Part shown: positions 1-64,000 of the stretch, one piece after another
Layout of the letters: every line of letters starts with the position of its first letter
Numbering within the stretch: position 1 is the stretch's first letter
DNA from: Ruminococcus sp.
Lineage (GTDB): Bacteria > Bacillota > Clostridia > Oscillospirales > Ruminococcaceae
Strand: one strand, 5' to 3'
Assembly (NCBI RefSeq): GCF_017519145.1
Contig: NZ_JAFWTA010000021.1
DNA: 64,000 nt
Notes under the pieces: model-generated
Told to the model about the DNA's origin: nothing
Databases searched by the model: none
The model's input: only the letters and a program-made list of their open reading frames with translations
Made by a program: the position numbers and the translations under genes

Positions 1-1
1 C

Positions 2-313
2 GAATACTTTCAGGAGCTGCTCCGGGAGGACTACCTCTTTCACGGCAGGATACGCTTCGAGATAGGCAGCATCTACCTGAAAGCCGAACAGGGCGAAAAT
101 GCCCTCAAATGGTTCACAGAATCCATCGCACACCACGAAAAGACCGCAGACTCTCTCGGAGGCGCTGCCCTCGCCAATGTCATGATAGGCAACTGCGAGG
201 AGGGCGAGCGCTGCTTCCGACAGGCTCTGGTAAACAATATAAGCGACCCTGTGGAGTTCACAGCCTTCTTCAAGGAGATGCTGGAATCCGCAAAACGAAG
301 CGCAGACAAATAA
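2..313 (+). CDS. 3' end of a helical-repeat (TPR-like) protein; the 5' end lies outside the window
   Basis: The frame is open from the window edge to TAA at 311-313. The translation ...GSIYLKAEQGENALKWFTESIAHHEK...MIGNCEEGERCFRQAL looks like TPR hairpins. It is absent from the ORF track because it has no start codon in the window. Confidence 0.4.
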   Translation, partial: EYFQELLREDYLFHGRIRFEIGSIYLKAEQGENALKWFTESIAHHEKTADSLGGAALANVMIGNCEEGERCFRQALVNNISDPVEFTAFFKEMLESAKRSADK

Positions 314-332
314 CAGTGAAAGGAGAAAAGCT

Positions 333-1940
333 GTGTACAAGGCACTCTACCGCAAATGGCGCCCACTCACCTTTGATGACGTCATCTCTCAGGAATACAC
401 TACGGAAGCCCTGAAAAATCAGATAATCAGCGGAAAGACTGCCCACGCATACCTTTTCACGGGTTCAAGAGGCACGGGTAAGACCACCTGCGCCCGTATC
501 CTTGCAAAAGCAGTGAACTGCCGCAATATGAAGGACGGCAATCCCTGCCTTGAATGTGACATCTGCCGTGACGCCGACAGCGGCGCACTTACCGATATAG
601 TGGAGATCGATGCCGCTTCCAACAACGGCGTGGACAATATCCGCGACCTCCGCGACGCCGCAGTTTATACTCCCGAGCGCGGAGCCTACAAGATATACAT
701 TATAGATGAGGTGCATATGCTCTCTCAGGGAGCCTTCAATGCCCTCCTTAAAATAATGGAGGAGCCCCCTCCCTATGTGAAGTTCATCCTCGCTACCACC
801 GAGATACACAAGGTGCCTGCGACCATAGTCTCACGCTGCCAGCGCTACGATTTCCGCAGGATAAAGGCAGAGGACATCGCTAAAAGGATAAGCTATATCG
901 CTCAGCAGGAGGAGCTTAACCTCACCGAGGACGGCGCCGCCATGATAGCAAAGCTTGCCGACGGCGGTATGCGTGACGCTGTTTCGCTTCTGGACCAGTG
1001 CTCCGTATGCGCCGAGGTCATTAACGCCGAGTCCGTATCCGCTGCCGCAGGTATCGCAGGCAGGGACTACCTATATGATATGCTGGACGCCGTTTCCGAC
1101 TCCGATGCCCCCAAGGCTCTGGGAGTTACGGCAGCCCTATACGATATGTCAAAGGACCTGACAAGGCTCTGTGAGGAGCTTATCACCCAGCTCCGCAACG
1201 TCATGCTCATAAAGGCTTCCCCCGATACCGCGGAAAAGCTCATTGTGTGTATGCCCGACGAGCTTGAGCGGCTGAGAGCCCTTGCGGAAAAGACCGACCT
1301 CCCCACCGTTATGGACAGACTGTCCGCACTTCAGGAGTGCCGCGAGCGTATGCAGAGAGCCATGAACAAGCGCGTGGAGTTCGAGATGGCACTGATAAAG
1401 CTGTGCTCGGGTCCCGCAAAAACCGTTCAGGGTATTGACAATTCAGAAATATATGATAAAATAAAACAGTTGGAGGACAAGATAGCTTCCGCACCGAGAG
1501 CCGCCGCAGGTCAGGCTCCCGAGCAGTCCGAGGTCCTTGAGGCAAGTGCCGCACCCTCAGATGAGAAGATAGTCCCCACTATTGATATCAAGAAGCTCAA
1601 ACCCGAGGATATCGTTAATTGTGAACGCTGGGGAGAGATACTTGAGGAGTTCAAGAACATCAATCCTGCCGTTGCGGGAAGCCTTGACGGCTCCTTCGCA
1701 GGCACAGCAGGAAACTACATCTTTATCAAAGTCAAAAACCGCTTTTTCATGGATCTGTTCAAGGTCAAAGAGAACGCAAATTCCCTTGAAATAGCAATAG
1801 CAAAGGTGCTCGGCCAGCGATATATAATGAAGGCAAGCTGTGCTACCACCGTCAACGAGCAGAAAAACCTCGCCGAGAGCATCATCAAAAAGGCTATGGA
1901 GAGCAAGATAGAGACAGCTGTGGAAAAGGAAAACGCTTAA
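333..1940 (+). CDS. dnaX: DNA polymerase III subunit gamma/tau
   Basis: N-terminus MYKALYRKWRPLTFDDVISQE, Walker A GSRGTGKTT, zinc module CLECDICR, and DEVHML plus SRCQRYDF (sensor) motifs. It sits in the conserved dnaX-ybaB-recR order. Confidence 0.95.
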   Translation: MYKALYRKWRPLTFDDVISQEYTTEALKNQIISGKTAHAYLFTGSRGTGKTTCARILAKAVNCRNMKDGNPCLECDICRDADSGALTDIVEIDAASNNGVDNIRDLRDAAVYTPERGAYKIYIIDEVHMLSQGAFNALLKIMEEPPPYVKFILATTEIHKVPATIVSRCQRYDFRRIKAEDIAKRISYIAQQEELNLTEDGAAMIAKLADGGMRDAVSLLDQCSVCAEVINAESVSAAAGIAGRDYLYDMLDAVSDSDAPKALGVTAALYDMSKDLTRLCEELITQLRNVMLIKASPDTAEKLIVCMPDELERLRALAEKTDLPTVMDRLSALQECRERMQRAMNKRVEFEMALIKLCSGPAKTVQGIDNSEIYDKIKQLEDKIASAPRAAAGQAPEQSEVLEASAAPSDEKIVPTIDIKKLKPEDIVNCERWGEILEEFKNINPAVAGSLDGSFAGTAGNYIFIKVKNRFFMDLFKVKENANSLEIAIAKVLGQRYIMKASCATTVNEQKNLAESIIKKAMESKIETAVEKENA

Positions 1941-1999
1941 AAGCAAATACCATTTGCTTTATATAAATATGAAATCAAATTTTCAAAGGAGAATTTAAA

Positions 2000-2350
2000 A
2001 TGAAAGCAAGAATACCAAGGAACGTAAACGGCGGCGGCGCCCAGAATATGAACCAGATGATCAAGCAGGCTCAGAAGATGCAGGATCAGATCACAGAGCT
2101 TCAGGAGGACATCGAGGCAAGAGAGTTCTCTGCAACCGCAGGCGGCGGTGCTGTTGAGGTAACCATCTCAGGCAAGAAGACCATCAAGTCCCTCACACTC
2201 AAGCCCGAGGTAGTTGACCCCGAGGACATCGATATGCTTCAGGATCTCATCATCAGCGCTGTCAACGAGGCTATCAACAATGTTGAGAACACAACAGAGA
2301 CAGAGATGAGCAAGATCACAGGCGGAGTTTCTCTCCCCGGTCTTTTCTGA
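2000..2350 (+). CDS. ybaB: YbaB/EbfC family nucleoid-associated protein
   Basis: 116 aa, with the MIKQAQKMQDQITELQEDIE...VEVTISGKKTIKSLTLKPEVVDPEDIDMLQDLI signature. RBS AAGGAG upstream. It lies between dnaX and recR. Confidence 0.9.
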   Translation: MKARIPRNVNGGGAQNMNQMIKQAQKMQDQITELQEDIEAREFSATAGGGAVEVTISGKKTIKSLTLKPEVVDPEDIDMLQDLIISAVNEAINNVENTTETEMSKITGGVSLPGLF

Positions 2351-2356
2351 TAGATA

Positions 2357-2959
2357 ATGGCAGATCATAACGCGCTCCCGCTGGTCATACTGGCTGAGAA
2401 GTTCGCTTCTCTCCCCGGTATCGGCATGAAGTCCGCACAGAGGCTGGCTTATCACGTCATGTCAATGGACGAGGAAGCCGTGGAGGACTTCGCAAAGGCG
2501 CTTATCGACGCAAAGAAGAATGTTCACTGCTGCAAGTGCTGCCAGAATCTGACGGAAAGGGATATTTGCCCTATCTGCGACGATCCCCAGCGCGACAGGA
2601 GCGTTATCTGCGTGGTCGAGAACCCCAAGGACGTAACTGCCTTTGAGCGCACAAGAGAATACGGAGGAGTATATCATGTGCTCCACGGTCTCCTGTCACC
2701 AATGGACGGCATAACCCCTGACAAGCTCCGCGTAAAGGAGCTCCTTGCAAGGATAGCCGAGGGCGGTGTCGAGGAGGTCATCATGGCGACGAACCCCACT
2801 GTTGAGGGCGACGCCACCGCAATGTATATAGCAGGTCTGCTGAAGCCCATGGGCATAAAGGTGACCCGTCTTGCATTCGGACTTCCCGTAGGCGGTATTC
2901 TGGAATACGCCGATGAGGTGACGCTTTTCAAGGCGCTCGAAAACAGGAATGATATGTAA
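2357..2959 (+). CDS. recR: recombination protein RecR
   Basis: LPGIGMKSAQRLAYH helix-hairpin-helix, C4 zinc finger CCKCCQNLTERDICPIC, and Toprim segment VICVVENPKDV. Confidence 0.95.
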   Translation: MADHNALPLVILAEKFASLPGIGMKSAQRLAYHVMSMDEEAVEDFAKALIDAKKNVHCCKCCQNLTERDICPICDDPQRDRSVICVVENPKDVTAFERTREYGGVYHVLHGLLSPMDGITPDKLRVKELLARIAEGGVEEVIMATNPTVEGDATAMYIAGLLKPMGIKVTRLAFGLPVGGILEYADEVTLFKALENRNDM

Positions 2960-2988
2960 AAAACGGGCTTAATGCCCGTTTTTTTCTG
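2959..2988 (+). terminator. Rho-independent terminator after recR
   Basis: AAACGGGC-ttaat-GCCCGTTTTTTT hairpin followed by a T-run. Confidence 0.7.
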
Positions 2989-2999
2989 AGTATTTTGTT

Positions 3000-3485
3000 T
3001 TAAAGCGGCTTTCTCTCAAAGAGCAGCACAGGATAGCCCTCGTAGTAGGGCTTGACTATCTCGGGATGGAGGTCGGCATAGGCGAAGATGGTATCCGCCA
3101 GCCCCTCCTTCAGAAAGTCCACAAGCTGAGAAAGAGGTCTGTGATATAGCTCGTCGCAGATGGACGCAAAGGTTATGGCGCGTCTGCCCCCTACCTCCAT
3201 TATGCGGTAAGGCCAGATACGGCAGTCAAAGGGCTTGTCATCACCCAGCATACAGCCATTTTCCGTAAGTGCGGGACATGAGAACAGCTCATCCCCTTTC
3301 AGCTCGCCAACTCTGAATATGTAGCCCCCGTCCTTGGTGACGAACTCGGTCTGCGGACGGGCTGCCTTTATCCTCTCGCAGAGCTCCGCGGTGAAAATGG
3401 GAGTCTCCCAGACGTCATAGCGGTCGAATATACAGCACAGGCGGCACTTCGCACAGGCTTCGCCGCTGAGTATCTTTTTCAGCAT
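3000..3485 (-). CDS. YkgJ-family (CxxCxxCC) putative Zn/Fe-S cluster protein
   Basis: CAKCRLCC motif near the N-terminus plus further Cys residues (FSCPAL, NGCML, FDCRIW). Start moved to the ATG at 3485, preceded by AAGGAGAAGGAG. Confidence 0.65.
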   Translation of the reverse strand: MLKKILSGEACAKCRLCCIFDRYDVWETPIFTAELCERIKAARPQTEFVTKDGGYIFRVGELKGDELFSCPALTENGCMLGDDKPFDCRIWPYRIMEVGGRRAITFASICDELYHRPLSQLVDFLKEGLADTIFAYADLHPEIVKPYYEGYPVLLFERKPL

Positions 3486-3510
3486 GGCTCCTTCTCCTTT
3501 CATCAATAAA

Positions 3511-3537
3511 AAAGGGGCATTTCCGCAATGCCCCTTT
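3511..3537 (-). terminator. Strong hairpin terminator, minus-strand sense, with an A-run on the other side
   Basis: AAAGGGGCAT-ttccgca-ATGCCCCTTT. On the minus strand it is followed by TTTTTTATT. It lies only about 25 nt upstream of the ykgJ-like start. Confidence 0.65.
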
Positions 3538-3542
3538 CCCGA

Positions 3543-3749
3543 TCACTTCTTGATCTTCTCAACGATATCCTCGACCTTGTCCTTGACCTTTTCGAGGTTC
3601 TCCTTGGTAGCCACCTTGCCGACTACATCCTTTACCTTGTCGATGTTTTCCTTTGTAGCGACTTTGGAAATTGTCTTCTCGATCTTCTCGTCGGGGAGGT
3701 CGATGCCTGTTTTCTTTTCAACTGCTTCTACTGCTTTTTTGATCTCCAT
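3543..3749 (-). CDS. small Lys/Glu-rich protein (68 aa) with an internal repeat
   Basis: Starts MEIKKAVEAVEKK. Duplicated segment KVATKENIDKVKDVVGKVATKENLEKVKDKV. No family recognised. Confidence 0.45.
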   Translation of the reverse strand: MEIKKAVEAVEKKTGIDLPDEKIEKTISKVATKENIDKVKDVVGKVATKENLEKVKDKVEDIVEKIKK

Positions 3750-3992
3750 AGGGGGATACCTTCTTTCGTAAAAATTTGTACTTATATTATACCACATCGG
3801 GCAGGAAAAATCAATATCTTTTTGCACTTTTGCTCACGCACCCGAAAAACTGCCGAAAAACAGGCAATTGCAACTGCCGTGCGACAAATTGTAAAGCGCG
3901 GTTGCTTGTATGTAACCACCGGAAATGATAGAATAAGACCATAGCCCACGGGAAATATCTCCCGAGGAGATCTTACAACGGAGGAAATAAAT

Positions 3993-4967
3993 ATGATACT
4001 TGCAGACAAGATAATCGAACTCAGAAAAAGGTCCGGTATGTCACAGGAGGAGCTGGCTGAGAAGCTTGGTGTCAGCCGCCAGTCTGTTTCAAAGTGGGAG
4101 GGCGCACAGTCCACTCCCGATATAAACCGCATACTTCAGCTCTCTGAGATATTCAGTGTGAGCACAGATACATTACTTAAAGATGAGGAAGATCTCCCCA
4201 CAGGAGCAGCTCCGACTGCTGAGCCCTCGGTTGAGACCGAGCCCCCTCTCAGAAAGGTATCCATGGAGGAGGCAAACAGCTTCCTCGCCGTAAACAAAAA
4301 ACGCTCTGTCCTCACGCCTCTTGGTGTTGCCCTGTGCATACTCGGCGCGGTTCCCACAATTCTCATCGAGTGTTTTGACAAAACGGAAAAGCTGGCTGAT
4401 ATGCTGGGAGCTCCCCTGCTTTTCATAATGGTCGCCATAGGCGTTGCCCTGTTTATTATCTCGGGACAGAAAATGAAGCCCTATGACTACCTCAGCAAAG
4501 AGGGCATCGACACGGAATACGGAGTTTCGGGCATGGCAGGCGACAAAAGGGCAAAATACGCGCCAAAGCACACCATATTCATCGTTATTGGCGTAATACT
4601 GCTCATCCTCTCCTTTATCCCCACCATCATCATCGACGCCGCATTCCCCGACAGCAGCGCTGCCGACTCCGTTTCGGGAGCACTGTTCTTCGGCATGGTG
4701 GCTCTGGGAGTCGCTTTGCTCACCCACACAGGCATTATCATGGGCGGCTATAAGAAGCTCCTTGAGGAGGAGGATTTCTCCCGCGAAAAGAAGCAGCACA
4801 GAGGCTTTACCTCACCTGCTATGATGATATACTGGTGTGTGATCACAGCCATATATCTGGGCTGGAGCTTCCTCGCCGACGCATGGCGCATCTCATGGAT
4901 AGTATGGGTGCTGGGAGCTGTGCTCTGTCCCGTGGTCGCCATCCTGTTCAGAAATAAGGACGAATAA
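3993..4967 (+). CDS. XRE-family HTH regulator fused to a multi-pass membrane domain
   Basis: N-terminal [45 protein letters not shown] (HTH_3) followed by at least 5 hydrophobic helices. RBS GGAGGA. Confidence 0.8.
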
Positions 4968-5019
4968 TTGACAGTTCCCCTCTTTCGTGGTATAATCAGC
5001 ACAAAGGAGGGGAATTTCC

Positions 5020-5790
5020 ATGAAAAAATACGAAGACCAGCCCATGAACTACGACGAAAACGGTCTGTATCCCGACGAAAAGCCCGAGGACAGCAAAAGA
5101 TTCAGGGTATTGGATAAGATCTCAGGCATTCTTGTGCTTATGCTTTTTGCAGTCGCCGTTATATATATATTTGTGATGGGAAGCCGCAGCGGAGAGCAGT
5201 ACAAAGCCATATACGCATTTTTCGCCCTTTTCGGCGGCATCGGATTCATCGTCATTCTCACAGACCTTATCAAGGGGGAGAAGCTTCAGTCGGGCGCTTT
5301 CGTGGCGTTAGCCATTGGTATTGCAGGCTTCGTTTGTACCCGTATGGTGCTGACAGGCGGCGACAACATGAAAATGAAGCTGGTAAAGCTGTTCGCTTGC
5401 GGTATACCGCTGTTTTTCGCCTGTCTTGGCGCATACCACGCCTCAGCGGGCATAAAGCACGCCCTTGTATCAAAGGATAACTGCACAGTCAGTGTTTCCG
5501 CGGTCTGCAAGAGCGTCACCACCGAGACCACTTCCACCAATAACAGGATAACCAGCATAAAGTACCGTCCTACCTACGAATACACCTATGAGGACAAGAC
5601 CTACACCGCTGCAGGCGGACGCACATCCTGTCTCCGCGTCATCGGCGATACTTACGACGTATTCATAGACCCCGAAAAACCCACTCTGATATCCGACCCG
5701 GAAGCCGAAAAGGAGTCCTTGGGCGGTGCCCTGCTCCGTGCTTTGTTCCTTGTGGGAGGTCCCCTTGCGCTGATGGCGCTGTTCATATAA
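5020..5790 (+). CDS. membrane protein with a C-terminal DUF3592-like domain
   Basis: Four predicted TM helices, then ...IKYRPTYEYTYEDKTYTAAGGRTSCLRVIGDTYDVFIDPEKPTLISDP, which is the typical DUF3592 pattern. Confidence 0.55.
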   Translation: MKKYEDQPMNYDENGLYPDEKPEDSKRFRVLDKISGILVLMLFAVAVIYIFVMGSRSGEQYKAIYAFFALFGGIGFIVILTDLIKGEKLQSGAFVALAIGIAGFVCTRMVLTGGDNMKMKLVKLFACGIPLFFACLGAYHASAGIKHALVSKDNCTVSVSAVCKSVTTETTSTNNRITSIKYRPTYEYTYEDKTYTAAGGRTSCLRVIGDTYDVFIDPEKPTLISDPEAEKESLGGALLRALFLVGGPLALMALFI

Positions 5791-5876
5791 GCTTTTAATA
5801 AGGCAGGAATATAATACCATATATCGGACAATAATAAAAAGGCAGTTCCTTTGCGGAACTGCCTTTGGTGTTTTTA

Positions 5877-7085
5877 TCAGAGTTTGTTCTTCTCTTCCTC
5901 GATGAGCTTGAGGAGGTCGTCAACGGACATATCCGCAGCCTTCTTCTTGCGTTCATTGTGCTCGGTCTTGCTGATGATATCGGAGATATCGGGAGTACTG
6001 CTCTTTCTGGGCGCCTTGGGAGCCGCTGCTGAAGGAGCGGACTGGCTTCTCAGAGGAGTTGTCTTGGGAACGTCGTTTCTCGACATCTCTGCAAGCTGGC
6101 TCTTTGAGAGGATTCCTGTGTTATCGCTTACGGGCTCGGAAGCCTGCTGAGGAGTGCTTGTAGTCTTGATATTGAATGTGCCTGTGCGCTCAGCCTCAGC
6201 TGTCTTGCGGAGCATTTCCTCTCTGAGGGCGTCGGCTGTGGGAGCTGTAGAGGACGAACCGCCGAGGTTTCTTGCGGCGAATGTGCTCTCAGCGCTGCGC
6301 TGTGCCTTGAACTGCATGGTGCGCTCCTTCTCCTTCTGGTAGGGAGAATCGGGGTTTACCTTCTTCTGGCTGAAGTTCTCGGCAATGGACATCTTCTTGC
6401 GCTCAAGCTCGTTGCTGGGCTGAATCTCCTGAGAGGGCTCAAAGAGGGGATTTGCAGTCTTGTCGTGGATATTCTTCCTGCTCTCGAAGTCTGCTCTCTC
6501 CTTTTCCTTCTCGTCGTACTCGTAAAATCCGAACTCATCATCGTCGTCATCGCCCTTTGATGAAGCGATCTTTGCAATGAGGAATATTACAAGAAGAACG
6601 CAGGGGAGAACGAGGAGTGCGAGTATACCCTTGATGCCGGAAGCAAATCTTATGAGTCCGCCGATCTCATCGCTCTGGGTGTGACCTGTGCAGAGAGCGG
6701 CGATCTTGTCCTTGGTTATGGGTTCTTCGCTGCCTACGTTGGCAGCGTCTGCGGTAACGTACTTCTCTGTGCCGTCCTCTGCGGTAACGATGTCGTAGAT
6801 GCTGAGAACGTGGAGCTTTTCGGGATCAGCAGCAGGATAGGCGAGAACAATGTCGCCCTTTGCGATGGACAGATCCTTTGCGTCGGGAGCTATGAGAGCC
6901 GCGCCTGTGGAGACATTGCTGCCCATATTGTCGGATTCCTTGACAATGTAGACGTAGTTTCCGAAGAGCTTGGGAGTCTTGCCGCCCGAGAATGCAATGT
7001 TGACGAAGATCGAGATAACGATCAGTATTATACAAAGTACGATAAGAACGAATTTAAGTACCGAGAAACGCTTTTTCTTTTCCAT
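5877..7085 (-). CDS. bitopic membrane protein with a long low-complexity acidic/Ser-Pro-rich tail
   Basis: N-terminal TM and a second TM (ILALLVLPCVLLVIFLIAKI), then DDDDDEFGFYEYDEKEKE and a disordered tail. The region between the TMs vaguely recalls the S26 signal-peptidase fold, but no SGSM catalytic motif is present. Confidence 0.5.
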   Translation of the reverse strand: MEKKKRFSVLKFVLIVLCIILIVISIFVNIAFSGGKTPKLFGNYVYIVKESDNMGSNVSTGAALIAPDAKDLSIAKGDIVLAYPAADPEKLHVLSIYDIVTAEDGTEKYVTADAANVGSEEPITKDKIAALCTGHTQSDEIGGLIRFASGIKGILALLVLPCVLLVIFLIAKIASSKGDDDDDEFGFYEYDEKEKERADFESRKNIHDKTANPLFEPSQEIQPSNELERKKMSIAENFSQKKVNPDSPYQKEKERTMQFKAQRSAESTFAARNLGGSSSTAPTADALREEMLRKTAEAERTGTFNIKTTSTPQQASEPVSDNTGILSKSQLAEMSRNDVPKTTPLRSQSAPSAAAPKAPRKSSTPDISDIISKTEHNERKKKAADMSVDDLLKLIEEEKNKL

Positions 7086-7409
7086 TAAACATCACCTTTT
7101 TCATTTTCTTTTGTTGTCTTTTTCTACACTATTTTTCTTCGCGGGTCTGTTTTTCGGGAACCGCTTTCTCTATTATATCACATATTATTACAAATTTCAA
7201 ACATTTTCTAAGTTTTATCTTTTAAAAATATAGAAAATTTTTTCAAACCAAATTTTTTCGTTTTTCTGCACAAATACAGGCTTGGTTTTCTTTCCATTTG
7301 GTCAATGTGCACAACGCAAAAACGCACCTTAGGGACACATTATACTGCTTTTTTGGCGAATTTCCGCAATATATAAATTTAGTGGACAAATATTTGTTGA
7401 AATAAGCAC

Positions 7410-7438
7410 TTGAAATATCTTATAAATCATAGTATAAT
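7410..7438 (+). promoter_or_regulatory. sigma-A type promoter for glgP
   Basis: TTGAAA, 17-nt spacer, TATAAT. Confidence 0.55.
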
Positions 7439-7559
7439 TAATGATGTATACCGCTTGTAGAATAATTTCTCCCCATTTCCCGAAAGCACGTTTGTTATAG
7501 GGAAGAGAAGTTATACAAAGGGTAATAACGCCGCTTCTGCGGCAGAATGGAGATCATAT

Positions 7560-9968
7560 ATGGCTACAAAAAAAGCAAACCCTCTCATGGACAGGATCAA
7601 GGAAGAGTTCCCGAGAAAACTTCAGCTTTTGTACAGCGTTTCTCCCGAGGAAGCTTCGGACAAACAGGTTTACCATGTTCTTTCCTCGATAATCGTGGAA
7701 ATTCTTGGTGCTAAGAGGCAGAGCTTCATCAATCACACCCACTCGGTGGGCGGTAAGCAGATCTACTACCTTTCAATGGAGTTCCTCATGGGACGCTCCC
7801 TCAAAACAAGCATCTACAATCTCGAGCTTGCTGACGGCATAAAGTCTATGCTGAAGCAGTATGACATCAATCTCGATAAGATATACGAAAATGAGCCCGA
7901 TGCAGGTCTGGGCAACGGCGGTCTTGGAAGACTTGCCGCCTGCTACCTTGACGGTCTTGCTACCATGGGCTTCCCCGCAATGGGCTACTCTATCTGCTAT
8001 GAGTACGGCATATTCCAGCAGAAGCTGGAGGACGGCTGGCAGACAGAGCTCCCCGACAACTGGCTCCCCGGCGGCTCGGTATGGCTGGTACCCAAGCCCG
8101 AGCTCTCCATCGACGTCCACTTTGAGGGCGACCTTCAGGAGTACTGGGACAATCAGTATCACTACATCTCTCATGTGAACTACAATACCGTTGTGGCTAC
8201 ACCCTACGATATGTACGTTTCGGGCTACGGCTCAGAGGGCGTTTCCGTGCTCCGTCTGTGGTCCGCAAAGGCGCCCAACTTCGATATGGAAATGTTCAAC
8301 AAGGGCAACTATGAGAGCGCTCTTGCCCAGAACTCCATCGCAAACGCCATCTCGAAGATACTCTACCCCAACGACAACCATCTTGAGGGCAAGAGCCTCC
8401 GTCTGCGCCAGCAGTACTTCCTCTGCGCAGCTTCCATCGGCGACATCGTAAACACCCACATGAACGTTTACGGCACCCTTGAAAACTTAGCCGACAAGGT
8501 GGCTATCCACATCAACGACACTCACCCCACTCTGGCTATCCCCGAGCTCATGCGCATACTCCTCGACGACTGCGGATACAGCTGGGAGAAGTCATGGGAT
8601 ATCGTAACAAAGACCTTTGCCTATACCAACCACACAGTTATGGCTGAGGCTCTGGAGAAGTGGGACGTTAACCTCGTAAAGTCTGTTATCCCGAGAATTT
8701 TCTCCATCATCGTTGAGATAAACAACCGCTACTGCGCTTCCCTCATGGAGAGAAACGGCGGCGACAGCGCAAAGACTACCCGTATGTCCATCATCAAGGA
8801 CAACCAGATACACATGGCAACACTCTGCGTTGCGGCTTCACACAGCGTAAACGGCGTTTCCAAGCTCCACTCGCAGATAATCAAGGACTCTGTATTCCAT
8901 GACGAGTACGAGAATACTCCCGAGAAGTTCAAGAACGTCACCAACGGCATCGCTTACAGAAGATGGCTCTATCAGTCCAATCCCGGACTTACAAAGCTCC
9001 TGAAGGACACCATCGGTCCCAAGTTCATCAAGGACGGCGCAGAGCTTGAGAATTTCCGCAAGTTCGAGAACGACGAGGAAGTCCTCACAAAGCTCATGGC
9101 AGTAAAGAAGGAGAACAAGGAAGCCTTTGCAAAATACGTCAAGAGCGAATCGGGCATCATCCTCAATACAGACAGCATCTTCGACGTTCAGGTAAAGCGT
9201 CTCCACGAATACAAGAGACAGCACCTCAATGTCATGAATATCCTTACGGATTACGCATATCTCCTCAATAACCCCGACGCTCCCTTTACTCCCAAGACCT
9301 ATATCTTCGCAGCAAAGGCAGCTCCCGGCTACTATCTGGCTAAGCAGATAATCAAGCTCATCTGGGCTATCTCCGAGGAGATAAGAAAGAATCCCAAGAT
9401 AAACCAAAAGCTCTCGGTAGTGTTCCTTGAGAATTACTGCGTAACTCTCTCAGAGCACCTCATGCCTGCTTCCGATGTTTCCGAGCAGATATCCCTTGCA
9501 GGTACAGAGGCTTCGGGTACAGGCAATATGAAGCTCATGCTCAACGGCGCAGTTACACTGGGTACTCTCGACGGTGCCAACATCGAGATAAAGGAAGCCT
9601 GCGGCGACGATAACATCGTCATCTTCGGCATGACGACTCCCGAGGTAAACGACCTCAGGGCAAGAGGCTACAATCCCTGTGAGCGCTATAACAACGACGG
9701 ACGCATACACGAGGCTATCGACCGTATGTACCACGGCATAAACGGCTGTACCTTCAACGATGTGGCAAACTCACTGAAGGACAGAGACCCCTATATGGTC
9801 CTCGCCGACTTCGACAGCTACAGAAACGCACAGCAGTATATCACAGAGTGCTACAACGATAAGCTGAAGTGGGCAAAGATGTCCCTCAACAATATCGCAG
9901 GCGCAGGGATCTTCTCGGCAGACCGCGCTGTAACGGAATATGCCGACGATATCTGGCATCTGAGATAA
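7560..9968 (+). CDS. glgP: glycogen/alpha-glucan phosphorylase
   Basis: 802 aa. PLP-lysine motif EASGTGNMKLMLNGA, GNGGLGRLAACYLD, and RLHEYKRQ. Confidence 0.95.
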   Translation: MATKKANPLMDRIKEEFPRKLQLLYSVSPEEASDKQVYHVLSSIIVEILGAKRQSFINHTHSVGGKQIYYLSMEFLMGRSLKTSIYNLELADGIKSMLKQYDINLDKIYENEPDAGLGNGGLGRLAACYLDGLATMGFPAMGYSICYEYGIFQQKLEDGWQTELPDNWLPGGSVWLVPKPELSIDVHFEGDLQEYWDNQYHYISHVNYNTVVATPYDMYVSGYGSEGVSVLRLWSAKAPNFDMEMFNKGNYESALAQNSIANAISKILYPNDNHLEGKSLRLRQQYFLCAASIGDIVNTHMNVYGTLENLADKVAIHINDTHPTLAIPELMRILLDDCGYSWEKSWDIVTKTFAYTNHTVMAEALEKWDVNLVKSVIPRIFSIIVEINNRYCASLMERNGGDSAKTTRMSIIKDNQIHMATLCVAASHSVNGVSKLHSQIIKDSVFHDEYENTPEKFKNVTNGIAYRRWLYQSNPGLTKLLKDTIGPKFIKDGAELENFRKFENDEEVLTKLMAVKKENKEAFAKYVKSESGIILNTDSIFDVQVKRLHEYKRQHLNVMNILTDYAYLLNNPDAPFTPKTYIFAAKAAPGYYLAKQIIKLIWAISEEIRKNPKINQKLSVVFLENYCVTLSEHLMPASDVSEQISLAGTEASGTGNMKLMLNGAVTLGTLDGANIEIKEACGDDNIVIFGMTTPEVNDLRARGYNPCERYNNDGRIHEAIDRMYHGINGCTFNDVANSLKDRDPYMVLADFDSYRNAQQYITECYNDKLKWAKMSLNNIAGAGIFSADRAVTEYADDIWHLR

Positions 9969-9988
9969 TAACGGCATAAAATATAATA

Positions 9989-10019
9989 AGGGGACGTTGT
10001 TTTCTTCGTCCCCTTTTTA
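9989..10019 (+). terminator. Rho-independent terminator after glgP
   Basis: AAGGGGACG-ttgttttctt-CGTCCCCTTTTT. Confidence 0.75.
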
Positions 10020-10072
10020 CCTTTTGCAGATACACCCATAAGGGATTATTGATAACGGAGTGTTTTGTTTAT

Positions 10073-11959
10073 ATGAGACCTATCTATGATACATGGAATT
10101 TAGGCTATAAATCCATATTCGGTGCGGTAAGGCAGTTCGAGACCTGCCGCTTCACCATAAGGCTTCCCAAGGATATCGTTCCCGACTTCTCTCCCGTGCT
10201 GGTGCTGTTCAGAACAGGCTTCAAGGAGCGCTTCATCACCATGAACGAAGTCACCGAGGAGGAGGACTGCATAGCCTATACAGCCGAGTACAACGCCAGA
10301 TACACCGACGTCCACTACTACTATTTCTCCTATACCACAGGGGGAATACGCCACTATATCAAGAAAGTGAACGTCCACGAGGGCGGTCTGGACCACGGCG
10401 ATATGTTCCAGCTGACAGTATATAAGAATACCTACGAGACCCCCGATTTCCTCAAGGGCGGCGTTATGTACCAGATATTCCCCGACCGCTTCTGCAAAAG
10501 CGGCAAGCCCAAGGAGAATATCCCCGAGGGCAGAGTCCTCCGCGAGGACTGGGACGGCACTCCCTTCTACAAGCCCGATGAGAACGGCCATGTGTGGAAC
10601 AACGACTACTTCGGCGGCGATTTCGCGGGAATACAGTCAAAGCTCCCCTACCTTAAAAGTCTGGGAGTCACCTGCATATACCTCAATCCCATTTTCGAGT
10701 CCCACGAGAACCACAGGTACAATACTGCCGACTATATGAAGGCTGACCCCCTCCTCGGCACCAACGAGGAGTTTGAGGAGCTGTGCAGAGAAGCCGAAAG
10801 CATGGGGATCTCCGTCATTCTCGACGGCGTTTTCTCCCATACGGGCGCTGACAGCGTATACTTCAACAAGTTCGGACGCTATCCGGAGGTCGGCGCTTTC
10901 CAGTCAAAGGACAGCAAGTATTACGACTGGTACTCATTCATAGATTACCCCAATACATACGAGGCGTGGTGGGGCATCGACACCCTCCCCAATGTATGTG
11001 AGAACAACGAGGACTACACCGAGTTCATCTGCGGTGAGGAGGGAGTCCTCCGCTACTGGCTGGACAGAGGCGCCGCAGGCTATCGTCTGGACGTTGCCGA
11101 CGAGCTTCCCGACCAGTTCCTCAATAATCTGAGAAAATGCGTAAAGGGCTATGACAAGGACAAGATAATCATCGGAGAGGTCTGGGAGGACGCCTCCAAC
11201 AAGGAGAGCTACGGCGTAAAGCGCCGCTACCTGCTTGGCGACCAGCTCGACTCCGTTATGAACTACCCCTTCCGCGAGGCTATAATCAGCTTCATGAAGG
11301 GCGGCAAGCCCATCGACTTCATAAATTCCGTCATGACCATCGTGGAGAACTACCCCAAGCCCACCATTGATGTGCTCATGAACTTTGTCTCCACCCATGA
11401 CATAGAACGTGCCATCAACCGCCTCGGCGGTGAGAACTGCGACGGCAAGAGCAAGGACTGGATGGCGGAGAAATGGCTCTCGGAGGAGCAGTACGCCCAC
11501 GGCAAGGAGCTTCTCAAGGCAGCAATGGCGCTCCAGTTCTTCCTGCCGGGAGTCCCCAGCATATACTACGGCGACGAGGCAGGACTTCAGGGCTACAAAG
11601 ACCCTTTCAACCGCCGCTGCTATCCGTGGGGACATGAGGACACCGACCTTATCTCCTACGTTTCCGAGCTCAGCCGCGTGAGAAAGTCCATACCCAACAT
11701 GATAGACGGCAGGATATATTTCGTCATCAACGAAAAGGAAGTCCACGACAGCCGCCTTATCGGCTTCACCCGTCAGGGTCAGAAGCTGGACTATATCATC
11801 TTCGTTAACAGAAGCGGCGACACCGTTCATCTCGGAAATATGAGCAGTATACTCTCACGCTTTGAGGACCTCCAGCCATTCTACGGCGAGTTCATGGACG
11901 ATACCATTACCGTAAAGCCCTACGGCTATACTATCATCAAGGCAAGATTCGTGAAATGA
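10073..11959 (+). CDS. GH13 alpha-glucosidase/neopullulanase-like enzyme
   Basis: GH13 conserved regions DGVFSHT, GYRLDVADE, IIGEVWED and FVSTHD, plus VMYQIFPDRF. Start set to the ATG at 10073; the track ORF begins at an upstream alternative start. Confidence 0.9.
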   Translation: MRPIYDTWNLGYKSIFGAVRQFETCRFTIRLPKDIVPDFSPVLVLFRTGFKERFITMNEVTEEEDCIAYTAEYNARYTDVHYYYFSYTTGGIRHYIKKVNVHEGGLDHGDMFQLTVYKNTYETPDFLKGGVMYQIFPDRFCKSGKPKENIPEGRVLREDWDGTPFYKPDENGHVWNNDYFGGDFAGIQSKLPYLKSLGVTCIYLNPIFESHENHRYNTADYMKADPLLGTNEEFEELCREAESMGISVILDGVFSHTGADSVYFNKFGRYPEVGAFQSKDSKYYDWYSFIDYPNTYEAWWGIDTLPNVCENNEDYTEFICGEEGVLRYWLDRGAAGYRLDVADELPDQFLNNLRKCVKGYDKDKIIIGEVWEDASNKESYGVKRRYLLGDQLDSVMNYPFREAIISFMKGGKPIDFINSVMTIVENYPKPTIDVLMNFVSTHDIERAINRLGGENCDGKSKDWMAEKWLSEEQYAHGKELLKAAMALQFFLPGVPSIYYGDEAGLQGYKDPFNRRCYPWGHEDTDLISYVSELSRVRKSIPNMIDGRIYFVINEKEVHDSRLIGFTRQGQKLDYIIFVNRSGDTVHLGNMSSILSRFEDLQPFYGEFMDDTITVKPYGYTIIKARFVK

Positions 11960-11985
11960 GCAGAGACGACACAGTCCGCTGTATA

Positions 11986-12014
11986 TTGACATATCCGCGC
12001 CGCTGTGCTATACT
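11986..12014 (+). promoter_or_regulatory. sigma-A type promoter for the GT2 gene
   Basis: TTGACA, 17-nt spacer, TATACT. Confidence 0.55.
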
Positions 12015-12049
12015 GATAAAAACATCAACAACTGAAAGGGAATACAAAC

Positions 12050-13027
12050 ATGAATAATCCTGAAATTCTTTACATGGTAGTACCCTGTTACAATGAGCAG
12101 GAGGTACTCCGTGAGACCGCAGCACAGCTCAAAACAAAATATAATGATCTGATGTCGGCAGGTCTTATCTCCAAGGACAGCCGCGTGGTCTTTGTGAACG
12201 ACGGCTCAAAGGACACCACATGGAGCATAATCAAGGAGCTCCATGCTGCCGACCCCCAGCTTTTCTCGGGCGTTGACCTCGCCCACAACAGCGGTCACCA
12301 GAACGCTGTTCTCGCAGGTCTTATGACCGTAAAGGAGCTCTGCGATATGTGCATCACTATGGACGCAGACCTCCAGGACGACATCGACACCATCGACGAG
12401 ATGGTAAAGCAGTACTATGAGGGTAATCAGGTCGTATACGGCGTAAGAAGCGCCCGTGACACCGATACATTCTTCAAGAAATTCACCGCCGAGAGCTTCT
12501 ATAAGTTCATGAAGGTAATGGGCGCAGATGTGGTCTATAACCATGCGGACTTCCGCCTCATGAGCAAAAGAGTGCTTCAGGAGCTGGCAAACTTCAAGGA
12601 GGTAAACCTGTTCCTCCGCGGAATGGTGCCCCTTATCGGCTTCCAGAGCACAAAGGTATACTACGAGCGCCACGAGAGACTGGCAGGCGAGAGCAAGTAT
12701 CCTCTCAAGAAGATGCTGGCATTCGCCATCAACGGCATCACCTCCTTCAGCACCAAGCCCCTCAAGCTCATCACGACTCTCGGTATCATTATGTCCATCG
12801 CCAGCATACTTGCCTTTATCTGGGCGTTTATCGCCAAGATAGGCGGCTTCACCGAGCACGGCTGGTCAAGCACCATGTGCTCCATCTGGCTCATAGGCGG
12901 CTTGCAGCTCTTCTGCCTCGGAATCATAGGTGAGTACGTCGGAAAGATATACGCAGAAGTAAAACAGCGTCCGCGCTACATAATCGCGGAATTTCTCACC
13001 GATGCCGAGAAAAAAGACGATAAATGA
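12050..13027 (+). CDS. family 2 glycosyltransferase, GtrB-like polyprenyl-phosphate glycosyltransferase
   Basis: VVPCYNEQEVL, NDGSKD and DADLQDD motifs, with two C-terminal TM helices as in GtrB/ArnC-type enzymes. Confidence 0.85.
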   Translation: MNNPEILYMVVPCYNEQEVLRETAAQLKTKYNDLMSAGLISKDSRVVFVNDGSKDTTWSIIKELHAADPQLFSGVDLAHNSGHQNAVLAGLMTVKELCDMCITMDADLQDDIDTIDEMVKQYYEGNQVVYGVRSARDTDTFFKKFTAESFYKFMKVMGADVVYNHADFRLMSKRVLQELANFKEVNLFLRGMVPLIGFQSTKVYYERHERLAGESKYPLKKMLAFAINGITSFSTKPLKLITTLGIIMSIASILAFIWAFIAKIGGFTEHGWSSTMCSIWLIGGLQLFCLGIIGEYVGKIYAEVKQRPRYIIAEFLTDAEKKDDK

Positions 13028-13042
13028 TAGGGAATATTTAAT

Positions 13043-13225
13043 ATGGACGATATTATCAACAGCATAACCGGTTTTCTCTCGCAGTACTGGGCCATAATTC
13101 TGTTTGTCATCGTACTGATAATACTCATCAAAATAAAGCATAAGATAAAAAAGGCGATATTCTTCGCGATACTCTTAGGTGCAGCCCTTTTCGCATCGGG
13201 CGTTACCTTCTTCAATTTCAATTAG
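13043..13225 (+). CDS. possible small two-TM membrane protein (60 aa)
   Basis: Hydrophobic ORF 15 nt after the GT2 gene and before the terminator. The RBS is weak. Confidence 0.35.
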   Translation: MDDIINSITGFLSQYWAIILFVIVLIILIKIKHKIKKAIFFAILLGAALFASGVTFFNFN

Positions 13226-13229
13226 ACTG

Positions 13230-13258
13230 ACAGCGCAGTTTATCTGCGCTGTTTTGTT
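13230..13258 (+). terminator. Rho-independent terminator
   Basis: CAGCGCAG-tttat-CTGCGCTG followed by TTTTGTT. Confidence 0.7.
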
Positions 13259-13284
13259 ATACATGGGAGTGCCTGCAAGCGAAT

Positions 13285-13312
13285 GGCTAAAGGCTAAGGG
13301 CTAATGGCTAAA
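13285..13312. repeat. heptamer micro-array (GGCTAAN)x4
   Basis: GGCTAAA GGCTAAG GGCTAAT GGCTAAA. It lies between a terminator and the glyQS -35 box. Confidence 0.7.
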
Positions 13313-13317
13313 AAGTC

Positions 13318-13346
13318 TTGACTTTTTCCCGCGTTTGAGTTACAAT
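13318..13346 (+). promoter_or_regulatory. sigma-A type promoter for glyQS
   Basis: TTGACT, 17-nt spacer, TACAAT. Confidence 0.6.
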
Positions 13347-13385
13347 ATAATGTGACTATTAAATTTTAAAGCGAGGTTGCTCATT

Positions 13386-14792
13386 ATGCTTAAAAACAGT
13401 GAAAAAGTAATGGATAAGATCGTTGACCTTTGTAAATCCAAGGGCTTTGTATACCCGGGCTCCGAGATCTACGGCGGTCTTGCAAATACATGGGACTACG
13501 GTCCTCTCGGCGTTGAGCTGAAAAACAACATCAAGAGAGCTTGGATGAAGAAATTCGTTCAGGAGAACAAGTACAACGTTGGTCTTGACTCCGCTATCCT
13601 CATGAACCCCCAGACATGGGTGGCTTCGGGACATATCGGCGGATTTTCAGACCCCCTTATGGATTGTAAGGAGTGTAAGACCCGTCACCGTGCCGACAAC
13701 CTCATCGAGGACTTCGACGGCACTAACGTAGCAGGCTGGTCCAACGAGCAGATGATGGACTACATCAAGGAAAAAGGCATCGTATGCCCTAACTGCGGCA
13801 AGCAGAACTTCACAGATATCCGCCAGTTCAACCTTATGTTCAAGACATTCCAGGGCGTTACAGAGGACAGCAAGTCTGAGCTCTATCTCCGTCCCGAGAC
13901 TGCACAGGGTATCTTCGTAAACTTCGCAAACATCCAGAGAACTACCCGTAAAAAGGTGCCTTTCGGTGTTGCTCAGGTAGGTAAGTCATTCCGTAACGAG
14001 ATCACTCCCGGAAACTTCATCTTCCGTGTTAGAGAGTTCGAGCAGATGGAGCTTGAGTTCTTCTGCAAGCCCGGCACAGACCTTGAGTGGTTCGACTACT
14101 GGAGAAGCTACTGCAAGAACTTCCTCCTCTCACTGGGACTCAAAGAGGAGAACCTCCGTCTCCGTGACCACGATCAGGAGGAGCTCTGCTTCTACTCAAA
14201 GGCTACTACCGACTTCGAGTACCTCTTCCCATTCGGCTGGGGCGAGCTCTGGGGCGTTGCCGACAGAACCGACTACGACCTGACACAGCACATCAACACC
14301 AGCGGAAAGTCACTTGAGTACTTCGATCCCGAGACAAACGAGAAATACATCCCCTACGTTATCGAGCCTTCACTGGGCGTTGAGAGACTCTTCCTCTCCA
14401 TCGTTACCGAGGCTTACGACGAGGAGGAGCTTGTCTCCACCGACAAGAACGGCAACGAGAAGAAGGAAACAAGAACAGTTATGCACTTCCATCCTGCTCT
14501 TGCACCTTACAAGGCAGCTGTTCTGCCCCTCGTAAAGAAGCTCACTCCCAAGGCTGAGGAAGTATACGATATGCTCTCCAAGAAGTTCATGGTAGACTTC
14601 GACGAGGCAGGTACCATCGGTAAGAGATACCGCCGTCAGGACGAGATCGGTACACCTTTCTGCATCACATATGACTTCGATACACTTGAGAAGGACAACT
14701 GTGTAACAGTCCGTGACCGTGATACAATGCAGCAGGAGAGAGTTGCTATAGATGACCTCGTAGCTTACCTCGAAGCTAAAATGGTATTCTAA
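13386..14792 (+). CDS. glyQS: glycine--tRNA ligase (dimeric class II type)
   Basis: [57 protein letters not shown] (motif 2) and [10 protein letters not shown]. Start set to the ATG 9 nt after GAGG; the track start at 13377 is an alternative. Confidence 0.95.
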
Positions 14793-14796
14793 TTGC

Positions 14797-14819
14797 AGGG
14801 GCGGCATTCTGCCGCCCCT
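14797..14819 (+). terminator. hairpin after glyQS
   Basis: AGGGGCGGC-attct-GCCGCCCCT. Confidence 0.6.
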
Positions 14820-14830
14820 TAATTATGCAT

Positions 14831-14861
14831 AAAAAGGGGCACCCGAAGGTGCCCTTTTTTT
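14831..14861. terminator. bidirectional Rho-independent terminator
   Basis: AAAAA-GGGCACC-cgaa-GGTGCCC-TTTTTTT between the convergent glyQS and DinB-like genes. Confidence 0.75.
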
Positions 14862-15384
14862 ATTTCGTTACCTGTCCCTTGCGGTATCTTCCGAAGAATA
14901 TACCGTCATCGACGTATTTATCAGCCTGTGATACCCACATAGGGAATTTTCCCGCAGCCAGAGCAGTCTGACCGTTGAGCATTCCCGTGTGGAAGGAGAT
15001 ATGCCTGAACTGTCTCAGTACCAGCTCCATGCGCGTGTGCTCGCAGTTTTCGGGACATTCATAGAGCATTTCGTCCGTGAGACTGTCGATGTAATCGAGA
15101 GTCTTTTTCTCAACATCGTCCAGATACTCTAAAAGCTGCTCATCCGAGAGAACTACCGTCGTGGGATTATCGGGATTGTCCATGCCCTCCTCATGAAAAG
15201 GCGGTTCATCGTAAACACAGGGATTTATGAACCACTTATCCGCTGAATGTATAGCGTGATACGCCCATCTCCAGCAGGGAGAGCCGCAGCAGAGAGCGTC
15301 TCTGTCGTAAGTTCGCAGTGAAGTCCTTATGTTCATAAAGTTAGGGATCACCATTTCCCTGATTATCTTGCAAAGCTCGTTCAT
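14860..15384 (-). CDS. DinB-superfamily-like protein
   Basis: 174 aa with spaced His residues (WAYHAIHSADKW, FRHISFHTGML), typical of four-helix DinB/YfiT-type metal sites. This is a weak call made from memory. Confidence 0.45.
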   Translation of the reverse strand: MNELCKIIREMVIPNFMNIRTSLRTYDRDALCCGSPCWRWAYHAIHSADKWFINPCVYDEPPFHEEGMDNPDNPTTVVLSDEQLLEYLDDVEKKTLDYIDSLTDEMLYECPENCEHTRMELVLRQFRHISFHTGMLNGQTALAAGKFPMWVSQADKYVDDGIFFGRYRKGQVTK

Positions 15385-15433
15385 AAATATCCCTCCGTTT
15401 ATAATAATATTGATATAAAAGCCGCCGCCCTCA

Positions 15434-15465
15434 GACTAAAGGCTAAGGGCTGACGGCTAAAGGCT
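15434..15465. repeat. heptamer micro-array (GGCTAAN-type, 4.5 units)
   Basis: GACTAAA GGCTAAG GGCTGAC GGCTAAA GGCT. It is directly preceded by GCCGCCGCCCTC, which shares the 10-mer CGCCGCCCTC with the REP at 43162. Confidence 0.65.
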
Positions 15466-15468
15466 TTT

Positions 15469-17409
15469 TTACAGTGTGTCGATGATATCGAGAGAGTGCT
15501 CCTCGTTCATAGTTCTGCACATCTCGATGAACTTGTCAAGAGGCACGTTTTTGAGCTGCTTGTTTCCTCTGATGTTGATGGAGACCTGCTCATTCTCAGC
15601 CTCACTGTCGCCGATGATGACAACATAGGGATCCTTGTAGTCCTTGAAACGTCTGATCTTGTTCTTCATGTTGTCGTCGGTGTAGTCCACCTCAGCTCTT
15701 ATGCGGTTCTTCTTGAGAAGATCGGCTACCTTCTTGGCGTAGTCGTTATGCTCTGTTCTGATAGGAACGATACCTACCTGCATAGGAGACAGCCAGAAGG
15801 GGAATGCTCCTGCGAAGTTCTCGGTGATGATACCGATAAATCTCTCGAATGAACCGAATATAGCTCTGTGTATCATTACGGGCTGCTTCTCGGAACCGTC
15901 GGAAGCGATGTACTTCATCTTGAAGTTGAGAGGAAGCTGGAAGTCGAGCTGGATGGTACCCATCTGCCACTCACGTCCGATAGCATCCTTCATCTTCAGG
16001 TCGATCTTAGGACCGTAGAATGCGCCGTCGCCCTCGTTGAGCTCGTATCCGTCGGGACCGTACTTCTCCTCGAGGATAGCCTTCAGGTCAGCCTCAGCCT
16101 TGTCCCAAACCTTGATATCGCCCATGAAGTCCTCGGGACGTGTTGAGAGCTCAGCCTTGTATTCAAGACCGAATGTGTTGTATATCTCGGTAGCGATATC
16201 CATGATATCGTTGATCTCGGAAGCGATCTGCTCCTCGGTTACGAGGATATGAGCATCGTCCTGTCTGAACTGCTGTACGCGGAAGAGACCGTTGAGCTCG
16301 CCTGACTTCTCCTTACGATGGATAACGTCCACCTGATTGAACTTCAGAGGAAGCTCCTTGTAAGAGCGCTGTCTGTTCATATATACCTTGATAGCGTTGG
16401 GGCAGTTCATAGGCTTAGCGCAGTATACCTCGTTGTCCTCCTCGGCAGGGATAACGAACATACCATCCTGATAGTGGTCCCAGTGACCCGAAGTAACCCA
16501 CAGCTCCTTCTTGGAAAGAACAGGACCCGATATCTCTGTATAGCCGTGATCCTCGTGAACACCTCTCCAGTACTCGAGAAGTGCGTTGAACAGCTTCCAG
16601 CCTCTGGGGAGCCAGTAGGGCATACCGGGAGCAGTATGGTCGAACATGAACAGAGCCAGCTCCTTGCCCAGCTTCTTGTGGTCGCGGAGCTTAGCCTCCT
16701 CGATCATCTTGAGGTATTCGTCAAGCTGCGAAGCCTTGGGGAATGCGATAGCGTAAACACGGCTGAGCATCTTGTTCTTCTCGTTTCCTCTCCAGTAAGC
16801 ACCTGTGCATGAGAGGAGCTTGAATGCCTTTACGGGGCCTGTTGTCATAAGGTGAGGACCTGCACAGAGGTCAACGAACTCGCCCTGCTTGTAGAATGAG
16901 ATAGGCTCGCCCTTGTCAACGTGCTCCTCGCAGAGCTCTACCTTATAGGGCTCGTCCATTTCCTTCAGCTTTGCAACAGCCTCAGCAGGAGAAAGCTCGA
17001 ACTTTTCAAGCTCAAGGTCCTCCTTGACGATCTTCTTCATCTCAGCCTCGATCTTCTCCAGCTCCTCGGGAGTGAAGGGCTTCTCAAGGTCGAAGTCATA
17101 GTAGAAGCCGTTGTCGATAGCAGGACCGATAGCCAGCTTTGCAGCAGGATAAAGTCTCTTTACAGCCTGTGCAAGGATATGTGAAGCTGTGTGCCAGAGG
17201 GTCTTCTTGCCGTCGAGGCTGTCAAATGTACATACCTCGAAGTGACAGTCACCGTCGATGACTGTGCGGAGATCCTTTACCTCGCCGTTTACCTTTACGC
17301 AGCAGGCAGCCTTGTAAAGTCCCATGCCTATACCCTTGATTATCTCACCGGCTGACTGTGCAGCCTCGATCTGACGGACACTGCCGTCGGGAAGTGTTAA
17401 ATTGATCAT
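15469..17409 (-). CDS. thrS: threonine--tRNA ligase
   Basis: 646 aa. TGS start MINLTLPDGSVRQ, editing-domain HTASHILAQA, class II motifs FRVQQFRQDDAH and GAFYGPKID, and an anticodon-binding tail. Confidence 0.97.
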   Translation of the reverse strand: MINLTLPDGSVRQIEAAQSAGEIIKGIGMGLYKAACCVKVNGEVKDLRTVIDGDCHFEVCTFDSLDGKKTLWHTASHILAQAVKRLYPAAKLAIGPAIDNGFYYDFDLEKPFTPEELEKIEAEMKKIVKEDLELEKFELSPAEAVAKLKEMDEPYKVELCEEHVDKGEPISFYKQGEFVDLCAGPHLMTTGPVKAFKLLSCTGAYWRGNEKNKMLSRVYAIAFPKASQLDEYLKMIEEAKLRDHKKLGKELALFMFDHTAPGMPYWLPRGWKLFNALLEYWRGVHEDHGYTEISGPVLSKKELWVTSGHWDHYQDGMFVIPAEEDNEVYCAKPMNCPNAIKVYMNRQRSYKELPLKFNQVDVIHRKEKSGELNGLFRVQQFRQDDAHILVTEEQIASEINDIMDIATEIYNTFGLEYKAELSTRPEDFMGDIKVWDKAEADLKAILEEKYGPDGYELNEGDGAFYGPKIDLKMKDAIGREWQMGTIQLDFQLPLNFKMKYIASDGSEKQPVMIHRAIFGSFERFIGIITENFAGAFPFWLSPMQVGIVPIRTEHNDYAKKVADLLKKNRIRAEVDYTDDNMKNKIRRFKDYKDPYVVIIGDSEAENEQVSINIRGNKQLKNVPLDKFIEMCRTMNEEHSLDIIDTL

Positions 17410-17432
17410 ATCGATCTCTCCTTTTTATTGAT

Positions 17433-17460
17433 TCATAATTCATAATGCTTGATGCATAAT
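17433..17460. repeat. heptamer micro-array (YCATAAT-type, 4 units)
   Basis: TCATAAT TCATAAT GCTTGAT GCATAAT, located between the 126-aa ORF and thrS. Confidence 0.6.
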
Positions 17461-17568
17461 TATTGCGTGTTTTATACGATGAACTGCTATTCCTTGCAGA
17501 ATAATCCATCGTTTTCTCGGTTTGCGGGCTTGTTTTCAATGTATTGCCATGCACCGCGGTATTCAAAT

Positions 17569-17949
17569 TCATTCCGCCCAGCCCGATATCTCAAACAGCT
17601 CGCCGAAAAGCTCCACATGGACGTAATTCTCCATATAGCCGTCATCGGTGCCTGTCTCGAAGCAGACCACAGTCTCCTCCTCGTCGATATCCACATAGAC
17701 GTTCCTCAGCTTCAGCAGCTTTGCGAGAGCCTCGGCGTTTCCGCCCTCATAGAAGCCGTCGTCGATAAGCATTGCTGCTATGGTGCTTCTGCCGCCGTCC
17801 AGTCTTGCCAGCTTTTTGGCTATATCCGAGAGGTTGGCGATGATAGTCTCCTCGCTGTCGGTATAGAAGCGGACTGTCATCATCTCGTCCCACAGCTTAT
17901 AGGGCAGCTCGTAGGCTTCCTCCCTCTGGTTGTAGCTGATATTGCTCAC
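17569..17949 (-). CDS. acidic hypothetical protein (126 aa) immediately downstream of the Thr T-box
   Basis: GTG start 5 nt after GGGGAGGTG. Host-like codon usage. Translation SNISYNQREEAYELPYKLWDEMMTVRFY...VDIDEEETVVCFETGTDDGYMENYVHVELFGELFEISGWAE. No family recognised. Confidence 0.5.
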   Translation of the reverse strand: MSNISYNQREEAYELPYKLWDEMMTVRFYTDSEETIIANLSDIAKKLARLDGGRSTIAAMLIDDGFYEGGNAEALAKLLKLRNVYVDIDEEETVVCFETGTDDGYMENYVHVELFGELFEISGWAE

Positions 17950-17975
17950 CTTGTCACCTCCCCGAAGACAGAATA

Positions 17976-18218
17976 ACAAAAAAGCCCCTTACGCCTGTAA
18001 TTAGGCACAAGGGACGATAGTCTACCGTGGTTCCACCCTGATTCACACGGAGCTTTCTCCGTATCTCAAGTGCTCTGTAACGGGAGCTCCCGACGCTTAT
18101 TGGGCGCACTCAGAGGCGGTGTGCTGTATATCCTTTGCCGTGCAGCCTTGCACCGAACGGCTGCTCTCTGTAACGGCTGGGGAAAAGCCTTCCTCATCGA
18201 CGTTTTGCGGGATATTGT
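17976..18218 (-). promoter_or_regulatory. T-box riboswitch leader, probable Thr (ACC) specifier
   Basis: On the minus strand: GA/K-turn GCGATGAGGAAG-like start, AGAGAG bulge, GGTGCAA distal loop, and ACC followed by a purine directly 5' of the stem-I closing strand (18118-18120). The T-box sequence AATCAGGGTGGAACCACGG lies at 18025-18043. A terminator hairpin plus CTTTTTTG lies at 17976-18016. Confidence 0.85.
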
Positions 18219-18224
18219 ACACTT

Positions 18225-18253
18225 ATCTTAGCACAGATTTTACTATTTGTCAA
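18225..18253 (-). promoter_or_regulatory. sigma-A type promoter driving the T-box leader
   Basis: Minus strand: TTGACA, 17-nt spacer, TAAGAT. Confidence 0.6.
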
Positions 18254-18347
18254 GAGGGAAAAGTGTGAAATCCAAGTTTTTCCGCAGTTTTCCGCAACGA
18301 ATTAAACATTCTGTTGAAACTCACGTTAAAAACCACAAAATAACGGG

Positions 18348-18376
18348 TTGAAATAGTTTGAAATCTGTGGTATAAT
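18348..18376 (+). promoter_or_regulatory. sigma-A type promoter (extended -10) for the kinase-ppk1 pair
   Basis: TTGAAA, 17-nt spacer ending in TGG, TATAAT. Confidence 0.6.
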
Positions 18377-18456
18377 ATTAATGTATAATCAAATCACGGT
18401 CAGAAAAGAGACGAAAACAGTAAAAGTCTTAATGACTGAGAATAAGGGAGATATGC

Positions 18457-19377
18457 ATGAACATCGAGATCGCAAGAATAAATCAGGGGATAGAGAAAGA
18501 CCCTAAGGAATACGTCAGGACCATCAATGAGGACTACCTCTACAAGCTCAGCAAGATAGCTGACGATATAGCCGAAAACCGCAATGAAAAGCCTGTTGTG
18601 CTGCTGTCGGGACCCTCGGGCTCGGGCAAGACCACAACGGCTATGATGATAGAAAAGCTCCTCGACGAGAAGGGACTCCAGACCCACACCCTCTCCATGG
18701 ACAACTGGTTCTGTCCGCTGACAGAGGCTGAAAAGGCTCTTGCCGCTGAGGGCAAGATGGATCTCGAATCCCCTCTCCGCGTGGACAGCCAGCTCCTCAA
18801 CCAGCAGATAGAAGCCATCAGCGCCTGCCGCGAGATAGAGCTTCCCAAATACAACTTCAAGACCTCTACACGCACAGGCTCGGGCAAGAAATTCAAGCGC
18901 AGCAAGGGCGAGATAGTTATATTTGAAGGCATACACGCCCTCAATCCCTCGGTAATAACCGTCCCCGACACTATGATAAGCAAAATATACGTCAGCGTCC
19001 GCACGAGGATATCGGGCGAGGGGATACTCCTCCACCCGTCAAGGGTACGTCTTATGCGCCGCATGATAAGGGACAAGAACTTCCGCAAGCGCTCTCTCCG
19101 CGAGACCATGAATATGTTCCACAGTGTTGAGGCAGGTGAGAACAAGTACATAATGCCCTACAAGTACCGCTCGGACTATGACGTGGACACCTTTATGGCG
19201 TATGAGCTCTCCGCTTACAGGAACGACCTGCTCGATCAGCTCTCGGAGATGCTTGACGTCCCCGAGATAGCCGAGTCCGTAAAGGTACTGGAACAGCTTG
19301 TTCCCCTGAGCAAGAAGGACATTTCCCCTGACTCGCTCATCTGTGAATTCATAGGCAACGGACAGTTCAAATACTGA
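18457..19377 (+). CDS. uridine-kinase/phosphoribulokinase-family P-loop nucleoside kinase-like protein
   Basis: Walker A LLSGPSGSGKTTT, Udk-like IVIFEGIHALN, and a C-terminal extension. It lies 19 nt upstream of ppk1. Confidence 0.7.
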   Translation: MNIEIARINQGIEKDPKEYVRTINEDYLYKLSKIADDIAENRNEKPVVLLSGPSGSGKTTTAMMIEKLLDEKGLQTHTLSMDNWFCPLTEAEKALAAEGKMDLESPLRVDSQLLNQQIEAISACREIELPKYNFKTSTRTGSGKKFKRSKGEIVIFEGIHALNPSVITVPDTMISKIYVSVRTRISGEGILLHPSRVRLMRRMIRDKNFRKRSLRETMNMFHSVEAGENKYIMPYKYRSDYDVDTFMAYELSAYRNDLLDQLSEMLDVPEIAESVKVLEQLVPLSKKDISPDSLICEFIGNGQFKY

Positions 19378-19396
19378 TACATAAGGGAGACTATAT

Positions 19397-21604
19397 ATGG
19401 AATATCTTGAAAACAGGGAGCTGTCATGGCTCAAATTCAACAAAAGAGTACTGGAGGAGGCAACAGACCCCGATACTCCGCTGCTTGAGCGGCTCTCATT
19501 CTCTGCTATATACCAGAGTAATCTGGACGAATTCTTCATGGTCCGCGTGGGTTCTGTCACAGACAAAGCCAAGAGCGAGGGCAAGAAAAAAGATAAATTC
19601 TCGGGCATGAACGCTGCTCAGCAGCTCGATGCCATATTCACCGCAGTACGCAGGCTCCAGCCCTCAGTGGAGGAGGCTCTCCGCAGCACTATGAAGGAGC
19701 TGGCTCCCTACGGCTTTGAGCACGTTACCTTTGACAAAGCCACCAAAGAGGAGCAGACCTTTCTGGAGCTCTACTTCAAGCGTGAACTGAAGCCCTTTAT
19801 ATCGGGAATAGTGGTCAACGACGCACTGCCCTTCCCCTTCCTCAAAAACAAATACATCTACGCAGTTGTGCAGCTTGGCGCCAAAAAGGGCGTATCCATC
19901 GGCGTTATCCCTGCCTCCACCAGCCGCTCCGAGAGGATAATCCATCTTGGTAAGGACGGCAAGAGATTCATACTGGAGGAGGAGGTCATTCTCCGCTTCG
20001 CACACCTGCTGTTCAAGAACTACAAGGTCATGGACCGCGCTCTCATCAGAGTCACCAGAAGCGCCGATATCATGGTATCGGGCAGAGGTCCCGAGTTCCG
20101 TCAGCGCATGGAGGAGCTCGTTGACAAGCGCCAGAAGCTGGCACCCGTGCGCCTTGAGATATCCGACGTCTTCAACCGCACTGCACTGGACTACCTCTGC
20201 AAGAAGCTGAAGCTGAAGAACGTCAATGTTTTCACCTCCCGTATCCCTCTTGACCTTTCCTACCTCTATACTTTGCAGGAATACGACGATGACCCCAAGC
20301 TCCACTACGTCCCCAGAACCCCCAGAAAGCCTGCGGCTCTGTCGGACACAAGACCCGTTTTCTCACAGGTAAAGTCAAAGGATATGCTGCTCAGCTTCCC
20401 CTTTGAGTCCATAAATCTGTCCTTTATAAGGCTCCTTCAGGAGTCCGCCAATGATCCCAAGGTCACTTCCATAAAGATAACCCTCTACCGCCTTGCAAGG
20501 AACAGCAAGGTCATCGACGCTCTCTGCACTGCCGCCGAGCAGGGCAAGGAGGTGCTTGTCATGATAGAGCTCCGCGCAAGGTTCGATGAGGAGAATAATA
20601 TCGAATGGTCAAAGCAGCTTCAGGAGGCAGGAGTCAAGGTCATCTACGGTCCCAAGGACTTCAAGGCTCACTCCAAGCTTCTCCTCATCACCCGCAAGGC
20701 TCAGGGCGGCGGCTTCGACTATGTGACGCAGATAGGCACGGGCAACTATAACGAAAAGACCGCTGCGCTCTACACCGACCTCATGCTCCTCACTGCCGAC
20801 AGGGATATCGCTGCCGACGCCGAGGCTGTATTTTCGGGACTGCTCAACGGCACCTTCGTTGAGAACACCAACAAGCTCCTTGTATCTCCCCTCGCTCTCA
20901 GACCGCAGGTGCTGGAGCTCATGGACGGACAGATAGAGCTGGCTAAAAGCGGCGGAAAAGGCTATATCGCCGCAAAGGTGAACTCCCTCAACGACCCCGT
21001 CATCATAGACAAGCTGGTCGAGGCTTCACAGGCAGGCGTAAAGGTAGAGCTCATAGTCCGCGGACTCTGCTGCCTTATCGCAGGAGTACAGGGCTATACC
21101 GAGAATATCACCGTCCGCAGCATCGTGGGACGCTTCCTTGAGCACAGCCGTATATTCATCTTCGGCGAGGATGGTCCCGACCAGAAGATATATATAGGCT
21201 CAGCCGACTATATGAGCAGGAACACCGTCCGCAGAGTTGAGGTGGCTGCACCCATTGAGGACGAGCGTCTCAGAAGACGTATCCGCGAGATGTTCCGCGT
21301 GCTTATGCGCGATAACGTCAAGGCAAGGATAATGCTCAGCGACGGCAAGTATATCCGTGAGCGCAGGAACGCTGATACTCCACTTAATTCGCAGGAGTAC
21401 TTCTATGACGAGGCTTACAGACGCCTTGAGGACAAGGCAGCAAGACAGGAACAGCTCCGCGTGAACCGCGAAAATGGCGCTGCAAAGAAAAAGACAGCTG
21501 CGAAAAAAACAAAGACTGCTGCTAAAAGAACCGCCGCAAAAGCTGCCGCCGATACTTCCCCCAAGCCAGCTGCAAAGCGCGGAAGGAAGAAAAAGTCCTC
21601 ATAA
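19397..21604 (+). CDS. ppk1: polyphosphate kinase 1 with a Lys/Ala-rich C-terminal tail
   Basis: N-terminus NRELSWLKFNKRVLEEA. Two PLD-like modules (HSKLLLITRK, LEHSRIFIFG). Tail AAKKKTAAKKTKTAAKRTAAKAAADTSPKPAAKRGRKKKSS. Confidence 0.95.
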   Translation: MEYLENRELSWLKFNKRVLEEATDPDTPLLERLSFSAIYQSNLDEFFMVRVGSVTDKAKSEGKKKDKFSGMNAAQQLDAIFTAVRRLQPSVEEALRSTMKELAPYGFEHVTFDKATKEEQTFLELYFKRELKPFISGIVVNDALPFPFLKNKYIYAVVQLGAKKGVSIGVIPASTSRSERIIHLGKDGKRFILEEEVILRFAHLLFKNYKVMDRALIRVTRSADIMVSGRGPEFRQRMEELVDKRQKLAPVRLEISDVFNRTALDYLCKKLKLKNVNVFTSRIPLDLSYLYTLQEYDDDPKLHYVPRTPRKPAALSDTRPVFSQVKSKDMLLSFPFESINLSFIRLLQESANDPKVTSIKITLYRLARNSKVIDALCTAAEQGKEVLVMIELRARFDEENNIEWSKQLQEAGVKVIYGPKDFKAHSKLLLITRKAQGGGFDYVTQIGTGNYNEKTAALYTDLMLLTADRDIAADAEAVFSGLLNGTFVENTNKLLVSPLALRPQVLELMDGQIELAKSGGKGYIAAKVNSLNDPVIIDKLVEASQAGVKVELIVRGLCCLIAGVQGYTENITVRSIVGRFLEHSRIFIFGEDGPDQKIYIGSADYMSRNTVRRVEVAAPIEDERLRRRIREMFRVLMRDNVKARIMLSDGKYIRERRNADTPLNSQEYFYDEAYRRLEDKAARQEQLRVNRENGAAKKKTAAKKTKTAAKRTAAKAAADTSPKPAAKRGRKKKSS

Positions 21605-21635
21605 GTCATTTATATGCGAAAAAGCAATAAAACAC

Positions 21636-21664
21636 TTGAAACTTTGCCGATAATATGATATAAT
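21636..21664 (+). promoter_or_regulatory. sigma-A type promoter for pssA
   Basis: TTGAAA, 17-nt spacer, TATAAT. Confidence 0.55.
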
Positions 21665-21728
21665 ATCTGTTATACCCTGTATAAAAAACGGGTATGCGCG
21701 GCAAAAAGTTTTATTTGAGGTTTGGATA

Positions 21729-22370
21729 ATGATTGGATATTATAACTATACGGTTATTCTTACATATATGAGTCTCATCTCGTCTGTCATAGGTATGTTC
21801 TTCGCGGCAGGCTTCGGCGGGATGGAACGTCACCCCGAATATGCCATAATATGCCTTATGGTTTCGGGACTGTGCGATATGTTCGACGGCAAGGTCGCCC
21901 GTACAAAAAAAGACCGCACCGAATGCGAAAAGAAATTCGGTATCCAGATAGATTCGCTTTGCGACGCCATCTGCTTCGGCGTCCTTCCCGTGGTAATCGG
22001 CTATTCCGTAGGCATGAGAGACTGGGTAGACCTCCCCATACTGGTGCTGTTCCCGCTCTGTGCCGTCATAAGGCTCGCATACTTCAATGTGGCTGAGGAG
22101 GAAAGGCAGAAGAAGACCGCGGAAAACCGCAAGGTCTATGAGGGTCTCCCCGTTACCAGCGTGGCACTGATACTCCCCCTGCTTTACAGCTTCCATAAGG
22201 ATATCGGTGAATGGTTCCCGGAGGTATACGGCGGCGCTCTCCTGCTCATAGCTCTCGCCTTCATCACCAGATTCAAGGTCAAGAAGCCCAGTATGAAGAC
22301 CATGCTCTGCTTTATCGGAGTAGGTGTGGGCGAGCTTATCTGGATGCTCTACAAGACCAAAACAAGATGA
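21729..22370 (+). CDS. pssA: CDP-alcohol phosphatidyltransferase, probable phosphatidylserine synthase
   Basis: DMFDGKVARTKKDRTECEKKFGIQIDSLCD matches the D-G-x2-A-R-x8-G-x3-D-x3-D motif. Polytopic membrane protein. Confidence 0.8.
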   Translation: MIGYYNYTVILTYMSLISSVIGMFFAAGFGGMERHPEYAIICLMVSGLCDMFDGKVARTKKDRTECEKKFGIQIDSLCDAICFGVLPVVIGYSVGMRDWVDLPILVLFPLCAVIRLAYFNVAEEERQKKTAENRKVYEGLPVTSVALILPLLYSFHKDIGEWFPEVYGGALLLIALAFITRFKVKKPSMKTMLCFIGVGVGELIWMLYKTKTR

Positions 22371-22460
22371 ATGGAGGGCTGCTGCGGTCTGCGGCAGCCC
22401 TTTCGGATTAACATACTTTTTACCGTGATACCCCTCAGGTATCCCATAAGGAGCGTTAAT

Positions 22461-22925
22461 ATGAAAAGTTTTTCCTGCTTTGCATTCCTCGCTGCTGTCA
22501 CGATGTGCTCTGCATCCTCCTGCGGCAGCCGCCCCGTTTCTACCGACAGTGTCACCGCAGCTGCGGAGGTACACAACACCATGACAAATGACGAGATAAT
22601 CTCCGCAGTCACCGGAAGATGGGAAACTGTCTCCGAGCTTGTGGAGGGCAAGGACACCATGAAGGACATCAAAAGCTACATCTTCCACGATAACGGCAAC
22701 GGAGGCTACTTCGACCCCGAAGGAACTCCCCACCAGATCGGCTGGAGCATCGGCGAAGGCGGCAGCATACAGATATTCTATGTGGAGACAGAACAGCTTT
22801 CGGGAAGATATACGCTTATGGGTGACGAAATGGTCATCACGGAACAGAACGGCGATAAGGTCTGCGAGACCCACCTCAAAAAGGTAGCCGAATTCTCGAA
22901 CAAAAACATAAAGGAGACTCAATAA
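22461..22925 (+). CDS. lipoprotein, one GxWE/lipocalin-like module
   Basis: Signal/lipobox MKSFSCFAFLAAVTMCSASSCG. Module GRWETVSELVEGKD...KKVAEFSNKN. Start moved to the internal ATG carrying the signal peptide. Confidence 0.6.
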   Translation: MKSFSCFAFLAAVTMCSASSCGSRPVSTDSVTAAAEVHNTMTNDEIISAVTGRWETVSELVEGKDTMKDIKSYIFHDNGNGGYFDPEGTPHQIGWSIGEGGSIQIFYVETEQLSGRYTLMGDEMVITEQNGDKVCETHLKKVAEFSNKNIKETQ

Positions 22926-23410
22926 TGAAAAGGTTAGTTATTATCACCGCTGCTGCCCTTATGCTCATGTGCTGCGCCATAGGCTGCGGAGCCAAGCGCG
23001 ACAAGAAGTATATCGGCAAGTGGGAAGCAACAGAGATGATGATGGACGGCACCAAGTATACCGATATGCTGGGTGTGCCTCTGTCAGCACTGTTCAGCTT
23101 CGAGATCAAAAAGGACGGAAAGGTAATTTGGAGATCGGCTGTTGATAACAAGGTCATCCAGAACGCCAACGAGAATGTGGACATAACATGGAAACAGACA
23201 GGCGACGATTCCATACAGATAAAGGTCACCGACCTGAAAGGAAAAGAACCCGACAATACCATGGACATGAAATATCGTGACGGAATGCTGGTAATAGAAG
23301 AAGAAGGCTCATACATCAATATCACAAAGGTAGACGAATTTACCGAGATAAATCCCGACGATATCAATGCTGCGGCAGGTGTCATCCAGAATTTCGGTAT
23401 CACAGGTTAA
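22925..23410 (+). CDS. lipoprotein paralog, one GKWE module
   Basis: MKRLVIITAAALMLMCCAIGCG lipobox; IGKWEATEMMMDGTKYTDMLGVPLSALFSFEIKKDGK ... KVDEFTEINPDD. Confidence 0.65.
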   Translation: MKRLVIITAAALMLMCCAIGCGAKRDKKYIGKWEATEMMMDGTKYTDMLGVPLSALFSFEIKKDGKVIWRSAVDNKVIQNANENVDITWKQTGDDSIQIKVTDLKGKEPDNTMDMKYRDGMLVIEEEGSYINITKVDEFTEINPDDINAAAGVIQNFGITG

Positions 23411-23422
23411 CAGGAGTTTATC

Positions 23423-24340
23423 ATGAAAAAACTATTTTGCTATTGTATGACAGCTGCCCTGATAACAGGCTGTATCTGCGGATGCAGCAGCAAAACCTCA
23501 AAGGTCTCGAACACAAGCGGAAACTCCTCGCAGGTCTCAGAGAACGATATCAATACTGAAAACAACGAGGCAAAGCCCTTTCTCGGCAAGTGGGAAGCCT
23601 ATAAAGCCCATGTTCTCGACGAGGAGTATGAGAATGAGTATGCAGGATATCCCATCAGCGCACTTATGAAGCTGGAGATATTCGAGGATAACACAGCAGC
23701 TATCACTACTGCCCTCAATCCCAGAGGCAAGGACTGCACCAACGACTATTACAAATGGAACATAACCTCCGAAGACGGCAATGATACCCTTCATATCCGC
23801 AGCGATGAGGACAACTACGACTGCCGTATCGAACAGGGACAGATGATAGTAACATATACCGATGCAAATGACGGCTCTGTTATCTATCTGCTGCCCGTGG
23901 ATAAGTTCAGCGAGACACAGTCCACCACGGAGGCAGGTCTCGACAAGGTGGACTTCAGCGGATATTACGGTAAATGGGAGTCGGAAGAGGTCACCGCCGA
24001 GGGCGAGACATACACCGACACCATGGGCGAATACCCCGTGAACGTAGCCTTCAGACTTGAGCTCAGCGAGGGCGGCTCCTCCGTAATGAACGTGTTCGGA
24101 GAGCCCATAGATTACGACTGGGAGCCCGAAAACAAGGATGAGCTCTATATGTGGGACGACTATGAGGGATTCTCTGTGAAAATGGACGGCGATAACCTTA
24201 TACTTGACAACGAGTACGGTCTTGTGATCAAGCTCCGCAAGGTGGATGAGTTCACGGATTATGACTTCTCAGCCGCTGCGGACTCAGCTCCCGACGACGA
24301 CGCTATCCTCGATCCCGAGGAGACCGAGGAGACCACATGA
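23423..24340 (+). CDS. lipoprotein paralog, two GKWE modules
   Basis: Lipobox LITGCICGCS. Modules LGKWEAYKAHVLDEEYENEYAGYPISALMKLEIFEDN...VDKFSETQS and YGKWESEEVTAEGETYTDTMGEYPVNVAFRLELSEGG...KVDEFTDYDFS. Confidence 0.65.
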   Translation: MKKLFCYCMTAALITGCICGCSSKTSKVSNTSGNSSQVSENDINTENNEAKPFLGKWEAYKAHVLDEEYENEYAGYPISALMKLEIFEDNTAAITTALNPRGKDCTNDYYKWNITSEDGNDTLHIRSDEDNYDCRIEQGQMIVTYTDANDGSVIYLLPVDKFSETQSTTEAGLDKVDFSGYYGKWESEEVTAEGETYTDTMGEYPVNVAFRLELSEGGSSVMNVFGEPIDYDWEPENKDELYMWDDYEGFSVKMDGDNLILDNEYGLVIKLRKVDEFTDYDFSAAADSAPDDDAILDPEETEETT

Positions 24341-24374
24341 GATAAACGGACTTACCGAACATAATACAAAAGCT

Positions 24375-24417
24375 TTGCCCGAGGCGGTCTGCAGATCACT
24401 TCGGGCTTATTTTTTTC
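24375..24417 (+). terminator. Rho-independent terminator after the lipoprotein array
   Basis: GCCCGA...TCGGGC stem followed by TTATTTTTTT. Confidence 0.6.
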
Positions 24418-24468
24418 TCGGACACACATCTTCACTATCCGTCAAACACCGAAATTGATTGCTGATAA

Positions 24469-24497
24469 TTGACTTTATCCCCCATAAATGGTATAAT
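24469..24497 (+). promoter_or_regulatory. sigma-A type promoter (extended -10) for the ior-paaK operon
   Basis: TTGACT, 17-nt spacer ending in TGG, TATAAT. It leaves a roughly 200-nt leader before the iorA ATG. Confidence 0.6.
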
Positions 24498-24700
24498 TGT
24501 ATTAAGTGTGGACTTTTTGAAGTATTAAAGGGCATCTCTAAAAATCCATTTCAGTAAGAAAAATCAGATAGGTGCGGAAGATGCAAGGAAAGCTCCCGAA
24601 GGTGTGCTGTCGCACTGCGAGGGAGGTTGACGCAGCAGATGCCGTGCATAGCTGGTTTTCCTTGGAAGGGGTTTTTAGAGATACCCTAAAGGAGGATACT

Positions 24701-26518
24701 ATGCATAAGGAATTTTTAATGGGTAATGCTGCCATAGCCCGCGGCGCTATCGCAGCAGGTCTGAATTTAGTATCAGGCTACCCCGGTACTCCCTCCACGG
24801 AGGTACTTGAAACTACCGCAAAAGCCAACGACGGCTCAATATACGTCGAGTGGTCGGTAAACGAAAAAGCCGCTATGGAGCTTGGTGCAGGTGCGGCTTA
24901 CAGCGGTGCACGCTCAATGGTGACCATGAAGCAGGTGGGTCTCAACGTGGCTTCCGACCCCCTTATGAGCCTTGCCTATATCGGCGTAAAGGGCGGCATG
25001 GTCATTCTTGTGGCTGACGACCCGGGCCCCATTTCTTCACAGACAGAACAGGATACAAGACATTTCGCCTCTTTCTCAAAGCTTCCCTGCTTCGACCCTT
25101 CGTCTGTACAGGAAGCATATGACATGATACAGGAGGCTTTCGAGTATTCCGAGAAATATCACACACCCGTGCTTTTCAGACCTACAACGAGAGTCTGTCA
25201 CGGCTACGCTTCCATTGAGGTCAAGGACAAGGAGGAGTACAAAGTAAACAAGCCCGAGGGCTTCGTCAAGGACTCATCAAAGTGGGTCATCTTCCCCCGT
25301 CTTTCCTACAACGCTCATATCCATATCGAGGAGCGCAATGTTGAGCTTTCCAAGGTATTCTCCGAATATGAGAGAAATATCATCACCGAGGCAGACGATA
25401 AGGACTGCCGCAGGGGTATAGCTACCCACGGCATCAGCTACACCTACACTATGGAGGCTCTCCGCGGAAAGAGCGCACCTAAAGTATTCAAGGTGTCAAC
25501 ACCTTTCCCCTTCCCCGAGCAGGCTGCCGTAAAGTTCCTTGAGGGACTGGACGAGGTGCTCTGTATCGAGGAGCTTGACCCCATCATCGAGAGAGAGCTC
25601 ACCTATATCTGCGGAAAGTACCATCTTCCCACAAAGATACTGGGCAAGCTGACTCACAATGTCAAGACCGCCGGCGAGAACACCTGTGCATCAGTTGCCG
25701 CAAACATCGCGGAATTCATGGGCTGGGAGAAGCCTGCTGCCGCTGAGACAGAGACTCCCCCCGCACTTCCCGTAAGACCTCCCGTGCTCTGCGCAGGATG
25801 TCCTCACAGAGCTTCATTCTTTGCTGTAAAGGAAGCAATGAAGGGCAAGAAATCAGTATTCTGCGGCGATATCGGCTGCTATACCCTCGGAAACGCCATG
25901 CCTCTCGACATGGTGGACACCTGCCTCTGCATGGGTGCAGGCGTGAACATCACTCAGGGTATCGGCAAGATAGAGCCCGACACCAACTGCTTCGCATTCG
26001 TGGGCGACTCAACATTCTTCGCATCCGCTATAACAGGCGCCGTGAACGCTGTCTATAATCAGGCAGACATGACACTGGTAGTCCTTGACAACTCCACCAC
26101 CGCCATGACAGGTCACCAGCCCCACCCCGGCACAGGCCGCACCATGATGGGCGAGGTGGTCGAAAAGGTCAGCATTCAGGAGGTCCTGAAGGGCGTGGGC
26201 GTCAAGACAGTTGAGACCGTTGATCCCCTTGAGCTCAATAAGGCTATCGACACGGTAAAGCGTGTTTCCGCCGAAAAGGGCGTCAAAGCCATCGTGTTCA
26301 AGTCACCCTGTGCTGTGCTCATCAAGGGCAACAAGCCTGCTGTTATCGACAGCGAAAAGTGTACCTCATGCAAGAAGTGCATAAAGACCCTCGGCTGCCC
26401 CGGCATCGTGCTCAGGGACGGCAGGGTAACTATCGAAAATTCCCTGTGTACAGGCTGCGGACTCTGTTCGCAGGTATGTCCTTTCGGTGCTATAGGAGGT
26501 GGCGAAGATGCAGAGTAA
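24701..26518 (+). CDS. iorA: indolepyruvate:ferredoxin oxidoreductase subunit alpha
   Basis: MHKEFLMGNAAIARGAIAAGLNLVSGYPGTPSTE start after AAAGGAGGA. TPP segment GDIGCYTLG...GDSTFF. C-terminal ferredoxin-type Cys clusters CTSCKKCIKTLGCP and CTGCGLCSQVCP. Confidence 0.9.
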   Translation: MHKEFLMGNAAIARGAIAAGLNLVSGYPGTPSTEVLETTAKANDGSIYVEWSVNEKAAMELGAGAAYSGARSMVTMKQVGLNVASDPLMSLAYIGVKGGMVILVADDPGPISSQTEQDTRHFASFSKLPCFDPSSVQEAYDMIQEAFEYSEKYHTPVLFRPTTRVCHGYASIEVKDKEEYKVNKPEGFVKDSSKWVIFPRLSYNAHIHIEERNVELSKVFSEYERNIITEADDKDCRRGIATHGISYTYTMEALRGKSAPKVFKVSTPFPFPEQAAVKFLEGLDEVLCIEELDPIIERELTYICGKYHLPTKILGKLTHNVKTAGENTCASVAANIAEFMGWEKPAAAETETPPALPVRPPVLCAGCPHRASFFAVKEAMKGKKSVFCGDIGCYTLGNAMPLDMVDTCLCMGAGVNITQGIGKIEPDTNCFAFVGDSTFFASAITGAVNAVYNQADMTLVVLDNSTTAMTGHQPHPGTGRTMMGEVVEKVSIQEVLKGVGVKTVETVDPLELNKAIDTVKRVSAEKGVKAIVFKSPCAVLIKGNKPAVIDSEKCTSCKKCIKTLGCPGIVLRDGRVTIENSLCTGCGLCSQVCPFGAIGGGEDAE

Positions 26519-27083
26519 TATCCTTATCTGCGGCGTAGGAGGTCAGGGAATAGTCCTCACCTCAAAGCTCATCGCCGCAACAGCTATGGAGCATGATATC
26601 CCCGTTATGAGCGCCGAGACCATCGGTATGGCTCAGAAGGGCGGAAGCGTTTTCAGCTTCCTGAGACTCGGCGATGATATCTACTGCCCTATGTTCCCAG
26701 AAAAAACCGCTGATATAATCATCGGCTTCGAGCCTGCCGAGGCTGTCCGTATGCTGCCCTATCTCAGGGACGGCGGTCAGGTAGTCGTCAATACCCACCC
26801 CATCATGCCCGTTACAGCTACTCTCAGCGGCTCTGACTACACAGGGAACGAGATGCTGGATTACCTTCAGCGCAACGTGGAGAATGTGGTCCTCGTTGAC
26901 GGAAACCGCGCTATCGAGGAGATAGGCTCACCCAAGGTGCTGAACATGGTAATGCTGGGTGCAGCCGTCCGCAACGGCGTGCTCCCGTTCTCAGTTGACT
27001 ATATCGAGGACACCATGAAAAAGACAGTAAGACCCCAGTTCGTAGAGCTCAACAGCAAGGCTCTGCGCTATGACTTAAAATAA
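26508..27083 (+). CDS. iorB: indolepyruvate:ferredoxin oxidoreductase subunit beta
   Basis: NILICGVGGQGIVLTSKLIA motif. ATG at 26508 follows GGAGGTGG and overlaps the iorA stop. Confidence 0.9.
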   Translation: MQSNILICGVGGQGIVLTSKLIAATAMEHDIPVMSAETIGMAQKGGSVFSFLRLGDDIYCPMFPEKTADIIIGFEPAEAVRMLPYLRDGGQVVVNTHPIMPVTATLSGSDYTGNEMLDYLQRNVENVVLVDGNRAIEEIGSPKVLNMVMLGAAVRNGVLPFSVDYIEDTMKKTVRPQFVELNSKALRYDLK

Positions 27084-27112
27084 ACTGACACAGACAAGGA
27101 GCTATACAATTA

Positions 27113-27694
27113 ATGGAAATCAACTACGTTGACCCAAATACCGCCGCAGAAAATGCCGGTAACGTTTTACCATCAAGAGAAAAATTCGACTATATAAGAG
27201 ATGAGCTGCTTCATGTAAAGGGCTTCAAGAAAGTCTACTTCAACAAGCAGTTCAAGCGTCTCGGAGGCTACCTCATGAACGGCGATACGCAGCCCGCGGT
27301 GGTAGTATCCCTATCACCGCTGATAATATCCGCCTACTCAGACGAGATGGACGGTGTGCTGTTTCTGAAGTTCCCCGATGCTCTGGCTGATATGTACGGT
27401 CTCAGCGTTGGAGCGAGACTTGTTACATCAAACATCTATATCCCCGGAAACAAGCCCGTAAAGGACGTCTATGCAGGTCCTTACTATATGGGCAATTACT
27501 GCGACTTTACCCCCACTGTACAGCTCTTTATGTGCGACGGCGAGGACAGTATAAGGAACCGTACCTCCCTTTTCGGCGAAGACGTCTGGAAAAGGGTCGA
27601 GGAGATGTCATTCTCACGCTTCTCACAGAAGCACAAAACAAGGGACGGCTTTCAGCTAATGACGAAATTCAGTTTACTGTTGCTTATCTTCTGA
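27113..27694 (+). CDS. hypothetical protein inside the iorAB-paaK operon
   Basis: 193-aa ORF with 30-nt gaps to both neighbours. No motif recognised. The C-terminus is hydrophobic (FSLLLLIF). Confidence 0.45.
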   Translation: MEINYVDPNTAAENAGNVLPSREKFDYIRDELLHVKGFKKVYFNKQFKRLGGYLMNGDTQPAVVVSLSPLIISAYSDEMDGVLFLKFPDALADMYGLSVGARLVTSNIYIPGNKPVKDVYAGPYYMGNYCDFTPTVQLFMCDGEDSIRNRTSLFGEDVWKRVEEMSFSRFSQKHKTRDGFQLMTKFSLLLLIF

Positions 27695-27724
27695 TAAATG
27701 TTAATGTGAAAGGAAAGAATCATC

Positions 27725-28960
27725 ATGCAGATATCTCAGCAGCAGCTTGACCTGGTCAACGACCGCATACGCGCCCTCGTTGAGGCAGGCAGCTTCTATG
27801 GAAAAAAGCTTGCAGAGGCAGGCATTACTCACGTTGAAACTCCCGAGGACTTCACAAAGCTGCCCTTTTCGGAGAAGAAGGACCTCCGTGACGCATATCC
27901 CCTCGGACTAATGACTGCTCCCGAGGAGGAGATAGTCCGCATACATTCATCATCGGGAACTACGGGTACTCCCGTAATTATCCCCTATACAGCCAAGGAC
28001 GTTGACGACTGGGCTATCATGTTCAAGCGCTGCTACGAAACAGCAGGCATAACCAACATGGACCGCATACAGATAACCCCCGGCTACGGTCTCTGGACCG
28101 CAGGTATCGGCTTCCAGAACGGTGCCGAGAAGCTGGGCGCAATGGTAATACCCATGGGTCCCGGAAATACCGACAAGCAGCTCCAGATGATGCAGGATAT
28201 GAAGAGCACCGTGCTCTGCTCAACATCTTCATATGCACTTCTTCTTGCAGAGGAGATAGAAAAGCGCGGCATAAAGGAAAATATCCACCTCAAAAAGGGA
28301 GTTATCGGCTCTGAGCGCTGGAGCGACAAGATGCGCAAGCACATCTCCGAGTCGCTGGGCATAGAGCTCTACGATATCTACGGACTTACTGAGATATACG
28401 GCCCCGGTATCGGCATAAACTGCGAATATAACGAGGGTATGCACTACTGGGATGACTATCTCTACATCGAGGTCATCGACCCCAAGACAGGCGAGCCCGT
28501 TCCCGACGGCGAAATGGGCGAGATCGTCATAACGACTCTCGTCAAGGAGGGCGCTCCCCTTATCCGTTACAGAACACACGACCTTTCAAGGATAATCCCC
28601 GGCAAGTGTAAGTGCGGACGCTGCTATCCCCGTCTTGACACCATCATGGGACGTACAGACGACATGATGAAGATAAAGGGCGTCAACGTATTCCCCAGCC
28701 AGATAGAGGAAGTTCTTGCAAACTTCAACGAGATAAACAGCGAATACCAGATCCGCATATCTCACCTTGACGGCAAGGACACTATGCGCATCTACGTTGA
28801 GTCTACAGGCGATGTGGACTTCGATGCACTGAGCAAGAGGATCGCAGAAAAGGTAAAGAGCAGGATAGGCTTCACTCCTATCGTCAAGGTAGTAGAGGTG
28901 GGAGTCCTGCCCAGAAGCATGAAGAAGACCGCAAGAGTTATCGACGAGAGATTTGACTGA
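27725..28960 (+). CDS. paaK: phenylacetate-CoA ligase family (aryl-acetate/CoA ligase)
   Basis: LPFSEKKDLRDAYPLGL and IHSSSGTTGTPV (AMP-binding P-loop), YGLTE, and C-terminal KIKGVNVFPSQIEEVL. Confidence 0.9.
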   Translation: MQISQQQLDLVNDRIRALVEAGSFYGKKLAEAGITHVETPEDFTKLPFSEKKDLRDAYPLGLMTAPEEEIVRIHSSSGTTGTPVIIPYTAKDVDDWAIMFKRCYETAGITNMDRIQITPGYGLWTAGIGFQNGAEKLGAMVIPMGPGNTDKQLQMMQDMKSTVLCSTSSYALLLAEEIEKRGIKENIHLKKGVIGSERWSDKMRKHISESLGIELYDIYGLTEIYGPGIGINCEYNEGMHYWDDYLYIEVIDPKTGEPVPDGEMGEIVITTLVKEGAPLIRYRTHDLSRIIPGKCKCGRCYPRLDTIMGRTDDMMKIKGVNVFPSQIEEVLANFNEINSEYQIRISHLDGKDTMRIYVESTGDVDFDALSKRIAEKVKSRIGFTPIVKVVEVGVLPRSMKKTARVIDERFD

Positions 28961-30066
28961 TGAGACACAGCTTTATTGCAGCTGTTATGGGGGCGCTCCT
29001 TGCAGCGCCCCTCATTTCGGGCTGTTCGGATAACAATACCTCATATGAAAGCAGCTCTGAGCTCACCACCGAAGCACCGGAGACTACTGCTCCTGCCGAG
29101 GAGGAGACCACGGAAAAGGCGTCTGAAGCCGAATCGGAAGAAATATCCGTAAATACGGCGGACGTTGTCTCCAACGGCAATGATATCCTTTATATCATGG
29201 ACAACGGCGACTTTGTCTATGTTACCGAGAAAAACGATCAGGACGGTCCTCACGAGGTATATGTCCGCGACAACAGAAAAGGCAGCACCGAGGAGCTCGA
29301 CCTGCCCGAATACAGCGTGGTATACCACTGTGACGGGGAAAAGCTCTATTACTACTCTCCCGACGAGGGTCTTTGCGTTTACGATGAGGGGAAGTCCTCA
29401 CTGCTCAGCAAGGATACAAAGTCCGCGGACTTTGTACCGAGGCGAGAAAGCTTTTACTTCTTCGATGACGGCATACTTTTCTGCTGTCCCGACGGCGAGG
29501 AGACCGAAATAAAGATCATGGACTACTCGGGAAAGCTCTCACAGGAAAGCTTTCACATAGACCATAAGAACGCCCGTATCGTGGGATATGCGGATATCGG
29601 CGGAAAGACCTGCCTTATCTGCTCCTATGATGTGGGAGTCAAGGAGCATATCATCGCATTTGACGGAGCCTCCTCAGCCTCCTACAAGGAGCTTGCTGTG
29701 GGCGAAAGCCCTGTTATCACAGGAGGAAAGCTGTACTATATCGACTTCAACAAGCTGTACAGCATCCCTGTGGATGGCGGAGAGCCTAAGCAGGTAAGCG
29801 AAACTCCCTGCATGAAGTACTGCTTCCTCGGGGACAAGCTCATCTTCACGGACACAAAGTCAGTCTTTTCCCTTGACAGCAGCGGCGAAAAGGAGATCAT
29901 GGACTGCGGCGACCTGACAGAGTGTGACTTCATAAAGGAAATAGGCACAGCCGACGGCAGGCTCTTTGTACGCGGCGGCTCGGGAGCCTTCTACTCCTGC
30001 CTTGCGGAAACAGACGAAAAGGGCAGGATCATCGAGGAGATATACTCGGGCGAAAAACGAAACTGA
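28960..30066 (+). CDS. lipoprotein with DUF5050-like beta-propeller repeats
   Basis: Lipobox LLAAPLISGCSD. Recurrent G(E/G/D)KLYY / KLIFTD blades (GEKLYYYSPDEG, GGKLYYIDFNKLYSIPVDGGEPKQVSE, LGDKLIFTD). Confidence 0.55.
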   Translation: MRHSFIAAVMGALLAAPLISGCSDNNTSYESSSELTTEAPETTAPAEEETTEKASEAESEEISVNTADVVSNGNDILYIMDNGDFVYVTEKNDQDGPHEVYVRDNRKGSTEELDLPEYSVVYHCDGEKLYYYSPDEGLCVYDEGKSSLLSKDTKSADFVPRRESFYFFDDGILFCCPDGEETEIKIMDYSGKLSQESFHIDHKNARIVGYADIGGKTCLICSYDVGVKEHIIAFDGASSASYKELAVGESPVITGGKLYYIDFNKLYSIPVDGGEPKQVSETPCMKYCFLGDKLIFTDTKSVFSLDSSGEKEIMDCGDLTECDFIKEIGTADGRLFVRGGSGAFYSCLAETDEKGRIIEEIYSGEKRN

Positions 30067-30069
30067 TAT

Positions 30070-30540
30070 ATGGATATAAACGAACTTCTCGCGCTGATAT
30101 TTATAATAGCCGTTATCGCCTTTGCGGTATGGCTGTACAAGAGGCTGCACAAGCCCGATATTACCAAGCTCTACAATGCAAAGACCATCCTCACAGACAG
30201 GGAGTATGAGTTCTACACCCGTCTGAAGCCCCTTGCGGATCAGTATGGGCTGAATATCTACACCAAGGTCAGGCTTGCGGATCTTATCGAGCCCAAGCCC
30301 AAGGAGGAGAATCCTTACTGGATGGAGTGCTTCAACAAGATAAAGGCAAAGCACATCGACTTTGCCCTTGCCGACGATGAGACCTGCATCGTGGCGCTCA
30401 TAGAGCTGGACGACACCTCCCATGCCCGTGCTGACCGCGTGGAAAGGGACGATTTCGTCAATGCCGTGCTGGAGAACACGGGCTATACCCTGCTCCGAAC
30501 CTACGGCGACCTTGATGTTATTGAGGAATATCTTAAATAA
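30070..30540 (+). CDS. DUF2726 (PD-(D/E)xK nuclease-fold) protein with an N-terminal TM anchor
   Basis: ILTDREYEFYTRL...KVRLADLI...KHIDFALADDETCIVALIELDDTSHARADRVERDDFVNAVLENTGYTLLR is the DUF2726 signature. Confidence 0.7.
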   Translation: MDINELLALIFIIAVIAFAVWLYKRLHKPDITKLYNAKTILTDREYEFYTRLKPLADQYGLNIYTKVRLADLIEPKPKEENPYWMECFNKIKAKHIDFALADDETCIVALIELDDTSHARADRVERDDFVNAVLENTGYTLLRTYGDLDVIEEYLK

Positions 30541-30569
30541 AAAAGCATGGCTTTTGCCATGCTTTTTTT
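30541..30569 (+). terminator. Rho-independent terminator
   Basis: AAAAGCATGGC-tttt-GCCATGCTTTTTTT. Confidence 0.8.
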
Positions 30570-30594
30570 GTAGGGGCGCACAATGTGCGCCCCT
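30570..30594 (+). repeat. REP-like element (GTAG + 11-bp perfect palindrome), second sequence family
   Basis: GTAGGGGCGCACAATGTGCGCCCCT between convergent genes, abutting the terminator. Confidence 0.55.
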
Positions 30595-30600
30595 GCGCTT

Positions 30601-31908
30601 TCAGCTCTCAACTGTCAGTCTGTATACCTTATCCACGGTATGTAAGCTGTATGTCAAAAAGACCTCACCGCCGGCACCTACCATGGTGTTCTCCACATTA
30701 TGTATACTGTTGAAGGATATTCCGTCCTCCTGCCCTCTGATGTCCCCATATATGCCCTTTTCGCAGACAGGATAGGTGAGTCCCAGCTCGGGCATTATGC
30801 AGTATACAGGCATACGGAAGGTATTGCTCCTGTTTCCGATGAACACCATTCCGCAGCTGTAGGTTATCTCGTCACCCATGTCCGTGATGTCGGAGATATA
30901 GTGCTCCATCTTCGTAATATCATAGGTGTGGAGCTTATTCCCCGACCTTATGATGAAGCGCTCCGCGTCGGCATATACGATTATTCCCGTGGAGACAGAG
31001 GTCTCCGCGTGGTAAAACTCGTTGTCCATATCCAGCTTGCGGCTGCCCTCACGCTTTACCAGATGGCTTTGTACACCGTTGAAGCGGTCGTTTGACACCG
31101 AATTTTCGGGAGCTTCTATATCATCGCTCAGCACAAATCCGTCCTTGCCGCTGTCAAACTTGTAGAGCACCCCGTCATCATCGCTGTCCTTTGGATATGC
31201 GAGTATGCAGACATCTCCCGTATCATCGGTATGGAGCCATAAATACTCCTCTGTGCTGCCCTCAAAGACCTGCTCCGTCTCATGGGTATAGAGGTCGGTC
31301 TTATAGATCACGCTGCCCTTTTCACCTGATGAGTCGTAGACCTCACTGAACAGGGCTCCATTGCCGAAGCATGGGGGATTACAGCGGTCCTCCAGTTTCT
31401 CGGCTGACCAGCTGTACACCTCCTCGGTGCTGCCGCTTTTCGGGTCATAGCATAACACTTCCCAGTCATATATGTCAAACTTGAAATTGGGGTAGGAAAC
31501 ATAGAGGAAGCAGAGGTCATTCTCGGTATAGCAGCTTTCTATGACTCCCTCTATGGGCTTGTCTACGAAATCCTGCCATTTATATACAGTCTGATCGTTC
31601 CAGTATTCCTGCCCGTAGCATTGCTCGGCGAACTCCGCCCTGTTGCAGACAGGTACCCTCTCGCCCACCTCAATGCCGCTGAGGTCTGTGCTCTCCACCT
31701 TTACGGGAGCCTCTCCCTCGGGATAGCTCAGGGTGACGTTCAGCACCTTGAAATCGCTGTCGCTGTACTCAGCCTTTGTACTTATTTCGCTGTCCTCGGC
31801 GTAGTCGCCCGTGATGTCATCGGTCACCGAGCTGACCTTTTTCTTCTCCGCGCAGCCCCAGCCCAGCACCGAAACTGCCGCCAGTATCAGGGCTATTCTC
31901 TTATTCAT
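30601..31908 (-). CDS. lipoprotein, paralog of the next gene
   Basis: MNKRIALILAAVSVLGWGCAEKKK lipobox (start moved to this Met). The C-terminal block NKLHTYDITKMEHYISDITDMG...VYCIMPELGLTYPV aligns with the neighbour. Confidence 0.6.
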   Translation of the reverse strand: MNKRIALILAAVSVLGWGCAEKKKVSSVTDDITGDYAEDSEISTKAEYSDSDFKVLNVTLSYPEGEAPVKVESTDLSGIEVGERVPVCNRAEFAEQCYGQEYWNDQTVYKWQDFVDKPIEGVIESCYTENDLCFLYVSYPNFKFDIYDWEVLCYDPKSGSTEEVYSWSAEKLEDRCNPPCFGNGALFSEVYDSSGEKGSVIYKTDLYTHETEQVFEGSTEEYLWLHTDDTGDVCILAYPKDSDDDGVLYKFDSGKDGFVLSDDIEAPENSVSNDRFNGVQSHLVKREGSRKLDMDNEFYHAETSVSTGIIVYADAERFIIRSGNKLHTYDITKMEHYISDITDMGDEITYSCGMVFIGNRSNTFRMPVYCIMPELGLTYPVCEKGIYGDIRGQEDGISFNSIHNVENTMVGAGGEVFLTYSLHTVDKVYRLTVES

Positions 31909-33391
31909 CGTTTCCCTCCGCAGTGAACCAGAAGTATACATACTCATAGTCATAATACTCCGTATGTGTGAAGTCGCCGTCAGGTGTACTTACCGTCACA
32001 GGCTTTGATTTTGTAGGACGGTAGGTCATGAACATCGCATTTTTTCTGTCATTGCCGAAAAGTCCCGTGCTCATGTTCATCAGGCTTCCGTCATCATGAG
32101 GAGCTGACTCAACAGGGAAAACAAGTCCCAGAGCAGGCATAATGTAATAAGCGCCGCCTGTGCGCATACCGCCCATATATGTGATAACTCCGTCGCCGAA
32201 GGCAATGCAGTTTCCGCCGTAGTTGGTATAATCAATAACATAGTGCTGCATGGTCTCAAAGTCGAATTCGTGCAGGACATATTTAGAAACGCCGCCATTT
32301 CCTCCGCCGTTGGAAAGGGTAAGAATGAGCTTATCCCTGCCTGCATATACTATATTGCAGTTGTTGAGACCAGTGGAAACTCTGTATTCCTCGGTGACAA
32401 CGTCGTATTTTCGTGTACCCTCGGGCTTTTCCTTCCATGCAAAGAGCTCTCCGTATATGTTGGGGAACTCCTCTGTGCCCCATTTGCTTTCTTCAGCAGG
32501 GCTGAAAACGGAATAAAGCTCCTTCCACTCCCCCGTATCGAAATCGTACTCCTTCATGGTCATGTCCGAGCCATGCTCAACGAAGAAGTTCTCATTGTTG
32601 TCAGAGTATACTACCTCTCCCTCCTTAGGCTTATAGTCCTTGTCCACATTTTCCCTCTGAGGGACGGAAAATGTAACTATGAGCCTGTCGGCGTCATTGG
32701 AGACCATGTGGCCATAACCGTCATCTTCGCTTTCCAGTATCTGTTCCATCTCGCCTGTTTCCCCGTCAAAGCGGCAGATGCCCATAGTATCCGTATCCAC
32801 GAAAAGCTCTCCGCGAACGGAGCATATCTGCCTTATCTCAAGGCTGTTTTCGGGGTCGGAGTGGTGGAGTATCTCCTTCAGCTCTCCCTTTTCCGTATCA
32901 TAGCGGAAAACCGAGCTCTCATGGCATCCGTAACAGAGCGTATCATAATTTACGGCTATATAGGCAGTTGTGCCGCAGCCAATTGCGGAGGTGATGATAA
33001 AACTATCGGGATCGGTAAAGCTCATCTCCCATTCCGCTACCCTGTCTGCCATAAAACGCTCATCGCGGTAGCCGTTGCCTAAGTATTCCATGAACCTGTC
33101 GCGGTATTTCTCGTCCCTGCACGGGGATATCCTGCTGCCGAAGTCCTGCTCCTTAGATGAAAATTCGCAGTGCTTATATGGAAACTCCCTGTCCGTAATG
33201 GTAGTATTCACATCCACTGTGGCGAAATCCTCGGCGGAATAGGTCATAAACTCCCTTTCCACGGGCTCTCCCGAAATGTCCTCACCTGTCTCCGACACGG
33301 GAGCCGAGGACTTTTTATTCTTATTCTCACTGCATGAGAAAGTGCTGAAAGCAAGCATTGAAGCCGCAAATAAACATAATACCTTTTTCAT
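31901..33391 (-). CDS. lipoprotein, paralog of the previous gene
   Basis: MKKVLCLFAASMLAFSTFSCSE lipobox. Block YVLHEFDFETMQHYVIDYTNYG...AYYIMPALGLVFPV. There is an 8-nt overlap with the downstream paralog. Confidence 0.6.
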   Translation of the reverse strand: MKKVLCLFAASMLAFSTFSCSENKNKKSSAPVSETGEDISGEPVEREFMTYSAEDFATVDVNTTITDREFPYKHCEFSSKEQDFGSRISPCRDEKYRDRFMEYLGNGYRDERFMADRVAEWEMSFTDPDSFIITSAIGCGTTAYIAVNYDTLCYGCHESSVFRYDTEKGELKEILHHSDPENSLEIRQICSVRGELFVDTDTMGICRFDGETGEMEQILESEDDGYGHMVSNDADRLIVTFSVPQRENVDKDYKPKEGEVVYSDNNENFFVEHGSDMTMKEYDFDTGEWKELYSVFSPAEESKWGTEEFPNIYGELFAWKEKPEGTRKYDVVTEEYRVSTGLNNCNIVYAGRDKLILTLSNGGGNGGVSKYVLHEFDFETMQHYVIDYTNYGGNCIAFGDGVITYMGGMRTGGAYYIMPALGLVFPVESAPHDDGSLMNMSTGLFGNDRKNAMFMTYRPTKSKPVTVSTPDGDFTHTEYYDYEYVYFWFTAEGNDE

Positions 33392-33555
33392 GATGATGCT
33401 CCTTTCGGATAGTCTTCATATATAAGTGATTTCAGGGGGCAGAAAAGACGAAGTTTTTCATGTTAAAACAAAAAAATATATATCCATTATATCGCACCGA
33501 CCTCACACTGTCAATACCAAACCAAGCACTAACAACTAATCACTAAATACCATAC

Positions 33556-33584
33556 TTGATATTTATATTCATTTATGTTATAAT
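33556..33584 (+). promoter_or_regulatory. sigma-A type promoter upstream of the GH95 gene
   Basis: TTGATA, 17-nt spacer, TATAAT. A second TTGACA overlapping a TTTTCCACA box follows at 33603-33618. Confidence 0.5.
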
Positions 33585-33659
33585 ATGAAGATACACAAAC
33601 TATTGACATTTTTCCACACGCTATGAACCAACGATACTATATTCCCATAGGAGATACAA

Positions 33660-35981
33660 ATGAGTACTGAAACTATAATGAAATACGATTCTCCCGCTGA
33701 GAGCTACATTGAAGCTCTGCCTATCGGAAACGGACGTATCGGAGCTATGATATGGGGCACCCCCGATAAGGAGTCTATCACTCTCAATGAGGATTCTTTC
33801 TGGTCGGGCGGTCTGCGCCACCGTATCAACCCCGACGCAGAGGAGGGTTTCAGAGAAGCCCGCAGCCTGCTCATGGAGGGTAAGCCCTCGGAAGCCGAGA
33901 ACGCTGCCTTCACGAAAATGCAGGGTGTCACGCCCAATATGCGAAGATATATGCCCCTCGGCGAACTGAAGATAGACCTTCAGCTGAACGGCAGGGCAAG
34001 AGATTACTCACGCAGTCTCGACATCGGCAGCGCTGTTGCGGACGCTTCCTTCACCGTCAACGAAGTTACATACACAAAGGAGTATTTTGTCTCGGCTCCC
34101 GATGAGGTCATGGCTGTGCGCATCAGCGCATCGGAGCCGCAGATGGTGTCCTTCTCCTGCTGCATTGACAGCCCCGAGGACCTTTACGACGACAACCGTC
34201 CCTGCGGCGGAAATATGATACTTTTCAGCGGCGGCACAGGCGGTGCAAACGGTATACTCTTTGCTGCCTGTCTCGGAGCTTCCGCCAAAAACGGCACCGT
34301 AAAGGCGGTGGGAAGCAGACTTGTGGTGGAGAATGCCGACGAGGCTACTATCATTCTCTCTGTCCGCACAGACTTCTACAGCCAGAGCTACGCCGAGTCC
34401 GCAGAGGTGGACACGGAAATGGCTTTGCAGTGCGAATATGACGAGCTCTACTACCGCCATGTCAACGACTACCGCGAGCTTTTCGACCGCGTGGAGCTTT
34501 CTCTCAGCGATAACAGCGAGGAGGAGAACATTGATTTCCTCACAACTGCCGAGAGGATAGACCGTCTCAAGGGCGACGAGCTGGACAACAAGGACTGCCG
34601 CCGTCTTATAAACGATAACAAGCTTTTCGAGCTTTACTTCAACTTCGGAAGATACCTCATGATATCATGCAGCCGCGCAGGCACTCAGCCTGTGGGACTT
34701 CAGGGACTCTGGAACGACCTGACAGCTGTACATATCGGCAGCAGGTACATCCTCAACATCAATACCGAGATGTGCTACTGGCTTGCTGAGAGCTGCGGTC
34801 TCCCCGAATGTCACCTGCCCCTTTTCGACCTTCTGGAGAGGGTCTGCGGCAACGGCAGAGTCACCGCAAAGGAGATGTACGGCATCTCAAAGGGCTTCGT
34901 ATGCCACCATAATACGGATATCTGGGGCGATACCGCTCCTCAGGACGAGAACAGGACGGCTACCATATGGCCTATGGGCGGCGCGTGGCTGGCTCTGCAC
35001 ATCTTCGAGCACTATGAGTACACCCTCGACAAGGATTTCCTCGGCGAGAAGTACCATATAATGAAGGAAGCCGCTGAATTCTTCCTTGAATACCTTGCGG
35101 AGAACAAAGACGGCAAGCTGGTAACAGGTCCATCCGTATCCCCCGAAAACACATATATCGACGGAAACGGCACAAAGGCAAGCCTCTGCATGGGACCTGC
35201 CATCGACTCACAGATACTGACGGTGCTGTTCTCCGATGTCATAAAGGCTGCCGAAATACTTGGCAGAGATGAGGCTCTTGCAGGCAGACTGGTGGAGGCT
35301 GTAAAGAAGCTGCCTCAGCCTCAGGTGGGCAAGTACGGACAGATAATGGAGTGGTCGGAGGACTTCGACGAGACCGATATCGGTCATCTCCATATATCTC
35401 AGCTTTTCGCCCTTCATCCCGCCGACCTCATAACTCCCCACAGCACACCAAAGCTGTCTGACGCCGCAAGAGCTACTCTTGTGCGACGTCTTATCAACGG
35501 CGGCGGACGTACAGCCTGGAGCTGCTCATGGGTCACAAATATGTGGGCAAGGCTCTATGACAGCCGTATGGTCTCGGAAAACCTGAAAAGACTGCTGTCC
35601 CACTATACCGCTCCCAACATGATGTCGTGGAAGCCATCAATGAGCATCGACGGCAATCTGGGCGGCACTGCCGCCATCGCTGAGTCTCTCATTCAGAGCT
35701 GCGGAGGCTGTGTATACCTGCTGCCCGCCCTCCCCGACGAGTGGAGCAAGGGTCGTGTGAGAGGCCTCAGAGCAAAGGGCGGCTTCATCGTTGATATGAA
35801 CTGGATAGAGAACAAACTCAGCTCCGCGGAGATATACTCATCTCTTGGCGGCGAGCTCAGACTCAGGACAAACTCCGTGGTCAGCATAACCTGCGGCGGA
35901 GAATCGGTCAACTCTCGCATAGAGGACGGCGCTGTGGTATTTACCACGGAACAGGGCAGAAAATACACTGTCAACGCCTGA
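33660..35981 (+). CDS. GH95 alpha-L-fucosidase
   Basis: N-terminus YDSPAESYIEALPIGNGRIGAMIWGTPDKESITLNEDSFWSGG, then NINTEMCYW and HNTDIWGDT blocks typical of GH95. Confidence 0.88.
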   Translation: MSTETIMKYDSPAESYIEALPIGNGRIGAMIWGTPDKESITLNEDSFWSGGLRHRINPDAEEGFREARSLLMEGKPSEAENAAFTKMQGVTPNMRRYMPLGELKIDLQLNGRARDYSRSLDIGSAVADASFTVNEVTYTKEYFVSAPDEVMAVRISASEPQMVSFSCCIDSPEDLYDDNRPCGGNMILFSGGTGGANGILFAACLGASAKNGTVKAVGSRLVVENADEATIILSVRTDFYSQSYAESAEVDTEMALQCEYDELYYRHVNDYRELFDRVELSLSDNSEEENIDFLTTAERIDRLKGDELDNKDCRRLINDNKLFELYFNFGRYLMISCSRAGTQPVGLQGLWNDLTAVHIGSRYILNINTEMCYWLAESCGLPECHLPLFDLLERVCGNGRVTAKEMYGISKGFVCHHNTDIWGDTAPQDENRTATIWPMGGAWLALHIFEHYEYTLDKDFLGEKYHIMKEAAEFFLEYLAENKDGKLVTGPSVSPENTYIDGNGTKASLCMGPAIDSQILTVLFSDVIKAAEILGRDEALAGRLVEAVKKLPQPQVGKYGQIMEWSEDFDETDIGHLHISQLFALHPADLITPHSTPKLSDAARATLVRRLINGGGRTAWSCSWVTNMWARLYDSRMVSENLKRLLSHYTAPNMMSWKPSMSIDGNLGGTAAIAESLIQSCGGCVYLLPALPDEWSKGRVRGLRAKGGFIVDMNWIENKLSSAEIYSSLGGELRLRTNSVVSITCGGESVNSRIEDGAVVFTTEQGRKYTVNA

Positions 35982-35995
35982 TTTAGGAGGAATAA

Positions 35996-37648
35996 ATGGA
36001 TATTCGCAAGTTCATCGCTCTTGCAGCTGCTGTGGGAGCTGCCGCATCGGCATTCTCAGCCTGCAGCAAGAGCAAAAAGGCTTCGGTAACAGCTTCCGTG
36101 CCTATAATCGAGGAAACTACCGCTAAAAAGACCACCGAGCCGACTACCACGGTCCCCGTGGAGACCTTTCCCGATTACCCCGTTACCTTCCCCGAGATAG
36201 AGAAGACCCAGTCGGGCAACCTCTATGAGGCGGAAAAGGGCGAACTGAAAGGCGGCGCAAAGGCTGCCGCTGACCTTCCCGAATTCAGCGGAGAGGGCTA
36301 TGTTACAGGCTTCGGCGACAAGGGTGAGGCGTCTGTCACATTCGAGGTGGATGTGCCCAGCAATCAACACTATGACCTGTCCTTCAACATCTCAGCCAAA
36401 AAGGCTGTGGACTGCCGTCTGTCACTGGGCGACGAGCAGCTGACAGTGTTCAGGACCACCGACAATGACCAGTTCACCTATATCACCATCTACGGAGTCT
36501 TTCTCACCAAGGGCAAGCAGAAGATCACCATAACTCCGCAGAACGGCGATATGTGCATAGATTATCTCAAGATAGAGAACAACACCTCCCTCAGCGATAT
36601 CAGCTACAACGCAAAGGGCGAGCTGGTAAACAAAAACGCAGGGGAGTCCGCAAAGGAGCTCATGAGCTTCCTCAGCGAAAACTACGGAAAATACATCATC
36701 ACGGGACAGTATGCCTACGGCGGAGACAACTCCGAAATGGACCTTATCTACCGCACCACAGGCAAATCCCCCGTTATACGCTTCTCAAACTTTGAGGTGC
36801 CCGACGAGAGCTTCGATGAGAGCTTCAAGGAGATAGACGCTGCCGCAGACTGGTATCTCGGCGGCGGCATCACCTGTGTAAGCTGGTTCTGGAAGTCTCC
36901 CTCGGATAAAAAAAGCGGCATCCGTACCGAGGATACCGACTTCGACCTGTCAAAGGCTGTCACAGAGAAGGATATCTCGCTTCTCACAGAGGAGGAGCTG
37001 AGAGAGATGTACAGCAATGGCACTATTTCCAAGGAGTGCTACGGTCTCATCCTTGACATAGACAGCATGGCAGGACAGCTCACATCACTGAAAAACAGGG
37101 GAGTACCTGTGCTGTGGAGACCTCTCCCGGAGGGCTGCGGCGACTGGTACTGGTGGGGCGCCAAGGGAAATGCTCCCTATAAGTGGCTCTGGCAGCTCAT
37201 CTATGACCGCTTTACCAAGTATTTCGAGCTGGACAACCTTATCTGGATATGGAACGGTCAGAGCGAGAGCTCTCTGGTGGACAAGCGTACATTCGATATT
37301 GCCGCGGTAGACCTCTACTTCGACGGCGAAAAGGACTACGGAAACAGATTTTACGAGGAATTCGCCGCTGTACAGAAGTTCGTGGGCAGCGATAAGCTCA
37401 TTGCCCTCAGTGAGTGCGGAAGCGTTCCCGATATGGACACCGCATTCCGCGACAACGCAGTATGGTCCTTCTTCGGACTGTGGTACGGCAAGTACATACA
37501 GGACGAAAAGGGCGAATATTCCGAGAAATTCACCAGCAAGGACGCCATCGTAAGAGCCTATAACTCCGACGGCGCCATGACTCTGGACGAGTATCAGAAA
37601 ATGAGAGGTCTCGAGCCCCAGCCTGCTGAGGCAGATACCGATGAATAA
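35996..37648 (+). CDS. lipoprotein with a CBM6/35-like module and a GH26-like (mannanase family) catalytic domain
   Basis: Lipobox AASAFSACSK. CBM-like YEAEKGELKGGAKAA...GEGYVTGF...CIDYLKIEN. GH26-like PVLWRPLPEGCGDWYWWG. Confidence 0.75.
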   Translation: MDIRKFIALAAAVGAAASAFSACSKSKKASVTASVPIIEETTAKKTTEPTTTVPVETFPDYPVTFPEIEKTQSGNLYEAEKGELKGGAKAAADLPEFSGEGYVTGFGDKGEASVTFEVDVPSNQHYDLSFNISAKKAVDCRLSLGDEQLTVFRTTDNDQFTYITIYGVFLTKGKQKITITPQNGDMCIDYLKIENNTSLSDISYNAKGELVNKNAGESAKELMSFLSENYGKYIITGQYAYGGDNSEMDLIYRTTGKSPVIRFSNFEVPDESFDESFKEIDAAADWYLGGGITCVSWFWKSPSDKKSGIRTEDTDFDLSKAVTEKDISLLTEEELREMYSNGTISKECYGLILDIDSMAGQLTSLKNRGVPVLWRPLPEGCGDWYWWGAKGNAPYKWLWQLIYDRFTKYFELDNLIWIWNGQSESSLVDKRTFDIAAVDLYFDGEKDYGNRFYEEFAAVQKFVGSDKLIALSECGSVPDMDTAFRDNAVWSFFGLWYGKYIQDEKGEYSEKFTSKDAIVRAYNSDGAMTLDEYQKMRGLEPQPAEADTDE

Positions 37649-37663
37649 GCAAGGAGGCTTCGT

Positions 37664-38974
37664 ATGAACGACGATATATCGCCAATCAAGCCCGATTCCG
37701 ACGCTCAGGCGGAGCTGATGGTAAAAATGCTCCACGAGGTGGCAAGGAACGACCACAAAGCTACAAGCTTTAAAATGTGGGACACCCTCGTCCTCACCCC
37801 ATTCTCTCAGCCCGAGGACCTGTTCCTCTTTATGGAGGACGACTTCGCCCTGCTCAACACGGGTAACAAGACCTTCACACAGCTCAGAACAGAGGCTCAG
37901 AAGGCTGCTGAGAAAAAATACGGTCTCAAGGGCAATGTGACCCTTGAAAAGATATACGACATATTCACCAAGATGAGCGGCATCACTCCCACGGGAAGGG
38001 AAAAGCTCTTCAACCGCGAGTGCGACCTCATACACCATTTCGCCTTTGCCAGAAATACGGGAAAGCTCCTGTTCGATAAGGCAAAGGACTGCAAAAACAA
38101 GATAATAATCACCTCGGAGTCAATTTATCCGAGAGATGTTATTGTAAAGATACTCTGCGACTGCGGCTACGGAGCATATGATGCCCTCATTATCCCCGCC
38201 GAGCAGAATATCCCCGATTCCGCAGGCACCGCATTTCTCGATGTGGTAGTAAAGAAATCGGGACTGGAGGCTTCAAATATCCTCCACATCGGCGGCGACT
38301 TCAGCAGCGATGTTGAGGCGCCCATAGTAAGAGGTATGCGCGCACTTATGCTTCAGCCCGTCATGCCGCTTATGATAAAGTCGGGAAGGCTCCGCGGCTT
38401 CATTGAGGATAAACACCTCTATGACATCGACGAGCCGAAATTTACCGCACTCAGATGCGCTCTGGCGCTCTATGCAGTCTACGGCTTTGATACTCCTCAG
38501 AACAAAAAGCCCAAGAGCGATTTCTGCGGCGAATGCCGTATGCTGGGCTTCATGGTGCTGGGTCCCCTTATGTTCATCAAGGACTTCTCCCCCGAAACTG
38601 ACCTTCAGCGCGAGCTCATAGCCGCTATGGAGAAAAATAATGAGATATCTGAGGGAAGACGGGATTTTGAACAGATGGTATACCACCATTTCGGAGATTT
38701 CATCGGGAAATACGGCGGCGAAGGCTGTCAGCTGCCGCTGGAATTCATCGAAAAATTCAGCTATATCGGTGACAGAGAGCTGATAAAGCCCACTCTTTCC
38801 GAAATTGGCCTCAAAAAATGGGGAAAACCTGCCAATGAACCAAAACTCGCTCCCGTCCATACAAAAGCGGTCAAAAAGAGCCCTCTTCAGAAGCTTGCCG
38901 ACAAGCTTTTCCCCGAAGGCACAAGAGTCAGGGAGATGTCAGAGGGCATACTCACGGGAAAAAAGAAAAAGTGA
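37664..38974 (+). CDS. HAD-superfamily-like protein (low confidence)
   Basis: MWDTLVLTPF near the N-terminus and ILHIGGDFSSDVEAPIVRGMRAL resemble HAD motifs I and IV of the FDxFDTL-type family. Confidence 0.45.
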   Translation: MNDDISPIKPDSDAQAELMVKMLHEVARNDHKATSFKMWDTLVLTPFSQPEDLFLFMEDDFALLNTGNKTFTQLRTEAQKAAEKKYGLKGNVTLEKIYDIFTKMSGITPTGREKLFNRECDLIHHFAFARNTGKLLFDKAKDCKNKIIITSESIYPRDVIVKILCDCGYGAYDALIIPAEQNIPDSAGTAFLDVVVKKSGLEASNILHIGGDFSSDVEAPIVRGMRALMLQPVMPLMIKSGRLRGFIEDKHLYDIDEPKFTALRCALALYAVYGFDTPQNKKPKSDFCGECRMLGFMVLGPLMFIKDFSPETDLQRELIAAMEKNNEISEGRRDFEQMVYHHFGDFIGKYGGEGCQLPLEFIEKFSYIGDRELIKPTLSEIGLKKWGKPANEPKLAPVHTKAVKKSPLQKLADKLFPEGTRVREMSEGILTGKKKK

Positions 38975-39164
38975 CCGCAGCTTTTTCCCTTATAACTTTA
39001 ATTGCGACAGCCGTTTTCGACGGCGTTTTATAACAGCTATGGGTTATTACATTTCCCACCCAAAAACACCGTAAGAACCTATAAAATCCCGTTGCAGCCA
39101 CCTTTTGCTTTGTGTTATCATTATTGAGCGGTCAGAGACCGTCAAGCAAAAGGAGGTATAAATA

Positions 39165-39920
39165 ATGAATAACAAGGTAAAGGTACTTATCGGCGACGAT
39201 TCAGCCGAAACAGGTGTGAGCGTGGCCAATAAGCTCCGCGAAAAGGGAATGTACGCCTATACAAGGCGCAGAGACTGCGGTATAATTCTTGAGTCTATCA
39301 AGAAGGATCCACCCGATGTTGCCGTAATGGACATCTCATCACAGAACGGCGATGTCATCTCAGTCATGAGAACTGTCAGGGATTCGGGCATAAAGCCCCC
39401 TGTTTTCATCATAACTTCTGCCTATGACAACGAGTTCATAGAAAGACAGGTCATGGAAAACGGCGCTTCACGCTTCATGCTCAGACCATACAGCGCAGAC
39501 GACCTCTGCACCGCCATCAATTCTTCTCTCGGAGATAGAGTAAGCAGTCTCAGCGACGACATGGAGGTGGTCGTCACCGACATGATTCATCAGCTGGGAG
39601 TGCCCGCTCATATAAAAGGATATCACTATCTCAGAACTGCTATCCTTTACTCTATCAAGGACAAAACTCTACTTGACAGCGTAACAAAGCTCCTCTATCC
39701 CACTGTGGCAGGTATCTACGATACCACATCATCACGGGTGGAACGCGCTATCCGCCACGCTATCGAAATAGCATGGGACAGAGGAAATGTGGATACCCTC
39801 AACTCGTTCTTCGGCTATACCGTAGATACAGGCAAGGGCAAGCCCACAAATTCGGAATTTATCGCTCTTATAACAGATAAGCTCAGACTTCGCTATAAAA
39901 GCACTCTGAATACTCACTGA
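39165..39920 (+). CDS. spo0A: sporulation master regulator Spo0A
   Basis: Receiver domain ([15 protein letters not shown]) plus the diagnostic Spo0A_C block [18 protein letters not shown]...[20 protein letters not shown]...FGYT...[13 protein letters not shown]. Confidence 0.93.
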
Positions 39921-39985
39921 TAACGAATAAGCCGTGACAGTTCCGAATATAATTCCCGTGATGAATAATTACAAGGAGGAACATC

Positions 39986-40495
39986 ATGGCTTTCAGAAAA
40001 ATCGACATCAGCGAGCTTTCATTCAATCCCTTCGATAAGATAGGCAAACAGTGGATGCTCCTGACAGGCGGAGATAAGGACAGCTTCAACACCATGACAG
40101 CTTCATGGGGTCAGCTTGGAGTTCTCTGGAACAAGAACGTCCTTACCTGCTACATCAGACCTAACCGCTATACCTACGACTTCGTCGAGAAAGGCGAGTG
40201 CTTCACTGCCTCATTCTACGGCGAGGAATACAGAAGTGCCCTCTCCTTCTGCGGTTCTCATTCGGGCAGGGACTGCGATAAGGCTAAGGAGACAGGACTC
40301 ACTCCTGCCGAGGTTGACAGCTGCATGGCTTTTGAGGAGGCAGAGCTTGTACTGGTCTGCCGCAAGCTTTACAGCTATGACCTTCAGGAAAGCGGTTTTC
40401 TCACAGATGACGGTATCCCCGGAAAATTCTTCGGCACGGATCCGTATCACCGCGCTTATATCTCCGAGATCGTCGGAGTCTATGTGAAAGATTAA
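39986..40495 (+). CDS. flavin reductase-like (FMN-binding split-barrel) protein
   Basis: FNPFDKIGKQWMLLTGGDKDSFNTMTASWGQLGVLWNKNV and CGSHSGRDCDKAKETGLTP are typical of the family. Confidence 0.78.
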   Translation: MAFRKIDISELSFNPFDKIGKQWMLLTGGDKDSFNTMTASWGQLGVLWNKNVLTCYIRPNRYTYDFVEKGECFTASFYGEEYRSALSFCGSHSGRDCDKAKETGLTPAEVDSCMAFEEAELVLVCRKLYSYDLQESGFLTDDGIPGKFFGTDPYHRAYISEIVGVYVKD

Positions 40496-40576
40496 GCGCA
40501 AAAGGGGCATAATAACAACACGATACTAACCACACGACAAGTGCTTTTCACTGTAAAAGCTGCTATTGGAGGGAAT

Positions 40577-40783
40577 ATGAACATAAACGACATTTTAAAG
40601 GAAATAGCTGTAAAAAACGGAGTAACCGAAGCAGAAGTAAGACGAGAGATCGAAGCATCTATCGCGGAAGCCTGCAAAGACCCCAAAAACCCCATAAACA
40701 ATATCGGTAAAGGCAAGGTTCCTACTACCGAGGAGGTCATGGAGTACGTCCTCAGGGAAGTTGCTAAATCCAGAATGAACTGA
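40577..40783 (+). CDS. small hypothetical protein (68 aa)
   Basis: ATG after GGAGGG. MNINDILKEIAVKNGVTEAEVRREIEASIAEACKDPKNP... has a loose resemblance to short Spo0A_C-like helix proteins. Confidence 0.4.
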   Translation: MNINDILKEIAVKNGVTEAEVRREIEASIAEACKDPKNPINNIGKGKVPTTEEVMEYVLREVAKSRMN

Positions 40784-40847
40784 CTTTTCACATAAAACAC
40801 CCCGAGGCTGTCCGTAAAAAGCCCCGGGGGTTGCCTTTATATTCACT

Positions 40848-40896
40848 TTCACAAAACAAAACCCCCTTGCAGACCGTGAGTTGTCCGCAAGGGGTT
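40848..40896 (-). terminator. Rho-independent terminator of rpsT
   Basis: Minus strand: CCCCTTGC-16 nt-GCAAGGGG followed by GTTTTGTTTTG. Confidence 0.7.
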
Positions 40897-40922
40897 CATT
40901 TCTTATATGATCAAAAAAGACC

Positions 40923-41183
40923 TTATTCAGCAGAGTTGAGCTTCTTAGCGAGCTGTGACTTCTTTCTTGCAGCCTTATTCTTGTGCATAAGACCCTTTGC
41001 GCAAGCCTGATCAACTCTCTTGATAGCAACCTTGATTGTCTCTGCCTTGTCAGCAGAACCAGCTGCTACAGCTGCGTCAGCCTTCTTGAGGATAGTCTTG
41101 AGATTAGACTTTCTTGCCTTGTTGGCAGCAGCCTTTGTTGCATTGACCTTTACTCTCTTCTTTGCAGACTTAATGTTTGGCAT
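40923..41183 (-). CDS. rpsT: 30S ribosomal protein S20
   Basis: MPNIKSAKKRVKVNATKAAANKARKS... Start moved to this Met; the longer track ORF is an upstream extension. Confidence 0.95.
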   Translation of the reverse strand: MPNIKSAKKRVKVNATKAAANKARKSNLKTILKKADAAVAAGSADKAETIKVAIKRVDQACAKGLMHKNKAARKKSQLAKKLNSAE

Positions 41184-41409
41184 TACGTTACACCTCCTTG
41201 GATTATGCAGACCGAATAATCGCCTGCATTTTACAGATAATAGGAGCAAACACGGGTTCGTTCACTCCCGACAGCTGCAACGCACAGCTGCCATACTGAG
41301 ACAAATATAATTATAACATTTTTCCACACCATTTTCAATAGCCAAAAGTGAAATTATGACCCGAAATATTTTCCACAATTAAAGCAATATGCACAATATG
41401 GAGGAATTC

Positions 41410-42252
41410 ATGGATATTCGTACTGATCTTGCACTTGAAAGCATCTCTCCCGACAGCCTGCCCGAAAGCGTTCACATCTCCACAAGGGGGAGGGCTTTCC
41501 GCATAACGGAGATAACCATTGACGACGACAGCTGCCTTGACACCATCGGCAAGGGCAGGGGACGCTACATCACCCTTGAGGGCAGCAGTCTCAGCCGCTT
41601 TGCCGAGGACTATCAGTCCATGACCGAGGAGCTTGCCGCGGAGCTGTCCGCACTTGTGCCCGAGGGGGATATTCTGGTGGCAGGCATAGGCAACAACGAT
41701 ATTACGCCCGATGCCATAGGTCCCCAGACTGCCGCAAAGGTGCTTGCCACGCGGCACCTCAGCTGCGATACCGTGGAGGAGGAGTTTTTCGCGTCCCTGC
41801 GCCGAGTCAGCTCTCTTGCAGGTGGTGTCATGGGGCAGACGGGCATTGAGTCCGCGGAGCTTATACGGGCAGTAGCGACGGAGCTCCGCCCTGCCGCCGT
41901 CATAGCCGTGGACGCCCTCGCCTGCACGGATATAAGCCGTCTGGGCACAACAATACAGCTCACCGACACAGGCATATCCCCGGGAAGCGGAGTTTCCAAC
42001 CACCGCATAGAGCTGTCGGAAAAGGTGCTGGGAGTTCCCGTTATCGCCGTGGGAGTCCCCACGGTGGTGGATATGCACACCATAGTCCGCAGCCTGACAG
42101 GGGAGAAAATAAACAGGGAGCTGCCAAATATGATGGTAACTCCCCGTGATATAGACCGCCTTACAGAGCGCGCCTCTCAGCTCATAGCCTTCGGAATAAA
42201 CCTTGCATTGCAGCCTGCCCTAAGCTTTGAGGACGTAAGAGGGCTGTTTTAA
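41410..42252 (+). CDS. gpr: germination protease (spore SASP endopeptidase)
   Basis: MDIRTDLALES, VAGIGNNDITPDAIGP and GISPGSGVSNHR...GVPVIAVGVPTVVD. It is divergent from rpsT, as in Bacillus. Confidence 0.9.
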   Translation: MDIRTDLALESISPDSLPESVHISTRGRAFRITEITIDDDSCLDTIGKGRGRYITLEGSSLSRFAEDYQSMTEELAAELSALVPEGDILVAGIGNNDITPDAIGPQTAAKVLATRHLSCDTVEEEFFASLRRVSSLAGGVMGQTGIESAELIRAVATELRPAAVIAVDALACTDISRLGTTIQLTDTGISPGSGVSNHRIELSEKVLGVPVIAVGVPTVVDMHTIVRSLTGEKINRELPNMMVTPRDIDRLTERASQLIAFGINLALQPALSFEDVRGLF

Positions 42253-42255
42253 AAT

Positions 42256-42290
42256 TCGTAATTCATAATGCATAATTCGTAATTATAAGT
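42256..42290. repeat. heptamer micro-array (YCRTAAT-type, 5 units)
   Basis: TCGTAAT TCATAAT GCATAAT TCGTAAT TATAAGT, immediately after the gpr stop and between convergent genes. Confidence 0.7.
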
Positions 42291-42387
42291 AATATCCGCA
42301 TAAAAAATCTTATGTCAGCTTTTCACATTCAGTTGAAAAAAGTGCTGTAAGCGAGCTTGCGAGCATCATGGCAGCGTGGTACCTGAG

Positions 42388-43128
42388 CTACCACATAAAT
42401 TCCACATCGGGAGCTTTTACCATGTTGATCTCGGGCTCTGGCTGGGACTTTTCCTCCTTCAGCAGAGCCTTTGCAAGCTCCTCCATTTCAACTATCTCGT
42501 GGAAATAATCGTTGAGTGGCTGGAGCGCCTTGAATATTTCAATAGCGTGGTCGGCTATTTTATGGGAGAAAAGCTCCTCAGCGCCGCTGACCTTGGTGTA
42601 GACGCTGAACCCCTTTTTGATGAAATAGGGCTCCAGCTTCGGGTCGGGACAGGGCTTTTTCCGCTTGTACTCGTCACCGCCGACGGTGAGTCCGTACTTT
42701 TCAACAAGTTCATCCACCATGTTGATAAACGGCTCTGAGTCCTCAAGAAGTCCGCTGCGGAAACGCTCCATAACAGCGGCTTCGGGCTTGGAAATACGGA
42801 AGCCGAACTCCGCTCCCTCGGGAGAAAGCTCGAAATACAGGGTAGGAGTCTTGCTCCAGTACCACGCATCATAGCGGACATATATCCACATGGTGTCGCG
42901 GTAGTGAAGATAGGGAGCGAAATTCTCGTCGCGGTATATCCTGCCCACCTTGTACATCATGCCGTCAGTTTCGGCAAATGGCGCAAAAAGCTCCTCGCCG
43001 AGAGCCTTCATGGGCTCGTATATCTTCTCGGTGTAGACCGCCTTCCGCGGCTCGAACCACTCTTTATTGTTGTTATGCCTTATACCGAGGAGGAACTCCA
43101 GCGCCTCCTGTGAAAATCCTTCAAACAT
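42388..43128 (-). CDS. DUF2461 (TIGR02453) family protein
   Basis: MFEGFSQEALEFLLGIRHNNNKEWFEPRKAVYTEKIYEPM is the family's N-terminal signature. Confidence 0.8.
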   Translation of the reverse strand: MFEGFSQEALEFLLGIRHNNNKEWFEPRKAVYTEKIYEPMKALGEELFAPFAETDGMMYKVGRIYRDENFAPYLHYRDTMWIYVRYDAWYWSKTPTLYFELSPEGAEFGFRISKPEAAVMERFRSGLLEDSEPFINMVDELVEKYGLTVGGDEYKRKKPCPDPKLEPYFIKKGFSVYTKVSGAEELFSHKIADHAIEIFKALQPLNDYFHEIVEMEELAKALLKEEKSQPEPEINMVKAPDVEFMW

Positions 43129-43161
43129 GGTTTATCCTTTCATAAATCGGAATTTATATGT

Positions 43162-43236
43162 GTAGGGAACGCCGCCCTCGGCGTTCCGTTGGGCATGTAA
43201 TACATTTTGCGGAACGGCGAGGGCGCCGTTCCCTAC
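43162..43236. repeat. inverted REP doublet (REPIN-like)
   Basis: GTAGGGAACGCCGCCCTCGGCGTTCC (43162-43187, + sense) and GTAGGGAACGGCGCCCTCGCCGTTCC (43211-43236, - sense), separated by 23 nt. Each arm is itself GTAG plus a 9-bp hairpin. Confidence 0.75.
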
Positions 43237-43240
43237 ATTA

Positions 43241-43268
43241 TGCTAATGGCTATGTGCTAACGGCTTAA
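43241..43268. repeat. heptamer micro-array (KGCTAWN, 4 units)
   Basis: TGCTAAT GGCTATG TGCTAAC GGCTTAA, directly abutting the REP doublet. Confidence 0.55.
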
Positions 43269-43299
43269 ATCATAATTTAGCTCCGCTAAATTATGATTT
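43267..43299. repeat. perfect 14-bp AT-rich inverted repeat
   Basis: AAATCATAATTTAG-ctccg-CTAAATTATGATTT. There is no flanking T-run in either sense. Confidence 0.6.
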
Positions 43300-43384
43300 A
43301 TTATATCACAAGTTGTGACATAATTCAAGCGGAAACAACTTTTAACCAAATTTTTACAGCAATATCGTCCTAATTTCATTTCAC

Positions 43385-43580
43385 AAGCGGGTGGAAAAGT
43401 TTTCAACACGGTGTTGAATTGATTGTGGAGTCATATGTTCGATTGTTGATAACTCTGTTGAAAGGGTGGAAAACAACGCAGAATTAACTTTCTGGAAGTT
43501 CTTAAAAGTTGAAAACGGTGTGGATAATCAGGGAAAATGAGTAAACAATAAAAATACGTTGTGGAAAACAGCTCCACAAC
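43385..43580 (+). promoter_or_regulatory. DnaA-box cluster outside oriC
   Basis: All boxes are in the same orientation: TGTGGATAA (9/9) at 43519-43527; TGTTGATAA (8/9) at 43444-43452; TGTGGAAAA (8/9) at 43560-43568; GGTGGAAAA (7/9) at 43390-43398 and 43465-43473. Confidence 0.55.
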
Positions 43581-43606
43581 AATTCACTGTAAAGGATATG
43601 ATTTGT

Positions 43607-43966
43607 ATGAAAAAGCTTTTAGCAATATGCTCCATATTTTTTACCGTTTGTGCAACTCTCACAGGCTGCGGCGATAATAACGACGGACATTATACGGACG
43701 ACGGAAACGGCGCTGTCATAGAGGACTCCACTACCGATAAAAAGTACGAAAGCAATGCTGACAATGACATTCGCGACCGCGTTGACGACGCTGCCGATGG
43801 TATCGGTGACGCAGGTAAAGACATTATAAACGGTGCAGGCGATGCAGGCAAGGAGGCTATCGACGGAGCTAAGGACGCCGCTGACGATATCATCGACGGA
43901 CTTGACGGCGATAAGGAGCATGACGAGGAGGAGACTACCTCCCGAAAAAACCGCAAGGACAGGTAA
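43607..43966 (+). CDS. small lipoprotein with Asp/Gly/Ala-rich repeats
   Basis: MKKLLAICSIFFTVCATLTGCGD lipobox. Repeats DAADGIGDAGKDIINGAGDAGKEAIDGAKDAADDIIDG. Confidence 0.55.
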   Translation: MKKLLAICSIFFTVCATLTGCGDNNDGHYTDDGNGAVIEDSTTDKKYESNADNDIRDRVDDAADGIGDAGKDIINGAGDAGKEAIDGAKDAADDIIDGLDGDKEHDEEETTSRKNRKDR

Positions 43967-43972
43967 AAGAAC

Positions 43973-43997
43973 AGCCCCGGGGCAATGCCTCGGGGCT
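43973..43997. terminator. hairpin between the convergent lipoprotein and pepV genes
   Basis: AGCCCCG-11 nt-CGGGGCT with T-rich flanks. Confidence 0.55.
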
Positions 43998-44108
43998 TAG
44001 TATTTGTTTGCTGAAATATGCATGGACGGTGCCCACCGGCATAACGTCCTTGAAAATTGCCCATTCGGACGAGAGTTTTTCAACATTCAGCCTGTAATTG
44101 TTGAAAAG

Positions 44109-45404
44109 TCAGCCGCAAAGCTCAGCCATAGCCTCTGCCATTATTTCTGCATTTTTAAGCAGATTTGCCACAGTTATGAACTCGTCGGGACTGTGCATAC
44201 GGCCGTCCTCGTTGGGAAACTCCGCACCGAAGGCAACTCCGCCCTCGATATCATGTACATAGGTACCGCCGCCGATGGCTATACAGTGACCTTTATCCCC
44301 TGTCACCCGCTCATAGACTCGGAGAAGTCCCTGCACGAACCCGCTGTTTTCATCGGTGCAGTGGGGCTCCACGCCCTCGCAGCTGTCCACCGTAAAGCCA
44401 GCGCCCTCAAGAGCATCGCAGATTATACCGCTTATCTCTGATTTAGTGCGGTCAAGGGGGAAACGGATATCTACAGCTCCGCAAAGTCTGCCGTTCTCGG
44501 TATTAAGCATTGACAGCACACAGGTCATATCCTCCGATAATTCGTCACGGAAGCCAAGTCCGCAGCTCTTGCCGCTGAACTCGCCGTGAGGGAAAAGCTC
44601 CCCGAGGGTCTGTATCAGCAGGTTTTCGCCGCAATAGCTGTCAAGAAACATTGTTATTGCGTTTTCGCCCTTTTCGGGAGTAGATGCGTGTGCGGAAACT
44701 CCCTCATAGACAGCCTCCTCAGGCTCTCCCTCATCGTTCTCCATTGTCACCGTGCAGAACTGCGGAACGGCATTTATCACCGTACCTGCCTGTATATCAA
44801 GGATCTCGTCATCGTCAAAGTCAGAGGAGAACCACACTCTCAGCATTCCCTTTTCCGCATTGATGACAGGGTACTCACCGTCGGGAGTGAACACCATGGA
44901 CGGAAGCTCCCTGTGCCTGCGGTAGTATTCCATATCCGCAGATCCGTTTTCCTCATTGGTGCCGAAGATAAGGCGTATGCCCTTTTTCAGGGGAAGTCCC
45001 AACTCCTTGACGGCTCTTGCCGCAAAAAGTGCAGCAACGGCAGGTCCCTTGTCGTCAATGGCGCCGCGTCCCACAAGCTTGTCGGTGTCGGGCTCATAGC
45101 GCAGAACAAAGGGATCTGTGGTCCAGCCGGCGCCGACGGGCACCACATCAAGGTGAGTCAGCACAGCAAGTCCAGCAGGCAGGTCGTTCACATCTGCCGA
45201 GCCGGCATAGTTTTCCACATTATCAACAGTAAAACCAAACTCCCTGCACTTATCCAGCATAAGTGCAAGAGCCTCGGCAGGCTCCCTACCGAAGGGAGCT
45301 CCCTCCTCGGCTTTTCCCTGAACGCTTGGTATAGCCACAAGTGCCCCCAGAAAGTCAATCATTTCCTGTTTATGTGCTTCAAGATAGTCTCTGATATTGC
45401 TCAT
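44109..45404 (-). CDS. pepV: M20-family dipeptidase (PepV/Sapep type)
   Basis: MSNIRDYLEAHKQEMIDFLGALVAIPSV, THLDVVPVG, GRGAIDDKGP and IFGTNEENG. Start moved to the ATG after AAAGGAGAC. Confidence 0.85.
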   Translation of the reverse strand: MSNIRDYLEAHKQEMIDFLGALVAIPSVQGKAEEGAPFGREPAEALALMLDKCREFGFTVDNVENYAGSADVNDLPAGLAVLTHLDVVPVGAGWTTDPFVLRYEPDTDKLVGRGAIDDKGPAVAALFAARAVKELGLPLKKGIRLIFGTNEENGSADMEYYRRHRELPSMVFTPDGEYPVINAEKGMLRVWFSSDFDDDEILDIQAGTVINAVPQFCTVTMENDEGEPEEAVYEGVSAHASTPEKGENAITMFLDSYCGENLLIQTLGELFPHGEFSGKSCGLGFRDELSEDMTCVLSMLNTENGRLCGAVDIRFPLDRTKSEISGIICDALEGAGFTVDSCEGVEPHCTDENSGFVQGLLRVYERVTGDKGHCIAIGGGTYVHDIEGGVAFGAEFPNEDGRMHSPDEFITVANLLKNAEIMAEAMAELCG

Positions 45405-45462
45405 TAAAGTCTCCTTTATATATGACAATAGCGGTACACCGCCGTGAAAAATACCTATATAC

Positions 45463-45492
45463 GCAAAAAACCGCAGTAGGAGTACTGCGGCA
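45463..45492 (-). terminator. Rho-independent terminator after the ABC ATPase gene
   Basis: Minus strand: CCGCAGTA-ctcc-TACTGCGG followed by TTTTTTG. Confidence 0.7.
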
Positions 45493-45561
45493 TTTTGCTT
45501 GTACACAACGTCTCCCGACGCTGTGTACCAAGAAAGAAAGGATAAATATGAAAAGAATTAA

Positions 45562-46692
45562 TCAGTTGACAATAGCCTTTTCAGTTTCCTTATCGAAAAT
45601 GTGGATCCTGTTGGGATCAATAGCGACCTTGATATCGTCTCCGGGTCTTGCTGTTGATCTCGGGCTTACTCGTGCTGTGAGCGGGATACCTTCACAGAGG
45701 AGGTAAAGGTATGTTTCAGCACCCATCATTTCTGTAATTTCAACGTTAGCGTCGATAACGCCTGTAGAAGCATTTGAGAGGTACATTTCCTCATCGTGGA
45801 TAGACTCGGGACGAACGCCGAGGATGATCTCCTTGCCAACATAGTTGCCGAGGTCTTCGTTTACCTTAGACTCGGGAACGATGATCTGGTATCTGTTTCC
45901 TCTGCCGTTTGTTGCGCCGAATTCAACGATGAACTGACCATACTCTTCCTTCAGCTCAGCGTCGATGAAGTTCATCTGAGGTGATCCGAGGAAGCCTGCA
46001 ACGAACTTGTTTACAGGGTTCTCATAGAGGTTCTGAGGTGTATCGATCTGCTGAACGAAACCGTCCTTCATACAAACGATTCTGTCACCCATTGTCATAG
46101 CCTCTGTCTGGTCATGAGTTACATAGATAAATGTAGTACCGAGCTTCTTGTGGATCTTAGCGATCTCGGTTCTCATCTGAGCACGGAGCTTAGCATCAAG
46201 GTTTGAGAGAGGCTCGTCGAGGAGGAATACCTTAGGTGAACGAACGATGGCACGACCGAGAGCAACTCTCTGTCTCTGACCACCGGACATTGCCTTAGGC
46301 TTTCTGTCGAGGAGGTGTGTAAGGTCGAGGATCTTAGCAGCCTCGTTTACCTTTCTCTCGATCTCTGCCTTAGGAACCTTACGGAGCTTGAGTCCGAAAG
46401 CCATATTATCGAATACTGTCATATGAGGATAAAGAGCGTAGTTCTGGAAAACCATCGCGATATCTCTGTCCTTGGGAGCGATGTCGTTTACAAGGCGGTC
46501 GCCGATGTAAAGCTCACCCTCAGAGATCTCCTCGAGTCCGGCGATCATACGGAGAGTTGTTGACTTACCGCATCCGGAAGGTCCAACGAGAACGATGAAC
46601 TCCTTATCTCTTATCTCTAAATTAACATCCGAAACAGCTACTACGCCGCCAGGATATTTCTTATAAATGCCTTTAAGTGTTAAGCCTGCCAT
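45562..46692 (-). CDS. msmX: sugar ABC transporter ATP-binding protein (MsmX/MalK/UgpC type)
   Basis: GPSGCGKST Walker A, LSGGQRQRVALGRA signature, FLLDEPLSNLD Walker B, and a C-terminal TOBE-like regulatory domain. Confidence 0.9.
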   Translation of the reverse strand: MAGLTLKGIYKKYPGGVVAVSDVNLEIRDKEFIVLVGPSGCGKSTTLRMIAGLEEISEGELYIGDRLVNDIAPKDRDIAMVFQNYALYPHMTVFDNMAFGLKLRKVPKAEIERKVNEAAKILDLTHLLDRKPKAMSGGQRQRVALGRAIVRSPKVFLLDEPLSNLDAKLRAQMRTEIAKIHKKLGTTFIYVTHDQTEAMTMGDRIVCMKDGFVQQIDTPQNLYENPVNKFVAGFLGSPQMNFIDAELKEEYGQFIVEFGATNGRGNRYQIIVPESKVNEDLGNYVGKEIILGVRPESIHDEEMYLSNASTGVIDANVEITEMMGAETYLYLLCEGIPLTARVSPRSTARPGDDIKVAIDPNRIHIFDKETEKAIVN

Positions 46693-46807
46693 TTAATCCA
46701 GTCCTCCAGTTCAAAATATAATGCCGATCAATTATTCTTTACAGTATCAGCTATGATAATATGATACCACATTTCCAAAAATATTGCAAGTCTCTAAATT
46801 GACAAAG

Positions 46808-47593
46808 TTACATCTTGTTTATTAGAAAGTTTGCCGAAAAAACAGCCGAAAAACCTTGGCAAAAGGCGTCGAAATCCGACTCTTTAAACAAGTTTTCAAC
46901 ATCTTTGTGCAATAATTCCATACACTCTCCGATCGCCAGTTTTTCGGGCAAAACAAGACCTCCGAGAGAAACTCGCATCAATACCTCGACGTGGTTTCCC
47001 ACAGAGGCGAACATTCTTTTCACCTGATGATATTTTCCCTCGCAGAGCTCCACAAACGCCAGATTATCGCTGTTTTCAGCCTTTCTCACACGAGCGGGGA
47101 GACAAGTTTCGCCGTCAGCGAGAGTCAGCCCATCACGAAATTTGTTAACATAATTATTTTCAAATGGTCTGGCAAGTTTCACAATATAAACTTTAGGTAT
47201 GTGTCTGCGCGGTGAGAGCATACGATGGGCAAGCTCACCGTCATCTGTCAGCAGCAGAGCGCCCATGCTGTCCTTGTCAAGCCTGCCTGCGGGGAACATC
47301 CCTTTTGTCCGCATATTCTCGGGAACGAGCTTCATAACTGTCTCGCCGTCCTTATCGTCGGTAGAGCACACATAGCCCTGCGGCTTATTGAGTAAAATAT
47401 AGCGGAACCTGCTGTTTCCCACAGCATTTCCGCAGACCTCCGCACGGGCGGTATCGGGGTCTATCTTCACATCGCAGCGCTTCACGACAGCTCCGTCAAG
47501 GGTTATCTTTCCCTTTGCCGCGAGCTCCTTTATCTGACTGCGGGTATACTCCGTTCTCTCGGAGATGAATTTATCAAGTCTGACCGACGCCAT
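46808..47593 (-). CDS. rsuA: RsuA/RluB-family rRNA pseudouridine synthase
   Basis: S4 domain MASVRLDKFISERTEYTRSQIKEL, catalytic GRLDKDSMGALLLTDDGEL, and YHQVKRMF. Confidence 0.85.
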   Translation of the reverse strand: MASVRLDKFISERTEYTRSQIKELAAKGKITLDGAVVKRCDVKIDPDTARAEVCGNAVGNSRFRYILLNKPQGYVCSTDDKDGETVMKLVPENMRTKGMFPAGRLDKDSMGALLLTDDGELAHRMLSPRRHIPKVYIVKLARPFENNYVNKFRDGLTLADGETCLPARVRKAENSDNLAFVELCEGKYHQVKRMFASVGNHVEVLMRVSLGGLVLPEKLAIGECMELLHKDVENLFKESDFDAFCQGFSAVFSANFLINKM

Positions 47594-47687
47594 AGCAACT
47601 CCTTTTGTAATAATCCCCCTCTGTGACGGAATATGATTGTAATCGGGAAGTTTTTCCCGTAATTCCGGTCATAAAGGAGCGATATCC

Positions 47688-48095
47688 ATGAAAAAGCTCA
47701 CATTCATGTTCATAGCTGCGGCTGCTTTTGCCCTGACAGCCTGCAGCAGCAGGGGCGGCAGCTCCGAAGCAGCCATACCCGCAGGCGAGTCCTCTCAGCG
47801 CATAGACTACTTTGCCTCTCACGGCTGGGAGGTGGAGGAGATATCCGAGCGCACCGTAACTATACCCACGGAGTTTTCCTCGGTATATGAGGAATATGCT
47901 CTCATACAGGATAGGCAGGGGCTTCCTCTGAGAAAATACGCAGGAAGAAATGCAAAGCTTTTCGTATATGAGGTAAAAAATTACAGCCCCGACAGCAAAA
48001 AAATGCTTGCAGAGCTGCTTGTCTGTGATGATACTGCCGTTGCCTCAATGGTATACAGTGAGGACAGCGGCAGTATAAAATTGCCTGTCAGCTGA
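47688..48095 (+). CDS. DUF4830 lipoprotein
   Basis: Lipobox AFALTACSS, then IDYFASHGWEVEEISERTVTIPTEFSSVYEEYALIQDRQGLPLRKYAGR. Confidence 0.7.
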   Translation: MKKLTFMFIAAAAFALTACSSRGGSSEAAIPAGESSQRIDYFASHGWEVEEISERTVTIPTEFSSVYEEYALIQDRQGLPLRKYAGRNAKLFVYEVKNYSPDSKKMLAELLVCDDTAVASMVYSEDSGSIKLPVS

Positions 48096-48470
48096 TCAGA
48101 ATACGTTCAGAAGGCTGCCGATAAAGGGCATTCTATAAGCCTTGCCCTTGTATGCGCCGTATAAATAAACGAGGAGAACTGCAAAAAGAGCAAGTGAGAT
48201 AACTACACTGCAAAGGAGACCGAGTACGGGGATCTTTCCGAGAATAAATCTTACGATATTTACAATGAACAATGTTATGAGCCATGTCAGAGACTGATTT
48301 CCATGGAATTTGCAGTAGGTCGAATTCTTGTCACCTGCAACTGTGGGCAACCAGCAAAGAAATGGGAAAATATAGGCAAGTATAGCCAATGCCTTATGCT
48401 TCTGTACCTCATTCTGAACGAATGTCTGCTCCGTGTTGATGTCGTTGAACTGCTCAAGGAAATTATCCAT
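48096..48470 (-). CDS. DUF4870-like membrane protein
   Basis: ILAYIFPFLCWLPTVAGDKNSTYCKFHGNQSLTWLI plus two further TM helices. Confidence 0.6.
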   Translation of the reverse strand: MDNFLEQFNDINTEQTFVQNEVQKHKALAILAYIFPFLCWLPTVAGDKNSTYCKFHGNQSLTWLITLFIVNIVRFILGKIPVLGLLCSVVISLALFAVLLVYLYGAYKGKAYRMPFIGSLLNVF

Positions 48471-48473
48471 GAT

Positions 48474-48965
48474 TCATACCTCCGTATTTTTATTTTCGGA
48501 ATCTTCTTCCGATTTTTGCTCTTTCCTGTCAAATTCGCTTATTGCGGCAACGAAGCTGTCTATATCCGTGAAGTCCTTGTACACCGAAGCAAATCTGATG
48601 TATGAGATAGGGTCGATATCTCTGAGCCTGTCAAGGACCAGCTCGCCTATCTCCGCAGACTTTGCAACTGTTCTCAATGCATTTGCGTAGTAATTTTCCA
48701 CATAATTTGCTATCTCGGTGACCTTCTCTGCAGAGACAGGTCTCTTTTTTATTGCCGAGACTATACCGTTTATGAGCTTTGCCTTGTCGAAGAGCTGAAC
48801 GCTTCCGTCCCTCTTTTCGACCATGAGCAGCGGCACCTCAACAGCCTCATATGTGGTAAATCTCTCGCCGCATCTTGAACACTCGCGTCTGCGTCTTGTC
48901 TTATCGTCAACAGGACGCGAATCTATTACTTTTATATCTTCATATCCGCAGTATGGACACTTCAT
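48474..48965 (-). CDS. nrdR: transcriptional repressor NrdR
   Basis: MKCPYCGYEDIKVIDSRPVDD...RRRECSRCGERFTTYE zinc ribbon followed by an ATP-cone. Confidence 0.95.
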   Translation of the reverse strand: MKCPYCGYEDIKVIDSRPVDDKTRRRRECSRCGERFTTYEAVEVPLLMVEKRDGSVQLFDKAKLINGIVSAIKKRPVSAEKVTEIANYVENYYANALRTVAKSAEIGELVLDRLRDIDPISYIRFASVYKDFTDIDSFVAAISEFDRKEQKSEEDSENKNTEV

Positions 48966-49765
48966 AGCTTCTGCTCCCCGCAATAAGACTCAGTCATTCT
49001 TGTAAGTATATTATAGCTGGAAACAAGGTCGCTTATGCCGCTCCAACCGCTTCTGTACAGCTCAAGTATGACGCTGCAATCGGGGTTATAGCCTGCAAGC
49101 TTGTCAAAGAATTTCCTGAAGTCGAACCTGCCTTTTCCTATGAGGAGGCAGTCGCCCATTTCTCCCGAGTCGCTGATATGGACATGGGCTATCTTGTCGC
49201 CCACCACATCGAGGAACCTCATGGGATTTTCGTTTGAGCGTATCGCCTGTTTTGTATCGAGTACAAAGGCGAATTCGTCTCCCAGCATATTCTTTATTTC
49301 CTTTATAAACGCCGAAGAACCGCTTTTACATCTTGATACGTTCTCAACAGCCACAGTTACCCCGAATTCTTTTCCGAGGCGGTAAAGCTTTGAGTACCTT
49401 TCGCAGTAGAGCTCGGCATTGCATACCGACGAGGGCTTTCCTCCGTGGAAAACGAAGATATCGGCTCCCACGATATTCATGAAACGAAAATACAGCTTGT
49501 AGTATTCCAGCATATCGTTTACTCTGCGCTCGTACTCCGAGAAGAACATCTGAGGCTCTATCTCGCAGGTAAACGGATGTACAGACGGGCATTTCACATC
49601 AAATCTCTTCAGAAGATTGGCAACGCCGTGAGCGAAGCCCTTTTTCAGCTCCGAATGGGTATTGATGAACACCTCAACGCAGGAAACGCCGTTGACCGAA
49701 AGGTCGTAAAGGGCTTCCTCAAGGGGTTTTGGATACAGGCAAGCTGTAGAAATACCTGCTATCAA
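48962..49765 (-). CDS. sugar phosphate isomerase/epimerase (xylose-isomerase-like TIM barrel)
   Basis: GISTACLYP...VEVFINTHSE, VFHGG, VAVENV and HISD blocks. It overlaps the nrdR start by 4 nt. Confidence 0.72.
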   Translation of the reverse strand: MIAGISTACLYPKPLEEALYDLSVNGVSCVEVFINTHSELKKGFAHGVANLLKRFDVKCPSVHPFTCEIEPQMFFSEYERRVNDMLEYYKLYFRFMNIVGADIFVFHGGKPSSVCNAELYCERYSKLYRLGKEFGVTVAVENVSRCKSGSSAFIKEIKNMLGDEFAFVLDTKQAIRSNENPMRFLDVVGDKIAHVHISDSGEMGDCLLIGKGRFDFRKFFDKLAGYNPDCSVILELYRSGWSGISDLVSSYNILTRMTESYCGEQKL

Positions 49766-49865
49766 TTATACCCCTCCTTGCGCTGTTCTGATACAACTTT
49801 ATTATAACATATTCAGCCCGAAAGTCAATAGAACGAACAAAAAATTTACATTCCCGCGGGAAGTA

Positions 49866-51194
49866 TCATTCTTCATCGTCCCCGTCATTTTTCTCTTTTT
49901 TCAGCTTGTTGACTCGGCAGACCTCTATACGGTGGTGCTTCACCTCGAGAACGGCTATTTTAAGCCCTCCTGCCTCAAGAGTGAGCTGAGAGCCGTCCTT
50001 GGGTATCTCGCCCAGCTTTGCTATGACATAGCCGCCGAAGGTCTCATACTTATCCGCGGGGAGAGTTACCTCAAGCTCCTCACAGACGTCGCTGAGAGAG
50101 CTGATACCGGGAACTGTCCATGTGTTCTCCCCTGTCTGTTCAAGCCTTGCAGCAGGCTCATCTTCCGGGTCGTCGGCGAAGTCGCCCACAAGCTCCTCAA
50201 CAAGGTCGGTGATGGTGATGATACCGCTCATGCCGCCGTATTCGTCAACTACTATGGCGAAGTGATCTGCACCGCGCTGCTTCATCTGGTCGAAAAGGCG
50301 GTCAGCCTTCATGTTCTCGTGTACGAAGCAGGGCTCGCGGACAGCCTTAGCCATAATGTTGTCCATGCTCTTGTCCTCAAGGCGGAAGTAGTCCTTGGCG
50401 TTGAGGACGCCGATGACGTTATCCACACTTTCTCCGCAGATGGGGAAAGCCGAATGACGGGTGCGGTGGATAGTCTCCTCCCATACGCTGACATCGTCGG
50501 CGCTCCAGAGAACGTCAACATCGGTCCTGTGGGTACAGACCTGTTCTGCTGTCATATCGTCAAAGGCAAAGACGTTTTTGATTATGCGGTTCTCGTCCTC
50601 GTCGATGGTGCCTTTTTCCGCACCTGCGTCGGACATCATGAGTATCTCCTCTTCGGTAACGGTGTCGTCATCGCTCTCGGGGTCGATGCCCATGAGTCTG
50701 AGTATGCCGTTAGCTGAGGCGTTGAGCAGCCATACCATAGGCGCAAACAGCTTTGACACAAAGGTGATGGCTCCGCTCATGGCGAGAGCTATCTTCTCGG
50801 GGTCTTTCATGGCTGCGCGTTTGGGTACCAGCTCGCCGAAAACCAGTGTGAAATATGAGAGTATCAGTGTTATGAGAACTACCGACACTTTCTTTACGAC
50901 AGCCGAGGGTATGCCTATACCCGTCTTTGATATAGCTGACGTAAGGTATTCCGAAAAGCTGTCCGCGGCAAAAGCCGCTCCGATAAAGCCTGCCAGAGTT
51001 ATAGCCACCTGAATAGTGGCAAGGAAGCGTGTGGGGCTGTCCGTCAGCTTTTTCAGCCTTGCAGCTTTTTTGTTGCCGCTTGCAGCAAGCTTTTCAATGC
51101 GCATATCATTGGTAGAAATGACAGCGACCTCCGCACAGGCAAAGACCGCATTGAGCGCAATAAGTATTATTTGCAGAATTATCTGCCCGATCAT
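49866..51194 (-). CDS. CNNM/TlyC-family membrane protein (DUF21-CBS pair-CorC_HlyC)
   Basis: N-terminal DUF21 TMs (LNAVFACAEVAVIS), CBS pair (RTRHSAFPI..., HFAIVVDEYGGMSGIITITDLVEELVG), and C-terminal transporter-associated domain. Confidence 0.88.
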   Translation of the reverse strand: MIGQIILQIILIALNAVFACAEVAVISTNDMRIEKLAASGNKKAARLKKLTDSPTRFLATIQVAITLAGFIGAAFAADSFSEYLTSAISKTGIGIPSAVVKKVSVVLITLILSYFTLVFGELVPKRAAMKDPEKIALAMSGAITFVSKLFAPMVWLLNASANGILRLMGIDPESDDDTVTEEEILMMSDAGAEKGTIDEDENRIIKNVFAFDDMTAEQVCTHRTDVDVLWSADDVSVWEETIHRTRHSAFPICGESVDNVIGVLNAKDYFRLEDKSMDNIMAKAVREPCFVHENMKADRLFDQMKQRGADHFAIVVDEYGGMSGIITITDLVEELVGDFADDPEDEPAARLEQTGENTWTVPGISSLSDVCEELEVTLPADKYETFGGYVIAKLGEIPKDGSQLTLEAGGLKIAVLEVKHHRIEVCRVNKLKKEKNDGDDEE

Positions 51195-51470
51195 TTTATA
51201 TCCTCCGTTTTAATATATTTTTTCCATAACCTCATAAAGGCACAGCCTAACACAAACGATAGTGCAGACCATGCCTCGGTATCATATATTCAGCGGAGTA
51301 TATTCCGTAATTATCAGGATTACTGCCGTCAGGGGCACCGTCCATCTCAGTTTTCATCTCCTGTTCTGCACAAATTATATTTTTATATCAGCGTAACGAA
51401 TGCGACATATCCTTCGTCGGAAAATATCCCGAGCTTTTGAAAGATAATGATATAATGTATTTATATAGCA

Positions 51471-51493
51471 TTCGTCTTGCGAACATTATATCA
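51471..51493. repeat. 23-bp repeat, copy 1 (left palindrome arm degenerate)
   Basis: TTCGTCTTGCGAACATTATATCA, identical to 51585-51607. Confidence 0.7.
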
Positions 51494-51576
51494 CAAAAGC
51501 GAAGCTTTTTGATATAATTGTCCGATTGCAGGGAGCATATCTTTGATATGCGTATCTGCAAGGACATAAAAATAAT

Positions 51577-51607
51577 ATATAATGTTCGTCTTGCGAACAT
51601 TATATCA
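51577..51607. repeat. 23-bp repeat, copy 2, embedded in a perfect 12-bp inverted repeat
   Basis: ATATAATGTTCG-tcttg-CGAACATTATAT (51577-51605). Confidence 0.7.
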
Positions 51608-51694
51608 TATATTTCAAAATAAAGCAACACTAAGCGGAAAAATTTTTCACAGTCTCCAAATAGGATGCATATTATAAGGCGGAGGTGTGATATT

Positions 51695-52309
51695 TTGCTG
51701 AAAGAACTGTTCCTCTCCGTCATTATCAGCATCGACATATTTCTTGCGGCAGCCGCCTGCTGCAACAGCGGCATACGGATACCCCTGCTGTCTGCTGCGG
51801 TCATAGACCTTATATCCGCGGCTGTACTTGGTATTTCCATGACATTTTCCGACATTATCTGCCGTGCTCTTCCCACTGAGTTCTGCCGCACGGCAGGGGA
51901 AGCGGTACTCATCATCATCGGCTCTGCCACCATCGCAAAAAGCCTGTTCCGCAGCCTTGTGCGGCGAATTGCCGACAGGGGAGAGCTGCTGCTGAAGCTG
52001 AGGGGGAGCTCCCTCATGGTGAAGCTTTGCATCGACGACACCGCAGCGGATAAGGACTGCTCAAAGGTGCTGTCCGCAGGGGAGGCTGCCGCCCTTGCAC
52101 TGGCAAGCTCCCTCGACTCTGCAGCAACGGGGCTCAGCTGCGGATACGGCGGCATATCACCGTTTTCTGCCTCGGCTGTGACCTTTGTGTGCGGAGCCGC
52201 TGCACTTATCCTCGGCTCGGCGGCAGGCAGAAAAATATCCTCCCTGCGGCATGATCTTTCATGGCTGGGAGGAATACTTCTCATAGTATTCGCCTTTTTT
52301 CAGGCTTAG
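51695..52309 (+). CDS. ytaF: sporulation membrane protein YtaF (MntP/DUF204-like)
   Basis: LLKELFLSVIISIDIFLAAAACCNSGIRIP and LALASSLDSAATGLSCGYGGIS, the duplicated DUF204 pattern. TTG start 7 nt after GGAGGTG; ATG 51665 is an alternative start. Confidence 0.7.
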   Translation: MLKELFLSVIISIDIFLAAAACCNSGIRIPLLSAAVIDLISAAVLGISMTFSDIICRALPTEFCRTAGEAVLIIIGSATIAKSLFRSLVRRIADRGELLLKLRGSSLMVKLCIDDTAADKDCSKVLSAGEAAALALASSLDSAATGLSCGYGGISPFSASAVTFVCGAAALILGSAAGRKISSLRHDLSWLGGILLIVFAFFQA

Positions 52310-53106
52310 ATCTCGTATATCACGATCTCGGCAGGGTCAAAGAGCCTCAGCTTGCCCAGTCCTGCGGACACAAGGAGCTTCATTTTACCGAAGGTATACA
52401 CTCCCTTGGCATTTTTCGGGAAAAATTTCCTCTCGGGAGAGAGCATTGCAATTCCGAAAAGCCTGACAGCTCCGCCGTGAACATGGCCGCTGAAGGTGTA
52501 ATCAGCGCCCCATTCCGCATAGGCTTCCCCGAAAAAGGGATTGTGCGCCATTAGCAGCACCTCTCCCTCGGGACAGCTGCCAAGGAGGGCTTCCAGATCA
52601 TCGGCGGTAATGCTGTCAAGACCGCGGTAGCCGCCGTTTTTCTTATACACGCCGTAATTTTCAAGGAGGCCGTATATTTTCAGCTCCCTGCCCTTTATAC
52701 TCACCGTTGTATGCTGATTTTTCAGCATAACAGCCTCTGTCCTTGCGAACATAGCCTCCAGCTCGGGCTTCATTTCCGCGGAAATGCTCTGCTCGTGGTT
52801 GCCGTAAATCATGTATACGGGAGCGATCTTACAGAGCTCGCTGAGGGTCTTTTCTGCGATCTCAAGGCTTTCGGTGTCCCTTGAAACGAGGTCGCCGCTA
52901 AAAATGATAAGGTCGGGTTTCTCCGCTCTTACCCTGTTGATGAGCCTGCTGTTGTCACTGCCGAAGCGCCGCCTGTGGAGGTCGGAAAGATGGGCTATCT
53001 TAATGCCGCTTCCCAGCTTCTCACGCCTGACCGTCAGGATGTAAAGGTTCTCCGCTGCCGCATATACGGCAAGTAGAATTACTACTAAAAGTATAATATA
53101 TATCAA
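52306..53106 (-). CDS. calcineurin-like metallophosphoesterase with an N-terminal TM (YkuE-like)
   Basis: IAHLSDLH, FSGDLV, YGNHE and GHVHGG motifs. Confidence 0.85.
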   Translation of the reverse strand: MIYIILLVVILLAVYAAAENLYILTVRREKLGSGIKIAHLSDLHRRRFGSDNSRLINRVRAEKPDLIIFSGDLVSRDTESLEIAEKTLSELCKIAPVYMIYGNHEQSISAEMKPELEAMFARTEAVMLKNQHTTVSIKGRELKIYGLLENYGVYKKNGGYRGLDSITADDLEALLGSCPEGEVLLMAHNPFFGEAYAEWGADYTFSGHVHGGAVRLFGIAMLSPERKFFPKNAKGVYTFGKMKLLVSAGLGKLRLFDPAEIVIYEI

Positions 53107-53390
53107 TTTTTCTCTCCAAAAAACAGGTCGTAAAACCTTCTCTCCTCGCCCTTGGGTATTCTATGGGGACTTCCCGAAAACAGCAGCCTTATGGGCTGAG
53201 GCTCAAAGCCCTCGTCGCAGAAATGCTCATAGGTATACTCGTCTATCTCATAATAATCGCTGTAATACATGAAGCTGTCGTTCTCCAGCGTATTCATCAC
53301 ATACATATTCAGTGCAGGAGACCAGCCCGCATACATGATATTGTTAGGGTGCATCTTTTTACGCTCTATAACTCCGCCCATAGCTCTCAT
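53103..53390 (-). CDS. hypothetical protein (95 aa)
   Basis: Its ends overlap both neighbours by 4 nt (operon packing). Tyr/Glu-rich. No family recognised. Confidence 0.4.
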   Translation of the reverse strand: MRAMGGVIERKKMHPNNIMYAGWSPALNMYVMNTLENDSFMYYSDYYEIDEYTYEHFCDEGFEPQPIRLLFSGSPHRIPKGEERRFYDLFFGEKN

Positions 53391-53857
53391 TTCCTTTCTC
53401 TGCGGCTGTCCTGCCCGTGTTTTTTCATTATCAGGGCGTCAATTACCCCGAAAATCAGCAGATACAGCGAGGTGAACACAAATCTTCCTGCATATGTTGC
53501 TATGACTTCCCTTACTGTTCCCCTGTACTCCGCATCGGGAGAAAATACGCTTATGTCGGGAGCTGCCAGCAGCATTATCACTGTCAGTATAACTCCCGTA
53601 AGCAGGGGCACGGCTGCCGAGAATATGAAAAAGAACCGCCGCGAGAAGCTGCCTTCCCTTCCGCTGTCAAGCTGTACGAAATGATACATCATACATAGCA
53701 CGAGGGGCGTCACCAAAGTGAAGCCCCATGCGTAGTTTATTTTTTCGTATACGAACCAGTTTGCCCACTGGCAGAAAAGGCTTGCCAGAGTCACAGCCAT
53801 GGCTGTGAACGGGCTTTCGCGGAAGCTGAGGAAGCTCTCCTCAGGCTTATTCCTCAT
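53387..53857 (-). CDS. hypothetical polytopic membrane protein
   Basis: Four hydrophobic helices. Its start overlaps the gyrA stop region. Confidence 0.45.
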   Translation of the reverse strand: MRNKPEESFLSFRESPFTAMAVTLASLFCQWANWFVYEKINYAWGFTLVTPLVLCMMYHFVQLDSGREGSFSRRFFFIFSAAVPLLTGVILTVIMLLAAPDISVFSPDAEYRGTVREVIATYAGRFVFTSLYLLIFGVIDALIMKKHGQDSRRERK

Positions 53858-56477
53858 TCTCCTCGTCCTCGGGCTCAGCCTCGATGACTACCTCGTTCTG
53901 CTCCTCAAGTGCAGCCTCTGCCTCGGCAGCCTTTGCCTGCTCGTCGGTGAGCTGCTCCACCTTTTCGGTCTCGGCGTTGTCATCGTGCTCTGCACGGGTG
54001 AAGGCAACTACATTTGCGCCCTCATTTACCCTCATTACGCGGACGCCCTTTGCGATACGTCCCATAACTCTGATATCGCTGGCGAGTATCCTGATGATGA
54101 TACCGTCACTGGATACGAGGATGATATCATCATCCTCATCAACTATCTTTATTCCGCAGACATGACCGCGGATATCGTCTACCTTGTAGTTGGTAAGTCC
54201 GTAGCCGCCGCGGTTCTGGATACGGTAGCTGTCAAGCTCGGTGCGCTTGCCGTAGCCGTTTTCGGTGACTGTCAGGAGAGTTGCTCCCTCGCGGACTCTT
54301 GCCATGCTTACAACATAGTCGCCGTCGCGGAGCTTGATAGCTCTTACGCCGTGAGCGGAACGTGAAAGTGCTCTGCCCTTGCTCTCCTCAAGGCGGATAG
54401 CCATACCGTTATGGGTAGCTACAAAGAGCTGTGCATTTCCGTCTGTCATGCGGACACCTGCTATCTCGTCGCCCTCGTCAAGACCAATGGCGATAAGACC
54501 GTTCTTGCGGACGTTCTTGTACAGTGACAGGTTTGTCCTCTTTATCTTGCCGTTCTTTGTGACCATGGTGATGAACTTCTCATCGCTGAAATCCGTGGTC
54601 TTTATCATTGCCGCTATCTTCTCGTTTTCTGTGAGAGGAAGCAGATTGATGAGGTTGAAGCCTCTTGATGCCTTTGAACCGTCGGGTATCTCATAGCACT
54701 TGAGCTTGTACATGATACCCTTGTTGGATATGAACAGGATATTGTCATGAGAGCCGCAGATGAACATTTCCTCCACGAAGTCCTCCTCACGCTGCTTCAT
54801 GCCTGTTATGCCGCGTCCGCCGCGGTGCTGTGTCTTGTACTCAGTAAGGGGCATACGCTTGATGTAGCCGTTGTTTGTGAGAGTAACGACGCAGTCCTCC
54901 TCGGGGATAAGGTCCTCGATATCCACCTCGCCGCTGACATTTTCGATATCTGTGCGGCGCTTGTCGCTGAACTTCTTGCGGATAGCGTTGAGGTCGTCCA
55001 TGATAATAGCGTAGACTCTGTTTACGTCTGCAAGGATATCCTCATAGTCGGATATCTTTGTGAGCAGTCCGTAGAGCTCATCGGTTATCTTCTGTCTCTC
55101 CAGACCTGTCAGCTGTCCCAGACGCATCTGGACGATAGCCTCAGCCTGTTCCTGTGAAAGACCTGTCTGCTCCTCGATGTGGAGACCTGTCAGGTCGTAC
55201 TGTGCGCGGTCCAGAAGTGCTGACATATCAACGTCCTTGAAGCGCTCTATCATGCGGTCCTTGGCTTCCTGCACAGTAGAGCTGGAGCGGATTATGTCGA
55301 TGACCTCGTCAATGTAGTCGGCTGCAAGCACGAAGCCCTGTAAGATATGAGCTCTTTCGAGAGCCTTGCGCAGGTCGAAGCGTGTCCTTCTCTGGATAAC
55401 GTCAACCTGAAAATCGAGGTAGTGCTGGAGCATCTGCTTCAGAGTGAGTATTTTGGGCTCGCCGTTTACCAGAGCCAGCATGATTATGCCGACTGTATCC
55501 TGAAGCTGTGTAAGTGCAAAGAGCTTATTGAGGACGATATTTGGAACTGCGTCCTTTTTCAGCTCGATTACTACTCTCATACCGTCCTTGTCGGACTCGT
55601 CGCGGAGGTCGTAAAGTCCCTCTATGCGCTTGTCTCTTGCAAGCTGATTTATGCTCTTGAGGAGCCTCTCCTTACGGAGCATATAGGGTATCTCATCGAT
55701 GATGATGCAGTTTCTGCCCTTTATCTCCTCAAAGTGGGTACGGCTGCGGAGGATTATCTTGCCCTTGCCTGTGCCGTAAGCAGCGCGGATGCCCGCTCTG
55801 CCCATGATTATGCCGCCTGTGGGGAAGTCCGGACCCTGTATGTGCTCCATGAGCTGTTCGAGAGTGCAGTCCGGGTCTTCGATAAGGAGATGAAGTGCAT
55901 CTATGACCTCGCCCAGATTGTGGGGAGGGATATTTGTAGCCATACCTACGGCGATACCTACCGAACCGTTTACCAGCAGATTGGGGAAACGTGAGGGGAG
56001 CACCACCGGCTCCTTGAGACGGTCGTCGTAGTTTGAGGTAAAGTCAACGGTCTCCTTGTTGATATCGGTGAGCATATCCAGTGTGAGCTTTGCCATCTTT
56101 GCCTCGGTATAACGGTAAGCCGCAGGGCCGTCACCGTCGATGGAGCCGAAGTTTCCGTGACCGTCAACAAGGGGATAGCGCATTGAGAAGTCCTGTGCAA
56201 GTCTTACAAGAGCGTCATATACAGACGCATCGCCGTGTGGATGATAACGTCCCAGAACCGCACCGACGGTATCGGCGCACTTACGGTAAGGCTTCTCGGG
56301 AGTAAGTCCGTTCTCGTGGAGCGTATACAGTATCCTTCTGTGTACGGGCTTCAGACCGTCTCTTACATCGGGGAGCGCTCTGGAAACAATTACCGACATG
56401 GCGTAATTGAGCATGGAATTTTCCATTTCGTCAACTATCTCGGTATTTATTACCTTTGAGTTGTCAGTGTAAAGCAT
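53847..56477 (-). CDS. gyrA: DNA gyrase subunit A
   Basis: YAMSVIVSRALPDVRDGLKPVHRRILY, active-site AAYRYTEA, six beta-pinwheel repeats, and an acidic tail. Confidence 0.98.
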   Translation of the reverse strand: MLYTDNSKVINTEIVDEMENSMLNYAMSVIVSRALPDVRDGLKPVHRRILYTLHENGLTPEKPYRKCADTVGAVLGRYHPHGDASVYDALVRLAQDFSMRYPLVDGHGNFGSIDGDGPAAYRYTEAKMAKLTLDMLTDINKETVDFTSNYDDRLKEPVVLPSRFPNLLVNGSVGIAVGMATNIPPHNLGEVIDALHLLIEDPDCTLEQLMEHIQGPDFPTGGIIMGRAGIRAAYGTGKGKIILRSRTHFEEIKGRNCIIIDEIPYMLRKERLLKSINQLARDKRIEGLYDLRDESDKDGMRVVIELKKDAVPNIVLNKLFALTQLQDTVGIIMLALVNGEPKILTLKQMLQHYLDFQVDVIQRRTRFDLRKALERAHILQGFVLAADYIDEVIDIIRSSSTVQEAKDRMIERFKDVDMSALLDRAQYDLTGLHIEEQTGLSQEQAEAIVQMRLGQLTGLERQKITDELYGLLTKISDYEDILADVNRVYAIIMDDLNAIRKKFSDKRRTDIENVSGEVDIEDLIPEEDCVVTLTNNGYIKRMPLTEYKTQHRGGRGITGMKQREEDFVEEMFICGSHDNILFISNKGIMYKLKCYEIPDGSKASRGFNLINLLPLTENEKIAAMIKTTDFSDEKFITMVTKNGKIKRTNLSLYKNVRKNGLIAIGLDEGDEIAGVRMTDGNAQLFVATHNGMAIRLEESKGRALSRSAHGVRAIKLRDGDYVVSMARVREGATLLTVTENGYGKRTELDSYRIQNRGGYGLTNYKVDDIRGHVCGIKIVDEDDDIILVSSDGIIIRILASDIRVMGRIAKGVRVMRVNEGANVVAFTRAEHDDNAETEKVEQLTDEQAKAAEAEAALEEQNEVVIEAEPEDEENEE

Positions 56478-56526
56478 TTTTTCCTCCTGAGAGAATTTAT
56501 TTTATCCGCAGTATCATGCGTTATTC

Positions 56527-57114
56527 TCATTTTTTTAAGCTTCTTACGGTATCGAGCTCATTCTCGGAAAATCCCTCTTTCGGGAGAATATAGAACATTT
56601 CTTTTCCCGACATGAGCATGAAAAATCTTTCATATTCCATGAGCTGAAAGCTGTCATCAGCGGCAAGTCTGGTCTTTTCGGGAAGGGGATCGATATCCTC
56701 GGGGATATCCTCCTTTTCCTCATCGGAGAGCTCGCTGAGATTGTCCGAGACCGTAGATATATCCACAAATTTGTCGCCTACGCCTATTTTGTACACAGGC
56801 TCGCCCAGAGCCTTTACCGACTCTGTGAGACTGCGGCGGAGCTTCTTGGGATTGTACCACTCTCTTGCCGCAAAGGCAAATGCTGCCACAATGGCGATAT
56901 AGACGATGTATTTCTGTTTCGTGGAAGCGCCGCTCATTGCAAATATCCCCACACAGAGCAGAGCTACGGCAATAACAGTGAATATTATCATGTATATCCT
57001 GCTCTTGGGGTAAACGAATTTTTTCTGGAACTCGCCGTAAGCCTCGCTGAAAAGCTCCGGGCTTACCTTGTATTCCTTTTCAAGCCTGTAATTTTCCATT
57101 GCAGCTCCTGTCAT
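56527..57114 (-). CDS. YcxB-like membrane protein between gyrB and gyrA
   Basis: Two TM helices, then ...[30 protein letters not shown]. Its start ATG overlaps the gyrB stop (ATGA). Confidence 0.5.
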
Positions 57115-59042
57115 ATATCAAGATCCTGAGCGAACTTTGCGTTCTTCTCGATGAAGTTTCTTCTTGGCTCTACCTTGTCGCCCATGAGTATGCTGAAGGT
57201 CTCGTCTGCCTTGAGGGCGTCCTCCATGCCAATTCTTACGATGGTACGGTGCTCGGGGTCCATAGTTGTCTCCCAGAGCTGTTCGGGGTCCATCTCACCA
57301 AGACCCTTGTAGCGCTGTACCTCTACGTCCTTGTACTTGCCGTCCTCGGAGAGCTCGGCGATGTACTTATCGCGCTCCTCGTCGGAGAATGCGTAGTATA
57401 TCTTCTTTTTGCGCTCGACTCTGAAAAGGGGAGGCTGAGCGATATAAACATTGCCGTTGGTGATAAGGGGTCTCATATAGCGGAAGAAGAAGGTGAGGAG
57501 CAGAGTTCTGATGTGCATACCGTCAACATCGGCATCCGCCATGATTATTACCTTGCCGTAGCGGAGCTTTTCGATGTCGAAGTCCTCGCCTATTCCGGTT
57601 CCGAGGGCAGTAACTACGGGCTCCAGCTTGTCATTGCCGTAGATACGGTCTATACGGGCTTTCTCTACATTGAGCATCTTGCCCCAGAGAGCAAGGATAG
57701 CCTGATAGCGTCGGTCACGGCCCTGCTTTGCAGAACCTCCCGCAGAATCTCCCTCGACAATGTAAATCTCGGTATAGCGGTTGTCGCGCTCGGCGCAGTC
57801 CGCCAGCTTTTCGGGCATGGTAGCCTTTCCGAAGGCGTTCTTGTTACGCTCTGCCTCACGGGCGCGCTTTGCAGCTTCACGGGCTTTGAGAGCGGAAACG
57901 CTCTTTTCAAAGATGAGGTTTGCAGTCTCGGGGTTCTCCTCTAAGAAGTTCATGAGCTTTTCCTGCACCATTTTCTCGATAAAGGGTCTTACCTCGGGAT
58001 TTCCGAGACGTCCCTTTGTCTGACCCTCGAACTCGCATTCTGTCAGCTTTACTGAGATAATGGCAGTAAGTCCCTCGCGGACGTCCTCGCCCTTGAGCTT
58101 GTCCTTGGCGTCCTTTATCTTGCCCATCTTGACGCCGTACTCGTTGATGACCTTGGTCAGGGCATTCTTGAAGCCTGTCTCGTGTGAGCCGCCGTCCTTG
58201 GTGTGGATATTGTTTGCAAATGAGAGTATTACTTCATTGTAGCTGTCGTTGTACTGGAGAGCTATCTCCGCGAAGGAGTCGCCTTGAGTTCCAGAAATAT
58301 AGATAACATCGCCGCTGAGGGATTCGAGTCCTCTTGTGGCGTGGATATGCTCTACGAACTGACGGATACCGCCCTCATAGTGGAGGGTCTCGCTGAGGAT
58401 ATTGGCGCTGTCGCGCTTGTCAGAGAATACTATCTTTATGCCTGCATTGAGGAAAGCCTGCTCGCGGAGACGCTTCAGAAGCACCTCGTAATCGTATACG
58501 GTGCTCTCGAATATCTCATCGTCAGCCTTGAACATTACGCTGGTACCTGTCTCCTTGGTATCGCCGATTATTTTCAGCTCCTCGTCGTAATGACCGCGCT
58601 CAAAGCGCTGGAAGTAAACGTGCTCTCCGTCCTTGACTGTGAGCTCCAGCCATGAGGAAAGGGCATTAACTACCGAGGCACCAACGCCGTGGAGACCGCC
58701 CGATACCTTATATCCGCCGCCGCCGAACTTACCGCCTGCGTGGAGGATGGTATAAACTACTGTTGCAGCTGAGATGCCCTCCTTTGGGTGGATGCCTACG
58801 GGGATTCCTCGTCCGTTATCGGAAACGCGGATGATATCGCCCTCAAGTATCTCAACGGTTATCTCGGTACAGTAGCCTGCAAGGGCTTCGTCGATGGAGT
58901 TGTCCACTATCTCGTAAACGAGGTGGTGGAGTCCTCCGGGACCTGTGGAACCGATGTACATACCGGGTCTTTTGCGGACCGCTTCAAGTCCCTCCAAGAC
59001 CTGTATGTCGTTTTCATCGTAATTGTTGTTCTGCTGACTCAT
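57111..59042 (-). CDS. gyrB: DNA gyrase subunit B
   Basis: [30 protein letters not shown] ATPase, Toprim [20 protein letters not shown], and PLxGKxLNVEK-type block. Confidence 0.98.
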
Positions 59043-59045
59043 GAT

Positions 59046-59564
59046 TTACCTCCAATAATTCTGGTTGTATATGTCATTGACCCAATTTATGGGATTATTG
59101 TCAATGTAATTGCAGATCTCAAGGAATTCCCTTTCATTGCGGATTATGTGGTCGTGAAATGATTTCTGCCATATAGAGAAACCTATCTGTTTTGTAGAAA
59201 TAGATTTAAGCCCGTTGATTATCTGAGAAACGTTTTTTGTAGGGAACGCCGCCCTCGGCGTTCCACAATTTACAGATTTATCTTCATAATCCGAAATGAA
59301 CAAAATCATATGAATATGGTCGGGCATTATTACATATTTCGTAACCGCAACATAGCGGTATATATCATTTATTTTTTTGATATTTTTATCAACGATCTCA
59401 CCATATTCCGTTAATTTTATGATCGGAACGCCGAGGGCGGCGTTCCCTACATCACGGATATCTGATAAATACCTGATACGGTCTTTCGTGCAAATGGTAA
59501 TGAAATACAGACCATTCCGTGAATAATCGTAATTTTTCAATCTGTTCAGCCTGCGATCCTCCAT
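59046..59564 (-). CDS. HUH/Y1 transposase-like protein of the REP-associated (RAYT-like) type
   Basis: RLKNYDYSRNGLYFITICTKDR, HUH motif VIMPDHIHMILFI, WQKSFHDHIIRNE, and Tyr motif ICNYIDNNPINW. It contains two in-frame REP copies. No IS ends are visible. Confidence 0.8.
   Translation of the reverse strand: MEDRRLNRLKNYDYSRNGLYFITICTKDRIRYLSDIRDVGNAALGVPIIKLTEYGEIVDKNIKKINDIYRYVAVTKYVIMPDHIHMILFISDYEDKSVNCGTPRAAFPTKNVSQIINGLKSISTKQIGFSIWQKSFHDHIIRNEREFLEICNYIDNNPINWVNDIYNQNYWR
59239..59264 (+). repeat. REP copy inside the RAYT-like ORF (antisense to the gene)
   Basis: GTAGGGAACGCCGCCCTCGGCGTTCC, identical to 43162-43187. Translated on the gene strand as CGTPRAAFPT. Confidence 0.85.
59425..59450 (-). 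repeat. REP copy inside the RAYT-like ORF (sense with the gene)
   Basis: The minus strand reads GTAGGGAACGCCGCCCTCGGCGTTCC, translated as (D)VGNAALGVP. Confidence 0.85.
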
Positions 59565-59824
59565 CAGAACCCTCCGCCATTTTTCAGGCGTTTCCGCAGT
59601 GTAGCTGCCGAGAGCTGGGAGATATACACCCTCTCGCTGCCGTTCTTCACTGTTATTATGAAGCTTTTCGGCATTTCGTAGGTTGTGTATATACAGTGAT
59701 GTTCCTTTTCGGCACGTTCAAGGAGCTTCTTGGTGCACTTTTCAACAGTTGTGTTCTCAATGTCGAAAATCCCCACAACGTCCCTGACGTCCACGGAGTA
59801 GTTATTCCCTATGTGCAGATACAT
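59564..59824 (-). CDS. remB: DUF370 protein (RemB/YaaB-like)
   Basis: [23 protein letters not shown]...PKSFIITVKNGSERVYISQLSAATLRKR. It holds the conserved position between recF and gyrB. Confidence 0.8.
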   Translation of the reverse strand: MYLHIGNNYSVDVRDVVGIFDIENTTVEKCTKKLLERAEKEHHCIYTTYEMPKSFIITVKNGSERVYISQLSAATLRKRLKNGGGF

Positions 59825-60950
59825 TTTCGTCCTCCTCCAGAACGCTTCCGCCGCTTATCCTGAGAATTTTTCCCTTTATCTCGGGAAGAAGCGCATTTTC
59901 GTTGGGTGTGGTTATGAATACCTGCATATCTTTTATCATATCGAATACGAACCTCTGACGGCTCTCGTCAAGCTCGCCCATTACGTCATCAAGAAATATG
60001 ACGGGAGCTTCCTTTGACCGCTGCATGAATATCTCAGCCTGAGCCAGCTTCATGACCAGCGCGGCGCTTTTTATCTGTCCCTGTGAGCCGTAGTCCTTGG
60101 CGCTGACGCCGTTTATCTTTATGAGTATCTCATCGCGGTTGACTCCTGCATGAGTGCTTCCCGTTCTGATGTCGTAATCCGAGGTCTCTTTCAGCTTCCT
60201 GTAATACTGCTCGTAAGCTTCCTCGCCGCAGGGCTTTTCAAAGTCCTCGGGTCTGAAAACATTTGACTTGTACTCCAGCTCAAGCTCCTCTGTTCCTCCC
60301 GATATAGTGCGGTAAAGTCTGCCGCAGATACCGTTGAACCTGTCTATATACTCATGGCGCATATAAGAGATGACTGCTCCCTCGCGGGAAGCCTGTCTGT
60401 CCCATACATCAAGGATAGCTCTTTCGGTATTTCCCTGCATTATGCCCTTGAGGAGCGCATTGCGCTGGTTCATGATGGCGTTGTTCTTGTTGATGTGCAT
60501 GACAAAGACGGGATTGAGCTGTGAAGCTGCCATATCCACGAAGTTACGCCTTTTTTCGGGCGACCCCTTTATTATGTCCACATCGTCGGGGATAAAGGCT
60601 ATGCACTTGAAAACGTCAAAGAGCGCCCTTGTTCCCTTTTGTTTTACGCCGTTGAGGGTTATATTCTTGCTGTTTGCGGCACTTCTGGTCATCTCAAAGG
60701 TTATTTTCTGTTCGCGGACGCTGTCCATGATCTTCACCTTTGACTCCATACGGCTGCCGCCGAGGCAGATATAGTCCTTTTCCTTCGAGCCGCGGAAGCT
60801 CTTGCAGCCCGAAAGGATCCACATGGCTTCAAGAAGATTGGTCTTGCCCTGAGCATTGGGACCCACTATGATATTATACTTCGGGTCGGGGGCAAAGGAT
60901 ATGCCGCTCAGGTTCTTAAAGCCGTCAATATCGGCGTAGGTGACTATCAC
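59802..60950 (-). CDS. recF: DNA replication and repair protein RecF
   Basis: Walker [30 protein letters not shown] signature, and [12 protein letters not shown] Walker B. Confidence 0.95.
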
Positions 60951-61159
60951 TCTACGATTACCTCTTGACCGTCCAGCTCTACTCTGTCACCGGGACGGAT
61001 CTTCTTTCCCCTCATGGTGCAGACCTCTCCGTTAACGAGGACTTCTCCGTCCTGTATGAGCTGCTTTGCCTCTCCGCCGGAGCCCACAAGTGAAGCGAAT
61101 TTCAGGAGCGCATCCAGCTTTATGAACTCAGTGGTTATTTTTATCCTGTTTTCGGGCAT
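60947..61159 (-). CDS. yaaA: S4-domain RNA-binding protein YaaA
   Basis: [51 protein letters not shown] follows AGAGGTG. There is a 4-nt overlap with recF. Confidence 0.85.
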
Positions 61160-61269
61160 ATATATCACCTCTTACGGTAGAATACTTATACGAGATCATT
61201 TCAAGTCTCGCGGATACATGACTTCAGCTGCCATATGAGCAGCTGATAAGTTAAGCCATTCCGCAGCTC

Positions 61270-62376
61270 TCAGTTCTTGAGCTGTATGGGCATTACAAGG
61301 AATATGAAGCTTTCGCCCTCGAGAGGAAGTATCTCGATGACCTTCATTGCGCCGTTGAAGCGAATGCGCACCTTGTCGCCCTCCGCAGCACGGAGCGCCT
61401 CCAGAATGAGCTTGTTATTGAAGCCGATAGTAACGGTCTCGCCCGAAATATCGGCGGAAATAGCGTCGTTTATCTTACCGATGCCTGTCTTGCAGCTTAT
61501 CTTCATTACGCCGTTGCCGACCTCGCAGCGGATAGGCGACTTATTTTTGTCATCGATAAGAAGTGAGCAGCGCTCGAGACAGGTGGAGAAATCCCTCTTG
61601 CTGATGATGACCTCTGTCTTACAGCCGCTGGGGATGCTGAGCTTGTAGTTATGGAAAACACCCTCGAGAAGTCTGGATATAACAAAAACATTGCCGATCT
61701 CGAAGATAATGTGTCTGTCGTTGGTGCAGACTGTGCAGAGCTTCTCATCGTCGTCGTCCTTGATAAGTGTTGACACTTCAAGGAGAGCCTTTTTCGGAAC
61801 TACGAAGTGGTACTTTTCTGTGCAGTCGGTGAGCTCGCTTCTGATAGCGAGTCTGAAACCGTCGATAGCTACCATATTGAAGCTTCCCTCCTCGATGTCA
61901 AAAAGCTCACCTGTGAGAACGGGCTTGCTCTCGTTGAGAGAAGCGGCATAGCTGGTCATATTTATCATTGATTTGAGTATGCTCTGCTTTACGGAGAAGC
62001 TTCTTGCGGAGTCTACCTTGGGAAGCTCGGGATATTCGTTTGCTGACATTGCGGGGAAGCTGCACTCCGTAGCGCTGCATGAGATGGTGATAACGAGGTT
62101 TTCGTCGATATCGAAGGTGATCTCATCTCCCGACATACGTCTTGTGAACTCGCTGAAAAGTCTTGCACTTACTACGAATTCGCCCTCTCCCTCGGTACTT
62201 GCACCGATAGAGGTACGGATACCCATTTCAAGGTTATAGGCGGTAAGCTCCACGCTTCCCTCGGATACGCGGACCTTTATGCCCTCGAGAGCGGGAATAG
62301 TGGATTTCTGTGAAACAGCTCTTGAGACATTTCCTATAGCCTCGCTGATCTCTGTTTTATTGCAGATGAATTTCAT
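61270..62376 (-). CDS. dnaN: DNA polymerase III beta sliding clamp
   Basis: MKFICNKTEISEAIGNVSRAVSQKSTIPALEGIKV... 368 aa. Start moved to the ATG after GGAGG; the track's 46-aa extension runs into the AT-rich spacer. Confidence 0.95.
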   Translation of the reverse strand: MKFICNKTEISEAIGNVSRAVSQKSTIPALEGIKVRVSEGSVELTAYNLEMGIRTSIGASTEGEGEFVVSARLFSEFTRRMSGDEITFDIDENLVITISCSATECSFPAMSANEYPELPKVDSARSFSVKQSILKSMINMTSYAASLNESKPVLTGELFDIEEGSFNMVAIDGFRLAIRSELTDCTEKYHFVVPKKALLEVSTLIKDDDDEKLCTVCTNDRHIIFEIGNVFVISRLLEGVFHNYKLSIPSGCKTEVIISKRDFSTCLERCSLLIDDKNKSPIRCEVGNGVMKISCKTGIGKINDAISADISGETVTIGFNNKLILEALRAAEGDKVRIRFNGAMKVIEILPLEGESFIFLVMPIQLKN

Positions 62377-62858
62377 TGTATAAGCCTCCGTGATATCTTG
62401 GCTGTGATAAGATAAGCTAAGATAAGAATAAATAATATTGTTGTTGTTATTGTGTCGGTGGAAAAGTTGGAACAGGCGTTTTTTAAAGATATACGCCGCA
62501 AAGCTCGTCCACATGGCACTGTTGTGAAATTTTTGAAATGGGGGAAAATGTGTCAGCCTGTCCGTTTTTGTGTGAAAAAGGTTTAAGTCTGTGGAGTTGA
62601 AAAGGAAAAAAAGTTGAGAAAAAAGTGGAAAACGGAATATCGAAATATTTTTTAGCGTAAAATTTCACAGTGATGTTAAGTGTTGAAAGTTGTCCCTGTT
62701 GAAATGAGATCCGACAGCCGCGGTGAGCAAAGCTGAAAAATTATTTTTATATCGGGGATCATTTCACAGCAGAGTTTTAAGATTAGTTTTAAACACAGTG
62801 TTGAAAACTCTGTTGAATGAGCAGTTTTCAACTTTTTAAACGTTGACCGTCAGTTGAC
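62377..62858. promoter_or_regulatory. dnaA-dnaN spacer: putative oriC half (incC-like) with weak DnaA boxes and an AT-rich unwinding candidate
   Basis: 7/9 boxes at 62457-62465, 62505-62513, 62571-62579 and 62624-62632. (GTT)n tract at 62438-62452. AT-rich GATAAG repeats at 62405-62437. Five TGTTGAA motifs at 62681-62833. Confidence 0.65.
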
Positions 62859-64000
62859 TCAGACCTTGCTCTTGTCCTTGATGTTCTTGATGATATCGTT
62901 GACAAGGTTCTTCAGGTTAGAGTCCTTTTCCATCGACTCTGTAACGCTTGTTACCGAGTAAACGATGGTGGAGTGGTCTCTGCCGCCGAACTCCGTACCG
63001 ATGGAGGCAAGGGGCATCTGTGTGATCTCGCGGACAACGTAGATAGCTACCTTACGGGCAGTCGAGATCTGTGCGGAGCGCTTGCTGGAGCGCAGATCCT
63101 CGGGAGATACGCCGTATACTGTGGATACCTCGGAGATGATCTTCTCAACGGTGATGGGAATAGGCTGCTCGTCTGCGAGGACGTCGCGCATAACGCTCTG
63201 AGCCATGGAAATAGTGATGGGGCTTCCTGCAAAGTGGTTGAGAGCCTTCAGGCGGACAACTGCGCCCTCAAGCTGACGGATGTTGGATCTCAGGCGGTTA
63301 GCCATGAATTCCGCGACCTCGCTGGGCATTTTCAGCTCAAGAAGCTCGGATTTTCTGTTGATGATAGCAAGTCTTGTTTCGTAATCGGGGGCAGATATAT
63401 CTGCGATGAGACCGCCCTCGAAACGGGTGCGCAGACGCTCCTCGAGAGTTACCAGCTCCTTGGGGGGCTTATCTGATGTGATGACGATCTGCTTGCCCTC
63501 CTGATGGAGCTTGTAGAAGGTATGGAAGAACTCCTCCTGCATACGCTCTCTTGTAGAGAAGAACTGGATATCGTCGATGAGGAGTATATCTGCGTTTCTG
63601 TACTTGTTGTGGAAGTCGGAGATAGTGCCTTTATTGAGGGCGTTTACCAGATCGCTTCCGAAGGTCTCGCTGGTAACGTATACGATGTTGAAGTCGGGGT
63701 GATTTTTCCTGACATCGTTGGCGATAGCCGTGATGAGGTGGGTCTTGCCCATTCCCGAGGGACCGTATATGAACAGCGGATTATAGTCGGGAACGTCCTT
63801 TGTTCCGCAGTTCTTTGCCACGGATTTACTGCAGGCAAGAGCGAACTCGTTGGAACGTCCCTCGATGAATGTATCGAAGGTATAATCGTAATTAGCAAAT
63901 TTATATGACTGTTCAAGCTCTGCGTGCTTCTGCTCAAGCTCTGCGTCAGTGGGGACCTTGATCTTTTCGGGCTCATCGGATTCAACATTGATGGTGATGC
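62859..64000 (-). CDS. dnaA: chromosomal replication initiator DnaA (N-terminal part outside the window)
   Basis: YTFDTFIEGRSNEFA, Walker A LFIYGPSGMGKTHL, ILLIDDIQF, box VII SDKPPKEL, and DNA-binding tail HSTIVYSVTSV. The frame stays open to the window edge. Confidence 0.97.
   Translation of the reverse strand, partial: ITINVESDEPEKIKVPTDAELEQKHAELEQSYKFANYDYTFDTFIEGRSNEFALACSKSVAKNCGTKDVPDYNPLFIYGPSGMGKTHLITAIANDVRKNHPDFNIVYVTSETFGSDLVNALNKGTISDFHNKYRNADILLIDDIQFFSTRERMQEEFFHTFYKLHQEGKQIVITSDKPPKELVTLEERLRTRFEGGLIADISAPDYETRLAIINRKSELLELKMPSEVAEFMANRLRSNIRQLEGAVVRLKALNHFAGSPITISMAQSVMRDVLADEQPIPITVEKIISEVSTVYGVSPEDLRSSKRSAQISTARKVAIYVVREITQMPLASIGTEFGGRDHSTIVYSVTSVTESMEKDSNLKNLVNDIIKNIKDKSKV

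Follow-up and report, generated by a model that had tools for sequence, protein, structure and literature searches.

A RAYT/TnpA_REP gene with an inverted pair of in-frame REPs in the remB-gyrB slot of Ruminococcus

Few systems of mobile DNA are maintained in bacteria by vertical inheritance, and RAYT-REP systems belong to these few. To our knowledge, Group 4 of the RAYTs, which corresponds to subclass 2.4 of tnpA_REP, has not yet been the subject of published biochemistry. According to the article text of Quentin, Siguier, Chandler & Fichant (2018, BMC Genomics 19:475, PMC6006769), members of this subclass carry the motifs NH[IFV]H, WQ and YIxNNP, have no C-terminal extension, and contain in-frame REP insertions. 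An earlier note on the DNA analysed here had taken it as established that RAYT genes are flanked, not penetrated, by REPs. This premise is outdated, as in-frame REPs are a published hallmark of subclass 2.4 in the same text, and the core surprise of the locus was therefore already known. For the Group 2 enzyme of E. coli (TnpA_REP or YafM, PDB entry 4ER8, of the REPtron), the residues W94, Q95, W99, E100, H101 and R104 are given as contacts with GTAG (PMC6006769). Related arrangements are REPINs, in which a pair of inverted REPs and the short conserved spacer between them form one long hairpin (Bertels & Rainey, 2011), and intragenic REPs or Rickettsia RPEs, which are palindromic repeats whose in-frame positions correspond to surface loops of functional proteins. 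According to Di Nocera et al. (2013), genes for replication and repair harbour many such intragenic repeats.

The RAYT gene described here was found in the window, the whole 64,000-nt stretch of DNA that was analysed, from a Ruminococcus flavefaciens-type genome (Table 1). It fits tightly between its neighbours. The stop codon of remB and the start codon of the RAYT gene share 1 nt (TGATG), the RAYT stop codon TAA is separated from the gyrB ATG by the three nucleotides ATC, and the ribosome-binding site of gyrB, GGAGG, lies inside the RAYT ORF, spanning its last two sense codons. The earlier note had described these junctions, intact HUH and Tyr motifs, and an ORF that leaves no space for a promoter, terminator or IS ends of its own, embedded in a recF-remB-gyrB operon. 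All of this was borne out by reading the sequence: the ORF abuts both remB and gyrB, and relatives keep the same gene order. No terminator-like site was found on the coding strand. A promoter-like site is located at 59122-59094 and might serve gyrB. The GC content of the gene is 37%, against about 50% in the neighbouring genes.

Table 1. Features of the RAYT locus and of the intergenic REP doublet in the window.
Feature	Position	Strand	Basis
RAYT / TnpA_REP ORF (subclass 2.4-like), 172 aa	59046..59564	-	ORF listing; profile, sequence and fold matches
HUH motif codons, H83-I84-H85	59310..59318	-	direct sequence reading; alignment of 36 sequences
Catalytic-type Tyr, Y153 in YIDNNP	59106..59108	-	sequence
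W132-Q133...H137-D138-H139...R142 (putative GTAG contacts)	59136..59171	-	phmmer alignment to 4ER8
remB	59564..59824	-	NCBIfam MtxRegRemB, 63.7 bits (cutoff 40); sequence
gyrB	57111..59042	-	sequence, ORF listing; GyrB Pfam domains in orthologues
REP1, sense, frame 0, encodes V39-P47 (VGNAALGVP)	59425..59450	-	26-mer search, 0 mismatches
REP2, antisense copy of this 26-mer (iREP with respect to the ORF), encodes G101-T109 (GTPRAAFPT)	59239..59264	+	26-mer search, 0 mismatches
Intergenic REPIN-like doublet: REP, 23-nt spacer, iREP	43161..43238	.	repeat search, ssDNA fold

The NCBIfam model REP_Tyr_transpos (NF047646) matched the protein with E=2e-18 and 66.7 bits, short of its equivalog cutoff (80); the NCBIfam IS200 model gave 17.4 bits. 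Pfam Y1_Tnp (PF01797) scored 19.3 bits, under its gathering cutoff of 23, and several homologues were weakly above that cutoff. The low scores with both collections are probably due to the REP-encoded inserts, which split the domain. The E. coli enzyme (4ER8) was the best PDB match both by sequence and by fold (TM 0.54-0.57), and the top 30 Foldseek matches in the PDB were all TnpA_REP or IS200/IS608/ISDra2 transposases. In the AF2 model, H83-I84-H85 are located on strand 83-90 and Y153 on helix 144-162, as in the HUH/Y1 arrangement. Among 36 aligned sequences, H83, W132, Q133, D138, H139, R142, Y153, N156, N157 and P158 are invariant, and H85 is kept in at least 90%. By phmmer alignment to 4ER8, W132, Q133, D138, H139 and R142 correspond to E. 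coli W94, Q95, E100, H101 and R104, and H137 to W99. The exact protein is deposited as WP_295132562.1 with the annotation 'transposase', and a relative with 98% identity is named RayT. The ORF contains WQ and YIDNNP and ends 14 residues past the latter motif, without a C-terminal extension. Judged by these sequence features, the gene belongs to the RAYT/TnpA_REP family, most likely to its subclass 2.4 (Bertels Group 4), and its earlier description as RAYT-like stands.

The locus shares with subclass 2.4, as portrayed in the article text, and thus with the Group 4 RAYTs of Bertels et al. (2017), the HUH, WQ and YIxNNP motifs and the missing C-terminal extension, canonical long GTAG REPs in frame within an unbroken gene, a REP in the predictedly peripheral variable region after the HuH strand, a scattered phyletic distribution, and flanking repeats with moderate copy number. 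It departs from that portrayal in two respects. The HuH motif reads DHIH instead of NH[IFV]H, although NHIH occurs in more distant homologues (e.g., L009). Moreover, the article text places the insertions "generally between HuH and Y", whereas the window gene and most sampled homologues add a sense REP before HuH, creating an inverted pair. A term search of the article text found neither the remB-gyrB operon context nor mosaic alleles. As in the E. coli system, the GTAG-contacting positions (W, Q, an acidic residue followed by H, and R) are kept, and what seems to be a single, vertically inherited gene is tied to REP/BIME doublets. However, the window protein is only about 19% identical to E. 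coli TnpA_REP, whose C-terminal extension it lacks, and in E. coli the REPs have bulged stems and are located in the flanks of the gene, whereas the REPs here are inside the ORF with perfect 9-bp stems.

The in-gene REPs are two perfect inverted copies of GTAGGGAACGCCGCCCTCGGCGTTCC, both in frame, which bracket the HUH-coding segment as the earlier note had seen; the number of matches to this 26-mer expected in shuffled sequence is 0. The perfect inverted arms in the ORF reach 27 nt, with 160 nt between them. As ssDNA, REP1 is predicted to fold into a hairpin with a 9-bp stem and a 4-nt loop (-12.1 kcal/mol, z=-5.4). An intergenic copy reported at 43162 is indeed exact (43162-43187, plus strand), but its inverted partner at 43211-43236 on the minus strand had been overlooked. 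This fourth copy of the 26-mer contains two mutually compensating stem changes. The resulting doublet resembles REPINs in its two inverted REPs and short conserved spacer, and its ssDNA is predicted to form one long hairpin (-34.6 kcal/mol, z=-8.8). The 23-nt spacer is also conserved, in both orientations, in an unrelated Bacillota MAG (L057). Like a REPIN, the in-gene pair is oriented head-out, but its 160-nt "spacer" is the HUH-coding core and has no similarity to the 23-nt spacer. We rejected the idea that the doublet is a deletion derivative of the in-gene pair, as its spacer is unlike the sequence just inside the in-gene REPs. No Rfam family reached its gathering threshold anywhere in the window. 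The in-gene REPs are also comparable with intragenic REPs and RPEs, except that the host gene here is the enzyme presumed to mobilise the repeat.

A scan of a genome collection showed that at least five other Ruminococcus assemblies contain the exact 26-mer at sites outside RAYT genes; one further exact copy, in YAD2003 (L102), was counted apart from these. Together with the window doublet, these copies uphold the proposal that the 26-mer is a genuine GTAG-REP which is repeated beyond the gene and occurs between genes. Dispersed REP copies exist in many genomes, and their variable stem triplets are complementary. The earlier note had suggested comparing each palindrome with the REP family of its own host, and the comparison came out in favour of a match: 39 of 69 flanking REPs (57%) differ by no more than 2 mismatches from the REP inside the gene at that locus, where comparison with other loci predicts 2.4%. 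This correspondence is statistical and not strict, since at several R. flavefaciens loci (e.g., L001-L005) the flank or the genome carries REPs of other types than the in-gene pair, and in MA2007 the in-gene and genomic types differ (L003 versus L027). A strict one-to-one match between the in-gene type and every genomic REP was therefore rejected, as R. flavefaciens genomes hold several REP families side by side.

The homologues compared were 89 unique sequences in which an HUH could be recognised. In 62 of them, HUH is preceded by a REP in sense orientation and followed by an antisense copy of that same lineage-specific REP, and 42 different REP sequences were counted in all. The REP2 site is occupied in 74 of the 89, and one or both REPs are absent in 27, so the pair is not obligatory. 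The loop segments are thus encoded by palindromic DNA in most homologues, as the earlier note had asked, and the two arms follow one lineage-specific sequence, covarying as reverse complements. Position, orientation and frame are kept even at 35-40% protein identity, with REP1 in frame 0 in 60 of the 62 pair-bearing homologues. Hairpins with a GTAGGG foot occur at 3.0 per kb within these genes and at 0.16 per kb in 498 kb of flanks. Within the REPs, codons for the same residue differ synonymously at 1 of 18 positions between the window and L002 and at none of 18 between the window and L082, whereas the rest of the gene shows 35-44% synonymous differences in these comparisons (dS about 1). When the arms of the in-gene pairs were compared, 29 of the 62 were identical, 19 differed in the loop only, seven had compensated and two uncompensated stem changes; the remaining five were left out for their differing hairpin geometry. 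These patterns indicate that what is preserved in the REPs is the intact hairpin in the DNA and not the peptide. Selection appears to act on the individual hairpin rather than on a long REP1:REP2 stem, because compensation of changes is seen inside each hairpin but not from arm to arm, and because the loop differs in 19 pairs.

The remB-RAYT-gyrB order was observed in L001-L008, L082, L119, L130, L133 and L210-L212. The slot is identical in more than 12 genomes, whose RAYT proteins share 56-98% identity, and this synteny indicates that the remB-gyrB interval is a fixed position of the gene throughout the R. flavefaciens group. More distant homologues are coupled to other housekeeping genes, namely uvrB, gyrB/gyrA, parE/parC-like, pgk and pur genes. 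The contexts seen across the clade as a whole include remB-X-gyrB, gyrB-X-gyrA, parE-X-parC-like, uvrB-X and SPL-X. The suggestion that the gene is domesticated holds in part. The locus is fixed, and a dN/dS of 0.06 points to purifying selection on the protein. On the other hand, the GC content is foreign-like, alleles are recombinant, and some close relatives have frameshifted copies, the last of which argues against any essential host role.

We consider it probable that the locus represents a subclass 2.4 RAYT which carries its cognate REPs in frame, is fixed in the remB-gyrB slot, and maintains these REPs. The family identity, architecture, nucleotide-level constraint, synteny and mosaicism are shown by the sequences analysed here, and we infer the enzymatic activity, the co-transcription and the reason why the REPs are kept. 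The gene would encode a single-copy-type RAYT (an HUH/Y1 ssDNA endonuclease-ligase), translationally coupled to remB and gyrB, with read-through of the recF-remB-gyrB-gyrA operon as its most likely mode of expression. If the protein works like the TnpA_REP enzymes already characterised, its C-terminal WQ..HDH..R / YIxNNP part would read the invariant GTAG(GG) foot and supply the Tyr nucleophile, and the enzyme would cut and rejoin ssDNA beside GTAG-footed hairpins. This activity could maintain and move REPs and doublets like the intergenic one. The in-gene hairpins would be true REPs, one per strand, forming a REP/iREP pair around the HUH-coding segment, and would be tolerated because of the β-hairpin turn and the disordered linker that they encode. 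Their upkeep is likeliest to come from continued recognition or overwriting by the enzyme or from gene conversion from the genomic REP pool, and co-inheritance of REP and enzyme may be a side effect.

The REPs could also be passive passengers that entered two permissive loops once, early, and persist through overwriting by the RAYT or gene conversion without any role, which we regard as quite possible, if short of probable. In the AF2 model, the REP1 peptide is the turn of a β-hairpin between strands 34-37 and 48-51, and REP2 residues 101-109 fall between strand 83-90 and helix 108-127 (αC), where residues 95-107 form a low-confidence linker. The two peptides thus map to a β-hairpin turn and a disordered linker, in support of the alternative in the earlier note that REPs colonised tolerant surface loops. 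Quentin et al. likewise favour tolerance of REPs in a peripheral extension in the article text (PMC6006769). The homologues that lack one or both REPs, including L008, an orthologue in the same operon slot without REP2, and the tandem REPs stacked at site 1 in L210 and L212, as in intergenic REP clusters, fit passengers as well. Against them speak the position, orientation and frame kept among diverged homologues and the tracking of one lineage-specific sequence by both arms. A functional role would predict this conserved pattern just as well, and the passenger and functional readings therefore cannot be told apart with these data.

From their sequences, the RAYT alleles are mosaics. In 126 protein pairs, the flanks are at least 90% identical and the centre at most 55% identical. 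Chimeric REPs at the junctions were confirmed in DNA, and some junctions are inside REPs. The REPs are not the sole recombination joints, as the sequence type of P0079 switches just after the HUH motif. An invertible segment (phase variation) was also rejected: no homologue with the REP-bounded segment inverted relative to its flanks was found, and the sole opposite-strand matches were the palindromic REP peptides. The REPs and the HUH motif may thus serve as conserved islands where divergent central segments recombine between alleles. We tentatively propose that the REP/iREP pair might be a built-in joint for exchanging between alleles the segment that codes for the HUH strand and the helices next to it and, separately, that this RAYT clade may be preferentially recruited to DNA-topology and repair operons. 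If the former is true, junctions would lie inside hairpins, and an operon-fixed RAYT could become matched to new REP families while staying in place. If the latter is true, it would hint that REPs and their enzyme are functionally tied to gyrase or to repair, which recalls the long-standing finding that BIMEs of E. coli are sites for gyrase.

The earlier note had raised autoregulation or self-targeting through the hairpins. A putative post-transcriptional form of autoregulation seems unlikely to us. The REPs would pair or fold in the operon mRNA, blocking ribosomes or making an RNase III site, and would thereby keep RAYT output low and uncouple the recF-remB and gyrB-gyrA halves. The predicted sense RNA indeed has a REP1:REP2 stem of about 31 bp (MFE -99.2 kcal/mol, against -61.5 kcal/mol in shuffled sequences; z=-7.4), there is no space for a separate promoter of the gene, and Di Nocera et al. 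proposed that REP hairpins lower read-through expression of RAYTs. However, single-REP homologues exist, and the compensation within each hairpin and the 19 loop-only differences disfavour the long-range RNA stem as the selected feature, strongly predicted as it is; the data lean against it.

An ordinary IS200/IS605-type insertion sitting in the operon by chance is very improbable: it would fit the atypical GC content and the weak Y1_Tnp and IS200 matches, but the RAYT model scores far higher, there is no tnpB gene, flanking ends are missing since remB and gyrB directly adjoin the ORF, both hairpins lie inside the gene as an inverted pair, and plasmid and phage records hold hardly any members of the family (5 matches in 72,556 plasmid and 1 in 50,697 phage records). 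Furthermore, the relatives share the remB-gyrB slot despite their divergence. Least credible of all is selection of the peptides as protein with incidental DNA palindromy, as the peptides are conserved among close relatives but change wholly between lineages, always as reverse-complement translations of one hairpin, while synonymous sites are frozen within the REPs and the same DNA is found between genes.

Beyond the trait described in the article text of Quentin et al., the analysis adds the pair architecture, the constancy of synonymous sites, the compensatory upkeep, the conservation of the slot, the mosaicism and the coupling to housekeeping genes. For annotation, REP-encoded inserts that interrupt the domain would explain why curated models under-score such proteins, and GC-rich palindromes in these ORFs are not assembly errors. 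The locus bears on how a RAYT enzyme and its REPs stay matched. It offers a compact natural system in which an enzyme physically bears its substrates in a fixed, easily compared operon, and its mosaic alleles, which pair differing central segments with differing REP types, would make the determinants of specificity testable by allele swaps.

The ORF between remB and gyrB encodes a protein with the motifs PDHIHMI (H83/H85) and NYIDNNP (Y153), read directly from the sequence. The NCBIfam RAYT model matched the protein with E=2e-18 and 66.7 bits (equivalog cutoff 80), the IS200 model reached no more than 17.4 bits, and Pfam Y1_Tnp scored slightly under its threshold. E. coli TnpA_REP (4ER8) was the sole PDB sequence match and also the top fold match of the AlphaFold2 model (mean pLDDT 75; TM 0.54-0.57), followed exclusively by IS200/IS608/ISDra2 transposases. 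W132, Q133, D138, H139, and R142 are invariant in 36 homologues and align to the residues contacting GTAG in E. coli TnpA_REP, as listed in Quentin et al., 2018 (PMC6006769). The NCBI entry for the exact protein reads "transposase [Ruminococcus sp.]", and R. flavefaciens SAb67 has a 98% identical protein under the name "REP element-mobilizing transposase RayT".

Feature coordinates (in the window, unless a homologue locus is named)
Feature	Position	Strand	Remark
RAYT ORF	59046-59564	-	172 aa, ORF listing
YcxB-like ORF	56527-57114	-	~195 aa; between gyrB and gyrA, overlaps gyrB stop; weak match
REP of doublet	43162	+	intergenic
Spacer of doublet	43188-43210		23 nt
iREP of doublet	43211	-	intergenic
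Second GTAG-REP family, one copy	30570-30593	+	GTAGGGGCGCACAATGTGCGCCCC
Extra remB-RAYT ORF, L008	9464-9991
Extra remB-RAYT ORF, L211	915-1445
Extra remB-RAYT ORF, L212	9376-9981

The 26-mer GTAGGGAACGCCGCCCTCGGCGTTCC matches exactly at 59239 (+), 59425 (-), and 43162 (+), and shuffled sequence contained no match. The earlier note had described these three copies, two of them inverted and in frame within an ORF with intact motifs, and we found them all with 0 differences. It overlooked a fourth, the iREP of the intergenic doublet, in which two stem changes compensate each other. In the ORF, the first copy (REP1) is read as GTA GGG AAC GCC GCC CTC GGC GTT CC (V39-P47) and the second (REP2) as GGA ACG CCG AGG GCG GCG TTC CCT AC (G101-T109). 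In the AlphaFold2 model, REP1 encodes the turn between strands 34-37 and 48-51, a β-hairpin that comes after β1, and REP2 falls in residues 95-107, the only internal segment with pLDDT <50, which links the HUH strand to helix αC. On this model it is plausible that both sites are permissive, as the earlier note proposed in its alternative of REPs in tolerant loops.

The pairing of hairpins extends to the homologues. Among 92 unique genes (35-98% identity), 89 have a recognisable HUH motif, and in 62 of these both loop segments come from palindromic DNA, HUH being preceded by a GTAGGG-footed hairpin in sense orientation and followed by one in antisense orientation; the first hairpin stands alone in 7, the second in 12, and 8 have neither. 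Of the 62 genes, 60 read REP1 in frame 0 (Val-Gly), and 42 different hairpin sequences occur. Six genes with post-HUH hairpins alone show GTAG feet on both strands at this position, either as a single "double-foot" hairpin (L187, L196, L202, L208) or as two separate hairpins (L138, L193). In the 36-protein alignment the loop peptides switch in concert, VGNAALGVP with GTPRAAFPT, VGEAALGLP with GRPRAASPT, VGDGVLDVP with GTSRTPSPT, and VGADIIRP with GRMISAPT, each pair being one hairpin and its reverse complement in the DNA. GTAGGG-footed hairpins occur at 3.0 per kb in the homologue genes versus 0.16 per kb in their flanks (498 kb).

The constraint on the REP segments acts on DNA, not on the peptide. 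Between the window gene and its orthologue in L002, dS is ~1.0 and dN/dS 0.06; thus, the protein is under purifying selection. The 18 same-residue REP codons show one synonymous difference against L002 and none against L082, whereas outside the REPs the rate in the same comparisons is 35-44%. Of the 62 in-gene pairs, 29 are identical, 19 differ in the loop only, 7 carry stem changes compensated within each hairpin, and 2 carry uncompensated ones, the remaining 5 having been left out of the arm comparison because their hairpin geometries differ. Stem changes in the window's intergenic doublet are compensated likewise. In the predicted sense RNA, REP1 pairs with REP2 in a stem of ~31 bp (z=-7.4); the compensation within each hairpin speaks against selection on this long stem. 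Autoregulation by the in-gene REPs, which the earlier note had suggested, may operate but is unsupported. The preserved unit is each GTAG-footed hairpin, which on ssDNA is the unit recognised by characterised TnpA_REP enzymes (PMC8266576).

The in-gene hairpins are genuine genomic REPs. The intergenic doublet is predicted to fold into one long hairpin, and its spacer GTTGGGCRTGTAATAYATYTYGC is found again, in either orientation, in the unrelated Bacillota MAG L057 (708-730, 6187-6209), as expected of a mobile REPIN; there the spacer is conserved and the REP stems differ through compensated changes. Scanning a genome collection with GTAGGGNNNGCCGCCCTCGGCNNNCC returned at least 120 stretches (Ruminococcus, Oscillospiraceae, Acidobacteriota, and others); among the matches listed, the two variable triplets are complementary almost always and nearly all lie outside RAYT genes. 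Of the 69 REPs in the flanks of loci that were retrieved through protein similarity, 39 lie within two mismatches of their own locus's in-gene REP, with 2.4% expected from other loci. The match between gene and genome REPs is not strict, and several REP families coexist in R. flavefaciens genomes. REPs of the GTAGGGGCGCACAATGTGCGCCCC type adjoin N-type REPs, the family of the window gene, in R. flavefaciens FD-1 (L092) and RUG13777 (L121), and also occur within other RAYT genes (L154, L194). Tracts of 7-nt period on GGCTAA(N) are found at 13273-13312, 15436-15461, and 43243-43268, one directly adjoining the doublet.

The minus-strand gene order is dnaA(partial)-dnaN-S4-like-recF-remB-ORF-gyrB-YcxB-like-gyrA. 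The tight junctions reported earlier were confirmed: the remB stop and the RAYT ATG have one base in common (TGATG), ATC alone separates the TAA stop from the gyrB ATG, and GGAGG lies within the final two sense codons. No terminator-like site was found on the coding strand. The gyrB start and the RAYT ORF's final ~55 nt (59046-59100) are 96-98% identical between strains, adjoining coding DNA being 80-93% identical, and just upstream of this block lies a promoter-like site (59122-59094, -; TTGAGA-17-AATAAT, 10/12 matches); site and block may represent a gyrB promoter or leader inside the RAYT ORF. The YcxB-like ORF is kept in all R. flavefaciens-group loci, and in L190 a RAYT occupies its place.

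All retrieved loci of the R. flavefaciens group (56-98% identity) share the remB-RAYT-gyrB order and its tight junctions, with any REP type, as does one far more distant genome (L178). More distant homologues occupy other sites, typically coupled to a same-strand upstream gene and often with a 4-nt overlap; this RAYT clade thus habitually sits inside host operons. Their neighbours include uvrB (Pfam-confirmed in L145, L139, and L184, read by eye in L161), spore photoproduct lyase (L208), a parE/parC-like pair (L012), gyrB and gyrA (gyrB-X-gyrA, L190), pgk, purN, purF, IMPDH, and glycosyltransferases. Genes for DNA repair or type II topoisomerases repeatedly adjoin distant RAYTs, either directly upstream or on both sides, and 4-nt start/stop overlaps are frequent. 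These settings are suggestive of a possible preference for genes of DNA metabolism. The family is nearly missing from mobile replicons (5/72,556 plasmid and 1/50,697 phage records).

The constancy of the operon slot fits in part the earlier note's reading of a domesticated RAYT, but atypical GC, frameshifted relatives, and recombinant alleles argue against full domestication. The ORF has 37% GC (GC3 0.45), or 33% without the REPs, versus 47-53% (GC3 0.62-0.65) in its operon neighbours; both REPs are GC-rich islands within the AT-rich gene. Some close relatives from the same 90% cluster as the window protein (P0125+P0128 and P0127) are frameshifted, one gene being split just before HUH and another shifting frame after REP2, so inactive copies persist in some strains. 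In some strains an additional ORF (175-201 aa, unannotated) lies between remB and RAYT, and its N-terminus is predicted to be membrane-like. Insertions seem to be tolerated in the slot ahead of gyrB.

Recombination is evident in mosaic alleles. Sliding identity along the operon is 80-98% in the flanks and 30-65% in the gene centre (REP1 to ~W132) in alleles of other REP type. Among 121 proteins, 126 pairs combine at least 90% identity in the N- and C-terminal parts with at most 55% in the centre, and the converse pattern is likewise present. In L210, REP1 joins an N-type 5' arm to a D-type 3' arm (verified in the DNA) and REP2 is chimeric at the opposite end; the D-type segment is therefore bracketed. 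REP2 of L211 is also chimeric, with its junction within the hairpin (DNA verified), and two or three tandem REPs occupy the first site in L212 and L210. The REPs are conserved islands that permit crossovers, though not the sole ones, since P0079 switches sequence type just after the HUH motif. An assembly artefact is ruled out because isolate genomes (L002, L003, L005) show the same mosaicism.

The motifs of TnpA_REP subclass 2.4 are NH[IFV]H, WQ, and YIxNNP, and the ORF is consistent with them except for D in place of N in the HuH motif. PMC6006769 already reports in-gene REPs for this subclass, and likewise single "double-foot" hairpins; the earlier premise that REPs only flank RAYT genes is therefore outdated. 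The finding is real and was described well. The central feature of the ORF has been published as the hallmark of a RAYT subclass that was already known, and the gene carries such an annotation already. Our additions, namely the inverted-pair rule around HUH, the nucleotide-level constraint, the loop mapping, the conserved replication-operon slot, and the mosaic alleles, are incremental; they leave the category of the finding unaltered and make the locus a good model.
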